Of a DNA stretch of 64,000 nt, positions 1 through 64,000 are shown piece after piece. Numbering within the stretch: the stretch's first letter is position 1; the number at the start of each line of letters is the position of its first letter. The notes beneath the pieces are model-generated. The model searched no databases. It saw nothing but the letters and a program-made list of their open reading frames with translations, and was not told the DNA's origin. This DNA is from Lama guanicoe (taxonomy: Eukaryota), in NCBI GenBank assembly GCA_013239625.1, contig MU053881.1, forward strand, positions 868,001 through 932,000, in the 5' to 3' direction. Position numbers and translations under genes: made by a program.

Positions 1-1929
1 GGCAGGGTCAAATGTAGGGGAGTGGGTACAGAGATGGGCCCACCCTTGGGGCCAGAAGGGGGTTCAATCTCCTCCAAACTCAAAGGCCTGAGCAGAATCC
101 CTGTGGAATGGTGGAGTGGCCATCCTGAAAAGCGGACAGCACCTCTTCACTCCCCGGTCACCCATGGGTAGGGGTCCTACCAGCAGGACCCCCGTCTGGG
201 ATTGGCCCTTGACTCCCCACCCCACATCCCAACTGCTAACAAGTGGGCACAGCTCATTCTACAGCGTTGGGGGGGATTTTTGCCCCAGCTGTTGCCACCC
301 TCCATGGGTCACAGCCCAGCGGCCGGCTCTTCTCCCTGTGCTGGGCCACCTCATGCAGCTGGAGAGAAACCATGACCTATTCCTCCTGTCCCCACGGGTG
401 AGGGGCCCATCAGAGCCTCCATCCACTCACCTCTGCAGCACCTCGACCTCAGGAGGGAGACCGGCTGGGTGGGTGGCAGAGCGTGGGCGTAGTTCACCTA
501 GACCGGGGCTCGCGCCTGCCGTCCAAAGCTGCCTAGTATTTACCGAGTAAAAGTCATTGCCCTGGAGACGCGGGCTTTGTTGACACTGAGGGATGAACGT
601 TGTCTGGTCTGTGGGTCTGCAGAGGAAGCCTCCTGTGTTTCTGGACAGAGTCTCAGGGAGAAGGCACCTGCAGGGGCCCAGAGACGGGCAATCGTGGGCG
701 ACTGGGGGTGGCCTGGGCCCAGGAGGCGGGTGGTCTGAACAGCCTGGGGTCTGGGATGCGTAGGGGCGACCCTGCCTGCAGGCTTTCCCTGAGTGTCTAG
801 TCCTGGCCTAGGGGACTGCCTTCCTCTACTTTCCCTTTCACCTGGGGCCAGCTCTGCCCGGTCCCTTCATGGCCTCCGTTGTCGGGCTCAGCCCCAGGTC
901 CTAGGAGGGAGGATCTAGGGACACCCTAGTCCCATACCTGGGGTCTCCACAACCAGGTTTCTTTTGACCTGGGTGGTTGGGCCCTGCCCTGGGTCTCCCA
1001 GGCACTCTACACTTCGGGGTGCCTTCCTCAAAATTGTCTAAGTCCACATGCAGTGCCTGGGACCAGCCAGGCTGGCAGGGGTGCCCAGGTGGGGCTCTCC
1101 CCGTCTGAACAGGACCCGTGTGGGCTCTGGCTCTGTTTTTCTCCCTCAGATACTATCTGACCCTGCACCCAACACGTGGAGTTGACCACAGTCCTCAAGG
1201 GCTCCAGGACACAGACTGAGGGCCCTGTGGCTGGGCCCTGGTCCCAGAAAAGTGGCCTCGTGAGCAAATGCTTGCTACTGGTTTTCCTTTTGTGGGATCA
1301 TGTGAGGGTTGGCTGCCAGAAGGGTGCTGACATGCTGATTTGGGGTGACTCAAAGTTTATGCAGACAGAGGTCCCACAAGAGATACTTTTCCAGTGGCCT
1401 GCCTGCCCTCGTCTGCACAACTCACGCTGTCTGCTGGGTACCAGTAAGTACCTAAGCACCCCACCATCTCCCTACCTGACCCCTCTTTCTAGCACAACCC
1501 CTGGGCAGACTGCTGGCTGCGTGCTCCGACTTATTTCTTGCAGCCACCACCCCAATTTTGATCTGAGGATCCTCATGGGGCCCAGCTAGTCTTCACCCCC
1601 TGGGCCACTCTCTGCTCCTCCCTCCTCTATGCCTGTGGTCCACGTCCCTGTCTGCCTGTGTCCCAGGGGGTGTCTGCGCCTGCCGCCTCCCCGGCCTGGG
1701 CTGCCTCTCCGGGCCGCTGCGGGGTCTGAACGTCCCTGTCACCAGCCAGCCTGCCTCAGACACTGGATGTCTGTGAGGACAAGTCTGATGTGTGCAGGGG
1801 CCGCCAAGTGGAAACTTCACATTGGTGACAGATGCTTCCTCCCAGACAGCCGATAAAGGTCGCTCCTAAATTCCAGAATAAAAGCCTCCACTTTACTGGA
1901 AAATGTCAGAAAGAAGAACGACTGCCCTT

Positions 1930-2433
1930 TGCTGAGCTGAGCCGAGCCCTGCGGGTTTTGGCAGGCGGGGGGTGGGGGGGAGCCACGGAGGGCGAGGCGC
2001 GTGCCGGATGTGGCCGAGGGGGGCCACTTGCTCGCTCAGGGAGGAAAGGATGGTAGATGGCCTCCCCCGCTGGCTGGTCCTGAGTCCCAGGATCGCCCGG
2101 GCCTGGGTGCCAGCGAAGGTGGCAGTGCGGTGGGGAGAGAGGCAGTGTGTATGACAGATCTGGCCGGAAGAATGGTTCACCCTCTGCTGAGCTGAGCCGA
2201 GCCCTGCGGGTTTTGGCAGGCGGGGGGTGGGGGGGAGCCACGGAGGGCGAGGCGCGTGCCGGATGTGGCCGAGGGGGGCCACTTGCTCGCTCAGGGAGGA
2301 AAGGATGGTAGATGGCCTCCCCCGCTGGCTGGTCCTGAGTCCCAGGATCGCCCGGGCCTGGGTGCCAGCGAAGGTGGCAGTGCGGTGGGGAGAGAGGCAG
2401 TGTGTATGACAGATCTGGCCGGAAGAATGGTTC
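1930..2433. repeat. Direct tandem duplication, period 255 bp (copies 1930-2178 and 2185-2433)
   Basis: The two copies read identically by eye; the ORF track shows identical peptides offset by 255 (1972/2227, 2001/2256). Confidence 0.95.
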
Positions 2434-2969
2434 TGCTTGACATCACCCCCAGTGATAAACGGCTAACTTGACACTGAACCTGGTGTTCGGCGTCTCTGAA
2501 GAGGACCCTGCCTGGGCAGACATTCTTCTGGTGCATCGGCAGGAGCTGGAGAGGAGCTGCCTGCTGGGGGGCTGCCGCTCTCCAGCTGCCCACAGTCCCG
2601 GGCCAGCCTGCCTCCCGCCCCGCTGGCCTGCCTGGCCCCAGTGGGCATCCCGGCCGGGGGCCTAGCACTCAGCTGTGAGCCCGCTGGGCTCCAGGCCGGC
2701 CCACTCCATTCCCACCTCTGTGCCTTTCTCTCCCCTTCTGGCTCCCTTTCTGGCCCCCCATCTTCTTCTCTCCACCTGAGTTCTCACCATTTAACCCAGC
2801 TGTGTTTGTTCCCAAGCTATGGGGGCTCATTCTTGCCTCACCACAAGCTCTCCCCCATGTCTCTTTGTCTACATCTTGGCTGTGAGTTGGACTGTGCTGG
2901 AAGCCCCACCCCTTCCAGGGTCTCCCACGTCTCAGCAGAGTCAGGAGAACCTAAATGCCGAGCAGCCCT

Positions 2970-3200
2970 CGTCCTGCCCGGCCCCCGCCCCCAGGCAGCG
3001 CCCAGGACAGCAGGTGCCCTGTGGCCGGTGCGGGAGGCCCGGGGCGCCCTCCGCCCAGCCCTCCTAGCGCGGCTGAGGGGGCTGCCGGACGCCCTGCGCC
3101 GAGGGCCGGGGAGGCCCGGGCCTGCACGCCGTGCAGCCGCGGGGCCGGGGATTGTGGGAGGCGGCCTGCCCGCGCTCGGTGCTTCGGCAACAGAAGCGTA
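2970..3200. other. Short CpG/GC-rich island-like segment overlapping the end of an MLT1B LTR
   Basis: Dense CG dinucleotides and very high GC relative to the flanks. Confidence 0.6.
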
Positions 3201-3537
3201 CCTTCTCACGGTTCTGGACCCTGGAAGTCCATGATCAAGGTGTCAGCGGGACGGTTCCTTCTGAGGGCTCTCTCCCCGGCTTGAAGAACACCTCTTCTCC
3301 CCGTGTCTTCACACCATCTTCCCTCTGTGTGTCTGTACCCTAGTCTCCTCTCCATATAAGGACCCCAGTCGACTATATTGGATCAGGACCCACCCATACG
3401 ACCTCATTTTACCTTAATTGACTCTTTAAAGACCCTATCTCCAATACAGTCACCGTCTGAGGCACTGAGGGTTAGAACTTCATCACATGAATTCCGGGGC
3501 AGGGGTTGCAGTGGGGAGTGATAATTCAGTCCATAAA
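3062..3537 (-). mobile_element. ERVL-MaLR solo LTR, MLT1B/MLT1A-like
   Basis: ttctcacggttctggaccctggaagtccatgatcaagg...gaccctatctccaatacagtcacc...gggttagaacttca resembles the reverse complement of the MLT1B consensus; left boundary uncertain. Confidence 0.8.
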
Positions 3538-3641
3538 AGTTACCGCAGTGGTGTCATCGCCTCCATTTTTACAGATGAGGACATAGAGACCAAGAGTAAC
3601 TTGTAGGAGACACTCAGCTTGGCCCAGAACCAGGCAGCGTG

Positions 3642-3726
3642 TTTATTTATTTGTTTATTTTAACAGAGGTGCCGGGATCGAACCTCGCTAAGCACGTGCT
3701 CCAGCCCTGAGCTGTGCCCTCCCCCC
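3642..3726 (-). mobile_element. Degenerate tRNA-Ala-derived SINE (Vic-1-like), internally deleted
   Basis: tttatttattt tail, gggatcgaacc (B box, reverse), ctaagcacgtgctc...tgagctgtgccctcccc. Confidence 0.7.
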
Positions 3727-4574
3727 GCAGAATGCTGATGGAGGTGAGCAGGTTACCTAAGTGGCCCTCCCCCCGTGCTCATCTCTGGGGTCAGTCCTTG
3801 CTGAAGACAAGGCTGCTGGTGCTGAGGCCCGGCAGCAGGGCTGGGCAGCTCCTCCTAGGAGCTGCAAGCATGGAGCCTTGGGCCATGGCTCCGGCATGGA
3901 GGTGGGGCCGGGGGGGCTCCCAGGCATAGCGCCAGCCCACTGTGCTGGGGGGTTCGCGGTGCTGCTGGCAGGGAACAGCAGAGCTGGCTGGAGCAGTAGC
4001 AGGGACCAGGTGGCTGCAGAGGAGCGATCATGTGGGTGAGGCTGCCACACACAGCCAGCAGCTACCGCACCTGGCCCTCGGGGACAGCCCAGCAGACAGA
4101 TGGCAGGTCTAGTGGGGACATCCTGGGTGGTTGAAGCAGTGTGGACGTCTGGCTTGTTCACAAACCCTCCCACCCTCAACCCTTGGGGGAATCTGCAGGG
4201 GGCTGGAGGTGCCGTCCAAGCAGGTGGGGCCACGAGCCACTGCCTCCAAGTTCACCCCGCTGACCGTGACTCCATCAGAGACTTCCTCGCTTTGATGAAG
4301 CCTGGGTACACCCTTGCCAGTGTTCATGATGTGTGTCTGGGCGGTGCCTCATGTCTCCATCACTTACCATTTCAAAATTCATGGACTTCTATGGACATCT
4401 GTGGAGAAAATATTAAATTCCACTTGAACTTTTAAATGAATATGTATAGCTCTTTCATGAGAAAGATGCATTTTGCCATCATATAAGTTAATATGTATCT
4501 GGGCACATTTCACTCAGTAAAATTTGAAATGCTGAGCTGATATGAAAGACAAGTGTTTTTATGAAGATTGGAAT

Positions 4575-5055
4575 TGTAATAGGGAAAGATGAATCTGACT
4601 CCATATTGGATCTGTTTCTTTTACTTTACCCTTTGTGTGTTGTTGCTTTTGCTACAAGTTAATCACTAAAGGGATGTTGCCTATATACTTAAATTATACA
4701 TGACGGCCCAACTCTGGGAAACCTGCCTCCCAGGTAATGAATATCAAGCTAAAATATCTTTGTTTAGCTCACAGGAGACATCCTGACCCGGCCCACCCAT
4801 GAATGACTGCAGGAAGGGAGAAATGAACACATCCTCTGGAGGCTGACCAGAACCAGGAAATATGTGACTTCACTCCCTCCCCTTGTAGAATAAAAGAAGC
4901 CTGAATTCTAACTCAGGCAAGATGGTTCTTTGGGACACTAGTCCATCACTTTCTCGGTCTGCTGGTTTTCTGAATAAAGTCACTATTCCTTGCCCTAAAA
5001 ACTTGATTTCTTGGCCTGTCACACGGCGGGCAGTGCGAGCTTGGACTCAGTGACA
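4575..5055 (+). mobile_element. ERV1-class solo LTR
   Basis: TG...CA termini, flanks gaat/gaag (near-perfect 4-bp TSD), AATAAA near the 3' end; similar to the LTR at 60889-61420. Confidence 0.85.
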
Positions 5056-6639
5056 GAAGGATGCCAGGTGCCTGCTGTGCACTTGCTGCTGCACAAGGTG
5101 CAGCCTGTGCACTAGTCCACTGACAACTTCGCGAGGCAGACTGCATTTCCGTTCCCATTTTGCAGGCCAGGAAATTGAGGCCTGGCTGGCTTAGGCACCT
5201 TCCCAAGGTCCAGCCTCAGCCACCAAGCTGCCCTGTGAAGGATAACGGGGACGCGCGTGGCCCTGGGAGGCTGAGAGGTAGGAGCCGCTGCATCCTTCTC
5301 AAATGTCTGCAAATCCCGGACCCGGATTCTCACCTCAGGCTCCCAGCAGGCTCTATGCACACGCGCTCGTCATCGTGCCAAAGTTCAAGCCAGCAGACAG
5401 AGTTGATTAGATTTGACTTTATCCCTTGCTTTGAATCATTCATGCTTCTACCCTAATTTCCCCAGAAATAATTTAATAATGCGCAGCTGCAGGAGGGCGC
5501 CTGGGTGCGTGGCTCTGTGACGTGCTGGCCCAGGATCCTGTGATGTCTGCTGGGCAGAGGCTGACCTGAGCCATCTTTCCTTTAAAGCAAAGCCCTCCCT
5601 GAGTGCCCACGACGCAGGAACGCTGCCTGAACGGCCCAGAGCTTCAGGAACCTCCATCCTCCTGTGTCCCCAGCCCCTGAGAATTCCATCCCCAGCCCCG
5701 TGTCCTGTCTCCCTGCAGGGCTCCGGTGCTCAGCCCCTGGCCAGGCTCTCAGACCCCTGGACCCTGCTTCCGTCAGCCCTGGTCCAGGCCACACTTCCCA
5801 CAGCCCGAGTGTGTGGGGTAACCTTCTGCAGCCACAGCGCTCGCCTGTCCCACACCCTTGTGGAGCTCGCTCCCTATCTCTCTTGGGCAAAGGCCCAAGC
5901 TTGCTAGCTCGGCACTCAGGCCTCCGCCGCTGTGGCCCATGGGGTCAGCCCAGGTCCCCTTCTGCTCCCCACTGTGTGGAGCTGCTTGTGGGGCCGGAGT
6001 ACCTACTGCCCTCCTTGAACGTGCTGCTCTCCCGTGGGGATGCTGGGCCCACCGCACACGCCCTGATGGGCCAGCACCTCCTGCCTCGCCTCCCGGTCAC
6101 AGCTCAGCGGGGGAAAGACAGCTGTCTGGGGCCTCGGTCTGGGCTCCTCAGCTGGGTGCCCCTGCCCTGCAGAGCTGCAGGGTGAAGGCCCAGAGGCCCC
6201 GGCCCTCCGGCACACACACCTTCTGTGTCATCTGCTGGGGTTTCAGCTGTATCCCCTGTTTGAGGGCAGCCCCTCCCTCAGGAGGACCACAGGGCCTGGC
6301 TGAGGGCCCTGACCACAGAGCGACCCCAGCCTTGGGCTACAGAGGGTGGGCAAGCTGCCTCAGGAGCCCTGCAGGACCCACCCCCCGGGCTTCTTGTCCT
6401 GCCAGGGCTCCCACTGCTGGGCTGCACCTCCCACCAGCTCAGGAACAGATCGAGGGCCAGAGCCAGACTGAATACTCCTCTGTGGCCCTCGGAGGGAACA
6501 GAGAGATGCCCAGGGCATGAAGGGGACAGTGAGAGGAGCAAAGCTCGCATCTTGCAGTGATTTGCCATCTGCTGGGAGCTGCTGTCAAAGCTCTTCACGG
6601 ACTGTCCCACGGACCTGACAGCCTGTGAGGTGAGAACTG

Positions 6640-6750
6640 CTACCACTCCCATTTTACCTAGGCGAACACTGAAGCACAGAGAGGTTAAGTGATTCTTCCA
6701 GAGTCACACAGCAGTGCAGCCAGAGTCCTGGTTTGTCTGATTTCAAAACA
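6640..6750 (-). mobile_element. MIR SINE fragment
   Basis: cccattttacc...actgaagcacagagaggttaagtgatt...agtcacacagc core-SINE motif. Confidence 0.65.
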
Positions 6751-6849
6751 CTCTCTCTTGGTTGTTACCTGGAGGTGAGGCCAGAAGGGAGAGATGACTT
6801 CAGTGTCTTCCTGAGACATTGCAGAGTGCTGGCTACAAGGCTTCATGCC

Positions 6850-6910
6850 ATCCTTCCCTCCCTCCCTCCCTCCCTCTCTTCCTCCCTCTCTTCCTTCCTT
6901 CCCTCCTTCC
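6850..6910. repeat. (CCCT/CCTT)n pyrimidine microsatellite
   Basis: Directly visible. Confidence 0.85.
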
Positions 6911-7419
6911 CTGGCGGCTGGCAAAGGAACTCATGGCTTGTGGAGGTTGCCTTGGGAGGCATCTGGAGGCTAAACTGGCTGATGCAGAGGCTTGTTGGAC
7001 GCTGGGGGTGGGACACAGAGCTGCCCGAGTGAAGGATGGGACCTGGTGAGGAGGAGGCTGCAGCATGAGGGGTCATGAGCAGGTCATAAGGTGACAGAGG
7101 TCAGAGATAGGTCAGCGATAGGTCAGCACAGGATGAGGTGGCGTCAGTCCACAGGACCAAGGGGCATCTGATGGGGGGAAGACTCTCAGCCCTTGTAGGA
7201 CGGGGCGCTGATTCCAGGCTGCACAAAAATGGACACTGATGGGTGACTGATGAAACCCGGGCACAGGGTTGGGGAGTGGACATCAGGGACTGGGCTCTTC
7301 CCCACGTCTGCTGGCCCCACAGTGGACACAGGACTGTGGTGTGGTGGGGGTGTCGCAGACAGTGTCTGAAGGAGCAGGGGGTACAGTGGGTGGAGAGCAG
7401 GTTCAGGGTGGCTCTGGAG

Positions 7420-7889
7420 GATGCACAGCGGCCCCTCCCCAAGAAGTCCTCCTCCTAGTACCTGGAACCTTTGGACGTTACCATCTATGGCAAAGGAGAC
7501 TTTGCAGATGTAATTACACTAAGGATCTGGAGATGGGAAGATTATCTTGGATTATCCAGATGGGCCCTAAATGTAGTGATCAAAGTCCTCGTAAGAGGGG
7601 GGCAGAGGGAGATGTGACCACAGGGGAGGGAGATGTGACAGTGGGAGCAGAGATTGGAGTGATGTGCTCTGAGGATGGAGGAACCCGAGGTGGCGCTAGA
7701 AGCTGGACCAAATAAGGAATAGATTCTCCCCAGAGCCTCCAGAAGGAACCAATCTGCTGACACCTCAACTTTAGCCCATGAGACTGATTTTAGACTTCAG
7801 ACTTCCAGAGCTATAAGAGGATAAATTTGTGCTGTTTTAAGCCGCTGAGTTTGTAGTATTTATTACAGTGACAATAGGAAACAAATACA
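7420..7889 (+). mobile_element. ERVL-MaLR solo LTR, MLT1D-like
   Basis: ggcaaaggagactttgcagatgtaatt...gattatcttggattatccagatgggccctaaatg...ataaatttgtgctgttttaagcc...aggaaacaaataca. Confidence 0.85.
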
Positions 7890-8457
7890 GTGACGATGCT
7901 CAGGGTGAGCCAAGTGTGTGGCAAGGTCACATTATAAGAGGTCAAGAGCCGGTACAGTGGAGGGCATAATTATTCTCTGTGCAGTCCACTGGGACCTTGG
8001 TATGTGGGCATCAGTTCTGGACTTAACACTCTGAGAGGGATAGAGACATATTAGACAGGAATGACCACTTTTGGGGAGGGGTTTGTCCAGTCTCTCTCCT
8101 CTGAGAACTTCTCCCCCCACCCCCAAGGCTGGGTCACAGACAGCGAAGTTCATGCCACATGGGCTTGTCACTTTGGCCACACTTGGTCTGGCCAAGATGG
8201 ACAGTTGACCCTAGCTGGTCCAAGCAGACGCTCTCTTCAGGAAGCCTGTAATTGAAGCAGGTTCTTGTTGAGTCTGGGCTGGCTGGTGAACTGAGGTGAA
8301 GCGAGCTCAGGCCCCTCACAGAGTCAGAGCAGCAGAGGAAAGAAGAGACTCATGGCGATGTGCTGCGAGCTGAGAGAGGGACCCGAGGCCGTGGCCCTCC
8401 GGCTCATGGGCGTAAATTTGTTTGTGATAATCTCTTCTCTTTTTTGGGGGGATATAT

Positions 8458-8988
8458 TTTTTTTATTGAAGCAAAATTCTCAAAACATAAAATTCACTAT
8501 TTTAAAGCATACAATTCAGTGCATGTTCATAATGCTGTGGAACCATCACCACTGTCTAATTCATCACCCCCCAAAGAATCCCGGCACTGATTAGCAGTCA
8601 CTCTCCCTTCCCTTGGCCCCACCCATGTATTTTCTGTCAGTAGAGATTTGGGCATTTCGTATAAATGGGATCATGATATCTGTGGCCATTTGCGTCTGGT
8701 TTCTTTCACTTAGCATAATGTGTTTGAGGTTCATCCATGTTGTAGCACATATCAGTAATTCAATCCTTTTTAATGGCTGAATAATATTCCATTATATGGA
8801 TAGATCACCATTTGTTGATCCAGCAATCTGCTGATGGACATTTGGATTGTTCTTTTTTGCTACTATGAATAATGCTGCTATGAACATTTGTGTGCAAGTT
8901 TCTGCGTGGGCATGTTTTCAGCTCTTCTGAGTAAATCCCTACGGATTAGAATTGCTGGGTCATATGGCAACTCTCTGTTTAACTTTTT
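8458..8988 (-). mobile_element. Old L1 3' end (L1MB-like)
   Basis: ataaaattcactattttaaag...ttcacttagcataatg...aggttcatccatgttgtagca...gaattgctgggtcatatgg. Confidence 0.8.
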
Positions 8989-9140
8989 GTCTTCTTATCT
9001 TTTAAATGTCTGTAAGATTTTTAGCAATATCTTCTTTTCCATTTCTGACATCATTTTCTGTTTCCTTTTTTTATCTCACTCAAACTCCACCAGGTTTATC
9101 AATTTTATTTTGCTTTTCAATGAACAAACTTAAAAAAAAA

Positions 9141-9650
9141 TTAATAGACTTTTTTTTGAGCAGTTTCAGGTTCACAGCAGAATTGAGCAGAAAATACAGA
9201 GTTCACACATAGCCCTCCCCATCCGCACATTTATACTCCTCTACCCTCAACATCCCTCATCAGTGTGGCATATTTGGTACAATTGATGAACCAACATGGG
9301 CACATTATTATCACCCAAAGTCCATAGTTTACATTAGGGTTCACTCTTGACATTGTACATTCTGTTTATTTTGACAAATGCCTAATGACATATAGCCACC
9401 ACTACAGTATCACACAGAATAATTTCATTGCCCTAAAAATTCCTGGTGCTCCATCTTTTCATTCCTCCCTCCCTCCCTTTCCCCAAACCCCTGGAAACCA
9501 TGATCTTTTTATTGTTTCTATAGCTTTGTCTTTTCCAGAATGTCATTCGGTTGGAATCGTACAGTTTGCCACCTTTTCAGACTGGCTTCTTTGATTTAGT
9601 AATACGTCTTTTAAATGTCTTCCATGGCTTTCATGGCTTGATAGCTCATT
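9141..9650 (-). mobile_element. Old L1 3' end (L1MC/L1MD-like)
   Basis: agcagtttcaggttcacagcagaattgagcagaaa...aagtccatagtttacattagggttcactctt. Confidence 0.75.
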
Positions 9651-10096
9651 TTCTTTTTTTTTTTACTGCATATGTATTTTTAAAATTTGCATATATGTAC
9701 TGTTCTCAATGAACCAACTTTTGACTTAGCTGATCCTCTTTATTGTGTACCCTAACATTTTAATTAATTTATGCTTATATTTTAATCATTTCTTTCCTTT
9801 TACTCTCTTTGATTTATTTTGCTGTTATTTTCAGCCTTATTTTGTGTAATATTTGTGTTTAAAACTATGCTTCCAAGTAAACATGGCTTTAGCTGCAACC
9901 TTACAAATTTTGATGTGTGGTATTTTCATGAAGTTCAACGCATTTTCTAATGTACATTGTGGTTTTTTCCCTTGATCTATGAATTATTTCAGTGTGTGTT
10001 TTTCAGTGTTCCAACAGCAGGCCTTGGCCTCACTTCCCTCGTGAAGCTCTCAAATTGTCACCCAGGGTCTCAGCTGCCTCCTGGGCAAGCAGCAAA

Positions 10097-10693
10097 TGTA
10101 TTTGTTTTCGGTGCTGTGTAACAAATGACCATGCATTTAGTGGCTTACAGCAGCACCACCTGTTCATTTGCTCCCAGGTGTGTAGGTCAAAGTTCTAGCT
10201 CTAGGGGCCAGGGTCTTCTGCTCAGGGTCTTTCCAGGCTGAAGTCAGGGTGTTGAGCAGGCTGCATCTCACGTGGAGCTCAGTGATGGCTTTCAGCCCCA
10301 TTCAGGTCATTGGTAGAATTCAGTTCCTTGTGTTTGTAGGACTGAGGTGCCTGTTTCCTTGCTGGCTGTCAGCCATGGGCACCCTTCGCTCCTGGAGGCT
10401 GCCTGCACTTCCTGCTAGAGGCCCCTCTCCATCTTCCAAGCCAGCCAAAGAGAATCTCCCTCATCCTTTGACTCTCCTTCATTAGGAAGAACCGGTTCTT
10501 TTAAAGCGCTTATCTGATTAGGTCTGGCCCACCAAGGATAAGCTTATCATAAGATCAACTGATTTGGGTCATTGACCACATTCACAAAGTCATCTCACAG
10601 AAGTGCCTAGATGAACATCTGAATAAATTGGACAAGTTAGGTATACACCAGGGGTCAGGGATCTTGGAGCTGTCTTAGAATTCTGGCTTCCAC
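10097..10693 (-). mobile_element. ERVL-MaLR LTR, MLT1E-like
   Basis: gctgtgtaacaaatgacca...ggtagaattcagttccttg...gtaggactgagg...tcttagaattctggcttccaca. Confidence 0.75.
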
Positions 10694-10869
10694 ATAGTCC
10701 TAAACAATGGGTTTACCTCCCAGGCCTCCTCCAGATCTTGGCAAGGAATTCTTGATTATCTTCTTAGCTTTCTGAAGCGATCTAACTGATTTTTAAAGTT
10801 TTGGTCCAGTTTTCCTGCTTTTCCTCAGTGGGATGGTTGGCCCACATTGTTAGAAGCAGAAACTCCTCT

Positions 10870-11990
10870 ATTCCTGATTAAAAACCAACCAACAACAAAA
10901 CCCCAACAAACTAAACTCTTAGGAATAAAAGAAAACTTTCTTAACTTGATAAAGAATGTCAGCCAGAAATCTAAAGCAAATATCACGTATAAAGGTGAGA
11001 TATTAGACTGATTCCTATTAAAGTCAGGATTGGGACAAGTTCAAGTTCTCTGTCACTGCTTCTAGCTAAAAACTGGAATGTTGACAATAAAAAAGCTAAA
11101 ATTGAAAAGGAAGAGAAAAAAACCCGTCATTATTTGTAGACAGATATGATCCTCTACTGAGGAAATCCAATTGGTTCAATCACCTGGCAAATTACTAGAG
11201 TTAATTAGAAAGTTCAGCAAGATGGAAAAATGTCAGATCACCATAGAAATGAACAGCACTCCTAACTGGGTCCTAAATAATCAAAACACAATAGAAATGA
11301 GGTAACAGTGACAACAGCCACAGAATTTGGGAAATTCCGGCAAATGACTCTAACCATGAGAGGATTCAAATGCTGGAAATCGTAACACCTAACTGAAAAG
11401 CGTAACAAAAAGTCTCAGTCCGCGGCGAGACACAGCACATTCGGCACTGGAAATATCCAATATCCTGCCGACTTCATTCTCCTCAAATCAATAGATGTTC
11501 AATGACAGTCTCAACCAAAACCTCAGGGGGTAGGATTTTTCGTGGAAATTGTCAGACTCATCCCCAAATTCATGTGGAAGACACTATGGGCAAGCATGAA
11601 ATGTTTCTGAAAAAGAAAGAACGGTGTGGAACCGGGGAGGGTATAGCTCAAATGGTAGAGCACATGCTTAGCGGCCAGGAGGTCCTGGGTTCAATCCCCA
11701 GTACCTCCACTGAAAAATCAAATCAATCAATCAATAAACCTAATTACCTACCCCCTGCAAAAAAAAAATTAAAAAAAATAACCATGGGGGCTCTTCCAGG
11801 TGTCTTGAGAGAGCAAGAATCTCTAGAGCATGGAATAGTGCAGTGATGGCTCAGGAACAGAACAGCTGTGCAGCTAGGAGACAGGCCAGAGTGATCCACG
11901 TACTTAGCGGGGAATTTAGTACAAGACGGGTGGCATTTACAATCAGCGGGAAGAGCTTTTTTTCTTTCCTTTTTAAATAAATAAGGTAAT
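10870..11990 (+). mobile_element. Degraded old L1 ORF2 relic interrupted by a SINE
   Basis: aactttcttaacttgataaag, agttcagcaagat, ccaaattcatgtggaa: eroded ORF2 motifs in the expected order. Confidence 0.6.
11634..11780 (+). mobile_element. tRNA-Ala-derived SINE (Vic-1-like, camelid)
   Basis: ggggagggtatagctcaaatggtagagcacatgcttagc...ggttcaatccccagtacctcca (A and B boxes), aaacctaattacc tail segment, poly-A. Confidence 0.9.
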
Positions 11991-12047
11991 GTCAATTGGC
12001 TCTTTGTATCAGTCAGGGCATACTCAGGAAAGGAAAAGAGCATTCTT

Positions 12048-12185
12048 TTTTGTTCGTTTGTTTTCCTTTTGGTGGAAAAGTAATTAGGTTTATTTATTTA
12101 TTTAATGGAGGTACTGGGAATTGAACCCAGGATCCCATGCATGCTAGGCATGCACTCTACTACTGAGCTATATCCTCCCCACCCC
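12048..12185 (-). mobile_element. tRNA-Ala-derived SINE (Vic-1-like)
   Basis: Reverse complement of the same SINE; flanked by TSD ggaaaagagcattctt / ggaaaagtgtattctt. Confidence 0.9.
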
Positions 12186-12202
12186 AGGAAAAGTGTATTC
12201 TT

Positions 12203-12788
12203 AAAAAATTGATTATTATTATTTTTAATTGAAGTATATTTAGTTCCAATGCATTAATTTCTGGTGTACAGCATAATATCCCAGTCCTACATATATATAC
12301 ACATATATTCTTTTCATATTCTTTTTCATTAAAGGTTACTACAAGATATTGAATATAGTTCTCTGTGCTATACAGAAGAAATTTATTTTTAATTTATTTT
12401 TATATATAGTAGTTAATATTTGCAAATCTTGAACTCCCAATTTTTCCCCTCCCCCTGGTAACCATAAGATTGTTTACTATGTCTGCAAGTCTGTTTCTGT
12501 TTTGTAGATAAGTTTGTTAGCGTCTTCTGTTTTCTTTTTTCTTTTTTTTTTTGGATTCCACATACGAGTAATATATGGTATTTTTCTTTCTTTTTCTAGC
12601 TTCATGTAGAATGACGATCTCCAGGTCCATCCATGTTGCTGCAAATGGCATTATTTTATTCTTTTTTATGGCTGAGTAGTATTCCATTGTATAAATGTAC
12701 CACAACTTCCTTATCCAGTCATCTGTCAATGGACATTTAGGTTGGTTCCATGTCTTGGCTATTGTATACAGTGCTGCTATGAACACTG
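12203..12788 (-). mobile_element. 5'-truncated lineage-specific L1 (ORF2 C-terminus plus 3' UTR)
   Basis: ORF 12517-12786 MFIAALYTIAKTWNQPKCP...MEYYSAIKKNKIMPFAATWMDLE is the L1 ORF2 C-terminus; TSD at both ends. Confidence 0.93.
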
Positions 12789-13199
12789 GGAAAAGAGCAT
12801 TCTTAACAGAAGGAATAGAATGCAGGGAACTGGTTGAATAGGGGATGGAATAGCCAGCAGGGGCCGGAGATGCAGCCAGGCCTGGCCTGGGCTGGAGGGA
12901 TGGAGTGGGTTGGGGTCAGCTGGCGGAGGCTGGGAGCACAGTGGGCTTACCCAGGGAGAGCCAGAGCCACAGAGCAGATGCGGTTTGTTGCAGAGAGGCT
13001 ACCTGGGCAGAGTGGGAGGGACAGAAACATGCCAGCTTTCTTGTCCTTCTGCCCTCTAATCTCCTGCCAGTGCTTCCTCTGCTCTGAGCCCAGCTGGAAG
13101 CCAGGTGACATGGTGGCCTGGGAAATGCAGCCTGTAGGGTCAGGATCCCATGGGCAGGGCCAAGCAGGGGAAGGGCCAGGATGGAGCTCGAGGCAAACA

Positions 13200-13770
13200 G
13201 GCCAAAACTGGCAAGCTATCCTCTTGGGGAAAAAAAAAATTTACATGTCTATTTCACGGCTTAAAAAATATATTCCGGGTCACTCAAAGACTTAAACGTA
13301 GGAAACAAGAGAACTGAAGCAGCAGAGGAAAAATAGGAGGATGCAGACACCACCCTGGGGCACACAATGCTTTAAAGAACATCCAAATTAAAAATAAGCC
13401 ATGAAAGAGAGAACTGACGCTGTTTATACGACAAAACCAAAAATCTGTTTTATGACAAAAGATGTCACAAACAAATGAAAAACATATCGGATGAGGATAA
13501 AATATTTGCAACATATAAAAAACAAAGGATTAATACTAGGATATGTAAGCACGTCTACAAATCGATAATAAGGAGGTAAGGCAAGCCAGAAGGAAACCTG
13601 ACAATTCCAAGTAGAGAAAATTCAGAAAATGCTGAGATGGGAAACTACAAATAGACAATACAAATGAAATGATGGTCAGTTTCACTGGTTATTGGGAAAA
13701 TGCCAGTTAAAACAACAGTGAGATACCATTTTAGATAAACAAAAGGGATGAAGTAGTAAGTACGGGTGAC
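13200..13770 (+). mobile_element. Old L1 (L1ME-like) ORF2 relic
   Basis: aaagacttaaacgtagg, aaatatttgcaacatata...aaaggattaata, aaaacaacagtgagataccatttt. Confidence 0.6.
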
Positions 13771-13809
13771 AGTGTGTGATGGAGACTGAAAGACACCATT
13801 ACCCATGTT

Positions 13810-14250
13810 TTCAACAGTGACCACACCCCACAGTTTCAGTTTCACGCAGGGCCTCCCAGAATAAAGGCTGAAGTTCAGTCCCCTTTACAACTAGATGTGG
13901 CCGTGTGACTAGATTCAGGCAATGACATGTACGGAGAAGAGTGAAAGGGCAATTTCTGAAATCTTCCTTGAAGATGGTAGGCGTCCTTTGCCCCTCTTCT
14001 TTGTCCTTTTCTTCTTCATAATGCTGGGAATGCAGCCATGATGGCTGGAACCAGAGCATCAATCAGGAGACCTACAGGAAGGCAGGCCTGGTGGGAGAGA
14101 GCCACCAGGCGGGTCTCTGGGGACTTGGGGAAGCAGAGCTGCCTGGCTGCCCCAGCCTGCCCACCTCTGAGCTGTGACTTGAGAGAGGCCTACACTTCCA
14201 TCTTGTTTGTTTTCAGTTCCTGGTACTCTTAGCCAAATGGAATCCCAGCA
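13810..14250 (+). mobile_element. ERVL LTR, LTR33-like
   Basis: caactagatgtggccgtgtgactag...ctgggaatgcagccatgatggctgga. Confidence 0.55.
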
Positions 14251-14279
14251 GGTGCAGGGATATAGATGGACACAGGCAT

Positions 14280-14562
14280 TGTTATAAGCTGACTCGCGTC
14301 TCCCCTAAAATTCGTATGTTGACGTCACATCCCTGAGGACCTCAGAATGGGACTGTATTGAGTAAAAACGAGGTTCCATGAGTGGGCCCTAATCCAATGT
14401 GACTGATGTCCTTATAACGAGGAGATTCGGACACAGACATGCCCAGAGGGATGACCGTGTGAGGACACAGCGAGAAGATGACCCTGTGAGTCGAGGAGAA
14501 AGGCCTAAGGAGAAACCCACCCTACCAGCGCCTCGGTCGTGGGCTTCCAGCCTCCAGAACCG
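14280..14562 (+). mobile_element. ERVL-MaLR LTR, MLT1B-like
   Basis: cccctaaaattcgtatgttga...ctcagaatgggactgtatt...gggccctaatccaatgtgactg...ttccagcctccagaac. Confidence 0.8.
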
Positions 14563-14919
14563 CAGTCCTGTTTTGGCGGCCTGTGCAGATGGACACAGGC
14601 GTGGCGGCAGGCAGCTGGGCTGCTGACGAAAGTCAAGGCAGCTTCTGCGCTTTGATGCTTCGCTGCGGGCAGAGGAGGCTCACTACAGCGCCTGGAGCTG
14701 TGCTTGGCTCGCAGCAGGTGCTGATTAAGTAGTTGTTTTAATGTGTGAATCATGCATAAGGCTCTTGGCTGCAGCATTACCCACACGCGCATGAGCACGG
14801 GGACAAACGTCCAGATTCACACACATACCCGTGTCGTGGTGACTGCACTGACCCCTGCAGAGGGGGTGCGAGCTTGGGCTGCTTATGGGCCCCCATAGCT
14901 TCATCCATAGTGCTTCAGT

Positions 14920-15029
14920 CTTTTTTTTTAATTTGAAGTATAGTCAGTTACAATACATCAATTTCTGGTGTACAGCACAGTGTCCCAGTCATGTATATAC
15001 GTGCATACATCCGCTTTTGCATTCTTTTG
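14920..15029 (-). mobile_element. Short L1 3' tail
   Basis: poly-T then tgaagtatagtcagttacaat...tttctggtgtacagcacag; TSD-like tagtgcttca/tagtgtttca. Confidence 0.85.
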
Positions 15030-18000
15030 TAGTGTTTCAAATGGTTGAGAGTATCAGGTAAGGAGGCAGACTTCAACCTCTCGTTTTCCACTTGGAAGCA
15101 GTGGCGGCAGGCAGAGCTCAGCCCATCCCTGGCCCACAGCCACCTCCCTGCTGCCCTGAACTGAGTTTTGGGCAGGCTCCGGCTGGCTTGGCCAGAACTG
15201 GGGCACTGGCTCTCCAGTGGGTCCACATGCTTCAGAAGGCAGGGAGCCTCAGACTGCAGCGGGAAGTTGGACCCTCAGGGAACTGCTGTAGGTCGCCCAC
15301 TGCACCAGGTGGGGAGCTCCCACCAGGCTGGGCTGCTCGGGGCAGGGGTGCTTGGTCCCACCGCTCACAGATCTGGCCTCCTCATTGGCCTCCTTGCCTC
15401 CTGTGGTTGTAGAGTCTGCTCCTCTCGCTCTCCATCAGACACTTCCATCCTGCCCTCAGCAGGGCTGCCTCGGACCCACCTCCCTGCCCCTCTGGCCTGG
15501 AGTGGCTGGGTTTGTACCCAGCAAAGTCGCCGAGCATCTCCTAAAGTTCACGGCCCGGGGAGGGCAGCTGGAAGTTCACAGCAGCCCACCAACATCTATG
15601 GACCGCTGCAGCCAGCTATGGGGAGCTGACTGGGCCGCACGCTGGGGTTTCAAAGGGACTTTCTCAAGCCCCAGTCTTCCTTTATGCATGGCACAAACCT
15701 TTAGGAGCTCGTGGCAAGTACTTGCTGTGATTCAAACCCTGAAGGTGAGAGTTAGAGCAGACCAGGTGGCTTCTCAGGCCAGGGACCAAAATGGTTCAAG
15801 GGGGCTGTGTCCACAGACGCCCCTGCCAGCCAGAGGGCAAGTGACTGGGGCAGAGGGCAGCGCTCCCAGGGTGGACAGGGAGCTGGGCGGTGCTCCAAGT
15901 GTGGACAGCTGGTCCCGCTGGGCACCTGTCGCAGGTAGGGTGCTGTGACCATCCCCACGAGCTTGCTTCAATGGAGGCTTAAATTACTTTCAGCCACTCA
16001 CAAAGGAAATGGAGCCAATCCCAAACCCCCCGCCAGCCACCAGGAAAGAGACTTCAGCAGAAAACACCAAATGGGCCCATTATTTCCTTTCTCTTGTGGG
16101 CCTAGGGGTCTGGAGGACACGAGGGGAAATGAATTGCTGGTTCCTTTTGTCCAGGGGTCACTTTCTTCTGGGGGCCTCCTCTGGCCTCGTCTCTACACCC
16201 ACAAGCTGCTGGGAAAGAGAGAAGTCACCGCCTCCGGGCAGCTGGTCCCCTGGCATCCTGCAGCGCGAGTGCACGGCCAGCCTCTGCCTCTGTGTTTCCA
16301 GACCCCCTGGCGACCCCAGGCCCTGGACCCCAGCCAGCCCGGGAAGGAGGGTTCAGCTGGCCATGCAGCCACGACCATGCCCGTGACGCCAGCGTCCTGG
16401 GGACCCTGGACTGGCAGGGGCCTCTGCTCTGCCTGGGGGCTCTGTTCACATGGCTGCTACCACCTTGGTCGCTGGTGCTCTGATGGCCTTGCAGTCGGCG
16501 CTGGGCCTCAGCTCGCTCCGCAGTGCCTGGATCTGGTCACCGGCTGGGCCCTATGCTGGTGAGAACCACCTGGGGCTCTTTCCAGCCCTGACGGCCCCCC
16601 ATCTGTCCCATGGCCTCCTCAGACACAGACTACCTCTCCGTTTTGTCTGGGACGCTAGCTGGGGGGGTCCCCTTTCCTCGTCAGCCTGAGTAGCTCGTTC
16701 GGCCGGGTCCTGCCTGGCTGCCGTGTCTCCTGCCCACCAGCTGGAAGGGGTTGCACCAGGCACGGGTGGGGAGCTGTCATGGAGGAGCGTCGGGGCAGGG
16801 CAAGGCGGACCCTGGATCCTGCAGCTTGGCAGTGAGGCGAAGCCTCCCTGGACCCCAGACAAAGCTGGCTGCCCCGTGGGGTGACGAGAGGAGGAATGTC
16901 ACTGGCAGCCAGGCTGCCAGAACCGCTCAGAAGGGCTGCCCCTCCAGCAGGCAGTGAGGGGCTGGGCCCTGGGGGGCCGGGTGCTGAGGGCAGGCAGGGT
17001 CTGCGAGCTGGCCCCTGGCCCTGAGTGGGGTGGGCCCCAGAGGGCTCTGCGGGGTCCAGGGAGGCTGCAGGTCCCGATGGGGACAGCACAGACACGAGTC
17101 TGAGGCTGCTTGCCGATCACCTGCTCCAGCCGCGGAGGCAGCCTGGGCTCTCCAAGGCTTCCTTTCCCATCTGTGGGCTGGGGACAGAGAGGTATACTTC
17201 AGAGCAGGCGCTGCACTTCAGTAAGCTACGGCCGCAAAGCCCCCAGCCCTGGTCCAGGGCCAAAAGGACACAACCCACCTCTCAACAGGGTAGGCAAAGG
17301 CTCAGAAATGGATTCCTCGCGAGGAAAATGTAGGTCCCACTCAGCCTGACGGTCTCCCTGGGTCCCCCAGCATCTCACCCTCTCTGTAATGACGTTGTGT
17401 GTGGGCCTGCAGCCTCCCGGTCCCTCCTCCCATGATCCTGGGAAGTCGGGGCTGGAAGCCCCTGGGTTTTATAGATGACAGCCCCGAAGGTCATGCAGGG
17501 AGGCCCTGCACCCAGCCCGTGGTCGTCTTGTGGGGAAACACAGAGACAAATCTAAAAGCCAGCCCCCGCTTCTGAGGAGTTAAAGGCTGGATAGCCCAGG
17601 CGGGTTGGCCCAGGAGGAGCCTTGGCCAGGGGAGGGGCTGAGCGCCACCTTTTGTCCTGGGAAGAGGGGGAGGGGGACAGGAATGCACAGTATGAGGGCT
17701 CCAAGGCTGAGTGTGGGAGGTTCTGAAGCTTCCTGTCCTCTAAGGGTCCCCAGAGAGGCTCAGAGACTGGAAGTGATTGTTTTTTCCTTGAAACTAATTG
17801 CTATTCTGAGATTCAGTGAATTAGGGTTCATGGAAATGTTTAAGTCCCTGGGGGTAGAATTCAGGTGTTTCTCCTTGTGTGTCCCTCCTTGGCGCCTGCT
17901 TGAAGATTTGCACAGAGAATCCTTCCTGTTCCCCTTGTGAGGGGCTCTGGCTTCCTGGGCCAAGGGCACCGGGCGCTGACTTGGGAAGGCACCGCGTGGC

Positions 18001-18339
18001 CATGCCCGGGTGGCCAGGAGGGATCTGTGCCCGCTGCCAGGCCAGAGTTCTGCCAAGGTGAGCAGGGCAGGCGGGGCGGGCTTGGAAGCCAGAGGGCGGG
18101 CTGAGCGAAGGCCAGCCTCTTCTCTGTCCCGCTCACCCCGGCCCTTCCCCAGCCTCCCGGGCGTGGCCCCGATGGTCCCTGCGTGCACGCGCACAGGCGG
18201 CAGCCCCGCGGTCTCCCGCGCCCTCCTGCTTCCTCACGTAGCAGGTAATGCCTGCATACTCTTACTTAATGCCGCGCCCTGGAAATCTTTCCAGGTTGAT
18301 ACCTAGAGTGCGTCCGTGTCCTTTTTATAAATAGCTCCA

Positions 18340-18560
18340 GCATCAGTCAGGGGCCTGGCAGGAAGCAGATGGCTCACTTAAATTGGGTAATTTGAGGAGC
18401 GTTTACTAAAAGGGATTCTTTACGGAGGTGTGGGCAGGACATAAGGGAAGTCGTGAGGGGTGGCCTCTGTCCTTATCATCCAAGGCCAGAGGGACGAGGG
18501 GAAAGGGCGAGAGACAGGCCAGCAGGGCCGCTTGGCAGGAGCGGTGACCTTCGGTGAAGG
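18340..18560. mobile_element. Old ERVL-type LTR fragment (family uncertain)
   Basis: cagtcaggggcctggcaggaagcagatggctcacttaaattgggtaatttgagg resembles an old ERVL LTR terminus. Confidence 0.5.
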
Positions 18561-21519
18561 GTGCAGCCAGGCTTCGGTGACTCTGCGGGAGGGAGGGTCT
18601 GTCTCCTCCTGCTCCCCCTCCCCGATGGCTGAACCAGGCCCGAGGCCAGAGGGCAAGGGAGCTGTTGTCCCAGTCACACAACAGCCTCCGGGGCCCTGAG
18701 GACAGTGCGGGGTGGACGGTGATTCGGATGGGCAAGTGGGAAGACCTTCAGGTTTTTGCATGTCCTTCTAGGTTGCTGGGCCATACAACTTTTTTTTGTA
18801 AACAAGGTTCTTTGCTTAGATGTCCAATCTGTTGCTCTTACATATGCAGGCCTATGGGAAGGACGCATTTTCAGAAGCAAAATTGCTAGGTCCGAGGGTA
18901 AATGCATTTGCTGTTTGGGTAGCCACTGCCTTCTGTCGGGTAGCGCCTCTTTCCATATAGTTTCCCCAGCACAGCTTGCTGTCAAATTTGCAGTTCTGCC
19001 CAGCTGACCAGGAGAAGCCACCACAGTGCTAATCTGTATCGCTCCTGCTGGGTGAGTCAGGTCGCTGACCTGGTGGGAGTCAGAGTCACACTTCGTCTAT
19101 GTCTGAGGTCAGAGGCCTTCTCCTTCGCGTCTCGGGGGCTGTGTTAAGCTCTCTGGGAAGACACTCCCGGCCCCCAGGTCTGGGCGGGAGGCCAGGGGCT
19201 CCCCAGAGTATGCGGCATAGCCACGCCTGGGAGGGCAGAGCTGTGCTGGACGAGCTGGATCCTGGCCCCTGGCCTGTGGAAGGAGCTTATTTTTGCCTAA
19301 ATTAAGAAACGAAAGCCCGGAAATCAGGACAGCAGCAGTTGATAGAGAAATGCAGTGTTTTTCAGGAACATCTTTGGATTTGCCCCGTGGCACTGAAAAG
19401 CTCTCTTAGCCTCTGAAGGGCTTAAGGAAGAGCGGGCGCCCAGCCAGCCCCGTAGACAGTTGAAATGAGCGCAGGCAAAAGCTTCCATAATGCGTGTGCC
19501 ACGCCGCCAGTCCCCAGAGTCCCATGAAAGGATGGATTATGTTTTCAGCAGGAAGAAAAGAAATTTGTCATCTCCTCCAGTGCTGGGAGGCAAGGTCACC
19601 CTGACTGCTGAGTTGCCTTCCTCCTGACACCAGGAGTGTCCCTCAGGTGTTGGGAGAGGCTGAGGGCCTTGGAGGCCAGTGGGACAGGCTCTGCAGATCA
19701 CCCCTTGCCTCATGGGAGGGGTGACACTTCCGGAGGGCCCCCAGCTCCTTCTGCCCCCTCCCACGGGGCCTCCCCTGCGTGCACGCTCCTCACTTGTGGT
19801 GGCAGTATCCCCAGAGAACCATGGCTGCCACCCACCCCGGCTCTTGTGCTGCAGGGGTCTCCATCCCTCTGCCTGGGGACCATACTCCCGCCCGTCCTGT
19901 GGGCAAGAGTTGCTAACATACAGTGACCAGAGAACATGGCCTAAAATGGCCAGCGCTGGACAGTTACTGAACGTGGTGTAAAATACTGAGATCCATTCTT
20001 CAAGCGCCTACGTCACTGTCCCCTTACCCCGCCTGCTCCCACCCGCTTCCTCCTTGTGTGTCATCTCCAGGGGCTCCGACGCCCTCCCCACTCAGGGAGG
20101 TCCACCTTCTCTTGCAGTCTGGGAGAAGATCCCGCTCCTCCTCAGAGCCTCAGTTTCCCCACGAGAACTGCCAACAGCGGGGTACAAGCCTGGGTCAGAC
20201 ACTCAAAAGCAGCTGGCTGCTGACAGGAGGGGGCTGTCTCTGGGGCTCACATCTCCCAAGGGGCTTGGGGTGGGGAGGGAGTCAGAGTTGGCCTAGGGGC
20301 ACTAACTGGGCAGTAGGTGCCCAGTAAACATTGTTGCCTGGGGTCCTTCGGTGGGGACAGAGCCTGAGCCTTGGGCGCGAGGGGTAAAGGGAACAGTTGG
20401 TGCAGACGGCGGGGTACGGGCATGCAGATGGCAACTAGAAGCAGGACCAGAGCAGCAAGCGCCCCAAGCCAAGAGCGTGGGAAGTCAGGAATGGCTGCCT
20501 GGTGGCAGGGCAGGGCACTCAGCCTTGAAGGATGTGATGATTCTGACAGCTGTGGGGCTACGAAGAAGGGTCTTCAGGCCTGAGCAAAGAGGAGGAGAAG
20601 GAACGTGCTGGGTGTGTGTAGACGCACAAGCGAGTCATTTGTGTTGGAGGTGAAAACGGACGAGAGACACACGAAGAAGCCTCCACCCGATTATAATCAG
20701 AGGATGCAAATTACAGCAGTGAGAAAATGCTTTTCCCCTCAAGTGTTACGTGGGCAAAGATAAAACCGCGTTAGAATCCAGGCTTGGAGCGGGGTTGGGA
20801 GGCTGACCCTCTCACCCTTGTAAACCGGGTCAGTGCAGTGATGGGTGTGGGGAGCCAGAAAACGTGTGTATGCTTTACCCTGCCAGGCTGCTTCCAGACA
20901 CTTTTCTCAGGATGTAACTAAGGCTGAGCGCCAACATTCAGCTCTACTGATTTTCATCAAATCACTGCTTATGACCACAAAGAATTCTCAATGTTTAACT
21001 GAGAATCGGTGGGGTAAACGTTGGTCATTAAAACTTCTGCAGTAAAAGAGCAGTGACTGGCGTGAGGAAATGTTCCTGATAAGCCGTTGGGTGGGAACAG
21101 CAGGCTGTAAAGCAGCGTGAACAGCGCAAGGCGGGCTTTGTGGAAATGGACGCGGGCATGTGTGCGTGGTGCGTTCTTCCTGCTCCCAGGTGCTGCGGGG
21201 TCCCCCCTCCCTCCACGTCCTCGAATGGGTGACCCTGCCTCCCTCTTTCTCTGCAGTGGCCGCAGGTGCCCACTGAGCGGAACTGCCTCTCAGACTCTCC
21301 CGCCTCGCCTCACGCAGGTGCTGGAGAGCTGGTGCCCGGCCGGCCTGCCTGGGGGAACTGGGCGCACACCCAGCTAGCACTAAAAGGGTAGCTTTGATCT
21401 GCTGTTTGCCACAGCCCCCTCCTCTTCCTACAGCTTCCTTGAAAACCTCATGGGCAGGGAGTGCCTGGGCTCAGATGAGGTTTGAGGGGTTCCCCATCCT
21501 TCCATAATTTATGCTTAAA

Positions 21520-22150
21520 CTTTTGAATATTTACTCTCTGTTTCAAAAGGCACAAAAGACTGTAGAGCGAAAAATATGATTTCTAACCATGTCTCCTAGT
21601 CCATCAGATCTACCCAGTGTTATCAATTTCTTGTGTGGCCTCCCAGAAATGTTTTAGGAATTTGATGACTATTCAGACAATTACACATAAGTAACCTCCC
21701 CCCACCACTTTCACACGACTGATAGTGCACTGTACGTGCCTCTCTCTGCATCTTTCTTTTCACTTAATGATGCGACTTGATGATAACTGCATACCAGCCC
21801 ACAGAGAGGGTCCGTTTTCATGGCCGTGTAATATTTCATAGCATGGAATCATCATCATTTATTTAACAATGGATGTTTAGGTTGTTTCCCACCTTTTACT
21901 ATTACAATGAAGCTTTTGCACAAGTCAATTTGCACCTGTGAGACACTATCTGTAGGATAAGTGGTCAAAGCTTTGTATCCTGGAAATCTGGCTCAAAATG
22001 ACCAAAGTATCCTCCACAGAGGATGCACCAGTTTACACCTCACCAACCATTTCTCTACCCCTTTGCTAACACAGTGAGTCTTTAGACTTTTTCATCTTTG
22101 TAAAACAGTTTAAAATTTGTTCACTTACTATGAATGGGGTTGAACATCTT
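21520..22150 (-). mobile_element. Old L1 3' end (L1ME-like)
   Basis: tttttcacttaatg, tggatgtttaggttgtttcc, caccagtttacacctcaccaac, ggggttgaacatcttttt. Confidence 0.6.
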
Positions 22151-22197
22151 TTTAATATTCTTTTTCTAAAATTGTGAAATATAGCACACATACAGAT

Positions 22198-22311
22198 AAT
22201 TTTTTAAGTTGAAGTACAGTCGTTACAGTGTGTCCATTTCTGGTGTACAGCACAGTGTCCCAGTCAGGCATACATATATACATGTATTTGTCTTCATATT
22301 CTTTTTCATTA
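22198..22311 (-). mobile_element. Short L1 3' tail
   Basis: ttgaagtacagtcgttacagtgtgtccatttctggtgtacagcacagtgtcccagtc...ttcatattctttttcatta. Confidence 0.85.
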
Positions 22312-25300
22312 CTACACGTTTGTCTGGTAAAATGAAAAATTATAAATGAAACTCTCAGATAATGGAGTAGATCAGGAATTAAAACAGACCAGCACCCCAG
22401 GACCCACTCCCACTGTGTGAGCCCTCTCTGGTCTTGACCCCTTTCTCCTGCATGGGTAGCCACACTCCTGAGTCCTGTGATAGCCCTGTTCTTTCAGTGG
22501 TGCCCCTGGAGATCACTGCCGGTCCTTAACTTAGCAAAACCTCTGGTTAATCAATGCCCTCATCTTCCTCCCAGATGACAGACCATTGAACCCTTAAACG
22601 TCATTTACCACCACCCCGAACTGATACATTATTGTGGTCGTATATTTTAACTCCATCTTCTTCTTAATGATTTCTTCTTTCCACGTATTAGGAAATTAGA
22701 TTTTTGCCAGTGATGTGAGTTGCAAATATTTCTGTCTGTCATTTTTAATTTTTATTTTGGCCATAGTGATTTTGCCATGCAGAATTTTCCAAAATATGTA
22801 TGTATTAATGAAAAGAGACAAGTAGGTTTTACACCAAATGAGAACAGCCCTCACCACAGTTAGGGCTGAGTTGTGGCTCATTTGGAGGTTTTCCCTTTGC
22901 CTTTATAAAGTTGTTTTTTTCTGTATTGAGGATATATTACTTCTGTAAAAACCAGAAAGAAATGGAGCAGATGCCATACAAGTAGAGTTGTTCATCTGTA
23001 GCAGGACCGTCCAGGGCTTCGTGGACCCGGGAGCTGACGCGGCCACTTTGCATTGAGGCCCAGGTGGGTTTGGTTCTGCCTCCCTCCCACCCCGGCTGCC
23101 GCAGGCCCCATGGTCTTAGCCTCTCCCATGACCTCCCCAGCTGTTTCTGGGAGACCCAAACAGGGTCTCTGAGGGGTCCTCACCTGTCAGTCCTCGGTGC
23201 ATCATGCTGCTGGCATCTGCAACCTTGAACCTCTCTGCCGGGCTGCCCCCACACATGGGGCCACCCCTGATGCTCGGGGACACTCCTGAGACGTGAGTCA
23301 CGAGAGCTGGATGGCTCCTTGACCCTGTGGCACCTCCTCAAGGGGCTGGCTGACCGCAGGCAGCTTTAGTGAGGATTTTCCTCTTTCCTTCTATGATCTT
23401 TCTACGCCTGGGCTGCACCCTGCTTAGCTGGTGATTTCAGACTGAAGGCATGAGGGACTGAAGATTTGGGGGTCCAAAGCAGGAGCGGATGGGACTTGCA
23501 GAGTCCAGGGATGCCCTGAGGGGTGCTGGGCGCTCCACTCCACTAAGCAGGGGTGACCCCTGGGACAGTCACTGGGGGACTCTCCCCAGAGGGCAGGGTG
23601 CCATTCTGAGGGCATGGCAGGTACACAGTCTGCTCACCATCCTCCAGGCGTGGGGAGCAGGCGGCTGGAACCACCCCTGTCATGCCCACTCACCCTCCAC
23701 CCCCCGCTTCCAAGCCCACAGCCCGGGAGGAGCGCCCAGCGATCCTCACCTCCCACCGTCCTTGCCTCGCAGTCCGTGGGAGACGTCCCTGGGAGATGGC
23801 CCCTGGGTAATCGTGCGTGCTTTTTAACGTGACCAACCCCGAAGCTTCCAGTAGACAGGCTTGCTTTTTCTGGTGAGTGACTAGGAAGCTCTGGGACGTA
23901 GCTGTGGCCCGCTCTGGCTAGCCCAGAGCTCAGTTGGCCTTTGTTTTCCAGTTAGCCTTGCTTCTTACTCCTCTCTGTGTCCCTTTGCTTGTTTCTCCTT
24001 CTTTTTTGGCTCCCACATTTAATTTATGCGATCTTGTTATATATGTGTATCCTTGTAAGCACCTTAAATCCTTTCCAGAAGCGTTGGGTAGAAATCATAA
24101 ATACCACTTCTATCTTCATCCGGAGTCTGGAGGTGGGTAAACATCTCAGTGACAGCCAGTCTCGTTAACCCTCGCCTGGCCAGGCAGAGCGAAGGCTCCT
24201 GAGCAGAGAGGGCCGTGGGGTCCAGAAACGTCCCCTGCAGACCACGGAGAGGTTCTGGGGAGCGGGCGGGTGGAGGCAGGAATCCACCGCCGGTTGAGGG
24301 AAGGGGTTTGCGTAGGGACCATGGGGCACTGGGGGGCGGGGAGCCTGCATGAGTGCTGCCAAGAGCTGCTGGGAACCCTGATTTCTGTGGGGTGAGTCTC
24401 CAAGCAGTCTCAGCCTTCTGGGCATTTGAGAAAAGGCACATTTCACTGATCTGGGATGGAGTTTTTCCAGGCTTGTTTGGCAGAAGGATGGAACGAAAGG
24501 TTGCTATGGGCGCTGGCAGAAGGGGAGCTGAGGGGCTCAACCGCTGTCCCCACCTGGGCGGGGAAGGCAGAGAGGCCGCGAGGTGTGGACAAGACCCGTC
24601 GGGGTTGGGGGAGTGCTGATCGGCTGGGATGAGAGGTTCAGGATCGTGTCCCAGAGGTGGCGCTGTCCTGGGTGATGAGATGGTTTCAGGTTGGCCTCAG
24701 CAGAGGCTGGCTGAAGTGGTGTGGCAGGAAGGCCACTGGCCATATGGATGGGCCACCCCTCTGGGTGCTGGCCCCTCCCTGGGGCTGGCAGTGGCAGGGT
24801 GGGCCAGTGAGTGGGGGTACAGGGTGGTCGAGCTGGATGGGCAGCCCTCCCGGGCTGGTGGAAGGACACCGCGTTGGGTCTAGGGCTTTTTCTGTCCAGC
24901 AGCCATGTCCCTCTTCTCCCAGGGGCAATGCCCAGAGGCCTGTGGGAACCTGCCTGCCTCCCACATCCACCCTGAAACCATCGCCCTCAGGAGCTGCAGT
25001 GTGAGGCCACGGTAGGCCTGTCCACCACGTTGGTCCAGCTGTATTGAATGGGGATGTCTGGGAAGAGATGCTTTCTTTTTTTTGAACTTGAATTTGGAAA
25101 GATGAAGGCCTGAAACTATGAGTAGTGCCATGAGGAGGCTGAAAGCAAAGCCATGCAGAGTGGACTGGAGGAAGGACTAGAGAGACTAGAGGAGCAGGAG
25201 ATGCTTTGAGCCCCCAAATCCAGCTGCCCCTGAAGATAATTTGTTGAGCCATATGTTCAAAATCTCCAGGGGTAGGTTGGACTTCAGGAGAGACGAACCA

Positions 25301-28300
25301 GCAGCTCAGTGGTATCCCGAGGGCTCTGAATCCCTTCTGCTTTTCAGCTCCCGTGGTGTTGGCATCGGCCTCCGACTGGCTCTCTTCTTGGTACAGTGGC
25401 TGCTGGCAGCAACAGGGGTCATGCCCTTTCTCATTTTTCCCAGAAGCTTCTGTAAACTGGGGGAGCATCTTTCCTGGGGGAACCCCAGCAAGCATCTTAG
25501 CCTCTCACTGGCCTGACTTGGCTCGTGTGCCTCTCCTTGGACCAATCCTTGTTGTCAAAGGGTTGACCAATAGGGGTCCAACCTGAAGCTGGAAAGTTTG
25601 GGGATCCATTAGGAAGGCAAGGATATACCCTGGGGAGGCAGCCAGCACCCACGTACTGCAGTCAGCCTTGGGGTGCCGAGACCAGGCTGCACCTGGCTTC
25701 CCATGCAGCCCTAAGGGACTCCTCACTGCATCACTGGGCCTCCTGCCCCCTCTTCCTACACGCTGGGCTCGTGGCTCAGACTGGGCGTGTCTGGGCTTCT
25801 CTCTCCTCTGGGTCAGAGTCTTTGGGTCTGACTCTGGTTACAGGAGAGAGTAGGGGCCAAGCTGGGGCTGGAGGGGGCAGCCCACTCAGAGTGAGGCTTA
25901 GAGAAGTCAGAAGGGTGAGTAGAGTGACAAGGCGGGGAGCTGATCACCTGGCATGCGCCATCTTCAAGGAATTTTGTTCAGAGACACGAGCTGCATGCAC
26001 AGTCTGGGAGCAGGCGATCTGGAGCTGGAGCTGTGTGTCGCTGCCGTATTTACTCCACAATCTAATTCCCATCCGATGCGCCACGCATACGACTGAATCC
26101 GTCTGTTGAAATCTGAATGATTCATATCATCGAGGTTTTGTTCTGATGGGATGAAATTACTAACCATGGCTTAATTGATATAGATCAAAGTGTAACTTAT
26201 CTGTCAAAGGTCCCTCGGCCCCATCAACTCTCAAGTCACTGGTCAGGGAGGGGCCACTGATGGTGACTGTGGAGGGTGGGGCTGAGACTCAGCCAGGCGG
26301 CTGTCTCCTCCCAGAATCGAACTCCCCCCAGTGGCTGAGCCTCTTCCTGGGAGGGATGTCCTTGAGCCCTGTATGCATTTGTAACTGAGCCGTGTCTGGT
26401 AGGGGTCTCCTGCCTGAGACCCCCAGCAGGGAGGGAGGAGGGAGACCCTGGGAGTGAGTCCGAGGGCAGAGGGAGGGGATCCTGCCCTCAGGATCACAGC
26501 CTGGGGGTCTGTGTGCCTCAGAGGTGTGCAGAGTCATAAGCAGAGGTGAGTCTGCCACTCTGAAGCCCCCCTTTGGGCTAGGGCTGCGCTTGTATTAGCC
26601 CCCTACCCCTGCCCGCCAGGGCTTTGCTATTGGACAAGGGGCATCAGCGTTCACCTGGAGGGCGTGACTTGGGGCTGCCTCCTCCAGCACCTTGCACACC
26701 GCTTCCCACCCAGTCTCTGCTCTGGTCCCCCAGCCAGGACACCAGGGCTTCTGCCTGGACCCTCTGGACGTGGCGTGAGTCGGGGCCAGAGGAGCGGTGG
26801 GGCGCGAAAGCAGGGCAGAGCACAGGCAGGAGGTGGGGGTGCTGCTGGGGGCCGAGCAAGGCCTGGAGGAGGTGAGATTTTGGGTGTGATGTGAAGCCAT
26901 GGAAGGCTTTCCTGAAAAAGCCTCTTGGCTGAGGAGTAATTTACAGGCTCCGGGTTCAGAGGGCCTAGGGGACGGCCAGCACGTCCTGGGGCCCTCAGTG
27001 GGGAGTGAGGGTTTGCCGGGCAACCTGGCCCTGGCCCCGTGCCCCCGTTTCCTCGCCTGCAGACTGGATAGATGACAGTCTTCCTCAGGGGCTGGTGTGG
27101 GGGCTAGAAGGACCTGCACTCCATGGAGAGTGCATGGGGCTGGGCAGCTTCTCCTAAACTCAGGGTGCTTCATCGTCTTAGAGGTGGAGGCCAAACACCG
27201 ATGCTGCTCTCAGGGTGTTTCCAACGTGGGTTGTGAGGGGCACCCGACTTGGCTCTCAGAAACGGGGAGGTTATTCCACAGTGCGATGTCAGAGACACCC
27301 CCCCTCCTCCCCCGTCTCACAAGGACAGACCAAGGGCAAAGTCACGCAGCAAAGGCCCCAGACGCTGGCCGCAGTGTGCAAGGGGCGTTCCGCGGGACGG
27401 AGCTGGGAATGCGAGGGTTCCGAGCAATCACAGAACAGAGGCACAGGCCGTGGACCCTCGCGGGTGGAGGCCGTGGGCGGAGGAATCTGAACTCAGCCCC
27501 TTCCCTCTAAAGTCCTAAACGTGATGAACAAGCGTGCGAGTGGCTGTAAATTTCACTGCTGCTCGGAGGAAGGCACTATGGGGACAAAGGCAAGCGGTGA
27601 GGCCAGGGTCAGTGGGTGGTCAGGGAGCATCTGGGTGGGGTGGAGGTGGTGGCCTGGCCCCCTGGCAGGAACCACCAAGGCCATGCGGACTCAGGCTGGC
27701 TGGTGGCAGGTGCCCAGGCCCCCCCTACTGCTGGGAGCCTCCGTGGGTCACAAGCAGCTGCAAGGCTGGCTTCTCCCCATCCTGCACACACCCCCTGCTT
27801 CCCCCTACTTGGCCTCCAAGTCAGAATCATTATTTAATCCTCCTTGACTCCACAAATGGGGCATAGGCCTCAGCATAAACGCCGTCTGTGCATTTGGGTC
27901 TCAGAACCGTTTTCTGTCAGGTTAGGGCCAGGGCTCGAGCTGGGATTTAGCATCCAGGAGGTGGTCTTGTCCAGTGACTTTGCCCCCAGGGCTGAGGACG
28001 TCTCCCTCAGTTTGGTCCTGGCCTGCCTGCTTTTCCAGAGCCCATCCGCCTGCCTGCTCCCCAGTGAGGTCGGGAGGGTCCTTGGGTTTCAAGGTCATTA
28101 GGAGGGTCAAGGCCTCCGAGCTGTGCCGGCAATAGCTTTGGGGGTTGCCGTGGCTTCTGACAGTACCAGCAAGTGGAATAACACTTCCTGGGGCTCTTCC
28201 ATTTGTGCCGTTATATTTGATGCTCACACCGGTCCACGCATTCATGTTCCCATTTTACAGATGAGGGAGCTGAGGCTCAGAGGAAGAGGGCCCTTGGACA

Positions 28301-29590
28301 GGCCACCGCAACCCAGGAGCGGTGGTCAGGCTGGCTGTGGGGCTGCTGCTGGTTGGACCCCCCCCGACGGCTCGGCCATCCCTGGCTCTGTCCCGGCTCC
28401 AGGCGCGGGGCCGCTGGGAAGGCTGTCAGGCGTCCAGCCTCGGGAGTGGTGATGAAGCTGTGATGGAGCCGCGTCCCAGGCCCGCTGTGCCCAGAGCCTC
28501 TAATTGCTGGGAGCTGGCCAACCAGAAGGACAGGACGGTGATTGCAGACCTGGCGGAGTGTCCTATTCTTTTGGATGTTGTTTTTTTCCATTGCAATTGA
28601 AACAACTTCACTCCTTCTCACGGGGCTGTGGCCCTGGCCTCGAGCAGCTGAGCCGGCCGCGGGAAACTCTGACTCGCTTGGGCTGCCTGGAAGTGTGGTG
28701 CTGTCACATCCTCAGCAGCTGGCCCTGCCCCTGGTGACCTCAGGGGTGGGACCTAGCCAAGCCCTGGGCCCTGGGCAGGGGTCCGGGTCTGGCTTCCTGG
28801 TCTTGAATTTCCTGCCAAGGCCAGCTGGGTTTCCCATCTCCGCACCGGGCCACCCAGGGAGAATGCCCAGCTGCTAGTGTCAACTTGACCTAGACTCCCA
28901 CCCTGGCCAGGGGGCCCAGACTTAGGGAGAGTCAGCCAGAGGCTGGCAGAGGCTGCTGAACCCTTTTCCCTGTCCATCTGGGCTCCCATCAGCCAGAACA
29001 GAAGGCAAGACCTCAGACAGGAGGGTGGAGAGAGGATGAGGTGCTGGCCTGGTCCAGTCCATCCTGGGCGCAGCGGTCTTAGGCTAGGCTGCTGTTCCTG
29101 GACGTGGGATGGGTGGCATGGAGACAGGAGCTCTAACTCCTGCCTGGTGCAGCTCAGTGTGGGCATCAGTGAGGATCTGGCCCACTGCTTGCTCTTGGGT
29201 GCCCCCTGGCCCTCAGGCTCCCTGGGGAAAGCTGCCCTGTGCTGAGCCTCAGCCACAGCAGGGCCCAGGAGTGTGGGGGATGATGGGGAGGAGACACCCA
29301 CCTGCCTGGCTGGCTGGAGCTCTGCTGCCAAGAGCCCAGGGAGAATCTCCAAGGGAGCCCCGCACACCCTGAGCCCGCCTCTGACGTCTCTGGGGTGTTC
29401 CAGCCGGATGCTCAGGCCTCCTCTGAGGGCCTGTTTGGAGCAATCAGGCTTCAGGCAGGAGGCAGAGTCCACTCAGATGGAGCAAGTAGAGGGAGACAAA
29501 TGGAGGTACCCACGGGGGCAGGGGGAACTTGGGGCCATAGCATCCTGGACCGGCAGGACCAAGAGAAGAAGCAGTGTTGACCCGGCAACT

Positions 29591-29777
29591 GTTTTTTTGA
29601 GTGTACCATTCAATGTTATTTTTATTTATTATTTATTTTTGTTTAAAAATTAAAACAAAATTCTTAAATTGAAGTATATGTAGTCAGTTACAATGTGTCA
29701 GTCTCTGGTGTACGGACTGCATAATGTTTCAGTCATACACATACATATATATGTTCATTTTCATATTCTTTTTCATT
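29591..29777 (-). mobile_element. Short L1 3' tail with composite tail (possible 3' transduction)
   Basis: L1 tail 29667-29777; TSD acccggcaact/aactggcaact. Confidence 0.8.
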
Positions 29778-32606
29778 AACTGGCAACTTTTAATTAAGTA
29801 GACTTTCAGCAAGTTTGGATAACCAGTTTCTAAGGGGATAGAGTAGAGAAGCAGCAAATGTGTGTGTGTGATTGTGTGAGTGTGGCTGTGGGATGTGAGA
29901 GTGCAGGCCCGGGACACTCTTATGATTCTCCTTGATTCAGAGTAAAGGACCGGCACTGGGTCATCTGATTCCTCTGCGTCTTCCCTGGGATCCTGCACGT
30001 ACATAGAAGCTCATCTGCAAATATCTATGGAGTAGATGAGTCAATGTATAAAAACGTTAGTAACTGCAGCAAAGAGGGAAAGTGTCGGTCTGATACGTAA
30101 GAAAGCAAGTAAGAGGAAAGAAGCCAATAAAAGCAGATGAGAGAGATACAAAGGCATCGCGGCGTGGGGCTCATCGGGGCAGGGGCCAGGCATTCCGTCA
30201 CGCTGGGAAGATCCCGTCGGGTGGACGGTCGGTTGGAAGCCTTGCTCGCCTCCTCCTCCGCCTGCCCTGCCTCCTTCATTCTGGTTCCCAGACACGCTGA
30301 CCTCTTCCCTTCCATCTCCACATGCCAGTACTTTCCTGCTGTTCCCTCTGCATGGAATAGCTTGCCTTGTTGACCTTATAAATTCTCCTTCCTCAAGATC
30401 GAGTCAAATGCCTTCTCCTTTGTGAAATACAGCCCCCAGTCCCCACTCCTCTTCTCCGCCGGGCCTGGGGCCCCACCGTGAGCGGGACCTCGCCTCCAGC
30501 CAGGCGTTTGCCCCAGCCCACTGCCATCGTCTGGTTTTGTGCCCTCCTTTCCCATGAGTTCCTCCCAGGCAGGGGCATCGTCTAATTCTTCTTGGAGAAA
30601 TTCGACCAGTTTGCTGAATCAAATTGAAGTTTGGATATTTAAAGTCTCAAGTCTTCTAGAAATTTGGCTGATCAGAGAATCATGCCCCAAGGGTCCAGTG
30701 TATTTGAAGTTTTCTTTCAAAGGTTTAAGACAAAAGACCTATAAAGGTAGGGAACTGGCTTAAACCATTTCAGAGGAATTTGTCTAACATTAGACCAAGA
30801 TGCCCTCTAGGAAAGAACTATTTTTCAACAGCAGAGACTTCCTCAACGGTTAAATTGGACATGCTGGAGGCCCAAGGCTGCTCATGTCGATTTTACTTTC
30901 TTCCTCTCTCATTTCCTGGCTTTTAAAAGACTCATCCACTGTCGTTTAATTTAAGATAGTTTTCAACCTTCATGCAGTCGCGCTCAGCTGTACTGACCAG
31001 GCCATGTGCCCTGAGTCAGGCCTGCTGTGGAGGCTGAGCTGGGAGGTGCGTCAGGCCCACTTCCTGTGACGGGCTGCTCACTCCTGGTGGCAGAAGGGGG
31101 CAGGTGGGCACACAGGTGGGCTCAGGGGAGCCCTCAAGGGCTGGGGTGTCTGGGCCTCTGCAGTCTGGGAGGCTGAGGATGGCTGCTGGCTGCTGGCTGC
31201 AGGCTGATGTGTGCTGTGACTCGGGGAGACAAGGGTTCACAGCCTGGGTCCCAGGCTGCTGGCTGCTCCCTGCTCTGTGCCTTGGTGTCATCATCTGTAA
31301 AGAGAGAATGTGATGGGCTTAGCACGGGCTGGCACCAGGCAGGACTCAGGACGCGGGGCTGTGCTTGTGCGAAGCCATCTGGGATTATGTTATTATGAAA
31401 AGGGAGGCACGGTGGCCTGAGACGGAGGCCACTGGCCCAGCATGACTCCATGACCCAGCTCAATCCCTCCCGCTCCCAGCATGAGGCTCCCTCCCACCCA
31501 CCAGCCCAGCCCTGCTGCCTGGCGGGGTCCAGGGTGTCACACAAGGTGAAGGGTGGTGTCTGAGGTGTGTCCATGCTTTGGGCTGTCTGTGCTCAGGCCT
31601 CAGGGGAGGCTGTGAGGGAATCTAAGTTGGCCCTGAGGGAGGGTGAGGAGGAGGCCAGAGCTGGAGGGGTTTCTGGAGACGAGATTAGCGCCTGCCACTG
31701 GTGTGGGGGGGGTGGGGGTGGGGGTGGGGTGTATCCAAGACCTCCTCTCTGAGGAACCGCCTGGGGCCCGGGGCTTCTGCCTCATCCCTGACCACATTCA
31801 CTCCCAGGCCCTGGCTGTCTCCTTCCCTCTCCAGAGTCCACACAGAGCTCAGACTCAGCCGGGGGGCCCTGCTGTCCCTGCTGCCCCACGGTCCCAGGAT
31901 TCCCACGGAGGGACCCCATGCTGGGCCTGTCTGTCCGTGCTGGGGCTTCGGGGACCGTGGCCTTCCCAAGATAGGCCTCTGAGGGTGGCTGTCAGTGACG
32001 GAGAAACTTTTTTGCAGATGGAAGTGCTAATTAAGACATTTGAATGTCTTCCATATTCCTAATTCTTTGTTCTTTCCCTTTATGTAATAGAGAAGAGCCT
32101 GCCTCGCTCATTACCAGCTGGTCTAGTAAACATCTAGAGACTTAAGGATATTTTATTTTAATTGCCTGAGTCTCAGGATTATGGAAACAAGACAGTAGGG
32201 GGAAGGGCTCTGCAATGAGTCTGGAAAGAAATGCTCTTTGGGAAGTGGTCACTTGGAAGCAAGAGTTCAGGTTACTTGGATTGTTGGCGAGATTTAGTTT
32301 TTGACCTGCACCCAGGAAAGATTGAGACCCATTTGGAGGAACAGATGAGCGGAGCCCGAGCTGCTGCCCGGTGGACGGGAAGGCAGGTTTGAGCCAGTCA
32401 ATTAACCACATTTCTCCTTAATAAACGTGGCAAAGCTGCATGAAAATATGTCTTATTTTCTAAGTGGCATGAATCAAAGTCTGGCGAGGGGCCCGAGAGG
32501 CAAGAGCTGTTTGCTGTGTGACAGACATGCGCGCAGACTCCGGATGCCGGCTCCGGGTTTAACTCGCACAGGGAGCACGGCCCGCTTTCCAGAACAGGGC
32601 TCCCGA

Positions 32607-32633
32607 GCCAGCCAGCCAGCCAGCCAGCCAGCC
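32607..32633. repeat. (GCCA)n microsatellite
   Basis: Directly visible. Confidence 0.85.
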
Positions 32634-35600
32634 CGGGAGCGGCGGTGGGTGGTGGACGCTGGCTGGCAGGCAGGCCGGCAGGAGGAGAGCAGGGTGAGGC
32701 TGACCACCGGGAGGAGCTGCAGGTGAAGGGCAGGCCCGGCCCCAGCTCGGCTGCGCAGAGCCCCCCAGGGCGAGGCCTTGCGGGTGCCTGCCCCAGGCCC
32801 AGGGCTCCCCTCACCAGTGTGCCCGAGAGCCCCAGCTTTCCCGGTGCAGGTTGAGGGTGCAAAGGGGCCCAGTGAGAGGGCAGGGGCAGCCAGGGCCCAC
32901 CTCAGGACCTGGCTCTTGGAAGGTTCTGGTACCTCGGTGAGCAAGCCTGGCATGTCGTTCTCAAAGTGAGCACCCCTAGGATGTCATTGCCTGGCGGAGG
33001 GGTGGCATCCCTGTGACCCTCCATGGCACCCCCACCTCACCTGCTACACAGGCTCCCTGGAGACGTCCTTGGGCCTCTCCGCCCCTCTGCACCCTGCCCT
33101 GTGGCTCTAAGAGGGAGGGGTGGCTGGGGCTTGTACCCACACAGCCGTGGGGTTGGGCTGGCCGCCCTGGGAGCCAGGCTGAGGAGGCGGGACAGAGAGG
33201 ATGCTGCCCGCGTTGGGGAAGGCTGCCCTCCTCCACCCCCATAGGTGGCCTTTCTCTCCGCTTAGCAGGGAGAGTGCCTGCTTGGCCTTATTAAAGACTG
33301 GGACCCACCATAAATGCTAATTCTGCCCCCTTCACCCGCAGGGTGCGCGGTGATGGTGGAGGGAAAGCCATTAGGCCAAGCGCTTTCCGGGCTGGGGAAG
33401 CGCTGGGCTCATTAGGGAAGCCAAGCCCGCCCTAGGGCTCTAATGAGCTGTAAAAACCCCTCAGGACCGGGGGGGCTCACAGATAGGGTGCCCTCAGACT
33501 CCCAGAGGAGAGGTTTCTGCCTGATGTTGGAGTCCACAGGCCAAGGCACCTGATGGGAAGGCGGCTAACAAGCCAGGGCCTGTCTTCTACAAACCTAAAT
33601 TGAGTCTTGGGGACAAAGTTCTCCCACAGAGGAGGTGCCCCTGTCCTGGGTCTCCCCAGCGTTTGGTGGGGAAGGAGAGATGAGGTGGGTGGGGGTAGGG
33701 GCCAGGCTAGGGTCCAGCAGGCCCACAGGACAAGGTGGGGCGCTCAGGCATCGGGACTGCGGTACCTGGGTGGGGACATGGATGACGGCCATTAGGAGTG
33801 CAGGCGGTGCCTCGCTGGCCAGACTGGGGCTCTGGCCAGTTCCTGGGCCAAGAAGGTGGGTCTACAGGGAGAGAGGTCCTGAGTGGAAGCATGTGAGGCC
33901 TGTGTTGGTTTATTCTCAGAGACCCGTCCCTGATGGGCTTAAGGGGAAACACGAGCCAGCACCGGCAGAGGCAGGCGCAACCAGGCCAGGGGTCTGTTCA
34001 GGTAAGCCGGGGTCTGTTCCCTGGTCCTTCCCAGCCCCTTGAACTCTCTGCAGCTTCTTCCACAGGGACGTGCTCCCCACACAGGACCTTGGGAGCTCTG
34101 GCTTCTGCTCCTACCTTACTCAGCCCAGTGGGTGGAGAGGGCCTCTTGCTTAGAACTTCTGGGAAATGTCCCAACCATGAAACTCATCACCTAACTGGAA
34201 CCACTGGCCATGCCCTTCTTGAGCTGGGCCCGAGGTCGGTCACACTGGGGATTCTCATATGGAAGTCAAGGGGCCATGGGCACTGGCAGACCCAACCCAA
34301 AATTGACTCTTGAGCAGAGACACTCAAACCCCCACAGAACATCTGGTTCTCCCACCGAAAGCTCACTGCAGGAAGGGACCAAGGTGGCCTACGGGGTAAC
34401 CAGGCATGCAGAGGAAGGGTCCCTTTTCTGGAAGGAAGGTATCTACTTTCCAAATGCTGGCAACCTCCTCCCCGACCCCCAGGACAATGGTCCACACCCG
34501 TTGGCCCAGGTCAGCATGGTCAGGTGTCTGTGGGACAAGTGGCCTGTCATGTGCTGCCCTGTGTGTATACATAATAACTGGTGGCCGGTCTCCCACTCCC
34601 AGGCACACCTGTGCCTTCTTGTTTCTGAGCTCATGGGCCCTTCATGGGATTTCTCAGCTCGCAGACCCTCTCCTCTCTTTCTGGACACCCTTTAATTCCT
34701 TGGCATCCCTGATACAGCATCCTGCTGTTTCTTTCTACTCTGTTGACTACTCCCTCTGCCTCTTCCTCCTTTATCTTTAAGCTGAGCCTCAGTCCTTGGC
34801 TCTCTTTACCTCTCACTTTAAGTCACCCCCAGTCAGAGCTGTCCAGCTGTGACCGTAAGACCACATGTGGGCAGATGACCCTCGACTCTGCATCTCCAGG
34901 CCTCAGCTTTGGACTTGCCCGCTTGACATCTTAGCTTGTCCCCAACTTGAACTTGCTTTCTCCTCTCCTATCTGCTCCTCCTCCTGTCCTCCCCGTGTGA
35001 GCAAATACTTCAGTTGCTCCATCCAGAGACTGGGGACAAGCCTGCACTGGGAGCTGGCTGGGGCTGCCAGCCTGGAGCTGAGGGCTGCAGTGTCCCCAGG
35101 CTATGCACAGGCATGGCCCACGCAGACTCGCCCTGGGGTGGAGCTGTGGAGGGCGTCCCTCCTGGTTCCTATTATCTTATTGGCACCTCCAGAGGCCTCT
35201 GAGGAAGGGGATTCTGAGTGCAAGCAGCTGGAACAGGAGAAAGGAGTCCACAGGGTTAGTGGCTTCTTGGTCTCCAGGCAAGGAAATACTGATTTCGAGG
35301 TGCTGACGCTTCCCTTGGCCTTGTCACAGAGGCTGCCAGAGTGTACCAGGGAGTCACCCTGGACACGGCTCTGCATAACTGCCCACAGCCAAACAGGCTG
35401 CAAGCGCTGTTCTTCGTGCCTCTCAGATGGATCTCAAACCCACCCTCTTCATCCTCTCCACTACGACCTCTGGACCAAGCCATCCTTCTCTCTCTGTTGG
35501 ACTCTGCAGGGTGCTGCGAACTCATCTCCCTGTATCTCCTTCAGCAGCGAGCACAGTCCCCGGCACCTGGCAGGTGCATCATGGAGGGACAGAACTGCCC

Positions 35601-35640
35601 TCTGGGTGACAGGGGACCCAGGGGACAAGCTTTGCTGCTT

Positions 35641-35823
35641 CTTTTTAATGTATTGCATTTATTTACTTATTTTTTAAATTTTCAAATTAAAAAAATTTTT
35701 TTTAGTGGGGAGGGAATTAGGTTTACTTATGTATTTATTTTTTAGAGGAGGCACTGGGGATTGAGCCCAGGACCTTGTGTACGCTAAGCATGCGCTCTAC
35801 CACTTGAGCTACACCGTCCCCCC
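35641..35823 (-). mobile_element. tRNA-Ala-derived SINE (Vic-1-like)
   Basis: gggaattaggttta...ggcactggggattgagcccaggacc...ctaagcatgcgctctaccacttgagctacacc; TSD-like agctttgct on both sides. Confidence 0.9.
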
Positions 35824-36061
35824 GAGCTTTGCTTCTAAAGGTATATTTCGTGCCCTTGATGGTGGGGATTATTGCTACTATTTTCAGCTTATTGGGAAGA
35901 AAAATAACAATTTCTTGTTATTAAAACTAGAGAAGAGCTACTGGTTTGTCAGAGCAGGAATTACAGTTAGCACACTTTGCATGTCACCTACGGGTCCACC
36001 CAGTATGTGGTTGATGGTTGGAGTTATCTCTGCACACGTATTGTCCTGTGCTTTTCCCCTA

Positions 36062-36355
36062 ACTTTTAATTTTGAAATAATTCACAGGAAGTTGCAAAAA
36101 TTGTGTATAGAGTCCCTTTATAGTCTTGCCTCCCTGAATGGTGACATCTTATATAACCACAATACAATGTCAAAACCAGGGAACCGACACTGGCATAACA
36201 TTGTTAACTAGAGTACGTACCTTATTCAGTTTTCATCATTTTTAACTTGCAATAATCTCTCCCTCTCTCTCTCTCTGTCTCTGTGTATAGTTCTGTGCAA
36301 TTTTACACCATGGAGAGATTCAGTACTCACCACCACAATCAAGACACAGAACTAT
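36062..36355 (-). mobile_element. Old L1 3' end (L1MC-like), first part; resumes at about 38152-38590
   Basis: attttgaaataattcacaggaagttgcaaaaa...aatggtgacatctt...caccaccacaatcaagacacagaact. Confidence 0.75.
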
Positions 36356-36756
36356 GAGACGCCAGTAGCTGTGGTCTTGGGCATACAAAACAGGCCACCA
36401 GGAGGAATCTGCTCCATGTTAGCATTACCAAGAAAAAACCCACAAGCTACAGAGTTCATGCAAATGAAGAGTAGTTCCCATGGAAGAGATTCCTGTAGTA
36501 AAATAATTGCCAAGTCTGCCTGAGAAGGAAATACTCATCTTCATGTTGTTTTTCATATAACGTTCTCTTCCTTCAGTTACATCATTTGATGCATGTCTAG
36601 AAGATGTGTGTATGAAAGAGAAAAAATACATGGTAAAAATAGCTTTTTCATGATTATAATAGGGGAAAACACCCTATAAAAGAAGTAATAATAGCAAATA
36701 TCTAGTAATGGTGACTATGTGTTTGGCCATAGTAAAGCTTAAAAAAATCCATCGTC

Positions 36757-38145
36757 TGGAGAAAACAGTCTCTTCAGCAAGTGGTGTTGGAAAAGCTGGG
36801 CAGCTGCATGTAAATCAGTGAAATTGGAACACTCCCTCGCATCATACACAGAAGTAAACTCAAAGTGGCTTAAAGATTTAAATATGACAGGACACCACAA
36901 AACTCTTAGAAGAGAATATAAACAAAACATTCTCTAACATAAATTGTAGCAGTATTTTCCTAAGTCAGTCTCCAAGGCAAAGAAATAAAAGCAAAAATGA
37001 ACAAATAGGACCTAAACAAACTGATAAGCTTTTGCCCAGCAAAGGAGACCATAAACAAAATGAATAGCCAACCTACAGAATGGGAGAAAATATTTGCAAA
37101 CGATGTGACCATCTTAATTTCCAAAATGTATAAACAACTCGTAGAATTCAATTACAGAAAGCCAAACAATCCAATCAAAAAGTGGGCAGAAGACCTAAAT
37201 AGACATTTCTCCAAAGAAAAGTTATAGATGGCCAATAGGCACATAAAAATGCTCAACGTTGCTAATTATTAGAGATATGCAAATCAAAACTACAATGAGA
37301 TGTCACCTCATACCAGTCAGAACGGCCATCATTAAAAAGTCTACAAATAACAAATGCTGGAGAGGATGTGGAGAAGAGGGAGCCCTTCTACGGGCTGTTG
37401 GTGGGGATGTAGCGTGGTGCAGCCACTATGGAGGACAGTGTGGAAGTTCCTTAAAAACCAAAAACAGAGTTACCATATGATCCAGCAATCCCACTCCTGG
37501 GCATATATCCAGAGAAAACTCTAATTTGAAAAGACACATGCACTCCAGTGTTCATAGCAGCACTGTTTATAATAGCCAAGACATGGAACCAACCTAATGT
37601 CTATTGACAGATGACCAGATAAAGAAGATGTAGTGCATATATACACAATGGAATACTACTCAGCCATAAAATGGATGAACTAATGCCATTTGCAGCAACA
37701 CGGATGGACCTGGAGATTATCATACTAAATGAAGTAAATCAGACAGATATCAAATGATATCACCTACATGTGGAATCTAAAAAAAATGATATGAATGAAC
37801 TTATTTACAAAACAGAATCTGACTCACAGACATAGAAAACAAAGTATAGTTACCAAAGGGGAAGAGGAGGGAAAGATAAATTAGGAGTTTGGGATTAGCA
37901 GATATACACTGCTATACATAAAATAGGTAAACAACAAGGATTTACTGTACAGCACAGGGAACTATATTCAATATCTTATAATAGCCTATAATGGAAAAGA
38001 ATATGAAAAAGAGTACATTCATACAAATATCTATGCATACGTGTGTGTGTGTATATATATATAAGTATATATATATATATGTAACTGAGTCACTTTGCTG
38101 TACACCTAAAACTAACACAACACTGTAAATCAACTATACTTCAAA
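36757..38145 (+). mobile_element. 5'-truncated L1 (ORF2 3' part plus 3' UTR plus poly-A)
   Basis: ORF 37259 ([33 protein letters not shown]) matches ORF2; TSD aaaaaaatccatcgtc (36741-36756) / aaaaaaatccattgtc (38146-38161). Confidence 0.93.
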
Positions 38146-38720
38146 AAAAAAATCCATTGTCACAAATGAACTCCCTTGTGCCACCTCTTTGTATCCATAC
38201 TCTCTCGCCCTGCCTCTGTCCCTTAGCAAATACTGTCCAAGCATGCAAGGGCTGGGTTGTGCACGAAGTGCATGTTTTGTTTTGTGAGAAACTGACAATT
38301 TTCCAGAGTGGCTGTACCATTTTACATTCTCACCAGCAATGGAAGAGGGATCCAATTTCTCTGCATTCTTGCTAGTATTTGGTATTATCACTTTTTTTTT
38401 TTATTATAGCTGTCTTAATAGGTGCATAGTGATCTCTCATTCTGGTTTTAGTTTGCATTTCCCTAATGGCTAATGGTGCTGAACATTTTTTTCATGCTCT
38501 TATTTGCCATCTCTGTCTTTGGTGAAATATCTATTCATATCTTTTGCCCATTTTGTAATTCAGCTGTTTTTTTTTTATTGTCAAGTTTGTGTGTGTGTGT
38601 GTATAGTGAAATATACATAACAATAACCAGTTAATGTTTCTTCTTTCTTTTGATTTTTTTTTGCAGTAGTTAAATTAATATACACCCAGAGTTATGTGGG
38701 TGTATGTTATGTGACATGTG

Positions 38721-38852
38721 ACATCAGGGATTAATTAGGGTAAGTGTTGGTAGCTATAATAAACAACTCCCAATTCTCAGTGACATGCCCACATCAGGGA
38801 TTAATTAGGGTAAGTGTTGGTAGCTATAATAAACAACTCCCAATTCTCAGTG
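38721..38852. repeat. Exact 62-bp direct duplication with 8-bp spacer, at the end of an old MLT1-type LTR fragment
   Basis: acatcagggattaattagggtaag...ccaattctcagtg at 38721-38782 and 38791-38852. Confidence 0.93.
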
Positions 38853-38984
38853 TTTAAACACAATAAATATTTGTTTCTTGCTCACATAAAGCCAAAAATG
38901 TGCTGGGTGGTTCTTTTTAGCAGTTTTTGCCAAGGATTGACTGTGGAACCTGAGTACCTTCCATCGAAGGGTCTCCAGAACTTA

Positions 38985-40443
38985 TTACTCATAGACATTT
39001 TAGTGATGCTCATTCTAACTGGTGTAAGATGATACCTCATTGTAGTTTTGATTTGCATTTCTCTGATAAGTAGCAATAATGAGCATCTTTTCATGTGCCT
39101 ATTGGCGATCTGTATGTCTTCATTGGAGAAATGTCTGTTTAGGTCTTCTGTCCATTTTTTGATTGGACTGTTTCTTCCTTTCTTTTTTTCCTTTCTTTTC
39201 CTTTCTCCCTTCCTCCCTCCCTCCTTTCTTCCTTCCTTCCTTCCTTCTTTCCTCCCTCCCTCTCTTTCTTTCCTTCTTTCTTTCTTTCTTTCTTTTTGTA
39301 ATTGCATTGTGTGAGCTGTTTGTATATTCTAGAAGTTAAGCTGTTGTCTGTTGCATTGTTTGCAAATATTTTTTCCCAGTCCATAAGTTGTATTTTCATT
39401 TTGTTTATGGCTTCCTTTGCCGTGCAAAAGCTTGTACGTTTAATTAAGTCTCATTTGTTTATTTTTGCTTTTATTTATTTTGCCTTGGGAGACTGATCTA
39501 GGAAAACATTGTTGTGATTTATGTCAGAGAATGTTTTGTCTATGTTCTCTTCTAGGAGATTGATGGTGTCCTGTCTTATATTTAAGTCTTTAAGCCATTT
39601 GGAGTTTACTTTCACGTGTGGTGTGAGGGAGTGTTCCAGTTTCATTGATTTACATGTGGCTGTGCAGCTTTCCCAACACCACTCGCCCAAGAGGCTGTCT
39701 TTTCTCCATTGTGTATTCTTGCCTTCTTTGTCGAAGATTAATTTACCATAGGTGTGTATGTTTATTTCTGGGCTCTCTATTCTGTTCCATTGATCTATAT
39801 GTCTGTTTTTGTGCCAGTACCATGCTGTTTTAATTACTGTAGCTCTGCAGTACTGTCTGAAGTATGGGAGGGTTATGCTTCCAGCTTTATTCTTGTTCTT
39901 CAGTACTGCTTTGGGAATTCTGGATCTTTTGTGACTCCACATCAATTTTAGGATTATTTGTTGTAGTTCTATGAAAAATATCGTGAGTAATTTGATAAGG
40001 ATCACATTAAATCTATAAATTGCTTTGGGTAGTATGGCCTTTTTAACAATATTGATTCTTACAATACAAGAGCATGGGTTATCTTTCCATTTCTTCAAAT
40101 CATATTTAATTGCTTTTATCAGTGTTTTATAGCTCTCAGCATATAAGCCTTTCACCTCCTCAGTCAGGGTTATTCCTAAGTATTTTAATTTTTTGATGCA
40201 ATTAAAATTTTTTTTGCTTTCTCTTTCTGATATTTTATTGTTAGTGTAAAGAAATGCAACAGGTTTCTGTGTGTTAATCTTGTAACCTGCGACCTTGCTG
40301 AATTTATCAGCTCTAGTAGTCTTTGGGTGAAATCTTTAGGGTTTTCTATGTATAGTATGTCATCTGCATATAGTGACAGTTTTACCTCTTTCCTTGCAAT
40401 TTGGATCCCTTTTATTTCTTTTTCTTGTCTGATTGCTATGGCT
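38985..40443 (-). mobile_element. L1 ORF2 internal fragment, containing a (TTCC/TTTC)n tract at about 39170-39296
   Basis: ORF 39475-40155 ([10 protein letters not shown]...[25 protein letters not shown]...KWLKDLN) is L1 ORF2. Confidence 0.93.
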
Positions 40444-41164
40444 TTTTAGTATTAGTCATCCTAGTGGATGCATGGTAATAACTCATTGCTGTTTTATGTT
40501 GCATTTATAAGAATGTTGAACATCTTTTCATGTACTTATTGGATATTCATGTATCTTCTTTCATGGAATGTCTGTTCAAATATTTTGCCCACTTAAAAAT
40601 TTGGAACCATTGTAGTAGGTCGTTTGTTTCTGTATTATATTGTGGTAAGAGTTCTGCATATATTCTGGATACAAGAGCTTTGTCAGGTAAATGTATTACA
40701 AATATTTTCTACTTATCTATGGCTTTTTAAAATTTTTATTAATGGTGTCTTTTGGAGAGCCTATGTTCCTAATTTTTATATATTAATTAAATATTTATTG
40801 TTAGTTCTTATTGTATTCTAAGAAATCTTTAAATATCTCAAGGTCATGAAGATTTCCACCAACATATTCTTCTAGAAGTTTTGTGGTTTCTCTTTTTAAA
40901 TGAACCTAATTCAAACTATGACAATAATTCAGTAAAATATTTTTAGTACAGGTATACTAATGAGAAAATGGAATTTTATTTTTGGGGGTAACATTTTCAC
41001 TTCAAAATTATGTATCTTAAAAATTGTGTTTCTCATAAAACTCTGTTGCAAATGTAATCAGTAATGAGATTTTACATATTTCATTTTTGACAATGTCTTT
41101 TCACATAGATAGATATTGCCAAATACTGATACAATCCATGGGCATATGATTTTTTTCCCATTAA

Positions 41165-41696
41165 ATATTTTCTTTGAGATACAACTCATGTGACATAAAA
41201 CTCACTATTTTAAAGTGTACAAGTCAGTGGTTTTTAGCTTGTTCACTATTTTGTACAATTATCACCATCATCTAATTCTGGAACACTTCCATCACCCCCA
41301 AAGAGAAACCATGTGCTTATTAGTGATCAGTCTCAATTTTCCCCTCTTCTCATCTCCTGGCAACTATTAATCTTCTTTCTGTCTTGATTAGCTTACCTAT
41401 TCTGGACATTTCATTTAAGTAGGATCATATAGTATGTGGTTTTTAATGTCTGGCCTCTTTCACTTAGGATAATGTTTTCAAAGTTAATCCACGTTCTATC
41501 ATGTAAAAGTACTTTATTCCTTTTTATGGCTGAATAATATTCCTTTGTGTGGATGTGCCATGTATTGTTTATCAATTCATCAGCTGCTGGATATTTGTTT
41601 TTTCCCAACTTTTTGGCAATTGTGTATAATACTTCTATGAACATTCATGTACATATTTTTGTGTAAGCATGTTTTAAGTTTTCTTTGGTACATTCC
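41165..41696 (-). mobile_element. Old L1 3' end (L1MB-like)
   Basis: ataaaactcactattttaaagtgtacaagtcagtggttttt...; ORF 41411 HTKEYYSAIKRNKVLLH. Confidence 0.8.
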
Positions 41697-44600
41697 TGAA
41701 AAATATTGCTGTGTTTTATGTCAAAGAGTGTTCTACCTATGTTTTCCTCCAGGAGTTTTATAGTATCTGGTCTTACATTTAGGTCTTTAATCCATTTTGA
41801 ATTAATTTTTGTATATGGTATTAGAGAATGTTCTAATTTCATTCTTTTACAAGTAGCTGTCCAGTTTTCCCACCACCACTTATTGGAGAGACTATTTTTT
41901 TCTCCATTGTATATTCTTGCCTCCTTTGTTGTAGATTAATTGACCATAAGTGTATGGATTTGCCTCTGGGCTTTCTATCCTGTTCCATTGATCTATATGT
42001 CTGTTTTGTGCCAGTACCATACTGTTTGGATTACTGCAGCTTTGTAGTATAGTCTGGAGTCATGGAGCATGATTCCACCAGCTCTGTTCTTCTTTCTCAG
42101 GATTGTTTTGACTATTTGGGGTCTTTTGTGTTTCTATACAAATTAAATTTTTTTTGTTCCAGTTCTGTGAAAAATATCATTGGTAATAATCAGAGATTGC
42201 ATTAAATCTATATATTGCCTTGGGTAGTATGGTCATTTTAACAATATTGATTCTTCCAATCCAAGAACACAGTATATCTTTCCATTTGTTTATCTCATCT
42301 TCAATTTTTTTTATCACTGTCTTATAGTTTTTGGAGTACAGATCCTTTACCTCCTTAGGTAGGTTTATTCTTAGGTATTTTATTCTTTTTGATGTGATGG
42401 TAAATGGGATTGTTTCCTTAATTTCTTTTTCTGATATTTTGTTGTTAGTGTATAAAAATGCAACTGACTTCTGTATATTAACTTTGTATCCTGTAACTTT
42501 ACCAAATTCATTCAAGAGCTCTGGTAGTTTTCCGGTGGCCTCTTTAGGGTTTTCTATGTATAGCATCATGTCATCTGCAAACAGTGACAGTTTTACTTCT
42601 TCCTTTCAAATTTTTATTCCTTTTTAAATTTTTCTTTTCTGATTGTTGTGGCTAGGACTTCCAAAATCATATTGAATAAAAGTATTGAGAGTGGGCATCC
42701 TTGTCTTGTTCCTGATCTTAGAGGAAATGCTTTCAGCTTTTCACCATTGAGTATGTTAGCTGTGGGTTTGTCATATATGTCTTTCATTGTGTTGAGGTAC
42801 GTTCCATCTATGCCCAGTTCCTGAAGATCTTGTTTTAAATCACAAATGGATGTTGAATTGTATCAAAAGCTTCTTCTGCATCTAATGAGATGATCATATG
42901 ATTTTTATTCTACAATTTGTTAATGTGGGGTATCACATTAATTGATCTGCAGATATTGAAAAATCCTGGCATCCCTGGCATAAATCCCACTTGATCACAG
43001 TGTGTGAGCCTTTTAATGTATTACTAGAGTCAGTTTGCTAGTTTTTTGTTGAGGATTTTTGCAACTATGTTCATTGTGTGTAATTTTCTTTTTTTGTGGT
43101 GTCTTTGGTTTTGGTATCAGGTGGCCTCATAGAATGTGTTTGGAATTGCTCCTTCCTTTGCAATTTTTTTGGGATAGTTTCAGAAGGATAGATGTTAACT
43201 TGTCTCTGAATGTTTGGTAGAATTCACTTGTGAAGCCATCTGGTCCTGGACTTCTGTTTGTTGGGAGTTTTAAAATTACTGTTTCAATTTCAGTACTGGA
43301 AATTGGTCTGTTCATATTTTCTATGTCTTCCTGGTTCAGTCCTGAGAGATTGTACCTTTCTAAGAATTTATCCATTTCTTCTAGGTTGTCCATTTTATTG
43401 GTGTATAGTTGCTCATAGTGGTCTCTTTTGATCCTTTGTATTTCTGTGGTGTTGGTTGTAATGTCTCCTGTTTTATTTCTGATTTTATTACTTTGAGCCC
43501 TCTTCCTTTTTTTTTTTTTCTTGATGAGTCTGGCTAAAGCTTTATCAATTTTGTGTTTCTTTTCAAAGAACCAGCTTTTAATTTCATTGATCTTTTCTTT
43601 TTTTCTTTTTTCTTTCTTCCTTTTTTTTTTTAGTTTCTATTTCATTTATTTCTGCACTGATCTTTATGATTTCTTTCCTTCTACTAACTTTGGGTTTTAT
43701 TTGTTCTCCTTTCTATCGTTGCTTTAAGTGTAAGTTAGATTGTTTATCTGAGATTATTCTTGTTCTGAGATAAGCTTGTGTTGCTATAAACTTCCCTCTT
43801 AGAACAGCTTTTGCTGTGTCCCAGGTTTCGGATCATCGTGTTTTTGTTTTCATTTCTCAGCCTTGGAGAGAGAAGTGGCCCCCAGTAGGAGACATCCTAT
43901 CTGTCCCAGCAGCGCACTCCCCTCTCAACACCCAAGGGCCACGGGCTAGCTGGTCCCAAGGTAGCGTCTGGGTTGCTTCTGCGGACTTGATCTGTCAGCT
44001 GCAGGACTGTAGATTTTTTGCTTCTGGTGTCTTGCCCTCTGATGGGTGAGGCTGGTCTAGAGGCTTGTGCGGGCTTTCTGGTGGAAGGGGCTAGTGGGTG
44101 GAGCTGGGTCTGGGCTCTCTGGTGGGCAGGGCCATGTCTAGGGTCATGTCTAGAAGCGGCTGTGGGCTCGGGAAGTCTTTAGGCCACTTGTCTCCTGATG
44201 GGTGGAGCTGTGCTCCTGCACAGTTTGTTTGGCTTGAGTCGCCCCAGTTCTGGAGCCTACAGGCTGCTGGGGTGTGCCAGGCCCTTGTGCCAAGATGTCA
44301 GCTTCCAAAAGAGCTCACACAGATGAATGGTCCCAGACACGTTTACTGCCAGTGTCTATGTCCCCAGGGTGAGCCACAGCTGCCCCCTGACTCCCCAGGA
44401 GACTGTCTAGGTCAGCAGATAGGTCTGGCCCAGGCCTCTATCAAATTACTGCTTTCGCCCTTTGTCCTTGTGCACGTAAGATTTTGTGTGTGCCCTTTAA
44501 GAGGGAAGCCTCTATTTCCCCCAGTGCTATGGGGCTTCTGCCATCAAGCCCCACTGGCCCTCAAAGCTAAGTCTTCTGGGGGTTCCTCTTCCTGGTACTG

Positions 44601-44910
44601 GACCTCCAGGCTGGGGAGCCTGAGGTGGGGCTCAGAGCTCTTACTCCTGTGGGAGAACTTCTGCGATATAATTATTCTCCAGTTTTGGGGTTGCTTACCG
44701 AGGGGGTATGTGATTTGATTATATTGCAAGTCCATCCCTCCTACCAATCTCATTGTGGGTCCTTCCTTATGTCTTTAGTTGTAGAAGATCTTTTCTGGTA
44801 GGTTCCGGTCTTCTTCATCAATGCTTGTTCCACAGTAAGTTGTGTTTTGGCGTGCTCGTGAGATGGGGTGAGCTTAGGGTCCTTCTACTCGGCCATTCTG
44901 GCTGACCCCT
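41697..44910 (-). mobile_element. Internally deleted L1: 5' UTR (about 44910-43860) joined to ORF2 linker/RT region (about 43860-41697)
   Basis: ORFs MDNLEEMDKFLERYNL...SPGPDGFTSEFYQTF and MMLYIENPK...[16 protein letters not shown]-rich 5' UTR starting (sense) ...cagaatggccgagtagaaggacc. Confidence 0.88.
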
Positions 44911-44990
44911 GCAGTCTGTATCTATTGAAAACAAATCTGCGCATAAGTAGACCAGCTCAATTCAAGCCCAGGTTGTTCAAGGGTTAGCTG
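44911..44990 (-). mobile_element. Tigger2-like (TcMar) terminal fragment
   Basis: Reverse complement cagctaacccttgaacaacctgggcttgaattgagctggtctacttatgcgc resembles the Tigger2 TIR; adjacent TA at 44991-44992. Confidence 0.7.
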
Positions 44991-45089
44991 TATGTTGAAT
45001 TTGAAGATCAATTTGGGGAGTTCTGACAGCTTCACAATACTGAATCTTCTGATTCATGAACATAGTATATATTTCCATTAATTTAAGTC

Positions 45090-45126
<37 letters not shown>

Positions 45127-45131
45127 TATAT

Positions 45132-45365
45132 ATGGTGGTGAGGAAGATCTAACTGGCTTTATTAAGTGATTCAGGAATCAGGCAGCATACCATCTAGTAA
45201 ATAGAAGGGTGCTTGAGGGTTTGCTCAAACGGAAAGTTTTATAGGCAGACGGAGGGGTGGGCAGGGAAGTATTAGCAGGAAGAAAGAAAGAAAAAAGAAA
45301 GAAAAAAAAGAAAGGAAGGAAGGAAGGAAGGAAGGAAGGAAGGAAGGAAGGAAGGAAGGAAGGAA

Positions 45366-45411
<46 letters not shown>

Positions 45412-45621
45412 AAAGACTGATTCAGGCCAGTCCATCTTCTTTTGGAGGGAAGGGAGCAGCAGAGGTCTTTATCATGCAGATTACCTCACTAGTGTGGTCC
45501 TGATATTTCATATTACCTGTTCAAAATTCACATTCCTGGGAGTGGTCAAAACTGCAATGAAGTCTTGGTTTGCTGTCCTGGGGGCAAATGACTCCCTTTG
45601 GGCTTTTTTTTTTTTAAACCA
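45132..45621 (-). mobile_element. Probable ERV1-class solo LTR containing a (GAAA/GGAA)n tract at about 45277-45413
   Basis: Reverse-strand AATAAA and TATAAAA signals, LTR-like length and composition; family not identified. Confidence 0.55.
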
Positions 45622-45679
45622 TGTTAATTACACCTTTAAAAAATATCAGTGTTTCCCCAACTTTAACATATGAAGGAAG

Positions 45680-48600
45680 ATTTCCTTTAATTTCTGTCAG
45701 CAATGTTTTATAATTTTCAATATGGAGTTCTTAGGTATCTTTTGTTAAATGTGTTTCTATGTATTCAGTATTTTTTCATGCTATTGTAAGTCAAAAATGT
45801 TTTTATAAGTTAAATTCCAATTTTTATTGCTGGTATACAGAAATGCAATTATTTTTGTTTTTAACCTTGTTCTGTGACTTTTCTGAATTCATTTATTAAT
45901 TTTAGTAATCTTTCGTAGATTCTTTAGGATTATCTCTGTAGACAAGCACATTTTTAATGAACAAAGGCAGTTTTACTGACTTCCTTCCAATATTTTTGCC
46001 TTTTATTTATTTTTCATGCTTTATTGAAATACACAGCACCTCCAGCACAATGTTCAATAGAAGTTGTGTGAGTGGCATTCAGTATATCACCACTTAGTAC
46101 GAGAACAATTGTAGTTTTTTCATGAATGTCATTTATCAAATTGAGGAAGTCCCATTTCTAATTTCTAGTTTGCTGTGCATTTTGATCATAAATTGGTGTT
46201 AAGTTTTGTCAGATTCTTTTCCTGCATCTATTAGAATGGCTATATGATTTTTTCTCATTTATTTCATTAACAGGATGAATTATAGATTAGTTTTTGAATG
46301 CTGAGTTTGCGTTTCTTAGAATCCACTTGGCCATGATTTATTATCATTTTTACATATTGCAGGATTCTACTTATTAATATTTTATTGAGGATTTTTTTTG
46401 CATCTACGTGTGTAAGATCGGTAATTTTTCTTCATCAATTATTTGATAGGATTCACCAGTGAAATCATTTAGATCTGCAGTTTGTGAGAAGTTTTTGGTC
46501 ATAGTTACTTAATAAATTTAGGTTGTGGCAGATGAGCTCCAAAGCTGGGTGCCATCAATTTCTTCCCTTTCTGTGTGCATGCCTCTACGTGCATTTCCCT
46601 CTCTTGATGCTGGGGTGGCCTTAAGACTGACTTTGACAAACAGAATATGGGAAAGTAATGCTGTGTCAGTTCTAGATCCCTTAAGAGCCACAGCTCATGC
46701 TTTCCCTCTTGAAGTCAACGACAATGTGAAAAACATGACTACGCGGAGACCACACTGCTTAGAGGAAGCTCAAGAGGAGAGCTCGTCTGAGGGAGCATTG
46801 AGGTACCAGACATGTGAGTAATGTGTTTCATGGACCTTCCAGCCTGGCCCAGCTGCCAGTGGAAAGCAGCAGAGTGAGTCATCCCAGCCAATGCCATCTG
46901 GAGGAGCAGAACCACCTAACTGAGGTCAATTAACTTAGCAGCAACAAAATGATTGTTATTTTTGTCATTTGAAGTTGCTAAGCTTTGGGATTGGTTATGA
47001 AGCAACAGGATACTGAAAAGTAGGGCTATTCATGTTTTCTCCTTTTTTGTGTGTCACTTTTGGCAAATGGTGTGTTTCAAGAAGTTTCTCCATTTCATCT
47101 AAATTGTTCAGTTTATTGTTATAAAGTTGTTTACAATATTTCCTTATTCTTTCAATGTTTGTAAGGGTCTCTCGTGATATAGTCTCTTTTATTTTGGGTA
47201 TTTTGTGAGTTGTTCTCTTTTTCTTCATTAGTGTTGCTGGGTTTAAAAAATATTAGTCATTTCAAAGAGCTATTTTTTGGCTTTTATTATTTTTTCTATT
47301 TATTTGCTTTTTTTAAATTTAATTGATTTGGCTCTTTATTATTTTTTCCCTTCTACTCACTGGGATCAATATGGGATTAATATGTTCTTTTTTTAGATTA
47401 CTAAGGTGTATGTTTAAACTACTGATTTTTAATCTGTTTTTTTTCTATTATAGACATTTAGAATTGTATATTTCCTTGTAAGCAGTGCTTTAACCTAATT
47501 CCATAAAATGTGTTATTTTTTTGTTTTCATTATCATTTAGCTAAAGTATTTTCAAATTTCCCTACTGATTTTTTGGTCATGAGTTATTTAGAAGAATATT
47601 TTTTGTTTTCCAAATATTTGGGACGATTTTTGGATGTCTTATTGTTCTTGGCTTTTAACCTAATTCCATTGTGCTCAGGAAATAAACTCTATAAGACTTT
47701 AATCTTTTGCAATTTATTAGGACTTATTTAGTGACTTAGCATATGGTCTATTTTCGTAAACATGTGCACTTGAAAAAAATGTGTATTTAAAAAATTTTCA
47801 GTGAGATATTCTGAAAATGTTGATTAGATTAAGATTGTTGATAATGTTGTTCAGATCTTTTATACCCTTACTACTTTTTGTCTCCTCATTCTGTAAATTA
47901 CTGAGGTAGAGGTGTTAAAATCTCCAGTTACGCTCAGGGAATTATTTATTTCTCTCTTTCCTCTCTTTTTGCTTTATGAATTTTGAAACTCAGTTATTAG
48001 GTGCAAACTTAAGATACTAATGACTTCCTGCTGAGTTAACCCTTTTGCCATTATGAAATACCCCTCTTTACCTGTGGACATACCCTCTGTTGAAGTCCAC
48101 TTTGTCTTATTTTAATATAACCATACCAGTTTCTTATTTTTATCATTTTCATCTTTTTCCATGCTTTTACCTTCAATCTGCGTCATTATATTTCACATTC
48201 ATACAGTTGGGCATTGCTTTGAAGAATCTATTCTGTCAATCATTTTCTTTTAATTAGTGTCAGATTAGTTTTACTAGATTATGTAGTGGGTTTTAAGCCT
48301 AATATCTAGTTACTTATTTTACATTTATCCCATCTGCTTACTGTTCCTCTTCCTCTTTTGTAAACGTCTTTTGGACTAATTGAATATATCGTATTTTTAT
48401 AATCTCCTCTATTGGTACCTAAGCTAGTCCTTTTTTTAATTTTTATTTTTTACTAATTGCTTTAGGGATTACAATATGTGCTGTTAACTTATCACAGCCT
48501 AATTATAATTAATATTGTTTTACGTCACACATTATTAGCCACATTTCACAAATATGAGACAAACAGCAGTATAACTTCACTTTCCTCTCCATCTTCTGTG

Positions 48601-49790
48601 CTATTGCCGTAATTTTAATTATATGCATAGTATAAATCTCAACTTACAATGCCATTTTGCTTCAAATGGACATTCGTCTTTTAAGAAAATTAAGGGAAAG
48701 GCTAGTGCATTAAATGTACATGTTTATCATTTTCAGTGTTTGTCATTTCTTCCTATAGATCTGTTTCCATCTGGTGTCATTTCTCTTTAGCCTAAGAACT
48801 CTATTTAGTAATTCTCATAGTGCAAGTCTGCTGGTAAGCAATTCTTGCAACTTTTTAAAATCTGAACTGTTTTTTCTTTATTTCACCCTCATTTTTAAAG
48901 GATATTTTTGCTGGATTTAAAATTCTTAGATTACAGTTTTTTCTTTCTTCACTTCAGTATTATTCTGTGACCTTCTAGTGTCTTTGTGTCATTGTTCCTA
49001 CTTATTAGTTCTGTCATTTTGCCCTGGTTGCTTTCAAAGTTTTCTCTTATCTTTGATTTTCAGCAGTTTAATTACAATGTACTTACTTGTGGTTTTCATT
49101 GTATTTATCCTACTTGGGGGTTCATTTAGTTTCTCAGATTGGCAAGTTGATGTTTTTCACTACATTTGCGAAAACTTCAACCATTTTTTCAAAAATTTGT
49201 TCTTTCCCAATTCTCTCTCTGCTTTCCTCTAGGACTTGAATTGGACTTATGTTAGACTACTTAATGTTGTCCTACAGGTCACTGAGATTCTGTTCATATT
49301 TTAAAAATTTTTTAAAAATCTTTTTTCTTCAGAGTGGAAATTTTTGTGAATCTGTTTCTAGTTCATTGGCTCTTTCTCTTGCCATCTTAAATTTACTTTT
49401 AAGCCAATCCAGTAAATTTTTGATTCTAACATTTTCCTCTCAGTTATAAAATTTCCATTTGTTTCTTTTTCATAATTTCTGTTTCTCTATGGACAGTTCT
49501 TAGATGTTCGCTTATTAGGACCACACTTTTCTTTAACATATTTCTAACAGCTTTTAAGAATCCTTGTGTGCTGATTCTAACATCTGGGTCATCTCAGGAT
49601 CTGTTTCTACCAACTGCTTTTTTTTTCTTGATTATGAGCCATATTTTCTTGCTTCTTTGCATGCCTAGTAATTTTTTAATGTACCGCTGGATATTGTAAA
49701 TTATACATTTTAAGGAGTCTGGCTTATTTTTTCTTCCTGTAAGAAGTTTTGAGTGTTGTTCTGGTAGACAGTTCACTTACTGGAAGCTCT
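45680..49790 (-). mobile_element. Long degraded old L1 (ORF2 into ORF1) interrupted by an MLT1 LTR
   Basis: AT-rich; ORF 46995 (...KQLYNNKLNNLDEMEKLLETHHLPK) is an ORF2 relic. Confidence 0.7.
46524..47015 (+). mobile_element. ERVL-MaLR LTR, MLT1G/H-like
   Basis: tgtggcagat...tgactttgacaaacagaatatgg...aggtaccagacatgtgagt...ggttatgaagcaacag. Confidence 0.7.
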
Positions 49791-49849
49791 CCTAGGTTCT
49801 ATCAAGGTTTGGTTTGAGGCTCTGCTAAGGCAGGGTTGTGGTTGCTATA

Positions 49850-50215
49850 CTTATGTATTGCTGTGTCACAAATTACCCCCAAATTAGCACTTTAAAACAA
49901 CAAAATTTATTATCACCGCATTTCTGCGGATCAGGAATCTGGGAGTCACTTGACTTGGTGGTTCTGGCTCAGGGTCTCTCATAAGGTTGCAGTCAAGCTG
50001 TCATGTGGGGCTGTAGTTATATGAGGCTTGACCATCGCTGCAAAATATGCTTTCAAGATCCCTCGTGTGCTGATTGGCAGACTTCTACCCATTGCTGGCT
50101 ATGACAGAGGCTTCTGTCTGTCTTCACTTGGGTTTCTCCACGCAGAAGACTAGACAAATGTATGAAAAAAAGGAGGTGAGAATCCCTGGGGACCGTCTGG
50201 GAGGCTGGCTCCTAG
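49850..50215 (-). mobile_element. ERVL-MaLR LTR, MLT1F-like
   Basis: tgctgtgtcacaaattacccccaaa...tcaggaatctgggag...ggttctggctcagggtctctcataaggttgcagtcaag. Confidence 0.7.
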
Positions 50216-50255
50216 CTGCTATAAGGGTCTAGAGAAGCACTTACTCACTCTCGGG

Positions 50256-50478
50256 AAGGATTTCTCAGCCTTGACACTATTGACGTTTCGGGCTGGGAAA
50301 CACTTTGCTGTGGGGACTATCTTGTGTGCTGTTAAGATGTTTAGCAACAACATTCCTGGTCTCTACACACTAGATGGCAGTACGTCCCATCCTGACAGTG
50401 AAAAAGGTCTGCAGAATTGCCAAACGGCCTTTTGGGGGAGGGCCCAAATCACCTCTCCCCTCCAATGGGGAACCACTT
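50256..50478 (-). mobile_element. MER20 (hAT-Charlie) DNA transposon
   Basis: tttctcagccttgacactattgacgttt...atgtttagcaac...ctctacacactagatggcagta...gggaaccact. Confidence 0.8.
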
Positions 50479-53400
50479 CTCTAGGACATGATCCTTATTC
50501 ATGCCATGTGGGATCTCAGATGAATGTCTTAATGAGGTCTCTTCAATCTAATTGGGCCGGAACTCTGATGACTCCTAGCACTGTGCGACCTTTCCATATC
50601 TCAGTTCTGCTTTCAACTGTGTGTCAGCTGCCTTCCGCTGGGTCTTTCTTTCTCTGTACACGTGCAGCCCAGTTCTCAACCAGTTCCTCCTCTATGCTAC
50701 TCAATTCTTCATGTTCCGAATGCCTCAGCAGCCCCAAACTCTAATCTCTGCCTTCTCAACTCAGCGTTTGTACTCTCTCCGCCAGATACGCTGGGGCTCC
50801 TTCTCTGCTGTGGTCAGGAAGTTGTCCTGGGTCAAGAGCCGGAGGGCACACGACTTGACGTGCTTCCTTCTCTCGGGGGCTGCCATCCAATCAGCTGGCT
50901 ATTGGCCGATGCTTTACAACACTTGCCGTATGTACTTTCTCCCCTTATACCTGATTAAGGCAGAATGACTAGTGTGATGGCAATCTTTTGGTCACTGTGT
51001 CATTGTGGCTAGAGGTAGGCATTCTCAACATAGCATTGTTGTTGTTTTTTAAAGGGACCAACATTTAAAAGTCCAAAGATGTCATTTAAAAGCAAATCTC
51101 TACTGCTCTGGAGAATCACATCTGTCCACGTGGGACTGACAAATGGCAGTGTTTGTCCAAACTGATGGTGGCTGTTCTTTTTACACGCTCACTGTTGTTT
51201 TCTCATTTCTATGAATCCAAGAGTCCCCTCCCATGTCTCTTACAGAAATGGAAAGATATTCTGAGTGGACAGTGTGATTTTTCTCACACAGGTCCAGCCT
51301 CATTCATTTTTGTCTTCCACACTTGAGTTGGTGACCCCCTCTTCCTGAAATTTAGAGGCCTTGTGCACAGATGCGATGCAGGGGAGAAAACACTCTGCTG
51401 TCATCTGTCTCATCCTTAAATAAATCTTGGAGACTGTTTGATCTGGGCCAGCGTGTCCCCCATGAATTTGCCGGGCTGGGGTTAGCCACCAGGCAATTAA
51501 GTGAACAGACTCCCTGAAGGGCTGGCTCTGATGTGGTTGTCTGAGTCTCCTCAGAAGCTATTCATTTTCCTGCGGGCTCTGGAAGGAGACCCTTCAGTAG
51601 CAAGTTACTGAAAGGAAACTCAAAGAAGAGAGGAATTCTGCCTCACACACAGGTCAAGGTCATCTGATTCAGATCCCACCCCACCCCGTCTAGGGGTTCT
51701 GAAGGAGCGGGAACAGCCCCTATCCTAAATGGAGATCGTGTGGCTTGCCCCCTGTAGGGACCCTCTACACAAAATCAGACTAACCATCACTGAATCCACA
51801 AGGCAGGGAGAGGCTTAGGCTGTGTTTAAGTGCAGTTTGCGCAGTTGAATGCCCAGTGGGGCCAGACGTGTAACATAAATGAATCAGGCTACATGCAGAA
51901 CAAAACAGAGTGGAGGGGTCTGTGGCTGCTGGGTAACACGTTCCCTGGATGGGCAGTCCGTTTCCAGAAGTTTACAACACGGAGCCAGCCCCACAGAGCC
52001 ACACCTGGGCTTGTCTGTGGGTCGCCAGTTTACCAGCCCTGGCTCTCATTTTTTATTAGCTCAGTGAAAGGCGCTGTGGCCAGTGCTCCCCGGGGCATCA
52101 GTTACCTTGTCTGGATGCACACAGCATGGACAAGGCTAGTTTCAGTAGGCTGGGCCATCTTGGGGGATTTGAGTTGTGCCTCAGGACCAAGAGCCCTGTG
52201 TGAGCTTCACGATCTGGGCTTGAAGGCTGCTCTGAGCTGCTCCCTGACCAAGGGGTCTGCCCCTCAGGCACCCCCCGTATCCCATGCCCTAGGGAACGTG
52301 CTCCTCTGAGAGCTTTCCTCTTTTGGCTGGAGTTGTCTGGTGCTCAGCAAGCGCAGGGCTGTGGAGGGCAGTGAAGGGCGCTCTGGGCCACCCAGCCATC
52401 CCCCTGTGCCAGGGCATCCCCTCAGGTCACACAGCGGGCTCAGGCCCCACCTGCCCCGCTATGGCACTGGTCTGTCATCCTCCCCACCTGACTGGGTACC
52501 TTACAGTGTTTTCCTGGCTTTTCTAGATGCTCATGAGAAAAAATCTGCACGCTTGTTTTTTAAAGATTATATTTTAAAAAATGCTGACCTTAATTATTTT
52601 ACCAGATGCAGAAAAACATAAGCCAATGCCTACATATGATTTTTAAAAAACTATCAGAAAACCAGGAGTAGGCAGAAACCTCCTTACCTTCATAACAGCC
52701 GTTATATTCCAAAAGCCTACAGCCAGCGGGAGACCTGGTGAAAACATCTGCACTGGAAGCCGGGCTGGGTGACAAGGCCCGTTGCACCCCACTGTCAACA
52801 CCGCATTTGGGGTTTTGGTGCCAATGCTCTAAGGAATGGAAATGGCATAAGACCTGTCAGAACTGGAAGGAATAAGATTAAATCCTCATTACCTACAGAG
52901 GATAACATCACATGCATATTAAATTCTCCCCAAATAATAGAACCAACAAGGAGCTTAGGCAAGGTTTCTGGATCCACCATCAGCTTACAGACACCCAGGG
53001 CCTCCCTCTGCATCAGCAACAGCCATCTGAAAAGCAAGTCGTGGAGCTGCCTGGTTGGTGACCATGCCGAGCTGCCGGGCGGGCGGTGCACCCGGAGCGG
53101 GCACGGAAGCTCTGCTTGCTTTCCCCACGCGCGTCCTATGCAGCGCTCCCATCCAGCTGTTCCTGAGCTGTGTCCTTTGTAATAAACCAGGAAACAAAAT
53201 GAAGGCAGAGATTGTAAGTACCTTTTCTAAAACATGGAGCTCTCTTTTTATAGATTCATTTTTGAAGTAGAGCATACCGATGACTCCTTGGTTTATACAT
53301 GGCTCTGCAACAGAATCAGTACCTACAGGGCCATTGAAATTCCAGCCTGTGAAGCAACAGCAGAATTACCCTTGGACTACAGATTTACAGGGTTCTCTTC

Positions 53401-53597
53401 AAACTGTCCAAGACAGCTGGCTACTGTCCAACCCTCCATTGGTCCTGTCAAATGATGAGACGTTGCCAACCCAATAAATTATCTTTCCTGAAAAGAGAAA
53501 CGAGGAAACATATATGCAACAAATATACTATAAAAATGTTGATATAAAAATACCATAAAATGCTTTATAGGGGCAAATAATGGAAAGTGATGAAGGA

Positions 53598-53771
53598 TAA
53601 AAAATAAATTTCTTCTGTACAGCACAGGAAACCATATTCAATATCTTGTAATAACCTTTAATGAAAAAGAATATGAAAACGAATATATGTGTGTGTGTGT
53701 GCATGCCTGGGACATTGTGCTGTACACCGGAAATTGACACATTGTAACCGACTATACTTCAATTTTTAAAA
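53598..53771 (+). mobile_element. Short L1 3' tail with perfect 14-bp TSD
   Basis: TSD aaagtgatgaagga at 53584-53597 and 53772-53785. Confidence 0.9.
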
Positions 53772-54568
53772 AAAGTGATGAAGGAAATGAAAAAAAGTCA
53801 CTATTTGCAATAGCCAAAAAGCATCCTGAAGTCAACCTAACAAAGAATGAACAGGTCTTTTCTGTAGAAAAATGGAAACCTCTGGCAAAGGACACAAAAG
53901 AAGATGTCACTAAATGGAGAGATTACTGTGTAAATGGGTGAGATTTCTTAATGTTACAAGGCTCTTGAGTCTCCTGCATTCACCCAGGCATTAAATGCAA
54001 TGCAGATCAAAATTTCAGCTGGAATTGTTGAGGAAATCAACATACTCATTGCAAAATGTGTATAGAAGGATCAAGGTATAAGAAGAGGTGAGCCAATCTT
54101 CCAACATTGCCCTGGACCAGATGTCACGGTGTATCATGGAGGCGGTGCTCCTGGTCATGGGAGAGCCTGGGATGTCAACAGCATGGAACAGAGAGCTTGA
54201 AACAGACCTGGTGTGCATAGGAATTTGGTACACAATACAGGTGGCACCACAGAGAAAGAGGGGAAAGGATGGGTTGCTCCGTGGATGAGGCTGGGAAGAC
54301 TGGCTCACTTTCAAACTGGATCTCAACTTCTACCCAGTATCCCAGGCGGTCTCTGGATGGATTGAAGGCTGGCAGATGGAAGGGGAGGCTTTAAAGCTAG
54401 CAGAAGTTTATGTAAGACAACATTTTTGAGACAGAGCTGTGGAAAGACTTCTTAAAAGTCACCACAATGCAAACCAGAGGTGAAAATTCATGCTTTTGGC
54501 TAAGTCAGAATTAGCTTTATCTGTCAGTGAAGAACTCCACAGCGCAAGCCAAAAGCGAGCAGACTGGG

Positions 54569-54894
54569 GAATGAGAGCGGGGCTTCAAGATGGCAGCACA
54601 GAAGGACGTGGAGCTCACCCTCTCCCGCAAATACATCCAAAATGCCTCGACCGTGCGGAGCAATTCTCACCGAATATCTACTAAACCTTGACAGAAGTTC
54701 TCGTACAATTGGAACTACAAAGCAAATCTTCACGAAACTTAATAGACAACAAGGTCCTACTGTATATCACAGGGAACGAATTCAATATTTGTAATAGCCT
54801 ATAATGAAAAATAACATGAACAGGAACATATATAACTGAACCACTATGGTGTACACCAGAAACTAACACATTGTATACTTCAATTGAAAAAAAA
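54569..54894 (+). mobile_element. Bipartite mini-L1: L1 5' end fused to L1 3' tail
   Basis: ttcaagatggc...agaaggacgtggagctcacc (L1 5' start), then gacaacaaggtcctactgtatatcacaggg...cttcaattg plus poly-A; TSD core gcagactggg at 54559-54568 and 54899-54908. Confidence 0.8.
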
Positions 54895-55864
54895 CACCGC
54901 AGACTGGGAGGGGACATTTGTAAGGCCTACGTTGCTAAGGGGTTACCTTTCCTAGCACAGGAAGGTCTCCTGCCAGTCAGTAAGAGAAAGACACGCAGCC
55001 CAGTGGAGAAATGGGAAAGGGGAGGAAGGGAATGTTCTTAGAAGGAGACGATGCCCCAGGGGCGAGCAGGTGTCCGAAGAGATTCAAACACACCAGAGGG
55101 CAAAGAAACACAAATTAAAGCAACAGCGAGATGCCGCTGGACCCCCAGCGGAGTGGCAACACTGAAAAGGCGGATGATACCACGTATCAGTGGGGATGTG
55201 TGCTGGGACGTCCAGGCACGGCTGGCTGGCGTGTGGAGAGATACAGCCGTGGTGGGACCACTGCACAGAATGTTGTGCACGTGCCTCTTGACCCAGGGAC
55301 GCCAGAGGAGCTTTCACAGGGGTGCCTGGGGGACACGCATAGCTCGGCTCATTATGGCACTGTCTCTGGCAGCAGCATCCTGGAGACAGGCTCCGGGTTC
55401 ACAGCCACGGGAATGTTACAGGTTGGATGTGGCAGGTGCAAACTGCTGTGCATGATGCAGCAGGGAGGAGCGCTGAATGAGCTGTTCATACAGTTCCAAG
55501 GAGAGAGTTCAAAAGTAGTGGTAAGAGAGGAAAGTAGGGATGGAGTGGCGTCCGTAGCCCAGTGCTGTTCATGTGAGGCAGCACGCGCATGGAGTTCCGC
55601 CATGCACACGCCAGAGGGAAGCCGGCATCCTCAAGGTCAGATCAGACATGTTAGAGAATGTGCCTGTGGAGGGGGGCAATGGGAGGGGGGATGGAAAGAA
55701 GGGAAAAATTAAGTGGAGTAAAATAAGTCAGGGGCTTGCACGCATCTATGTTAACGAAGCTGTGATCTGAGGAATGTGGCTTTAGCACGACTCTCTGAAG
55801 CTGAAGTTCAAATAAATAAGGGAATGAATAGGCAACCAAGTTCCAGGTTTCTAAAACAAGTAAA

Positions 55865-56228
55865 AAAGAAAAAGAAAAGAAAATGGAACACACTAATGCA
55901 CCTATCTACAAAACAGAAACAGACTCACAGACATAGGAAACCAACTTTTGGTTACCGGGGGAAAGAGGGTGGGAAAAGACAAATTGGGAGTTTGAGATTT
56001 GCAAATACTGACTACTATATAGAAAATAGATGGAAAAAAACCTCCAAATTTCTTCTCTATAACTCAGGGTACTATATTCAATATCTTACAGCAAGCTATA
56101 ATGAAAAAGAATATGAAAACAAATACATGTACATAAATGTATGACTGAAACATTACACTGCACACCAGAAACTGACACATTGTAACTGACTATGCTTCAA
56201 TTTAAAAAATTTAAAAAATAAAATAAAT
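55865..56228 (+). mobile_element. L1 3' UTR fragment
   Basis: acaaaacagaaacagactcacagacatagg...aatgaaaaagaatatgaaaac...gactatgcttcaatt plus A-rich tail. Confidence 0.9.
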
Positions 56229-59200
56229 TCACAAGTCATTTGGCCTTATATGGAGGAATGATTAAATAAATGTAGATGGGAAAACTGGATTTTAATCGAG
56301 GGGAAAAAAAAAAGACATCTTAATCCCATCCTATTCCAGACATCAGGATGAATCCCTCATGATTTCAAATGTAATTTAAAAAGTGAAATGGCAACATAGT
56401 TGCTTGTTGTCTCAACTCTGGAAGGAAGAAGATGCTAAGTGACAGAGGCGATAATTTGAGAATATAGATTTAAAAAATGCTTGCTATGTGTTAAGAGCTA
56501 TGTACTGTGCAAAAGAATTTTCCGTAGATGGTTCTTTTATTGCTCATGGCCACCAGCTATTATTCCCCTTGAACAGAGGATGCTCTTGACTAGGAAGGAA
56601 AGGTCTTGCCTGCAATCATGGAGCAAGGAGTTGCCCAGCTTGGAACTCAGGCCGCCAGCCTCAGAGCCTGTGCCTGGACCCAGCGATATGACGAGGGTCG
56701 AGGTAACAGCAATACAGAGGCAGCTCTGCAGAAGGAAATGGAATGCAACCAAGAGAACAAGCAGCAACAGATGGGAAATAACGGGTTCCATAAAGATGAG
56801 GGGGAAATTAGGATAAACATAAGGGCTTGTTACAGCGCTCCTCCTCCAGGACAAAGTGTCCAAAGCAAGTGGAAAGGAATTTATTTAAATGGAAACTAAA
56901 GCAGCAAACCAATGTTTCAATAAGTGTTGCACTTTAAGTCATTAAGAAATGCCAGCCAATACTGTGTTATCACCTTGCTCAGTTATTTTTATAAAAAATA
57001 AGTGCGTGCCATAAACTCCAGGCTGGTGAGAATGCGGGGGACCGGCACATCCACGCACAGCTGGTGGAAGCCGAATGTGTATGCAACTCATTTGGGGAGC
57101 AAACACCACCTGAAATGGAACCAAAATACAGCAGTGTTTCCCTTCTGCTTTCTCCTTGAAATGTATTTGGTTGGAGGATACCATGCCCTCTCCAGATAGA
57201 AACGTGGGCCGGTCTCATGCCCTTTCTCTCTCTCTCCCTCCGAATGTCCAGTGCAAGGCAGTGACACAGCTTTTAATTCAGCAGAATCCTACCGGGTTGG
57301 GCCGCCTTCCGGCTGGAGTCCGGCCATGGGAACTCCTTCTACTCTGTTTCTCCGCCTGGAGCTTCTACCCCAGCCCTACCTGTCGGGGAGGGGGCTGGCA
57401 TCCTGCTCTTGGCCTGGTGGGTGCTGGGCTGTCTTTCTCACGTGTGCCATTTGATGGTTACTGGAAGGTTCCAGCTCTGTGACCTCTAGGTTCCTGTGAT
57501 GGAAGGTCCCCCCATCCCATGGGTCCTTCAGGAAGAGAAAGAGCTCTTCCCAGGACAGGGAGGTGGGAGGGCAGTAGTCAGAGGCAGCTGCAGCTGGTCA
57601 GCAGGTGAGCAATGTGCCTTTTCCTCTGCCAGCCTCTCCTGGGGTCCTCAGCTTCTGGTTCCTGCAGGTTCCTTGTGTGCAGACCCCCCGAGCTCCTACT
57701 CCCCTCAGGCTGGGGGGTCCAGGTCCCACCACATCCAGTCCCCAGGAACATGCTTCATCCTTGGCCCTGAGGGACTGGGAGGAAGACAGTTCCTAGTACG
57801 GCAGCCTTCTCCAAAATCTGCTCCCGTGACCACAACATTGGTCTCAGGATCAGCTGGCACTGGCTTCCAAGTCAGGGTCAGGCCTCAGTGCTCAGTGTCC
57901 AAGGCCTCCACGTGGCCCCATGGAAATGCCCTCAGTAGACCAGAGGTGAAGGAGGTGGTACCCTACCCACCTCGGAGGGGGCAGCATTCACAGCACAGTG
58001 GCTCTGTCCAAACAAATGTGCCCTAATTCTCTCATCCTCAAGCCCCTCTCTCCCTCAGGCCCTTCTCTCAGCACCTTTACATTCTCCTAGCTGGTGAGGA
58101 GGTTTAGTAGAAATTGGGATGCAGGCTAAATTTGGGGGTGCCCCACCTACTTTTGAACTCCATGTTGACTCCACCTGGGAGTGACCATTCATTCGGCTTA
58201 CCTGTTAGAGCACTGGAGTGTGCTGGGCACACCGCTGGAAGGTTCTGAGTGTGCAAAGGCCTCTGTCTTGAGCATTCAAGGAAGCAGACGGGATGGGTTA
58301 GGCTGGGCCATGGAGGCATCTGCCTGACAGCCCCAGGACGAGATTCATGGGGCAGGTGCCTGCTGACGGGAGGCGCACCAGGCCCATGCCCAGGGCTGGA
58401 TGTGAGAGCCACTAGGAATTCCTAGAAGTGACAGAAAACCCCAGTTAAGCTGGCTTAAATCCCAGTTCCTCTAAAGGGACTCTATTGGCTCATGTTCCGG
58501 ACACGTCCAGGGAGACTGGCTGCAGGTGAGGCTCCATTCGTCCATTTCAGTGGCGTCACCAAGACCCGGCTCCAGTCCTCCGGGGGTCTCTTGGCTCTGC
58601 TCCCCCAGAGGGCTGGACTCAGCCTTAGCCTGGCTCCCACCGTGGAAGCAAACACCTGCAGCAGCTCCCGACCCCCTACCCTCCTACCGCCCCCTCCTGG
58701 AGAAGAGCTCTGTCTCCTCCTGCGGTTTCGGCAACCCCCCAGCCCCCACCCGCCCCGGGATAGAGGGACTTTCCGTCTGGGAACCCCGAGGATCACTCTG
58801 ATTGGACCCGCGAAGCCCATGGACATGCACTGAGCTGGCTGTCTTGGGTCCTAGTTTTCTGCTTTGTCCCAGGTAGGGGCAATCGGGAGAAGGTGACCAG
58901 TAAGGTCAATGGCAGAAGAAGCAGCGGGAGGGCCACCCGTACTGCACTGAGTGATTTTACGCATCGCGGCATTTCCTCTCCATCTTATAGGCAGGCACCT
59001 GCTTCGCTTGAGGATGCATTGGGAGTTAGGGACTATGGACCCAGGTCTGAAGACTGCAAAGTCCAAGCTTTTGCTTCTCTGCTGCCTGCTCGTGGGTACC
59101 TGGGGCCCACTGGCCTGGTCAGGGACAAGGCGGTGTGCAGAGCAGGGCATGAAGCTTCTATCCTTGGAGAACAGGAGGGTGTGTGGAGCTGGGGTCGGTG

Positions 59201-60888
59201 GGGAGCCAGGACGGGTGGTCTAGGCTGGATAGCAGGCCTCGAAGGTCAGGCTAAGGTGGGTGCCCTTTATCTTGTAGGACTTGGGAAGCGATGGGCAGGT
59301 TTTCGGGGAGGCAGTGGAGGGACTGGTTTTGGAGAGAGCACCAGTTCTGGGTGGATGCATAGGAGGCGGGTGGCTGTTAAAGGTGCCTGACTCAAGGGCT
59401 GTGATGGCGTCTGGGAGTGTGCACCTGGGCTCCCCCCAACCCCGCAGCCCCCGGACATTTCCACGGCCCACAGCAGCACCTCCAGCTTGCCCGAGCTTGG
59501 TTTAGAAGCAAAGCCTTTGCCCCGATGCTGAGCTTTTGGGGGGACCCAACACCAACGTGTCCCTGACGGTTCACATACTGTTGATGCTGGAAGGAGGCAG
59601 TCTGTGTCCATCTCCTGTCCACCTCCTGGTCCTGGGGCCCGCATCCTGCTGTGTCAGCCTCATTTCCCCTTCATGCTGCTCACCAGCATGAGAATTTTTT
59701 CCCAGTCACGTGGGATCTGGTATGTTCTTTCCTAAGACAATGGCGAAATTGTGGTTAAACTGAGGACATTCAATCCCTCTCCTGAATTCCTGACAAAAAT
59801 CTGCCTGGGGTGATGTTCAAACCCCTTAGACTGGCTGGGTCACCCCCCACCCCCTCGGCTTCTCCAGCTTCACCCGCAGCCCCATGCAGCTCTACCTCCA
59901 AGGCATTCAAAACTCAGATTCCCCTCCGTTTCCAGGTCACATGCTTTGACACCTGCCTGCCTTGGCACGGGCGTCCCACCAGAGAGGGACCCTGCAGGGC
60001 CTGAATGTGTGTTTGTTCTCTTCCGAAGTTGCAGGCTGTTTTATGAAACCAATCTCCTCCAGGCACATCTCTAGCTCCGAGATGGTCTCCCTCAGTCTTG
60101 TAAATGGGAGGTGAGACATTTTCATGGTTCCAGGACCCAGTCACCGAGTTGAAGTTCTCCCCCTCGGGACCCTCCCCCAGCTGGGCTCCTCCCCCTTTCG
60201 GACCCAGCTCAGAGGCTCCCAGAACCAAACTGTGGTGGCACCCAAGGGACCCTGAACCCAGGATCGGCACGCCTGGACTGTCCTCTGTCTGCCTTTTGGG
60301 TCCAGATCTGCTAGGCTCCCAGACTGGCCTCTTCCCTCCAAAAACAGCACTACCCCAAGCCAAGGCCAAACTGGAAAGGAAGATCCTTGGAAGTCAAACA
60401 ATAAATTGTAAAAAGCAAGATAAGGGAAACAAGCTAGATGAAATGAACTGGCAGCTTCCATGATAAAAGGCTGAGATAAAACAGAAAAAGAACTACAAAA
60501 AATTTTTGAAGTTAAAAGTACAGGGATAAATAGCATTAGCTGATGGGATTAACAAGACAGAAGAAATAGTAAACAGGGAAATTAAAAATAGGTGACTCTG
60601 GAGGGGAAGGATGGGAAGGGTGGGAAGGGTGGGAAGGGCTGGCAGTACAGTCCAGACGAGCCTGGGGTGGGCTCCTGCCATCTGCCTCCTCCCCTGGGGC
60701 CAGTGGCTGGCAGCCCCACCCGCAGGGCGCCAACGGAAGGTCTCACTGCCTACCAGGCTCCCTGCGATCTGGAACTGGGTCCCCTGACCACACACACTGA
60801 AGTCCAGCAGCAGCTCCGACCAGACAGGGAGGGGATGGCCTGGAATCCCCACTGGATCTGGGTTAGCGCCCATTTCTGTAGCTGGTCT

Positions 60889-61420
60889 TGTAACAGAAAA
60901 GAACAAATCTGACTCCATATGAGACCTGTTCCTTTGGCTTTAACCTTGTGCCCTGTTTTCTAGGCTTAGTCTTGGTAGTTCTGCACCTTTTGTAAAACAA
61001 TGTTGCCTTTAGCGTGAAATATGCAGGACAGCCTGTTCTCAGGGCTCTGACCTTTAATGATATTAACACTTTTGTACTCACATAAAGATAACAAGTTGCA
61101 GAGTGGAAAATAACATTTCTTTTGTTGGAGGTTTATAGGGACACCATGATCTGACCCAGGTGAACAGCTGCAAGAACAAAGGATTCCAAGAACATAGAAT
61201 TCCTACACCAAGAAGTTTGCAGCAACCAACCACACCTTTCCCCTTTTTAGTATAAAAGAAGCCTGAATTCTGACGTGAGTAGGATGGTTCTCCAGGATGT
61301 TAGTCGGCCATCCTCTCGGTCTGCTGGCTTTCCAAATAAAGTGATTATTCCTTTCCCCAACACCTCGTCTCCCGATTGGCCTGTTGTGTGGTGAGCAGAA
61401 TGAGTTTGGACCCGGTAACA
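60889..61420 (+). mobile_element. ERV1-class solo LTR with perfect 4-bp TSD
   Basis: TGTAAC...GTAACA termini, TSD gtct/gtct, TATAAAA at about 61251 and AATAAA at about 61335; related to 4575-5055. Confidence 0.9.
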
Positions 61421-62345
61421 GTCTCTGTGCAGGAAGACAATACCTCCCTGATTCAAGTAGCTGCATCTGCATAAAACATCCCGCACATGCATTGATTTAC
61501 AGGCTCGAATTTTAGCTGCCTGGAGTCTGCCCTGGTCTGAGAGGATTCACTGCCCGCTGGGAGGGCAGCAGAACCCAGGGGTCCTGTTTGCTGGGGTCTT
61601 TGGCCCAGACACCTTTCTCAGCCTTGGCCCCTGCGGGTCCGTCTCTGGCCCAGGAGGTGAGCCCACGGGAGCCCTGGGTGGCGGCTGCAGGCTCAGTGGC
61701 TCCCGCCCGAACTGGCTGGGCTTTGGCATCTGAGAGCAGCATCTTCTCAGGAGCCCGCAGACGAGAGGAGGCGCGTGTTGTTGCTGGGATACGGTGGAGC
61801 CCCGGGAAGCGAGGCCCGGCTGCTCGCCGGCCAGGCATTGATTTTTACCAAGGGGCTCTGCAGGCAAGAGTCTGGGCAAAGCTGGGCCTGGCGGAGCCGG
61901 AGCTGGTTGTGGGGGGCTCAGCTCCCAGCCAAGCCTTGAAAGAGAGGCCCCAGGTGGGGGCCACAGTCCTGGAAGGACAGGGACTGAGCTGGCCTGAACA
62001 CGCCCCTCCCTGGTCATCACTTGTCCATCCAGAGCCTTCCTTGTGCGGGCATCAGGGAGAGAGCAATCCACTCCTACCCTCTCCTAGCAAGGGGACAGAC
62101 ATGCAGGGTGGGTGGGTGCTGGGAAGCGGTGGAGAGAAGTCAGCAGCTGCAGTGAAGGGAGACACACAGCACTATGACTGGGTGGCCTTGGATGATGGTC
62201 CCAATCTCTCTGGGCCTCAGTGTTCTCACCTGTCACATGAGGGTGAGAAATACAGTGTGTACCCCGGAGGGGTGCTGAGGGAACTAGATGAGGCAAGTGA
62301 TAAGGCACTTAGAATATTGCCCACATGTAACAGGTGCTCAGCAAG

Positions 62346-63002
62346 TGCTGTGAGATGCACTGTGTCCCTCAGAATTCATCCTGTGGAAGAAACAGACTCA
62401 CAGGCACAGAACAAACTTATGGTCACCAGGGGGAAAGGGGTAGGAAGGGATAAACTGGGAACTAGAAAATTGCTCCTCCTGGGGAGTGATGGCAATGTGA
62501 GCTACCTTGATTGTGATGGTGGTTTCATGGGTGTAGACATCTATCAAAATTCATCAAATTGCACATCTGAAATAGGTGTAGTTTACTGTACAGGAACCCT
62601 ATTGCAATAAAGGTGTGAAAAATGCTGAAGATTTAAAACAAGAAAAAAAAGTGCGTGTGTTGAAGTCCTAACCCCCAGCACCTCAGAATGTGACTATCTG
62701 GGGATAAAGTCTTTATAGAGACGGCGCAGTTAAAATGAAGGTGTTCGAGTGGGCCCGGACCCAGTATCAGTGGGCGTCCTTGTAAGAAGAGGAGATTAGG
62801 ACACTGACACACACGGAGGAAAGATCGTGTGAGGACACGGGGAGAGGACAGCCGCCCACCAGCCTGGGCAGAGGCCTCCGAAGGAGCCCGCCCTGCACGC
62901 ACTTTGGTCTCGGACTTCCAGCCTCCAGAACCGAGGAAGTAAGTTTCTGCTGTTTACTCCCTCCAGTCTGGTGCTGTTACTGCAGCCCTGGACGACTAAC
63001 AG
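62346..63002 (+). mobile_element. MLT1B-like LTR split by an insertion at about 62390-62650
   Basis: 5' piece tgtgtccctcagaattcat; resumes tgttgaagtcctaacccccagcacctcagaatgtgact...ggacttccagcctccagaac. Confidence 0.8.
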
Positions 63003-63014
63003 GGGCGTCATCCA

Positions 63015-63334
63015 CAGGCACGCCTCCCTGTAGAGTGCTTTCTTTACTGGGCTTCACAGATCCTGCAGTTTTGACAAATTGAAGATTTGTGGCAACCCTG
63101 TGTTGTCAGATCGTGGTGAGAATTTTTTGTAGCAATGAAGTATCTTTTAAATTAACGTATGTTCGCTGTTTCTTTAGACGATGCTACAGCACGCTTAACC
63201 GACTGCAACACAGCGTCAGCGTAACTATCATACGCGCTCGGAAAACACAGAATTCGTGGGACTGGCTTTATTTCGATATCAGCTTTATTGCCACTGTCTG
63301 CAACGGAACCCTCAGTGTCTCTGAGGTCTGCCTG
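63015..63334 (+). mobile_element. Internally deleted Tigger1 (Tigger1a_Art-like MITE)
   Basis: TIRs caggcacgcctc...gaggtctgcctg; acaaattgaagatttgtggcaaccctg joined to the Tigger1 3' end. Confidence 0.8.
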
Positions 63335-63421
63335 CATGCGATTGTTGCTCCCATGCCCCAGCACTCAGCCCAGGGCCACACAGCAGGCTTTGGGGAGTTT
63401 ATGGATGGAACTTCCAGGAGT

Positions 63422-63510
63422 GGGGTAGGGTGTAGCTCAGTGATAGTGCGCATGCTTAGTATGCACGAGGTCCTAGGTTCGATCCCCAGTACCTCCATTA
63501 AAAAAATTGT
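63422..63510 (+). mobile_element. tRNA-Ala-derived SINE (Vic-1-like, short form)
   Basis: ggggtagggtgtagctcagtgatagtgcgcatgcttagtatgcacgaggtcctaggttcgatccccagtacctcca plus A tail. Confidence 0.88.
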
Positions 63511-63564
63511 TTTTAAAGGGTGGATGACCCTGCAAAGTGGAAGGCTGTCAGGGGCGTGGCTTCA

Positions 63565-63690
63565 GAGAGAGGAGGAGGGGGTAGGAGAAAGGGGAGGAGA
63601 GGGAGGAGAAAGGGGAGGAGAGGGAGGAGAAAGGGCTGGGGGAGGGAGGGGGAGGGGGAGGGAGGGGAGAGGGAGGAATGAGGAGGGGTC
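63565..63690. repeat. G/A-rich purine tract with a short 21-bp tandem unit
   Basis: ggagaaaggggaggagaggga repeated about 2.5 times within an almost pure purine run. Confidence 0.8.
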
Positions 63691-64000
63691 TGTAAGTGAT
63701 GCTTTTAATCCCAGCTCTCCGACTGACTTTCGTTCTGCACACACACAGCGAGGGTGGAACCCGTGCTGGTGGTGGGCAGGTTCCCCTTCTCGGGATGGGG
63801 GCAGCTTGTTCAGCCGGCCTGCTGTTGACTGGACATCACCATCCTTCCGGGCATTCCGCTTTTACACACAAACACGGAAGGGAGCCGCCTTACATAGGCC
63901 CCCTTGGGCACACAGCAAGGCCTTTTCTCACACGGGTGGATGTGAGGAGCTGCTGGCTCGTGGGGCATGTGGATTGTTAATTGCGATTTTAGAAGATTTT

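Follow-up and report, generated by a model that had tools for sequence, protein, structure and literature searches.

Positions 54569-54898 of the window (the whole 64,000-nt stretch of Lama guanicoe DNA that was analysed) hold a 330-nt insert, here called the mini-L1, in which two L1 ends are fused and both genes are missing. Our results indicate that this mini-L1 is a real, multi-locus L1 derivative that lacks ORFs and was probably produced by splicing. The DNA of the window is mammalian and contains many L1 fragments, and the features to which we refer are the following.

54559..54568, plus strand: 5' copy of the TSD, an exact repeat of 54899-54908 and possibly the core of an 18-nt TSD from 54551
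54569..54741, plus strand: L1 5' UTR head, 173 nt, ending at a putative splice donor; aligned end to end with 44912-44745(-) and covered by many other contigs
54586..54594, plus strand: putative YY1-type motif CAAGATGGC, assigned from sequence, with its core ATGGC conserved in the older L1 head
54740..54745, plus strand: head-tail junction, 54741/54742; the mini-L1 copy has TA at 54740-41, other contigs G and G
54742..54886, plus strand: last ~145 nt of an L1 3' UTR, 69-84% alike to L1 tails of the window and beginning right after the AG of unfused tails
54887..54894, plus strand: A8 remnant of a poly(A), assigned from sequence
54899..54908, plus strand: 3' copy of the TSD, an exact repeat, identical in 4/4 runs (pieces 54842-54958, 0 differences)
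44730..44912, minus strand: for comparison, an older and diverged L1 head carrying GGTAGG at 44745-44740

The hallmarks of L1 insertion are present at the mini-L1 in the form of an exact 10-bp TSD and the A8. The TSD sequence, GCAGACTGGG, was found exactly twice on the plus strand of the whole 64-kb window and not once on the minus strand, and a shared 10-mer between two random 30-nt zones 340 nt apart was obtained in 57 of 20,000 draws. AAAA lies 4 nt upstream of each TSD copy (54551-54554 and 54891-54894), and the original duplication may have been 18 nt long rather than 10 (14/18 letters alike). The endonuclease-type site was matched loosely only, as CC/AAAA if the TSD is taken as 18 nt. 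Close to the mini-L1, a short L1 tail that has lost its 5' part occupies ~53597-53782 and has a repeat of AAGTGATGAAGGA on both flanks, which is what an ordinary truncated insertion with a well-defined TSD looks like.

To identify the head, we compared it with an older L1 whose end lies at about 44910 on the minus strand, the match named in the original prediction. Under harsh scoring the match was marginal (39 against a shuffled maximum of 38), and under milder scoring the head aligned end to end with 44912-44745(-) at a score of 91, which none of 300 shuffles reached at each of three target lengths; the proposed match was thereby upheld. The older head was also the best match among 838 tiles of the window, scoring 95 against a mean of 51.6 (sd 7.3), with the next unrelated tile at 72, and a reverse transcriptase match follows downstream of it on the same strand (PF00078, E 9e-7, slightly below the curated cut-off). 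The motif CAAGATGGC at 54586-54594 is one that we take to be the YY1-type site of L1 5' ends, and its core ATGGC lies 152 nt from GGTAGG in the older L1, the same distance as from ATGGC to the junction in the mini-L1. Furthermore, about 50 other contigs per run cover the mini-L1 head and have a common variant at 54609, which shows that the head is a dispersed repeat.

The older L1 itself, at 44912-~43830 on the minus strand, consists of ~1.05 kb of 5' UTR-like sequence that leads directly into ORF2-like sequence at ~43855, which is presumably where ORF2 stands within this element. Judged from its sequence, it looks like an ORF1-less, internally deleted L1 that has lost ORF1 and most of the endonuclease region. 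A tandem repeat of ~70 nt units with 96% identity was seen at 38711-38852, within the old L1, and a tandem duplication of ~254 nt with 99.6% identity occupies 1925-2433 (1925-2178 and 2180-2433) and is either recent or an assembly artefact.

The tail was identified by comparison with other L1 3' tails in the window, to which positions 54743-54894 are 69-84% alike (E 4e-17 to 4e-5), and this homology starts at 54742/3. The prediction of an L1 5' head fused to an L1 3' tail inside one TSD was thus borne out, by the head alignment (0/300 shuffles) together with the tail likeness, and the length of ~320 bp given with it had to be corrected to 330 nt (54569-54898). The mini-L1 holds no ORF of more than 50 codons from ATG, its longest ATG frame being 50 codons, and like the ORF-less bipartite elements it is built from nothing but the two ends of a LINE. 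No tRNA, 5S or 7SL head was detected in it by Rfam at E values up to 1, where only a weak antisense match to mir-9235 appeared, and a SINE with a Pol III head was excluded, the head being L1 5' UTR. The mir-9235 match is full-length (54579-54647, minus strand; E 0.02-0.06); a microRNA call was dismissed at 22.6 bits against a cut-off of 95, and the match suggests that the mir-9235 family may itself derive from the antisense of an L1 head. Predicted RNA structure was no better than that of shuffles (z of 0.21 for the whole element, 1.26 for the head and 0.01 for the older L1 head), and secondary structure was dismissed as a feature of the mini-L1.

Next, we asked how the locus appears in related genomes. 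Of 24 runs, 20 (four organisms, eight studies) contain ~0.9 of the words of 53900-55600, and for the junction we used one run per organism (4 of the 20), with contigs aligned to 54509-54958 at 80% likeness. The four organisms are very close relatives, with ~0.9 of 31-mers in common, and are too close to date the insertion. In 4/4 runs an own-locus contig spanned 5' flank and junction and reached about 54820 with 1 difference, so an assembly artefact was dismissed, and in 4/4 runs a second own-locus contig covered the end of the tail, the second TSD and the flank with 0 differences; the hole between the two, at 54820-54842, has no evidential value. Neither an empty allele nor one with a full-length L1 was found at the locus in 4/4 runs of these four close relatives.

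The junction is not confined to this locus. At least 32 pieces are listed (15,599 more exist), of which 8 belong to the own locus, 8 cover the tail only and 16 are non-self and extend across 54741/54742. Those 16 pieces form at least five non-self signatures that are 80-86% alike to the mini-L1 copy, four of them without a gap at the junction.

54661-54777: 23 differences, 0 gaps, 4/4 runs, 81/36 letters either side of the junction
54661-54765: 19 differences, 0 gaps, 4/4 runs
54665-54763/6: 18 differences, 0 gaps, 4/4 runs
54608-54764: 27 differences, 1 gap at 54651, far from the junction, 1/4 runs
54713/5-54810: 13 differences, 6 gaps, register uncertain, 3/4 runs

Among the five listed, one signature has at least 31 letters on each side of the junction, the threshold applied (81/36), and the other four have 22-29 on the short side. 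The signatures occur at a depth of 9-16, and the own locus at a single-copy depth of 8.9-17.2. The flank bins of the mini-L1 show own-locus depth only, indicating that the signatures represent other insertion sites and not a regional duplication. At least 8 of the 18-23 differences fall at positions where the mini-L1 copy departs from most others; with that many explained by its own changes, the tail ends of the crossing pieces are not chance extensions. The count of signatures is a floor, the query being itself diverged. Joints for which the sequence between the two parts is not known (among them 54624 to 54742, 54639 to 54748 and 54738 to 54850) were excluded, and may come from diverged minis or from full-length L1s on one contig. 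The summed depth over 54659-54733 equals roughly 13-24 single-copy contigs (run X1, 80% limit, fused and unfused together), a figure not taken as copy number. We also observed, in one contig in 2/4 runs (X1 and X4), a joint from 54643 to 54791 in which a shorter head meets the tail further along, 9 letters lying between the two, showing that other head-tail breakpoints occur.

The sequence around the junction was then examined for splice sites. In 62-71 contigs per run, the alignment of an unfused tail stops exactly at 54742 and the unaligned end finishes in AAAATAG, in agreement with the expectation that the 3' part begins just after aaatAG. The window's own tail copy has AG at 37925-37926, matching the acceptor position, so that in unfused L1 tails an AG acceptor stands directly before the junction, as is looked for in a SpIRE. 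Other contigs have G at 54740 (9, 5, 3 and 6 contigs in the four runs) and G at 54741 (15, 12, 7 and 13, unfused tails included). On the donor side, GGTAGG occurs in the older L1 at the place homologous to the end of the mini-L1 head, with a register uncertain by one G and with the possibility that the parent subfamily differs. The alignment pairs TTGG of the older L1 with the last four letters of the head, a pairing under which the G of GT would fall within the exon, one base away from the canonical cut. The donor-like GTAGG that had been predicted at the end of the head was recovered in the older L1, and the GT of the parent subfamily was not.

Two details complicate this picture. The mini-L1 copy is itself mutated at its junction, with TA instead of GG before the join, and it has a G at 54745 that is explained equally well by a GTAG from the head and by a mutation in the tail. 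In addition, the 20 nt upstream of the acceptor AG, as found in the tail copy of the window, are only 45% pyrimidine and form no pyrimidine tract; by this measure the putative mini-L1 acceptor is a weak 3' splice site. The idea of a spliced product, also put forward originally, accordingly stands as regards the shared junction, the AG before the tail and the donor-like GGTAGG in the older L1, and not as regards a GT in the parent subfamily. Taking both sides of the junction together, we consider it likely, with good confidence, that splicing gave rise to the join.

Sequence collections without mammalian DNA were also searched. Scans of viral, metagenome and genome contigs with L1-head motifs for an unfused parent gave no hits, and the head-plus-tail fusion pattern gave none in metagenome contigs, both in collections that hold no mammalian DNA. 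A motif ending at the junction was found in no viral contig and at 8 bacterial loci in genome contigs; these were rejected as chance matches, none matching the mini-L1 over more than 30 nt. A blastn search of the mini-L1 against plasmids and phages, where again there is no mammalian DNA, returned nothing. The blanks in the viral, metagenome and genome collections thus reflect their lack of mammalian DNA and not absence of the family.

The reading that we lean towards, and hold to be reasonably probable, is that spliced L1 RNA was copied in trans and that most copies are old, ORF-less, SpIRE-like and independent dead ends. Full-length L1 RNA would sometimes be spliced between a 5' UTR donor at a depth of ~170 nt and an acceptor that precedes the 3' end by ~150 nt, the spliceosome removing the whole L1 body as a single GT-AG intron. 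Since no ORF is left in the mini-L1, we infer that the short polyadenylated product would borrow the ORF2p of other L1s in trans and be inserted by target-primed reverse transcription, in the manner of a processed pseudogene. Most copies would then be independent dead-end products of full-length parents. Copying of an RNA of ~330 nt would nearly always be complete, whereas full-length L1s are mostly 5'-truncated; even a rare splice would in this way make minis common among elements that have a head. Previous work showed that spliced L1 RNAs integrate with L1 hallmarks and that ORF1-defective ones can move in trans (PMC5860796). The cis-preference of L1, which makes ORF-less RNAs poor substrates, counts against copying in trans (PMC5860796).

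With respect to age, among the rows listed about 10 of the 81 positions in 54661-54741 set the mini-L1 copy apart from the majority of other contigs. At general neutral substitution rates, this divergence would correspond to tens of millions of years, and the mini-L1 copies appear to be old and may predate the camelid radiation.

We regard as rather unlikely a second explanation, in which splicing or deletion produced the mini-L1 on one or a few occasions and it then multiplied as a SINE-like non-autonomous family, transcribed from its retained L1 promoter start and mobilised with L1 ORF2p. The same junction at several loci would follow from it directly, the head retains the first ~170 nt and the YY1-type motif as against 97 nt in human SpIREs (PMC5860796), and two short deletions that set the tail apart from most tails could be family marks. 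However, the SpIREs of humans are dead ends that have lost promoter activity (PMC5860796), the RNA structure does not exceed that of shuffles (z 0.21), and copy number appears modest, going by the roughly 13-24 single-copy contigs, fused and unfused, at 54659-54733 in X1. Similarly, we think it doubtful that a splicing-born, promoter-bearing, gene-less L1 element of 330 nt went on to propagate from its own copies in a Pol II-driven, SINE-like fashion.

A third explanation invokes a template jump of the reverse transcriptase, or a microhomology deletion, between similar stretches of the 5' UTR and 3' UTR, either as a recurrent hotspot or as a single event that was then amplified. The older head and the tail are indeed alike around the cut (T.G and TA are shared), and the G at 54745 in the mini-L1 copy, the weak acceptor, the presence of the second junction (54643 to 54791) and the neighbouring old L1 that also lacks the ORF1 region all fit such an event. 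Nevertheless, the exact shared sequence at the cut amounts to only about 1 nt, the cut falls exactly after the AG of unfused tails and beside GTAGG of the head relative, and four signatures share one gap-free register where scatter would be expected, so that we consider this origin improbable. Finally, a full-length L1 that inserted at this locus and later lost its body by a locus-specific genomic deletion is very improbable, for even if an old deletion would be common to four organisms this close (~0.9 of 31-mers), gap-free copies of this junction stand at loci with other flanks, and the locus itself has the fused form in 4/4 runs. Both observations that the original prediction had named as fatal to it, a junction unique to this locus and lacking splice signals, and a full-length L1 at the orthologous locus, turned out otherwise: at least five other signatures cross the junction, and 4/4 runs of the very close relatives contain no such L1.

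If the preferred reading, spliced RNA copied in trans, is true, it carries spliced L1 retrocopies to an extreme, the loss of the entire coding body as a single intron, and it implies that ORF-less L1 RNAs have been mobilised in trans repeatedly in the mammalian germ line. The mini-L1 copies, which are presumably inert, would record an ancient L1 splice event and offer a natural yardstick for mobilisation in trans against that in cis. With them one could also ask whether splicing, and not deletion, can make a LINE the founder of a short non-autonomous family. If they were self-propagating, they would add L1, through elements made purely of its two ends, to the LINEs for which this class has been reported, namely RTE, Ingi, Vingi and R2 (PMC5786205). 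Annotation tools probably split mini-L1s into two L1 fragments, and such splitting would let them go unnoticed. We found no description of an ORF-less mini-L1 joining 5' UTR to 3' UTR in the literature covered, in which subscription journals are mostly not included, and the element may already be catalogued in Dfam or Repbase. The string 'splic' has 0 occurrences in the available main text of a camelid TE survey (PMC8605555), and camel, alpaca and artiodact have 0 in the available text of a survey of L1 chimeras (10.1101/2025.02.02.635956).

Among known systems, ORF-less bipartite LINEs are reported, in the available text of Kojima 2018, only for RTE, Ingi, Vingi and R2 (PMC5786205). The mini-L1 resembles the Bov-A, RIME, NARTc and Vingi-1_EE derivatives (PMC5786205), as well as SIDEs such as Persaeus (PMC6740152), in combining just the two ends of a LINE, in lacking any ORF and in having several copies, and it differs from the Bov-A/RIME/NARTc/Vingi-1_EE type in deriving from L1 (PMC5786205). 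Moreover, internal deletion is given as the origin of bipartite elements and SIDEs, which amplify as units, whereas the mini-L1 junction looks spliced (PMC5786205, PMC6740152). SIDEs are described as rare, and Persaeus shows a 5-bp microhomology, with 'splic' absent from the available text of that paper (PMC6740152). HAL1 is likewise an internally deleted, non-autonomous mammalian L1 derivative, but it retains ORF1, whereas the mini-L1 has no ORF of more than 50 codons (PMC5786205). SpORF2 shares the splice from an L1 5' UTR donor across ORF1, but its acceptor lies before ORF2, which is still translatable (Belancio et al. 2010, PMC2896524).

SpIREs of human L1 make up 131 of 6,609 full-length L1PA1-6 (about 2%); their splices stay within the 5' UTR or reach into ORF1, and ORF2 is retained (Larson et al. 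2018, PMC5860796). As in the mini-L1, a head is joined to downstream L1 at one recurring junction found at several loci, with a TSD and an A-tail for the insertion at this locus, and the donor, putative in the mini-L1, is situated in both within the initial 100-200 nt of the 5' UTR (PMC5860796). In contrast to SpIREs, the putative acceptor of the mini-L1 lies in the 3' UTR, both ORFs are gone, and the ~330-nt product is mobile only in trans (PMC5860796); with its join to the 3' UTR and no ORF left, it falls outside the described SpIRE classes. The mini-L1 works like a SpIRE, and is set apart from SpIREs by the position of its acceptor and by its ORF content.
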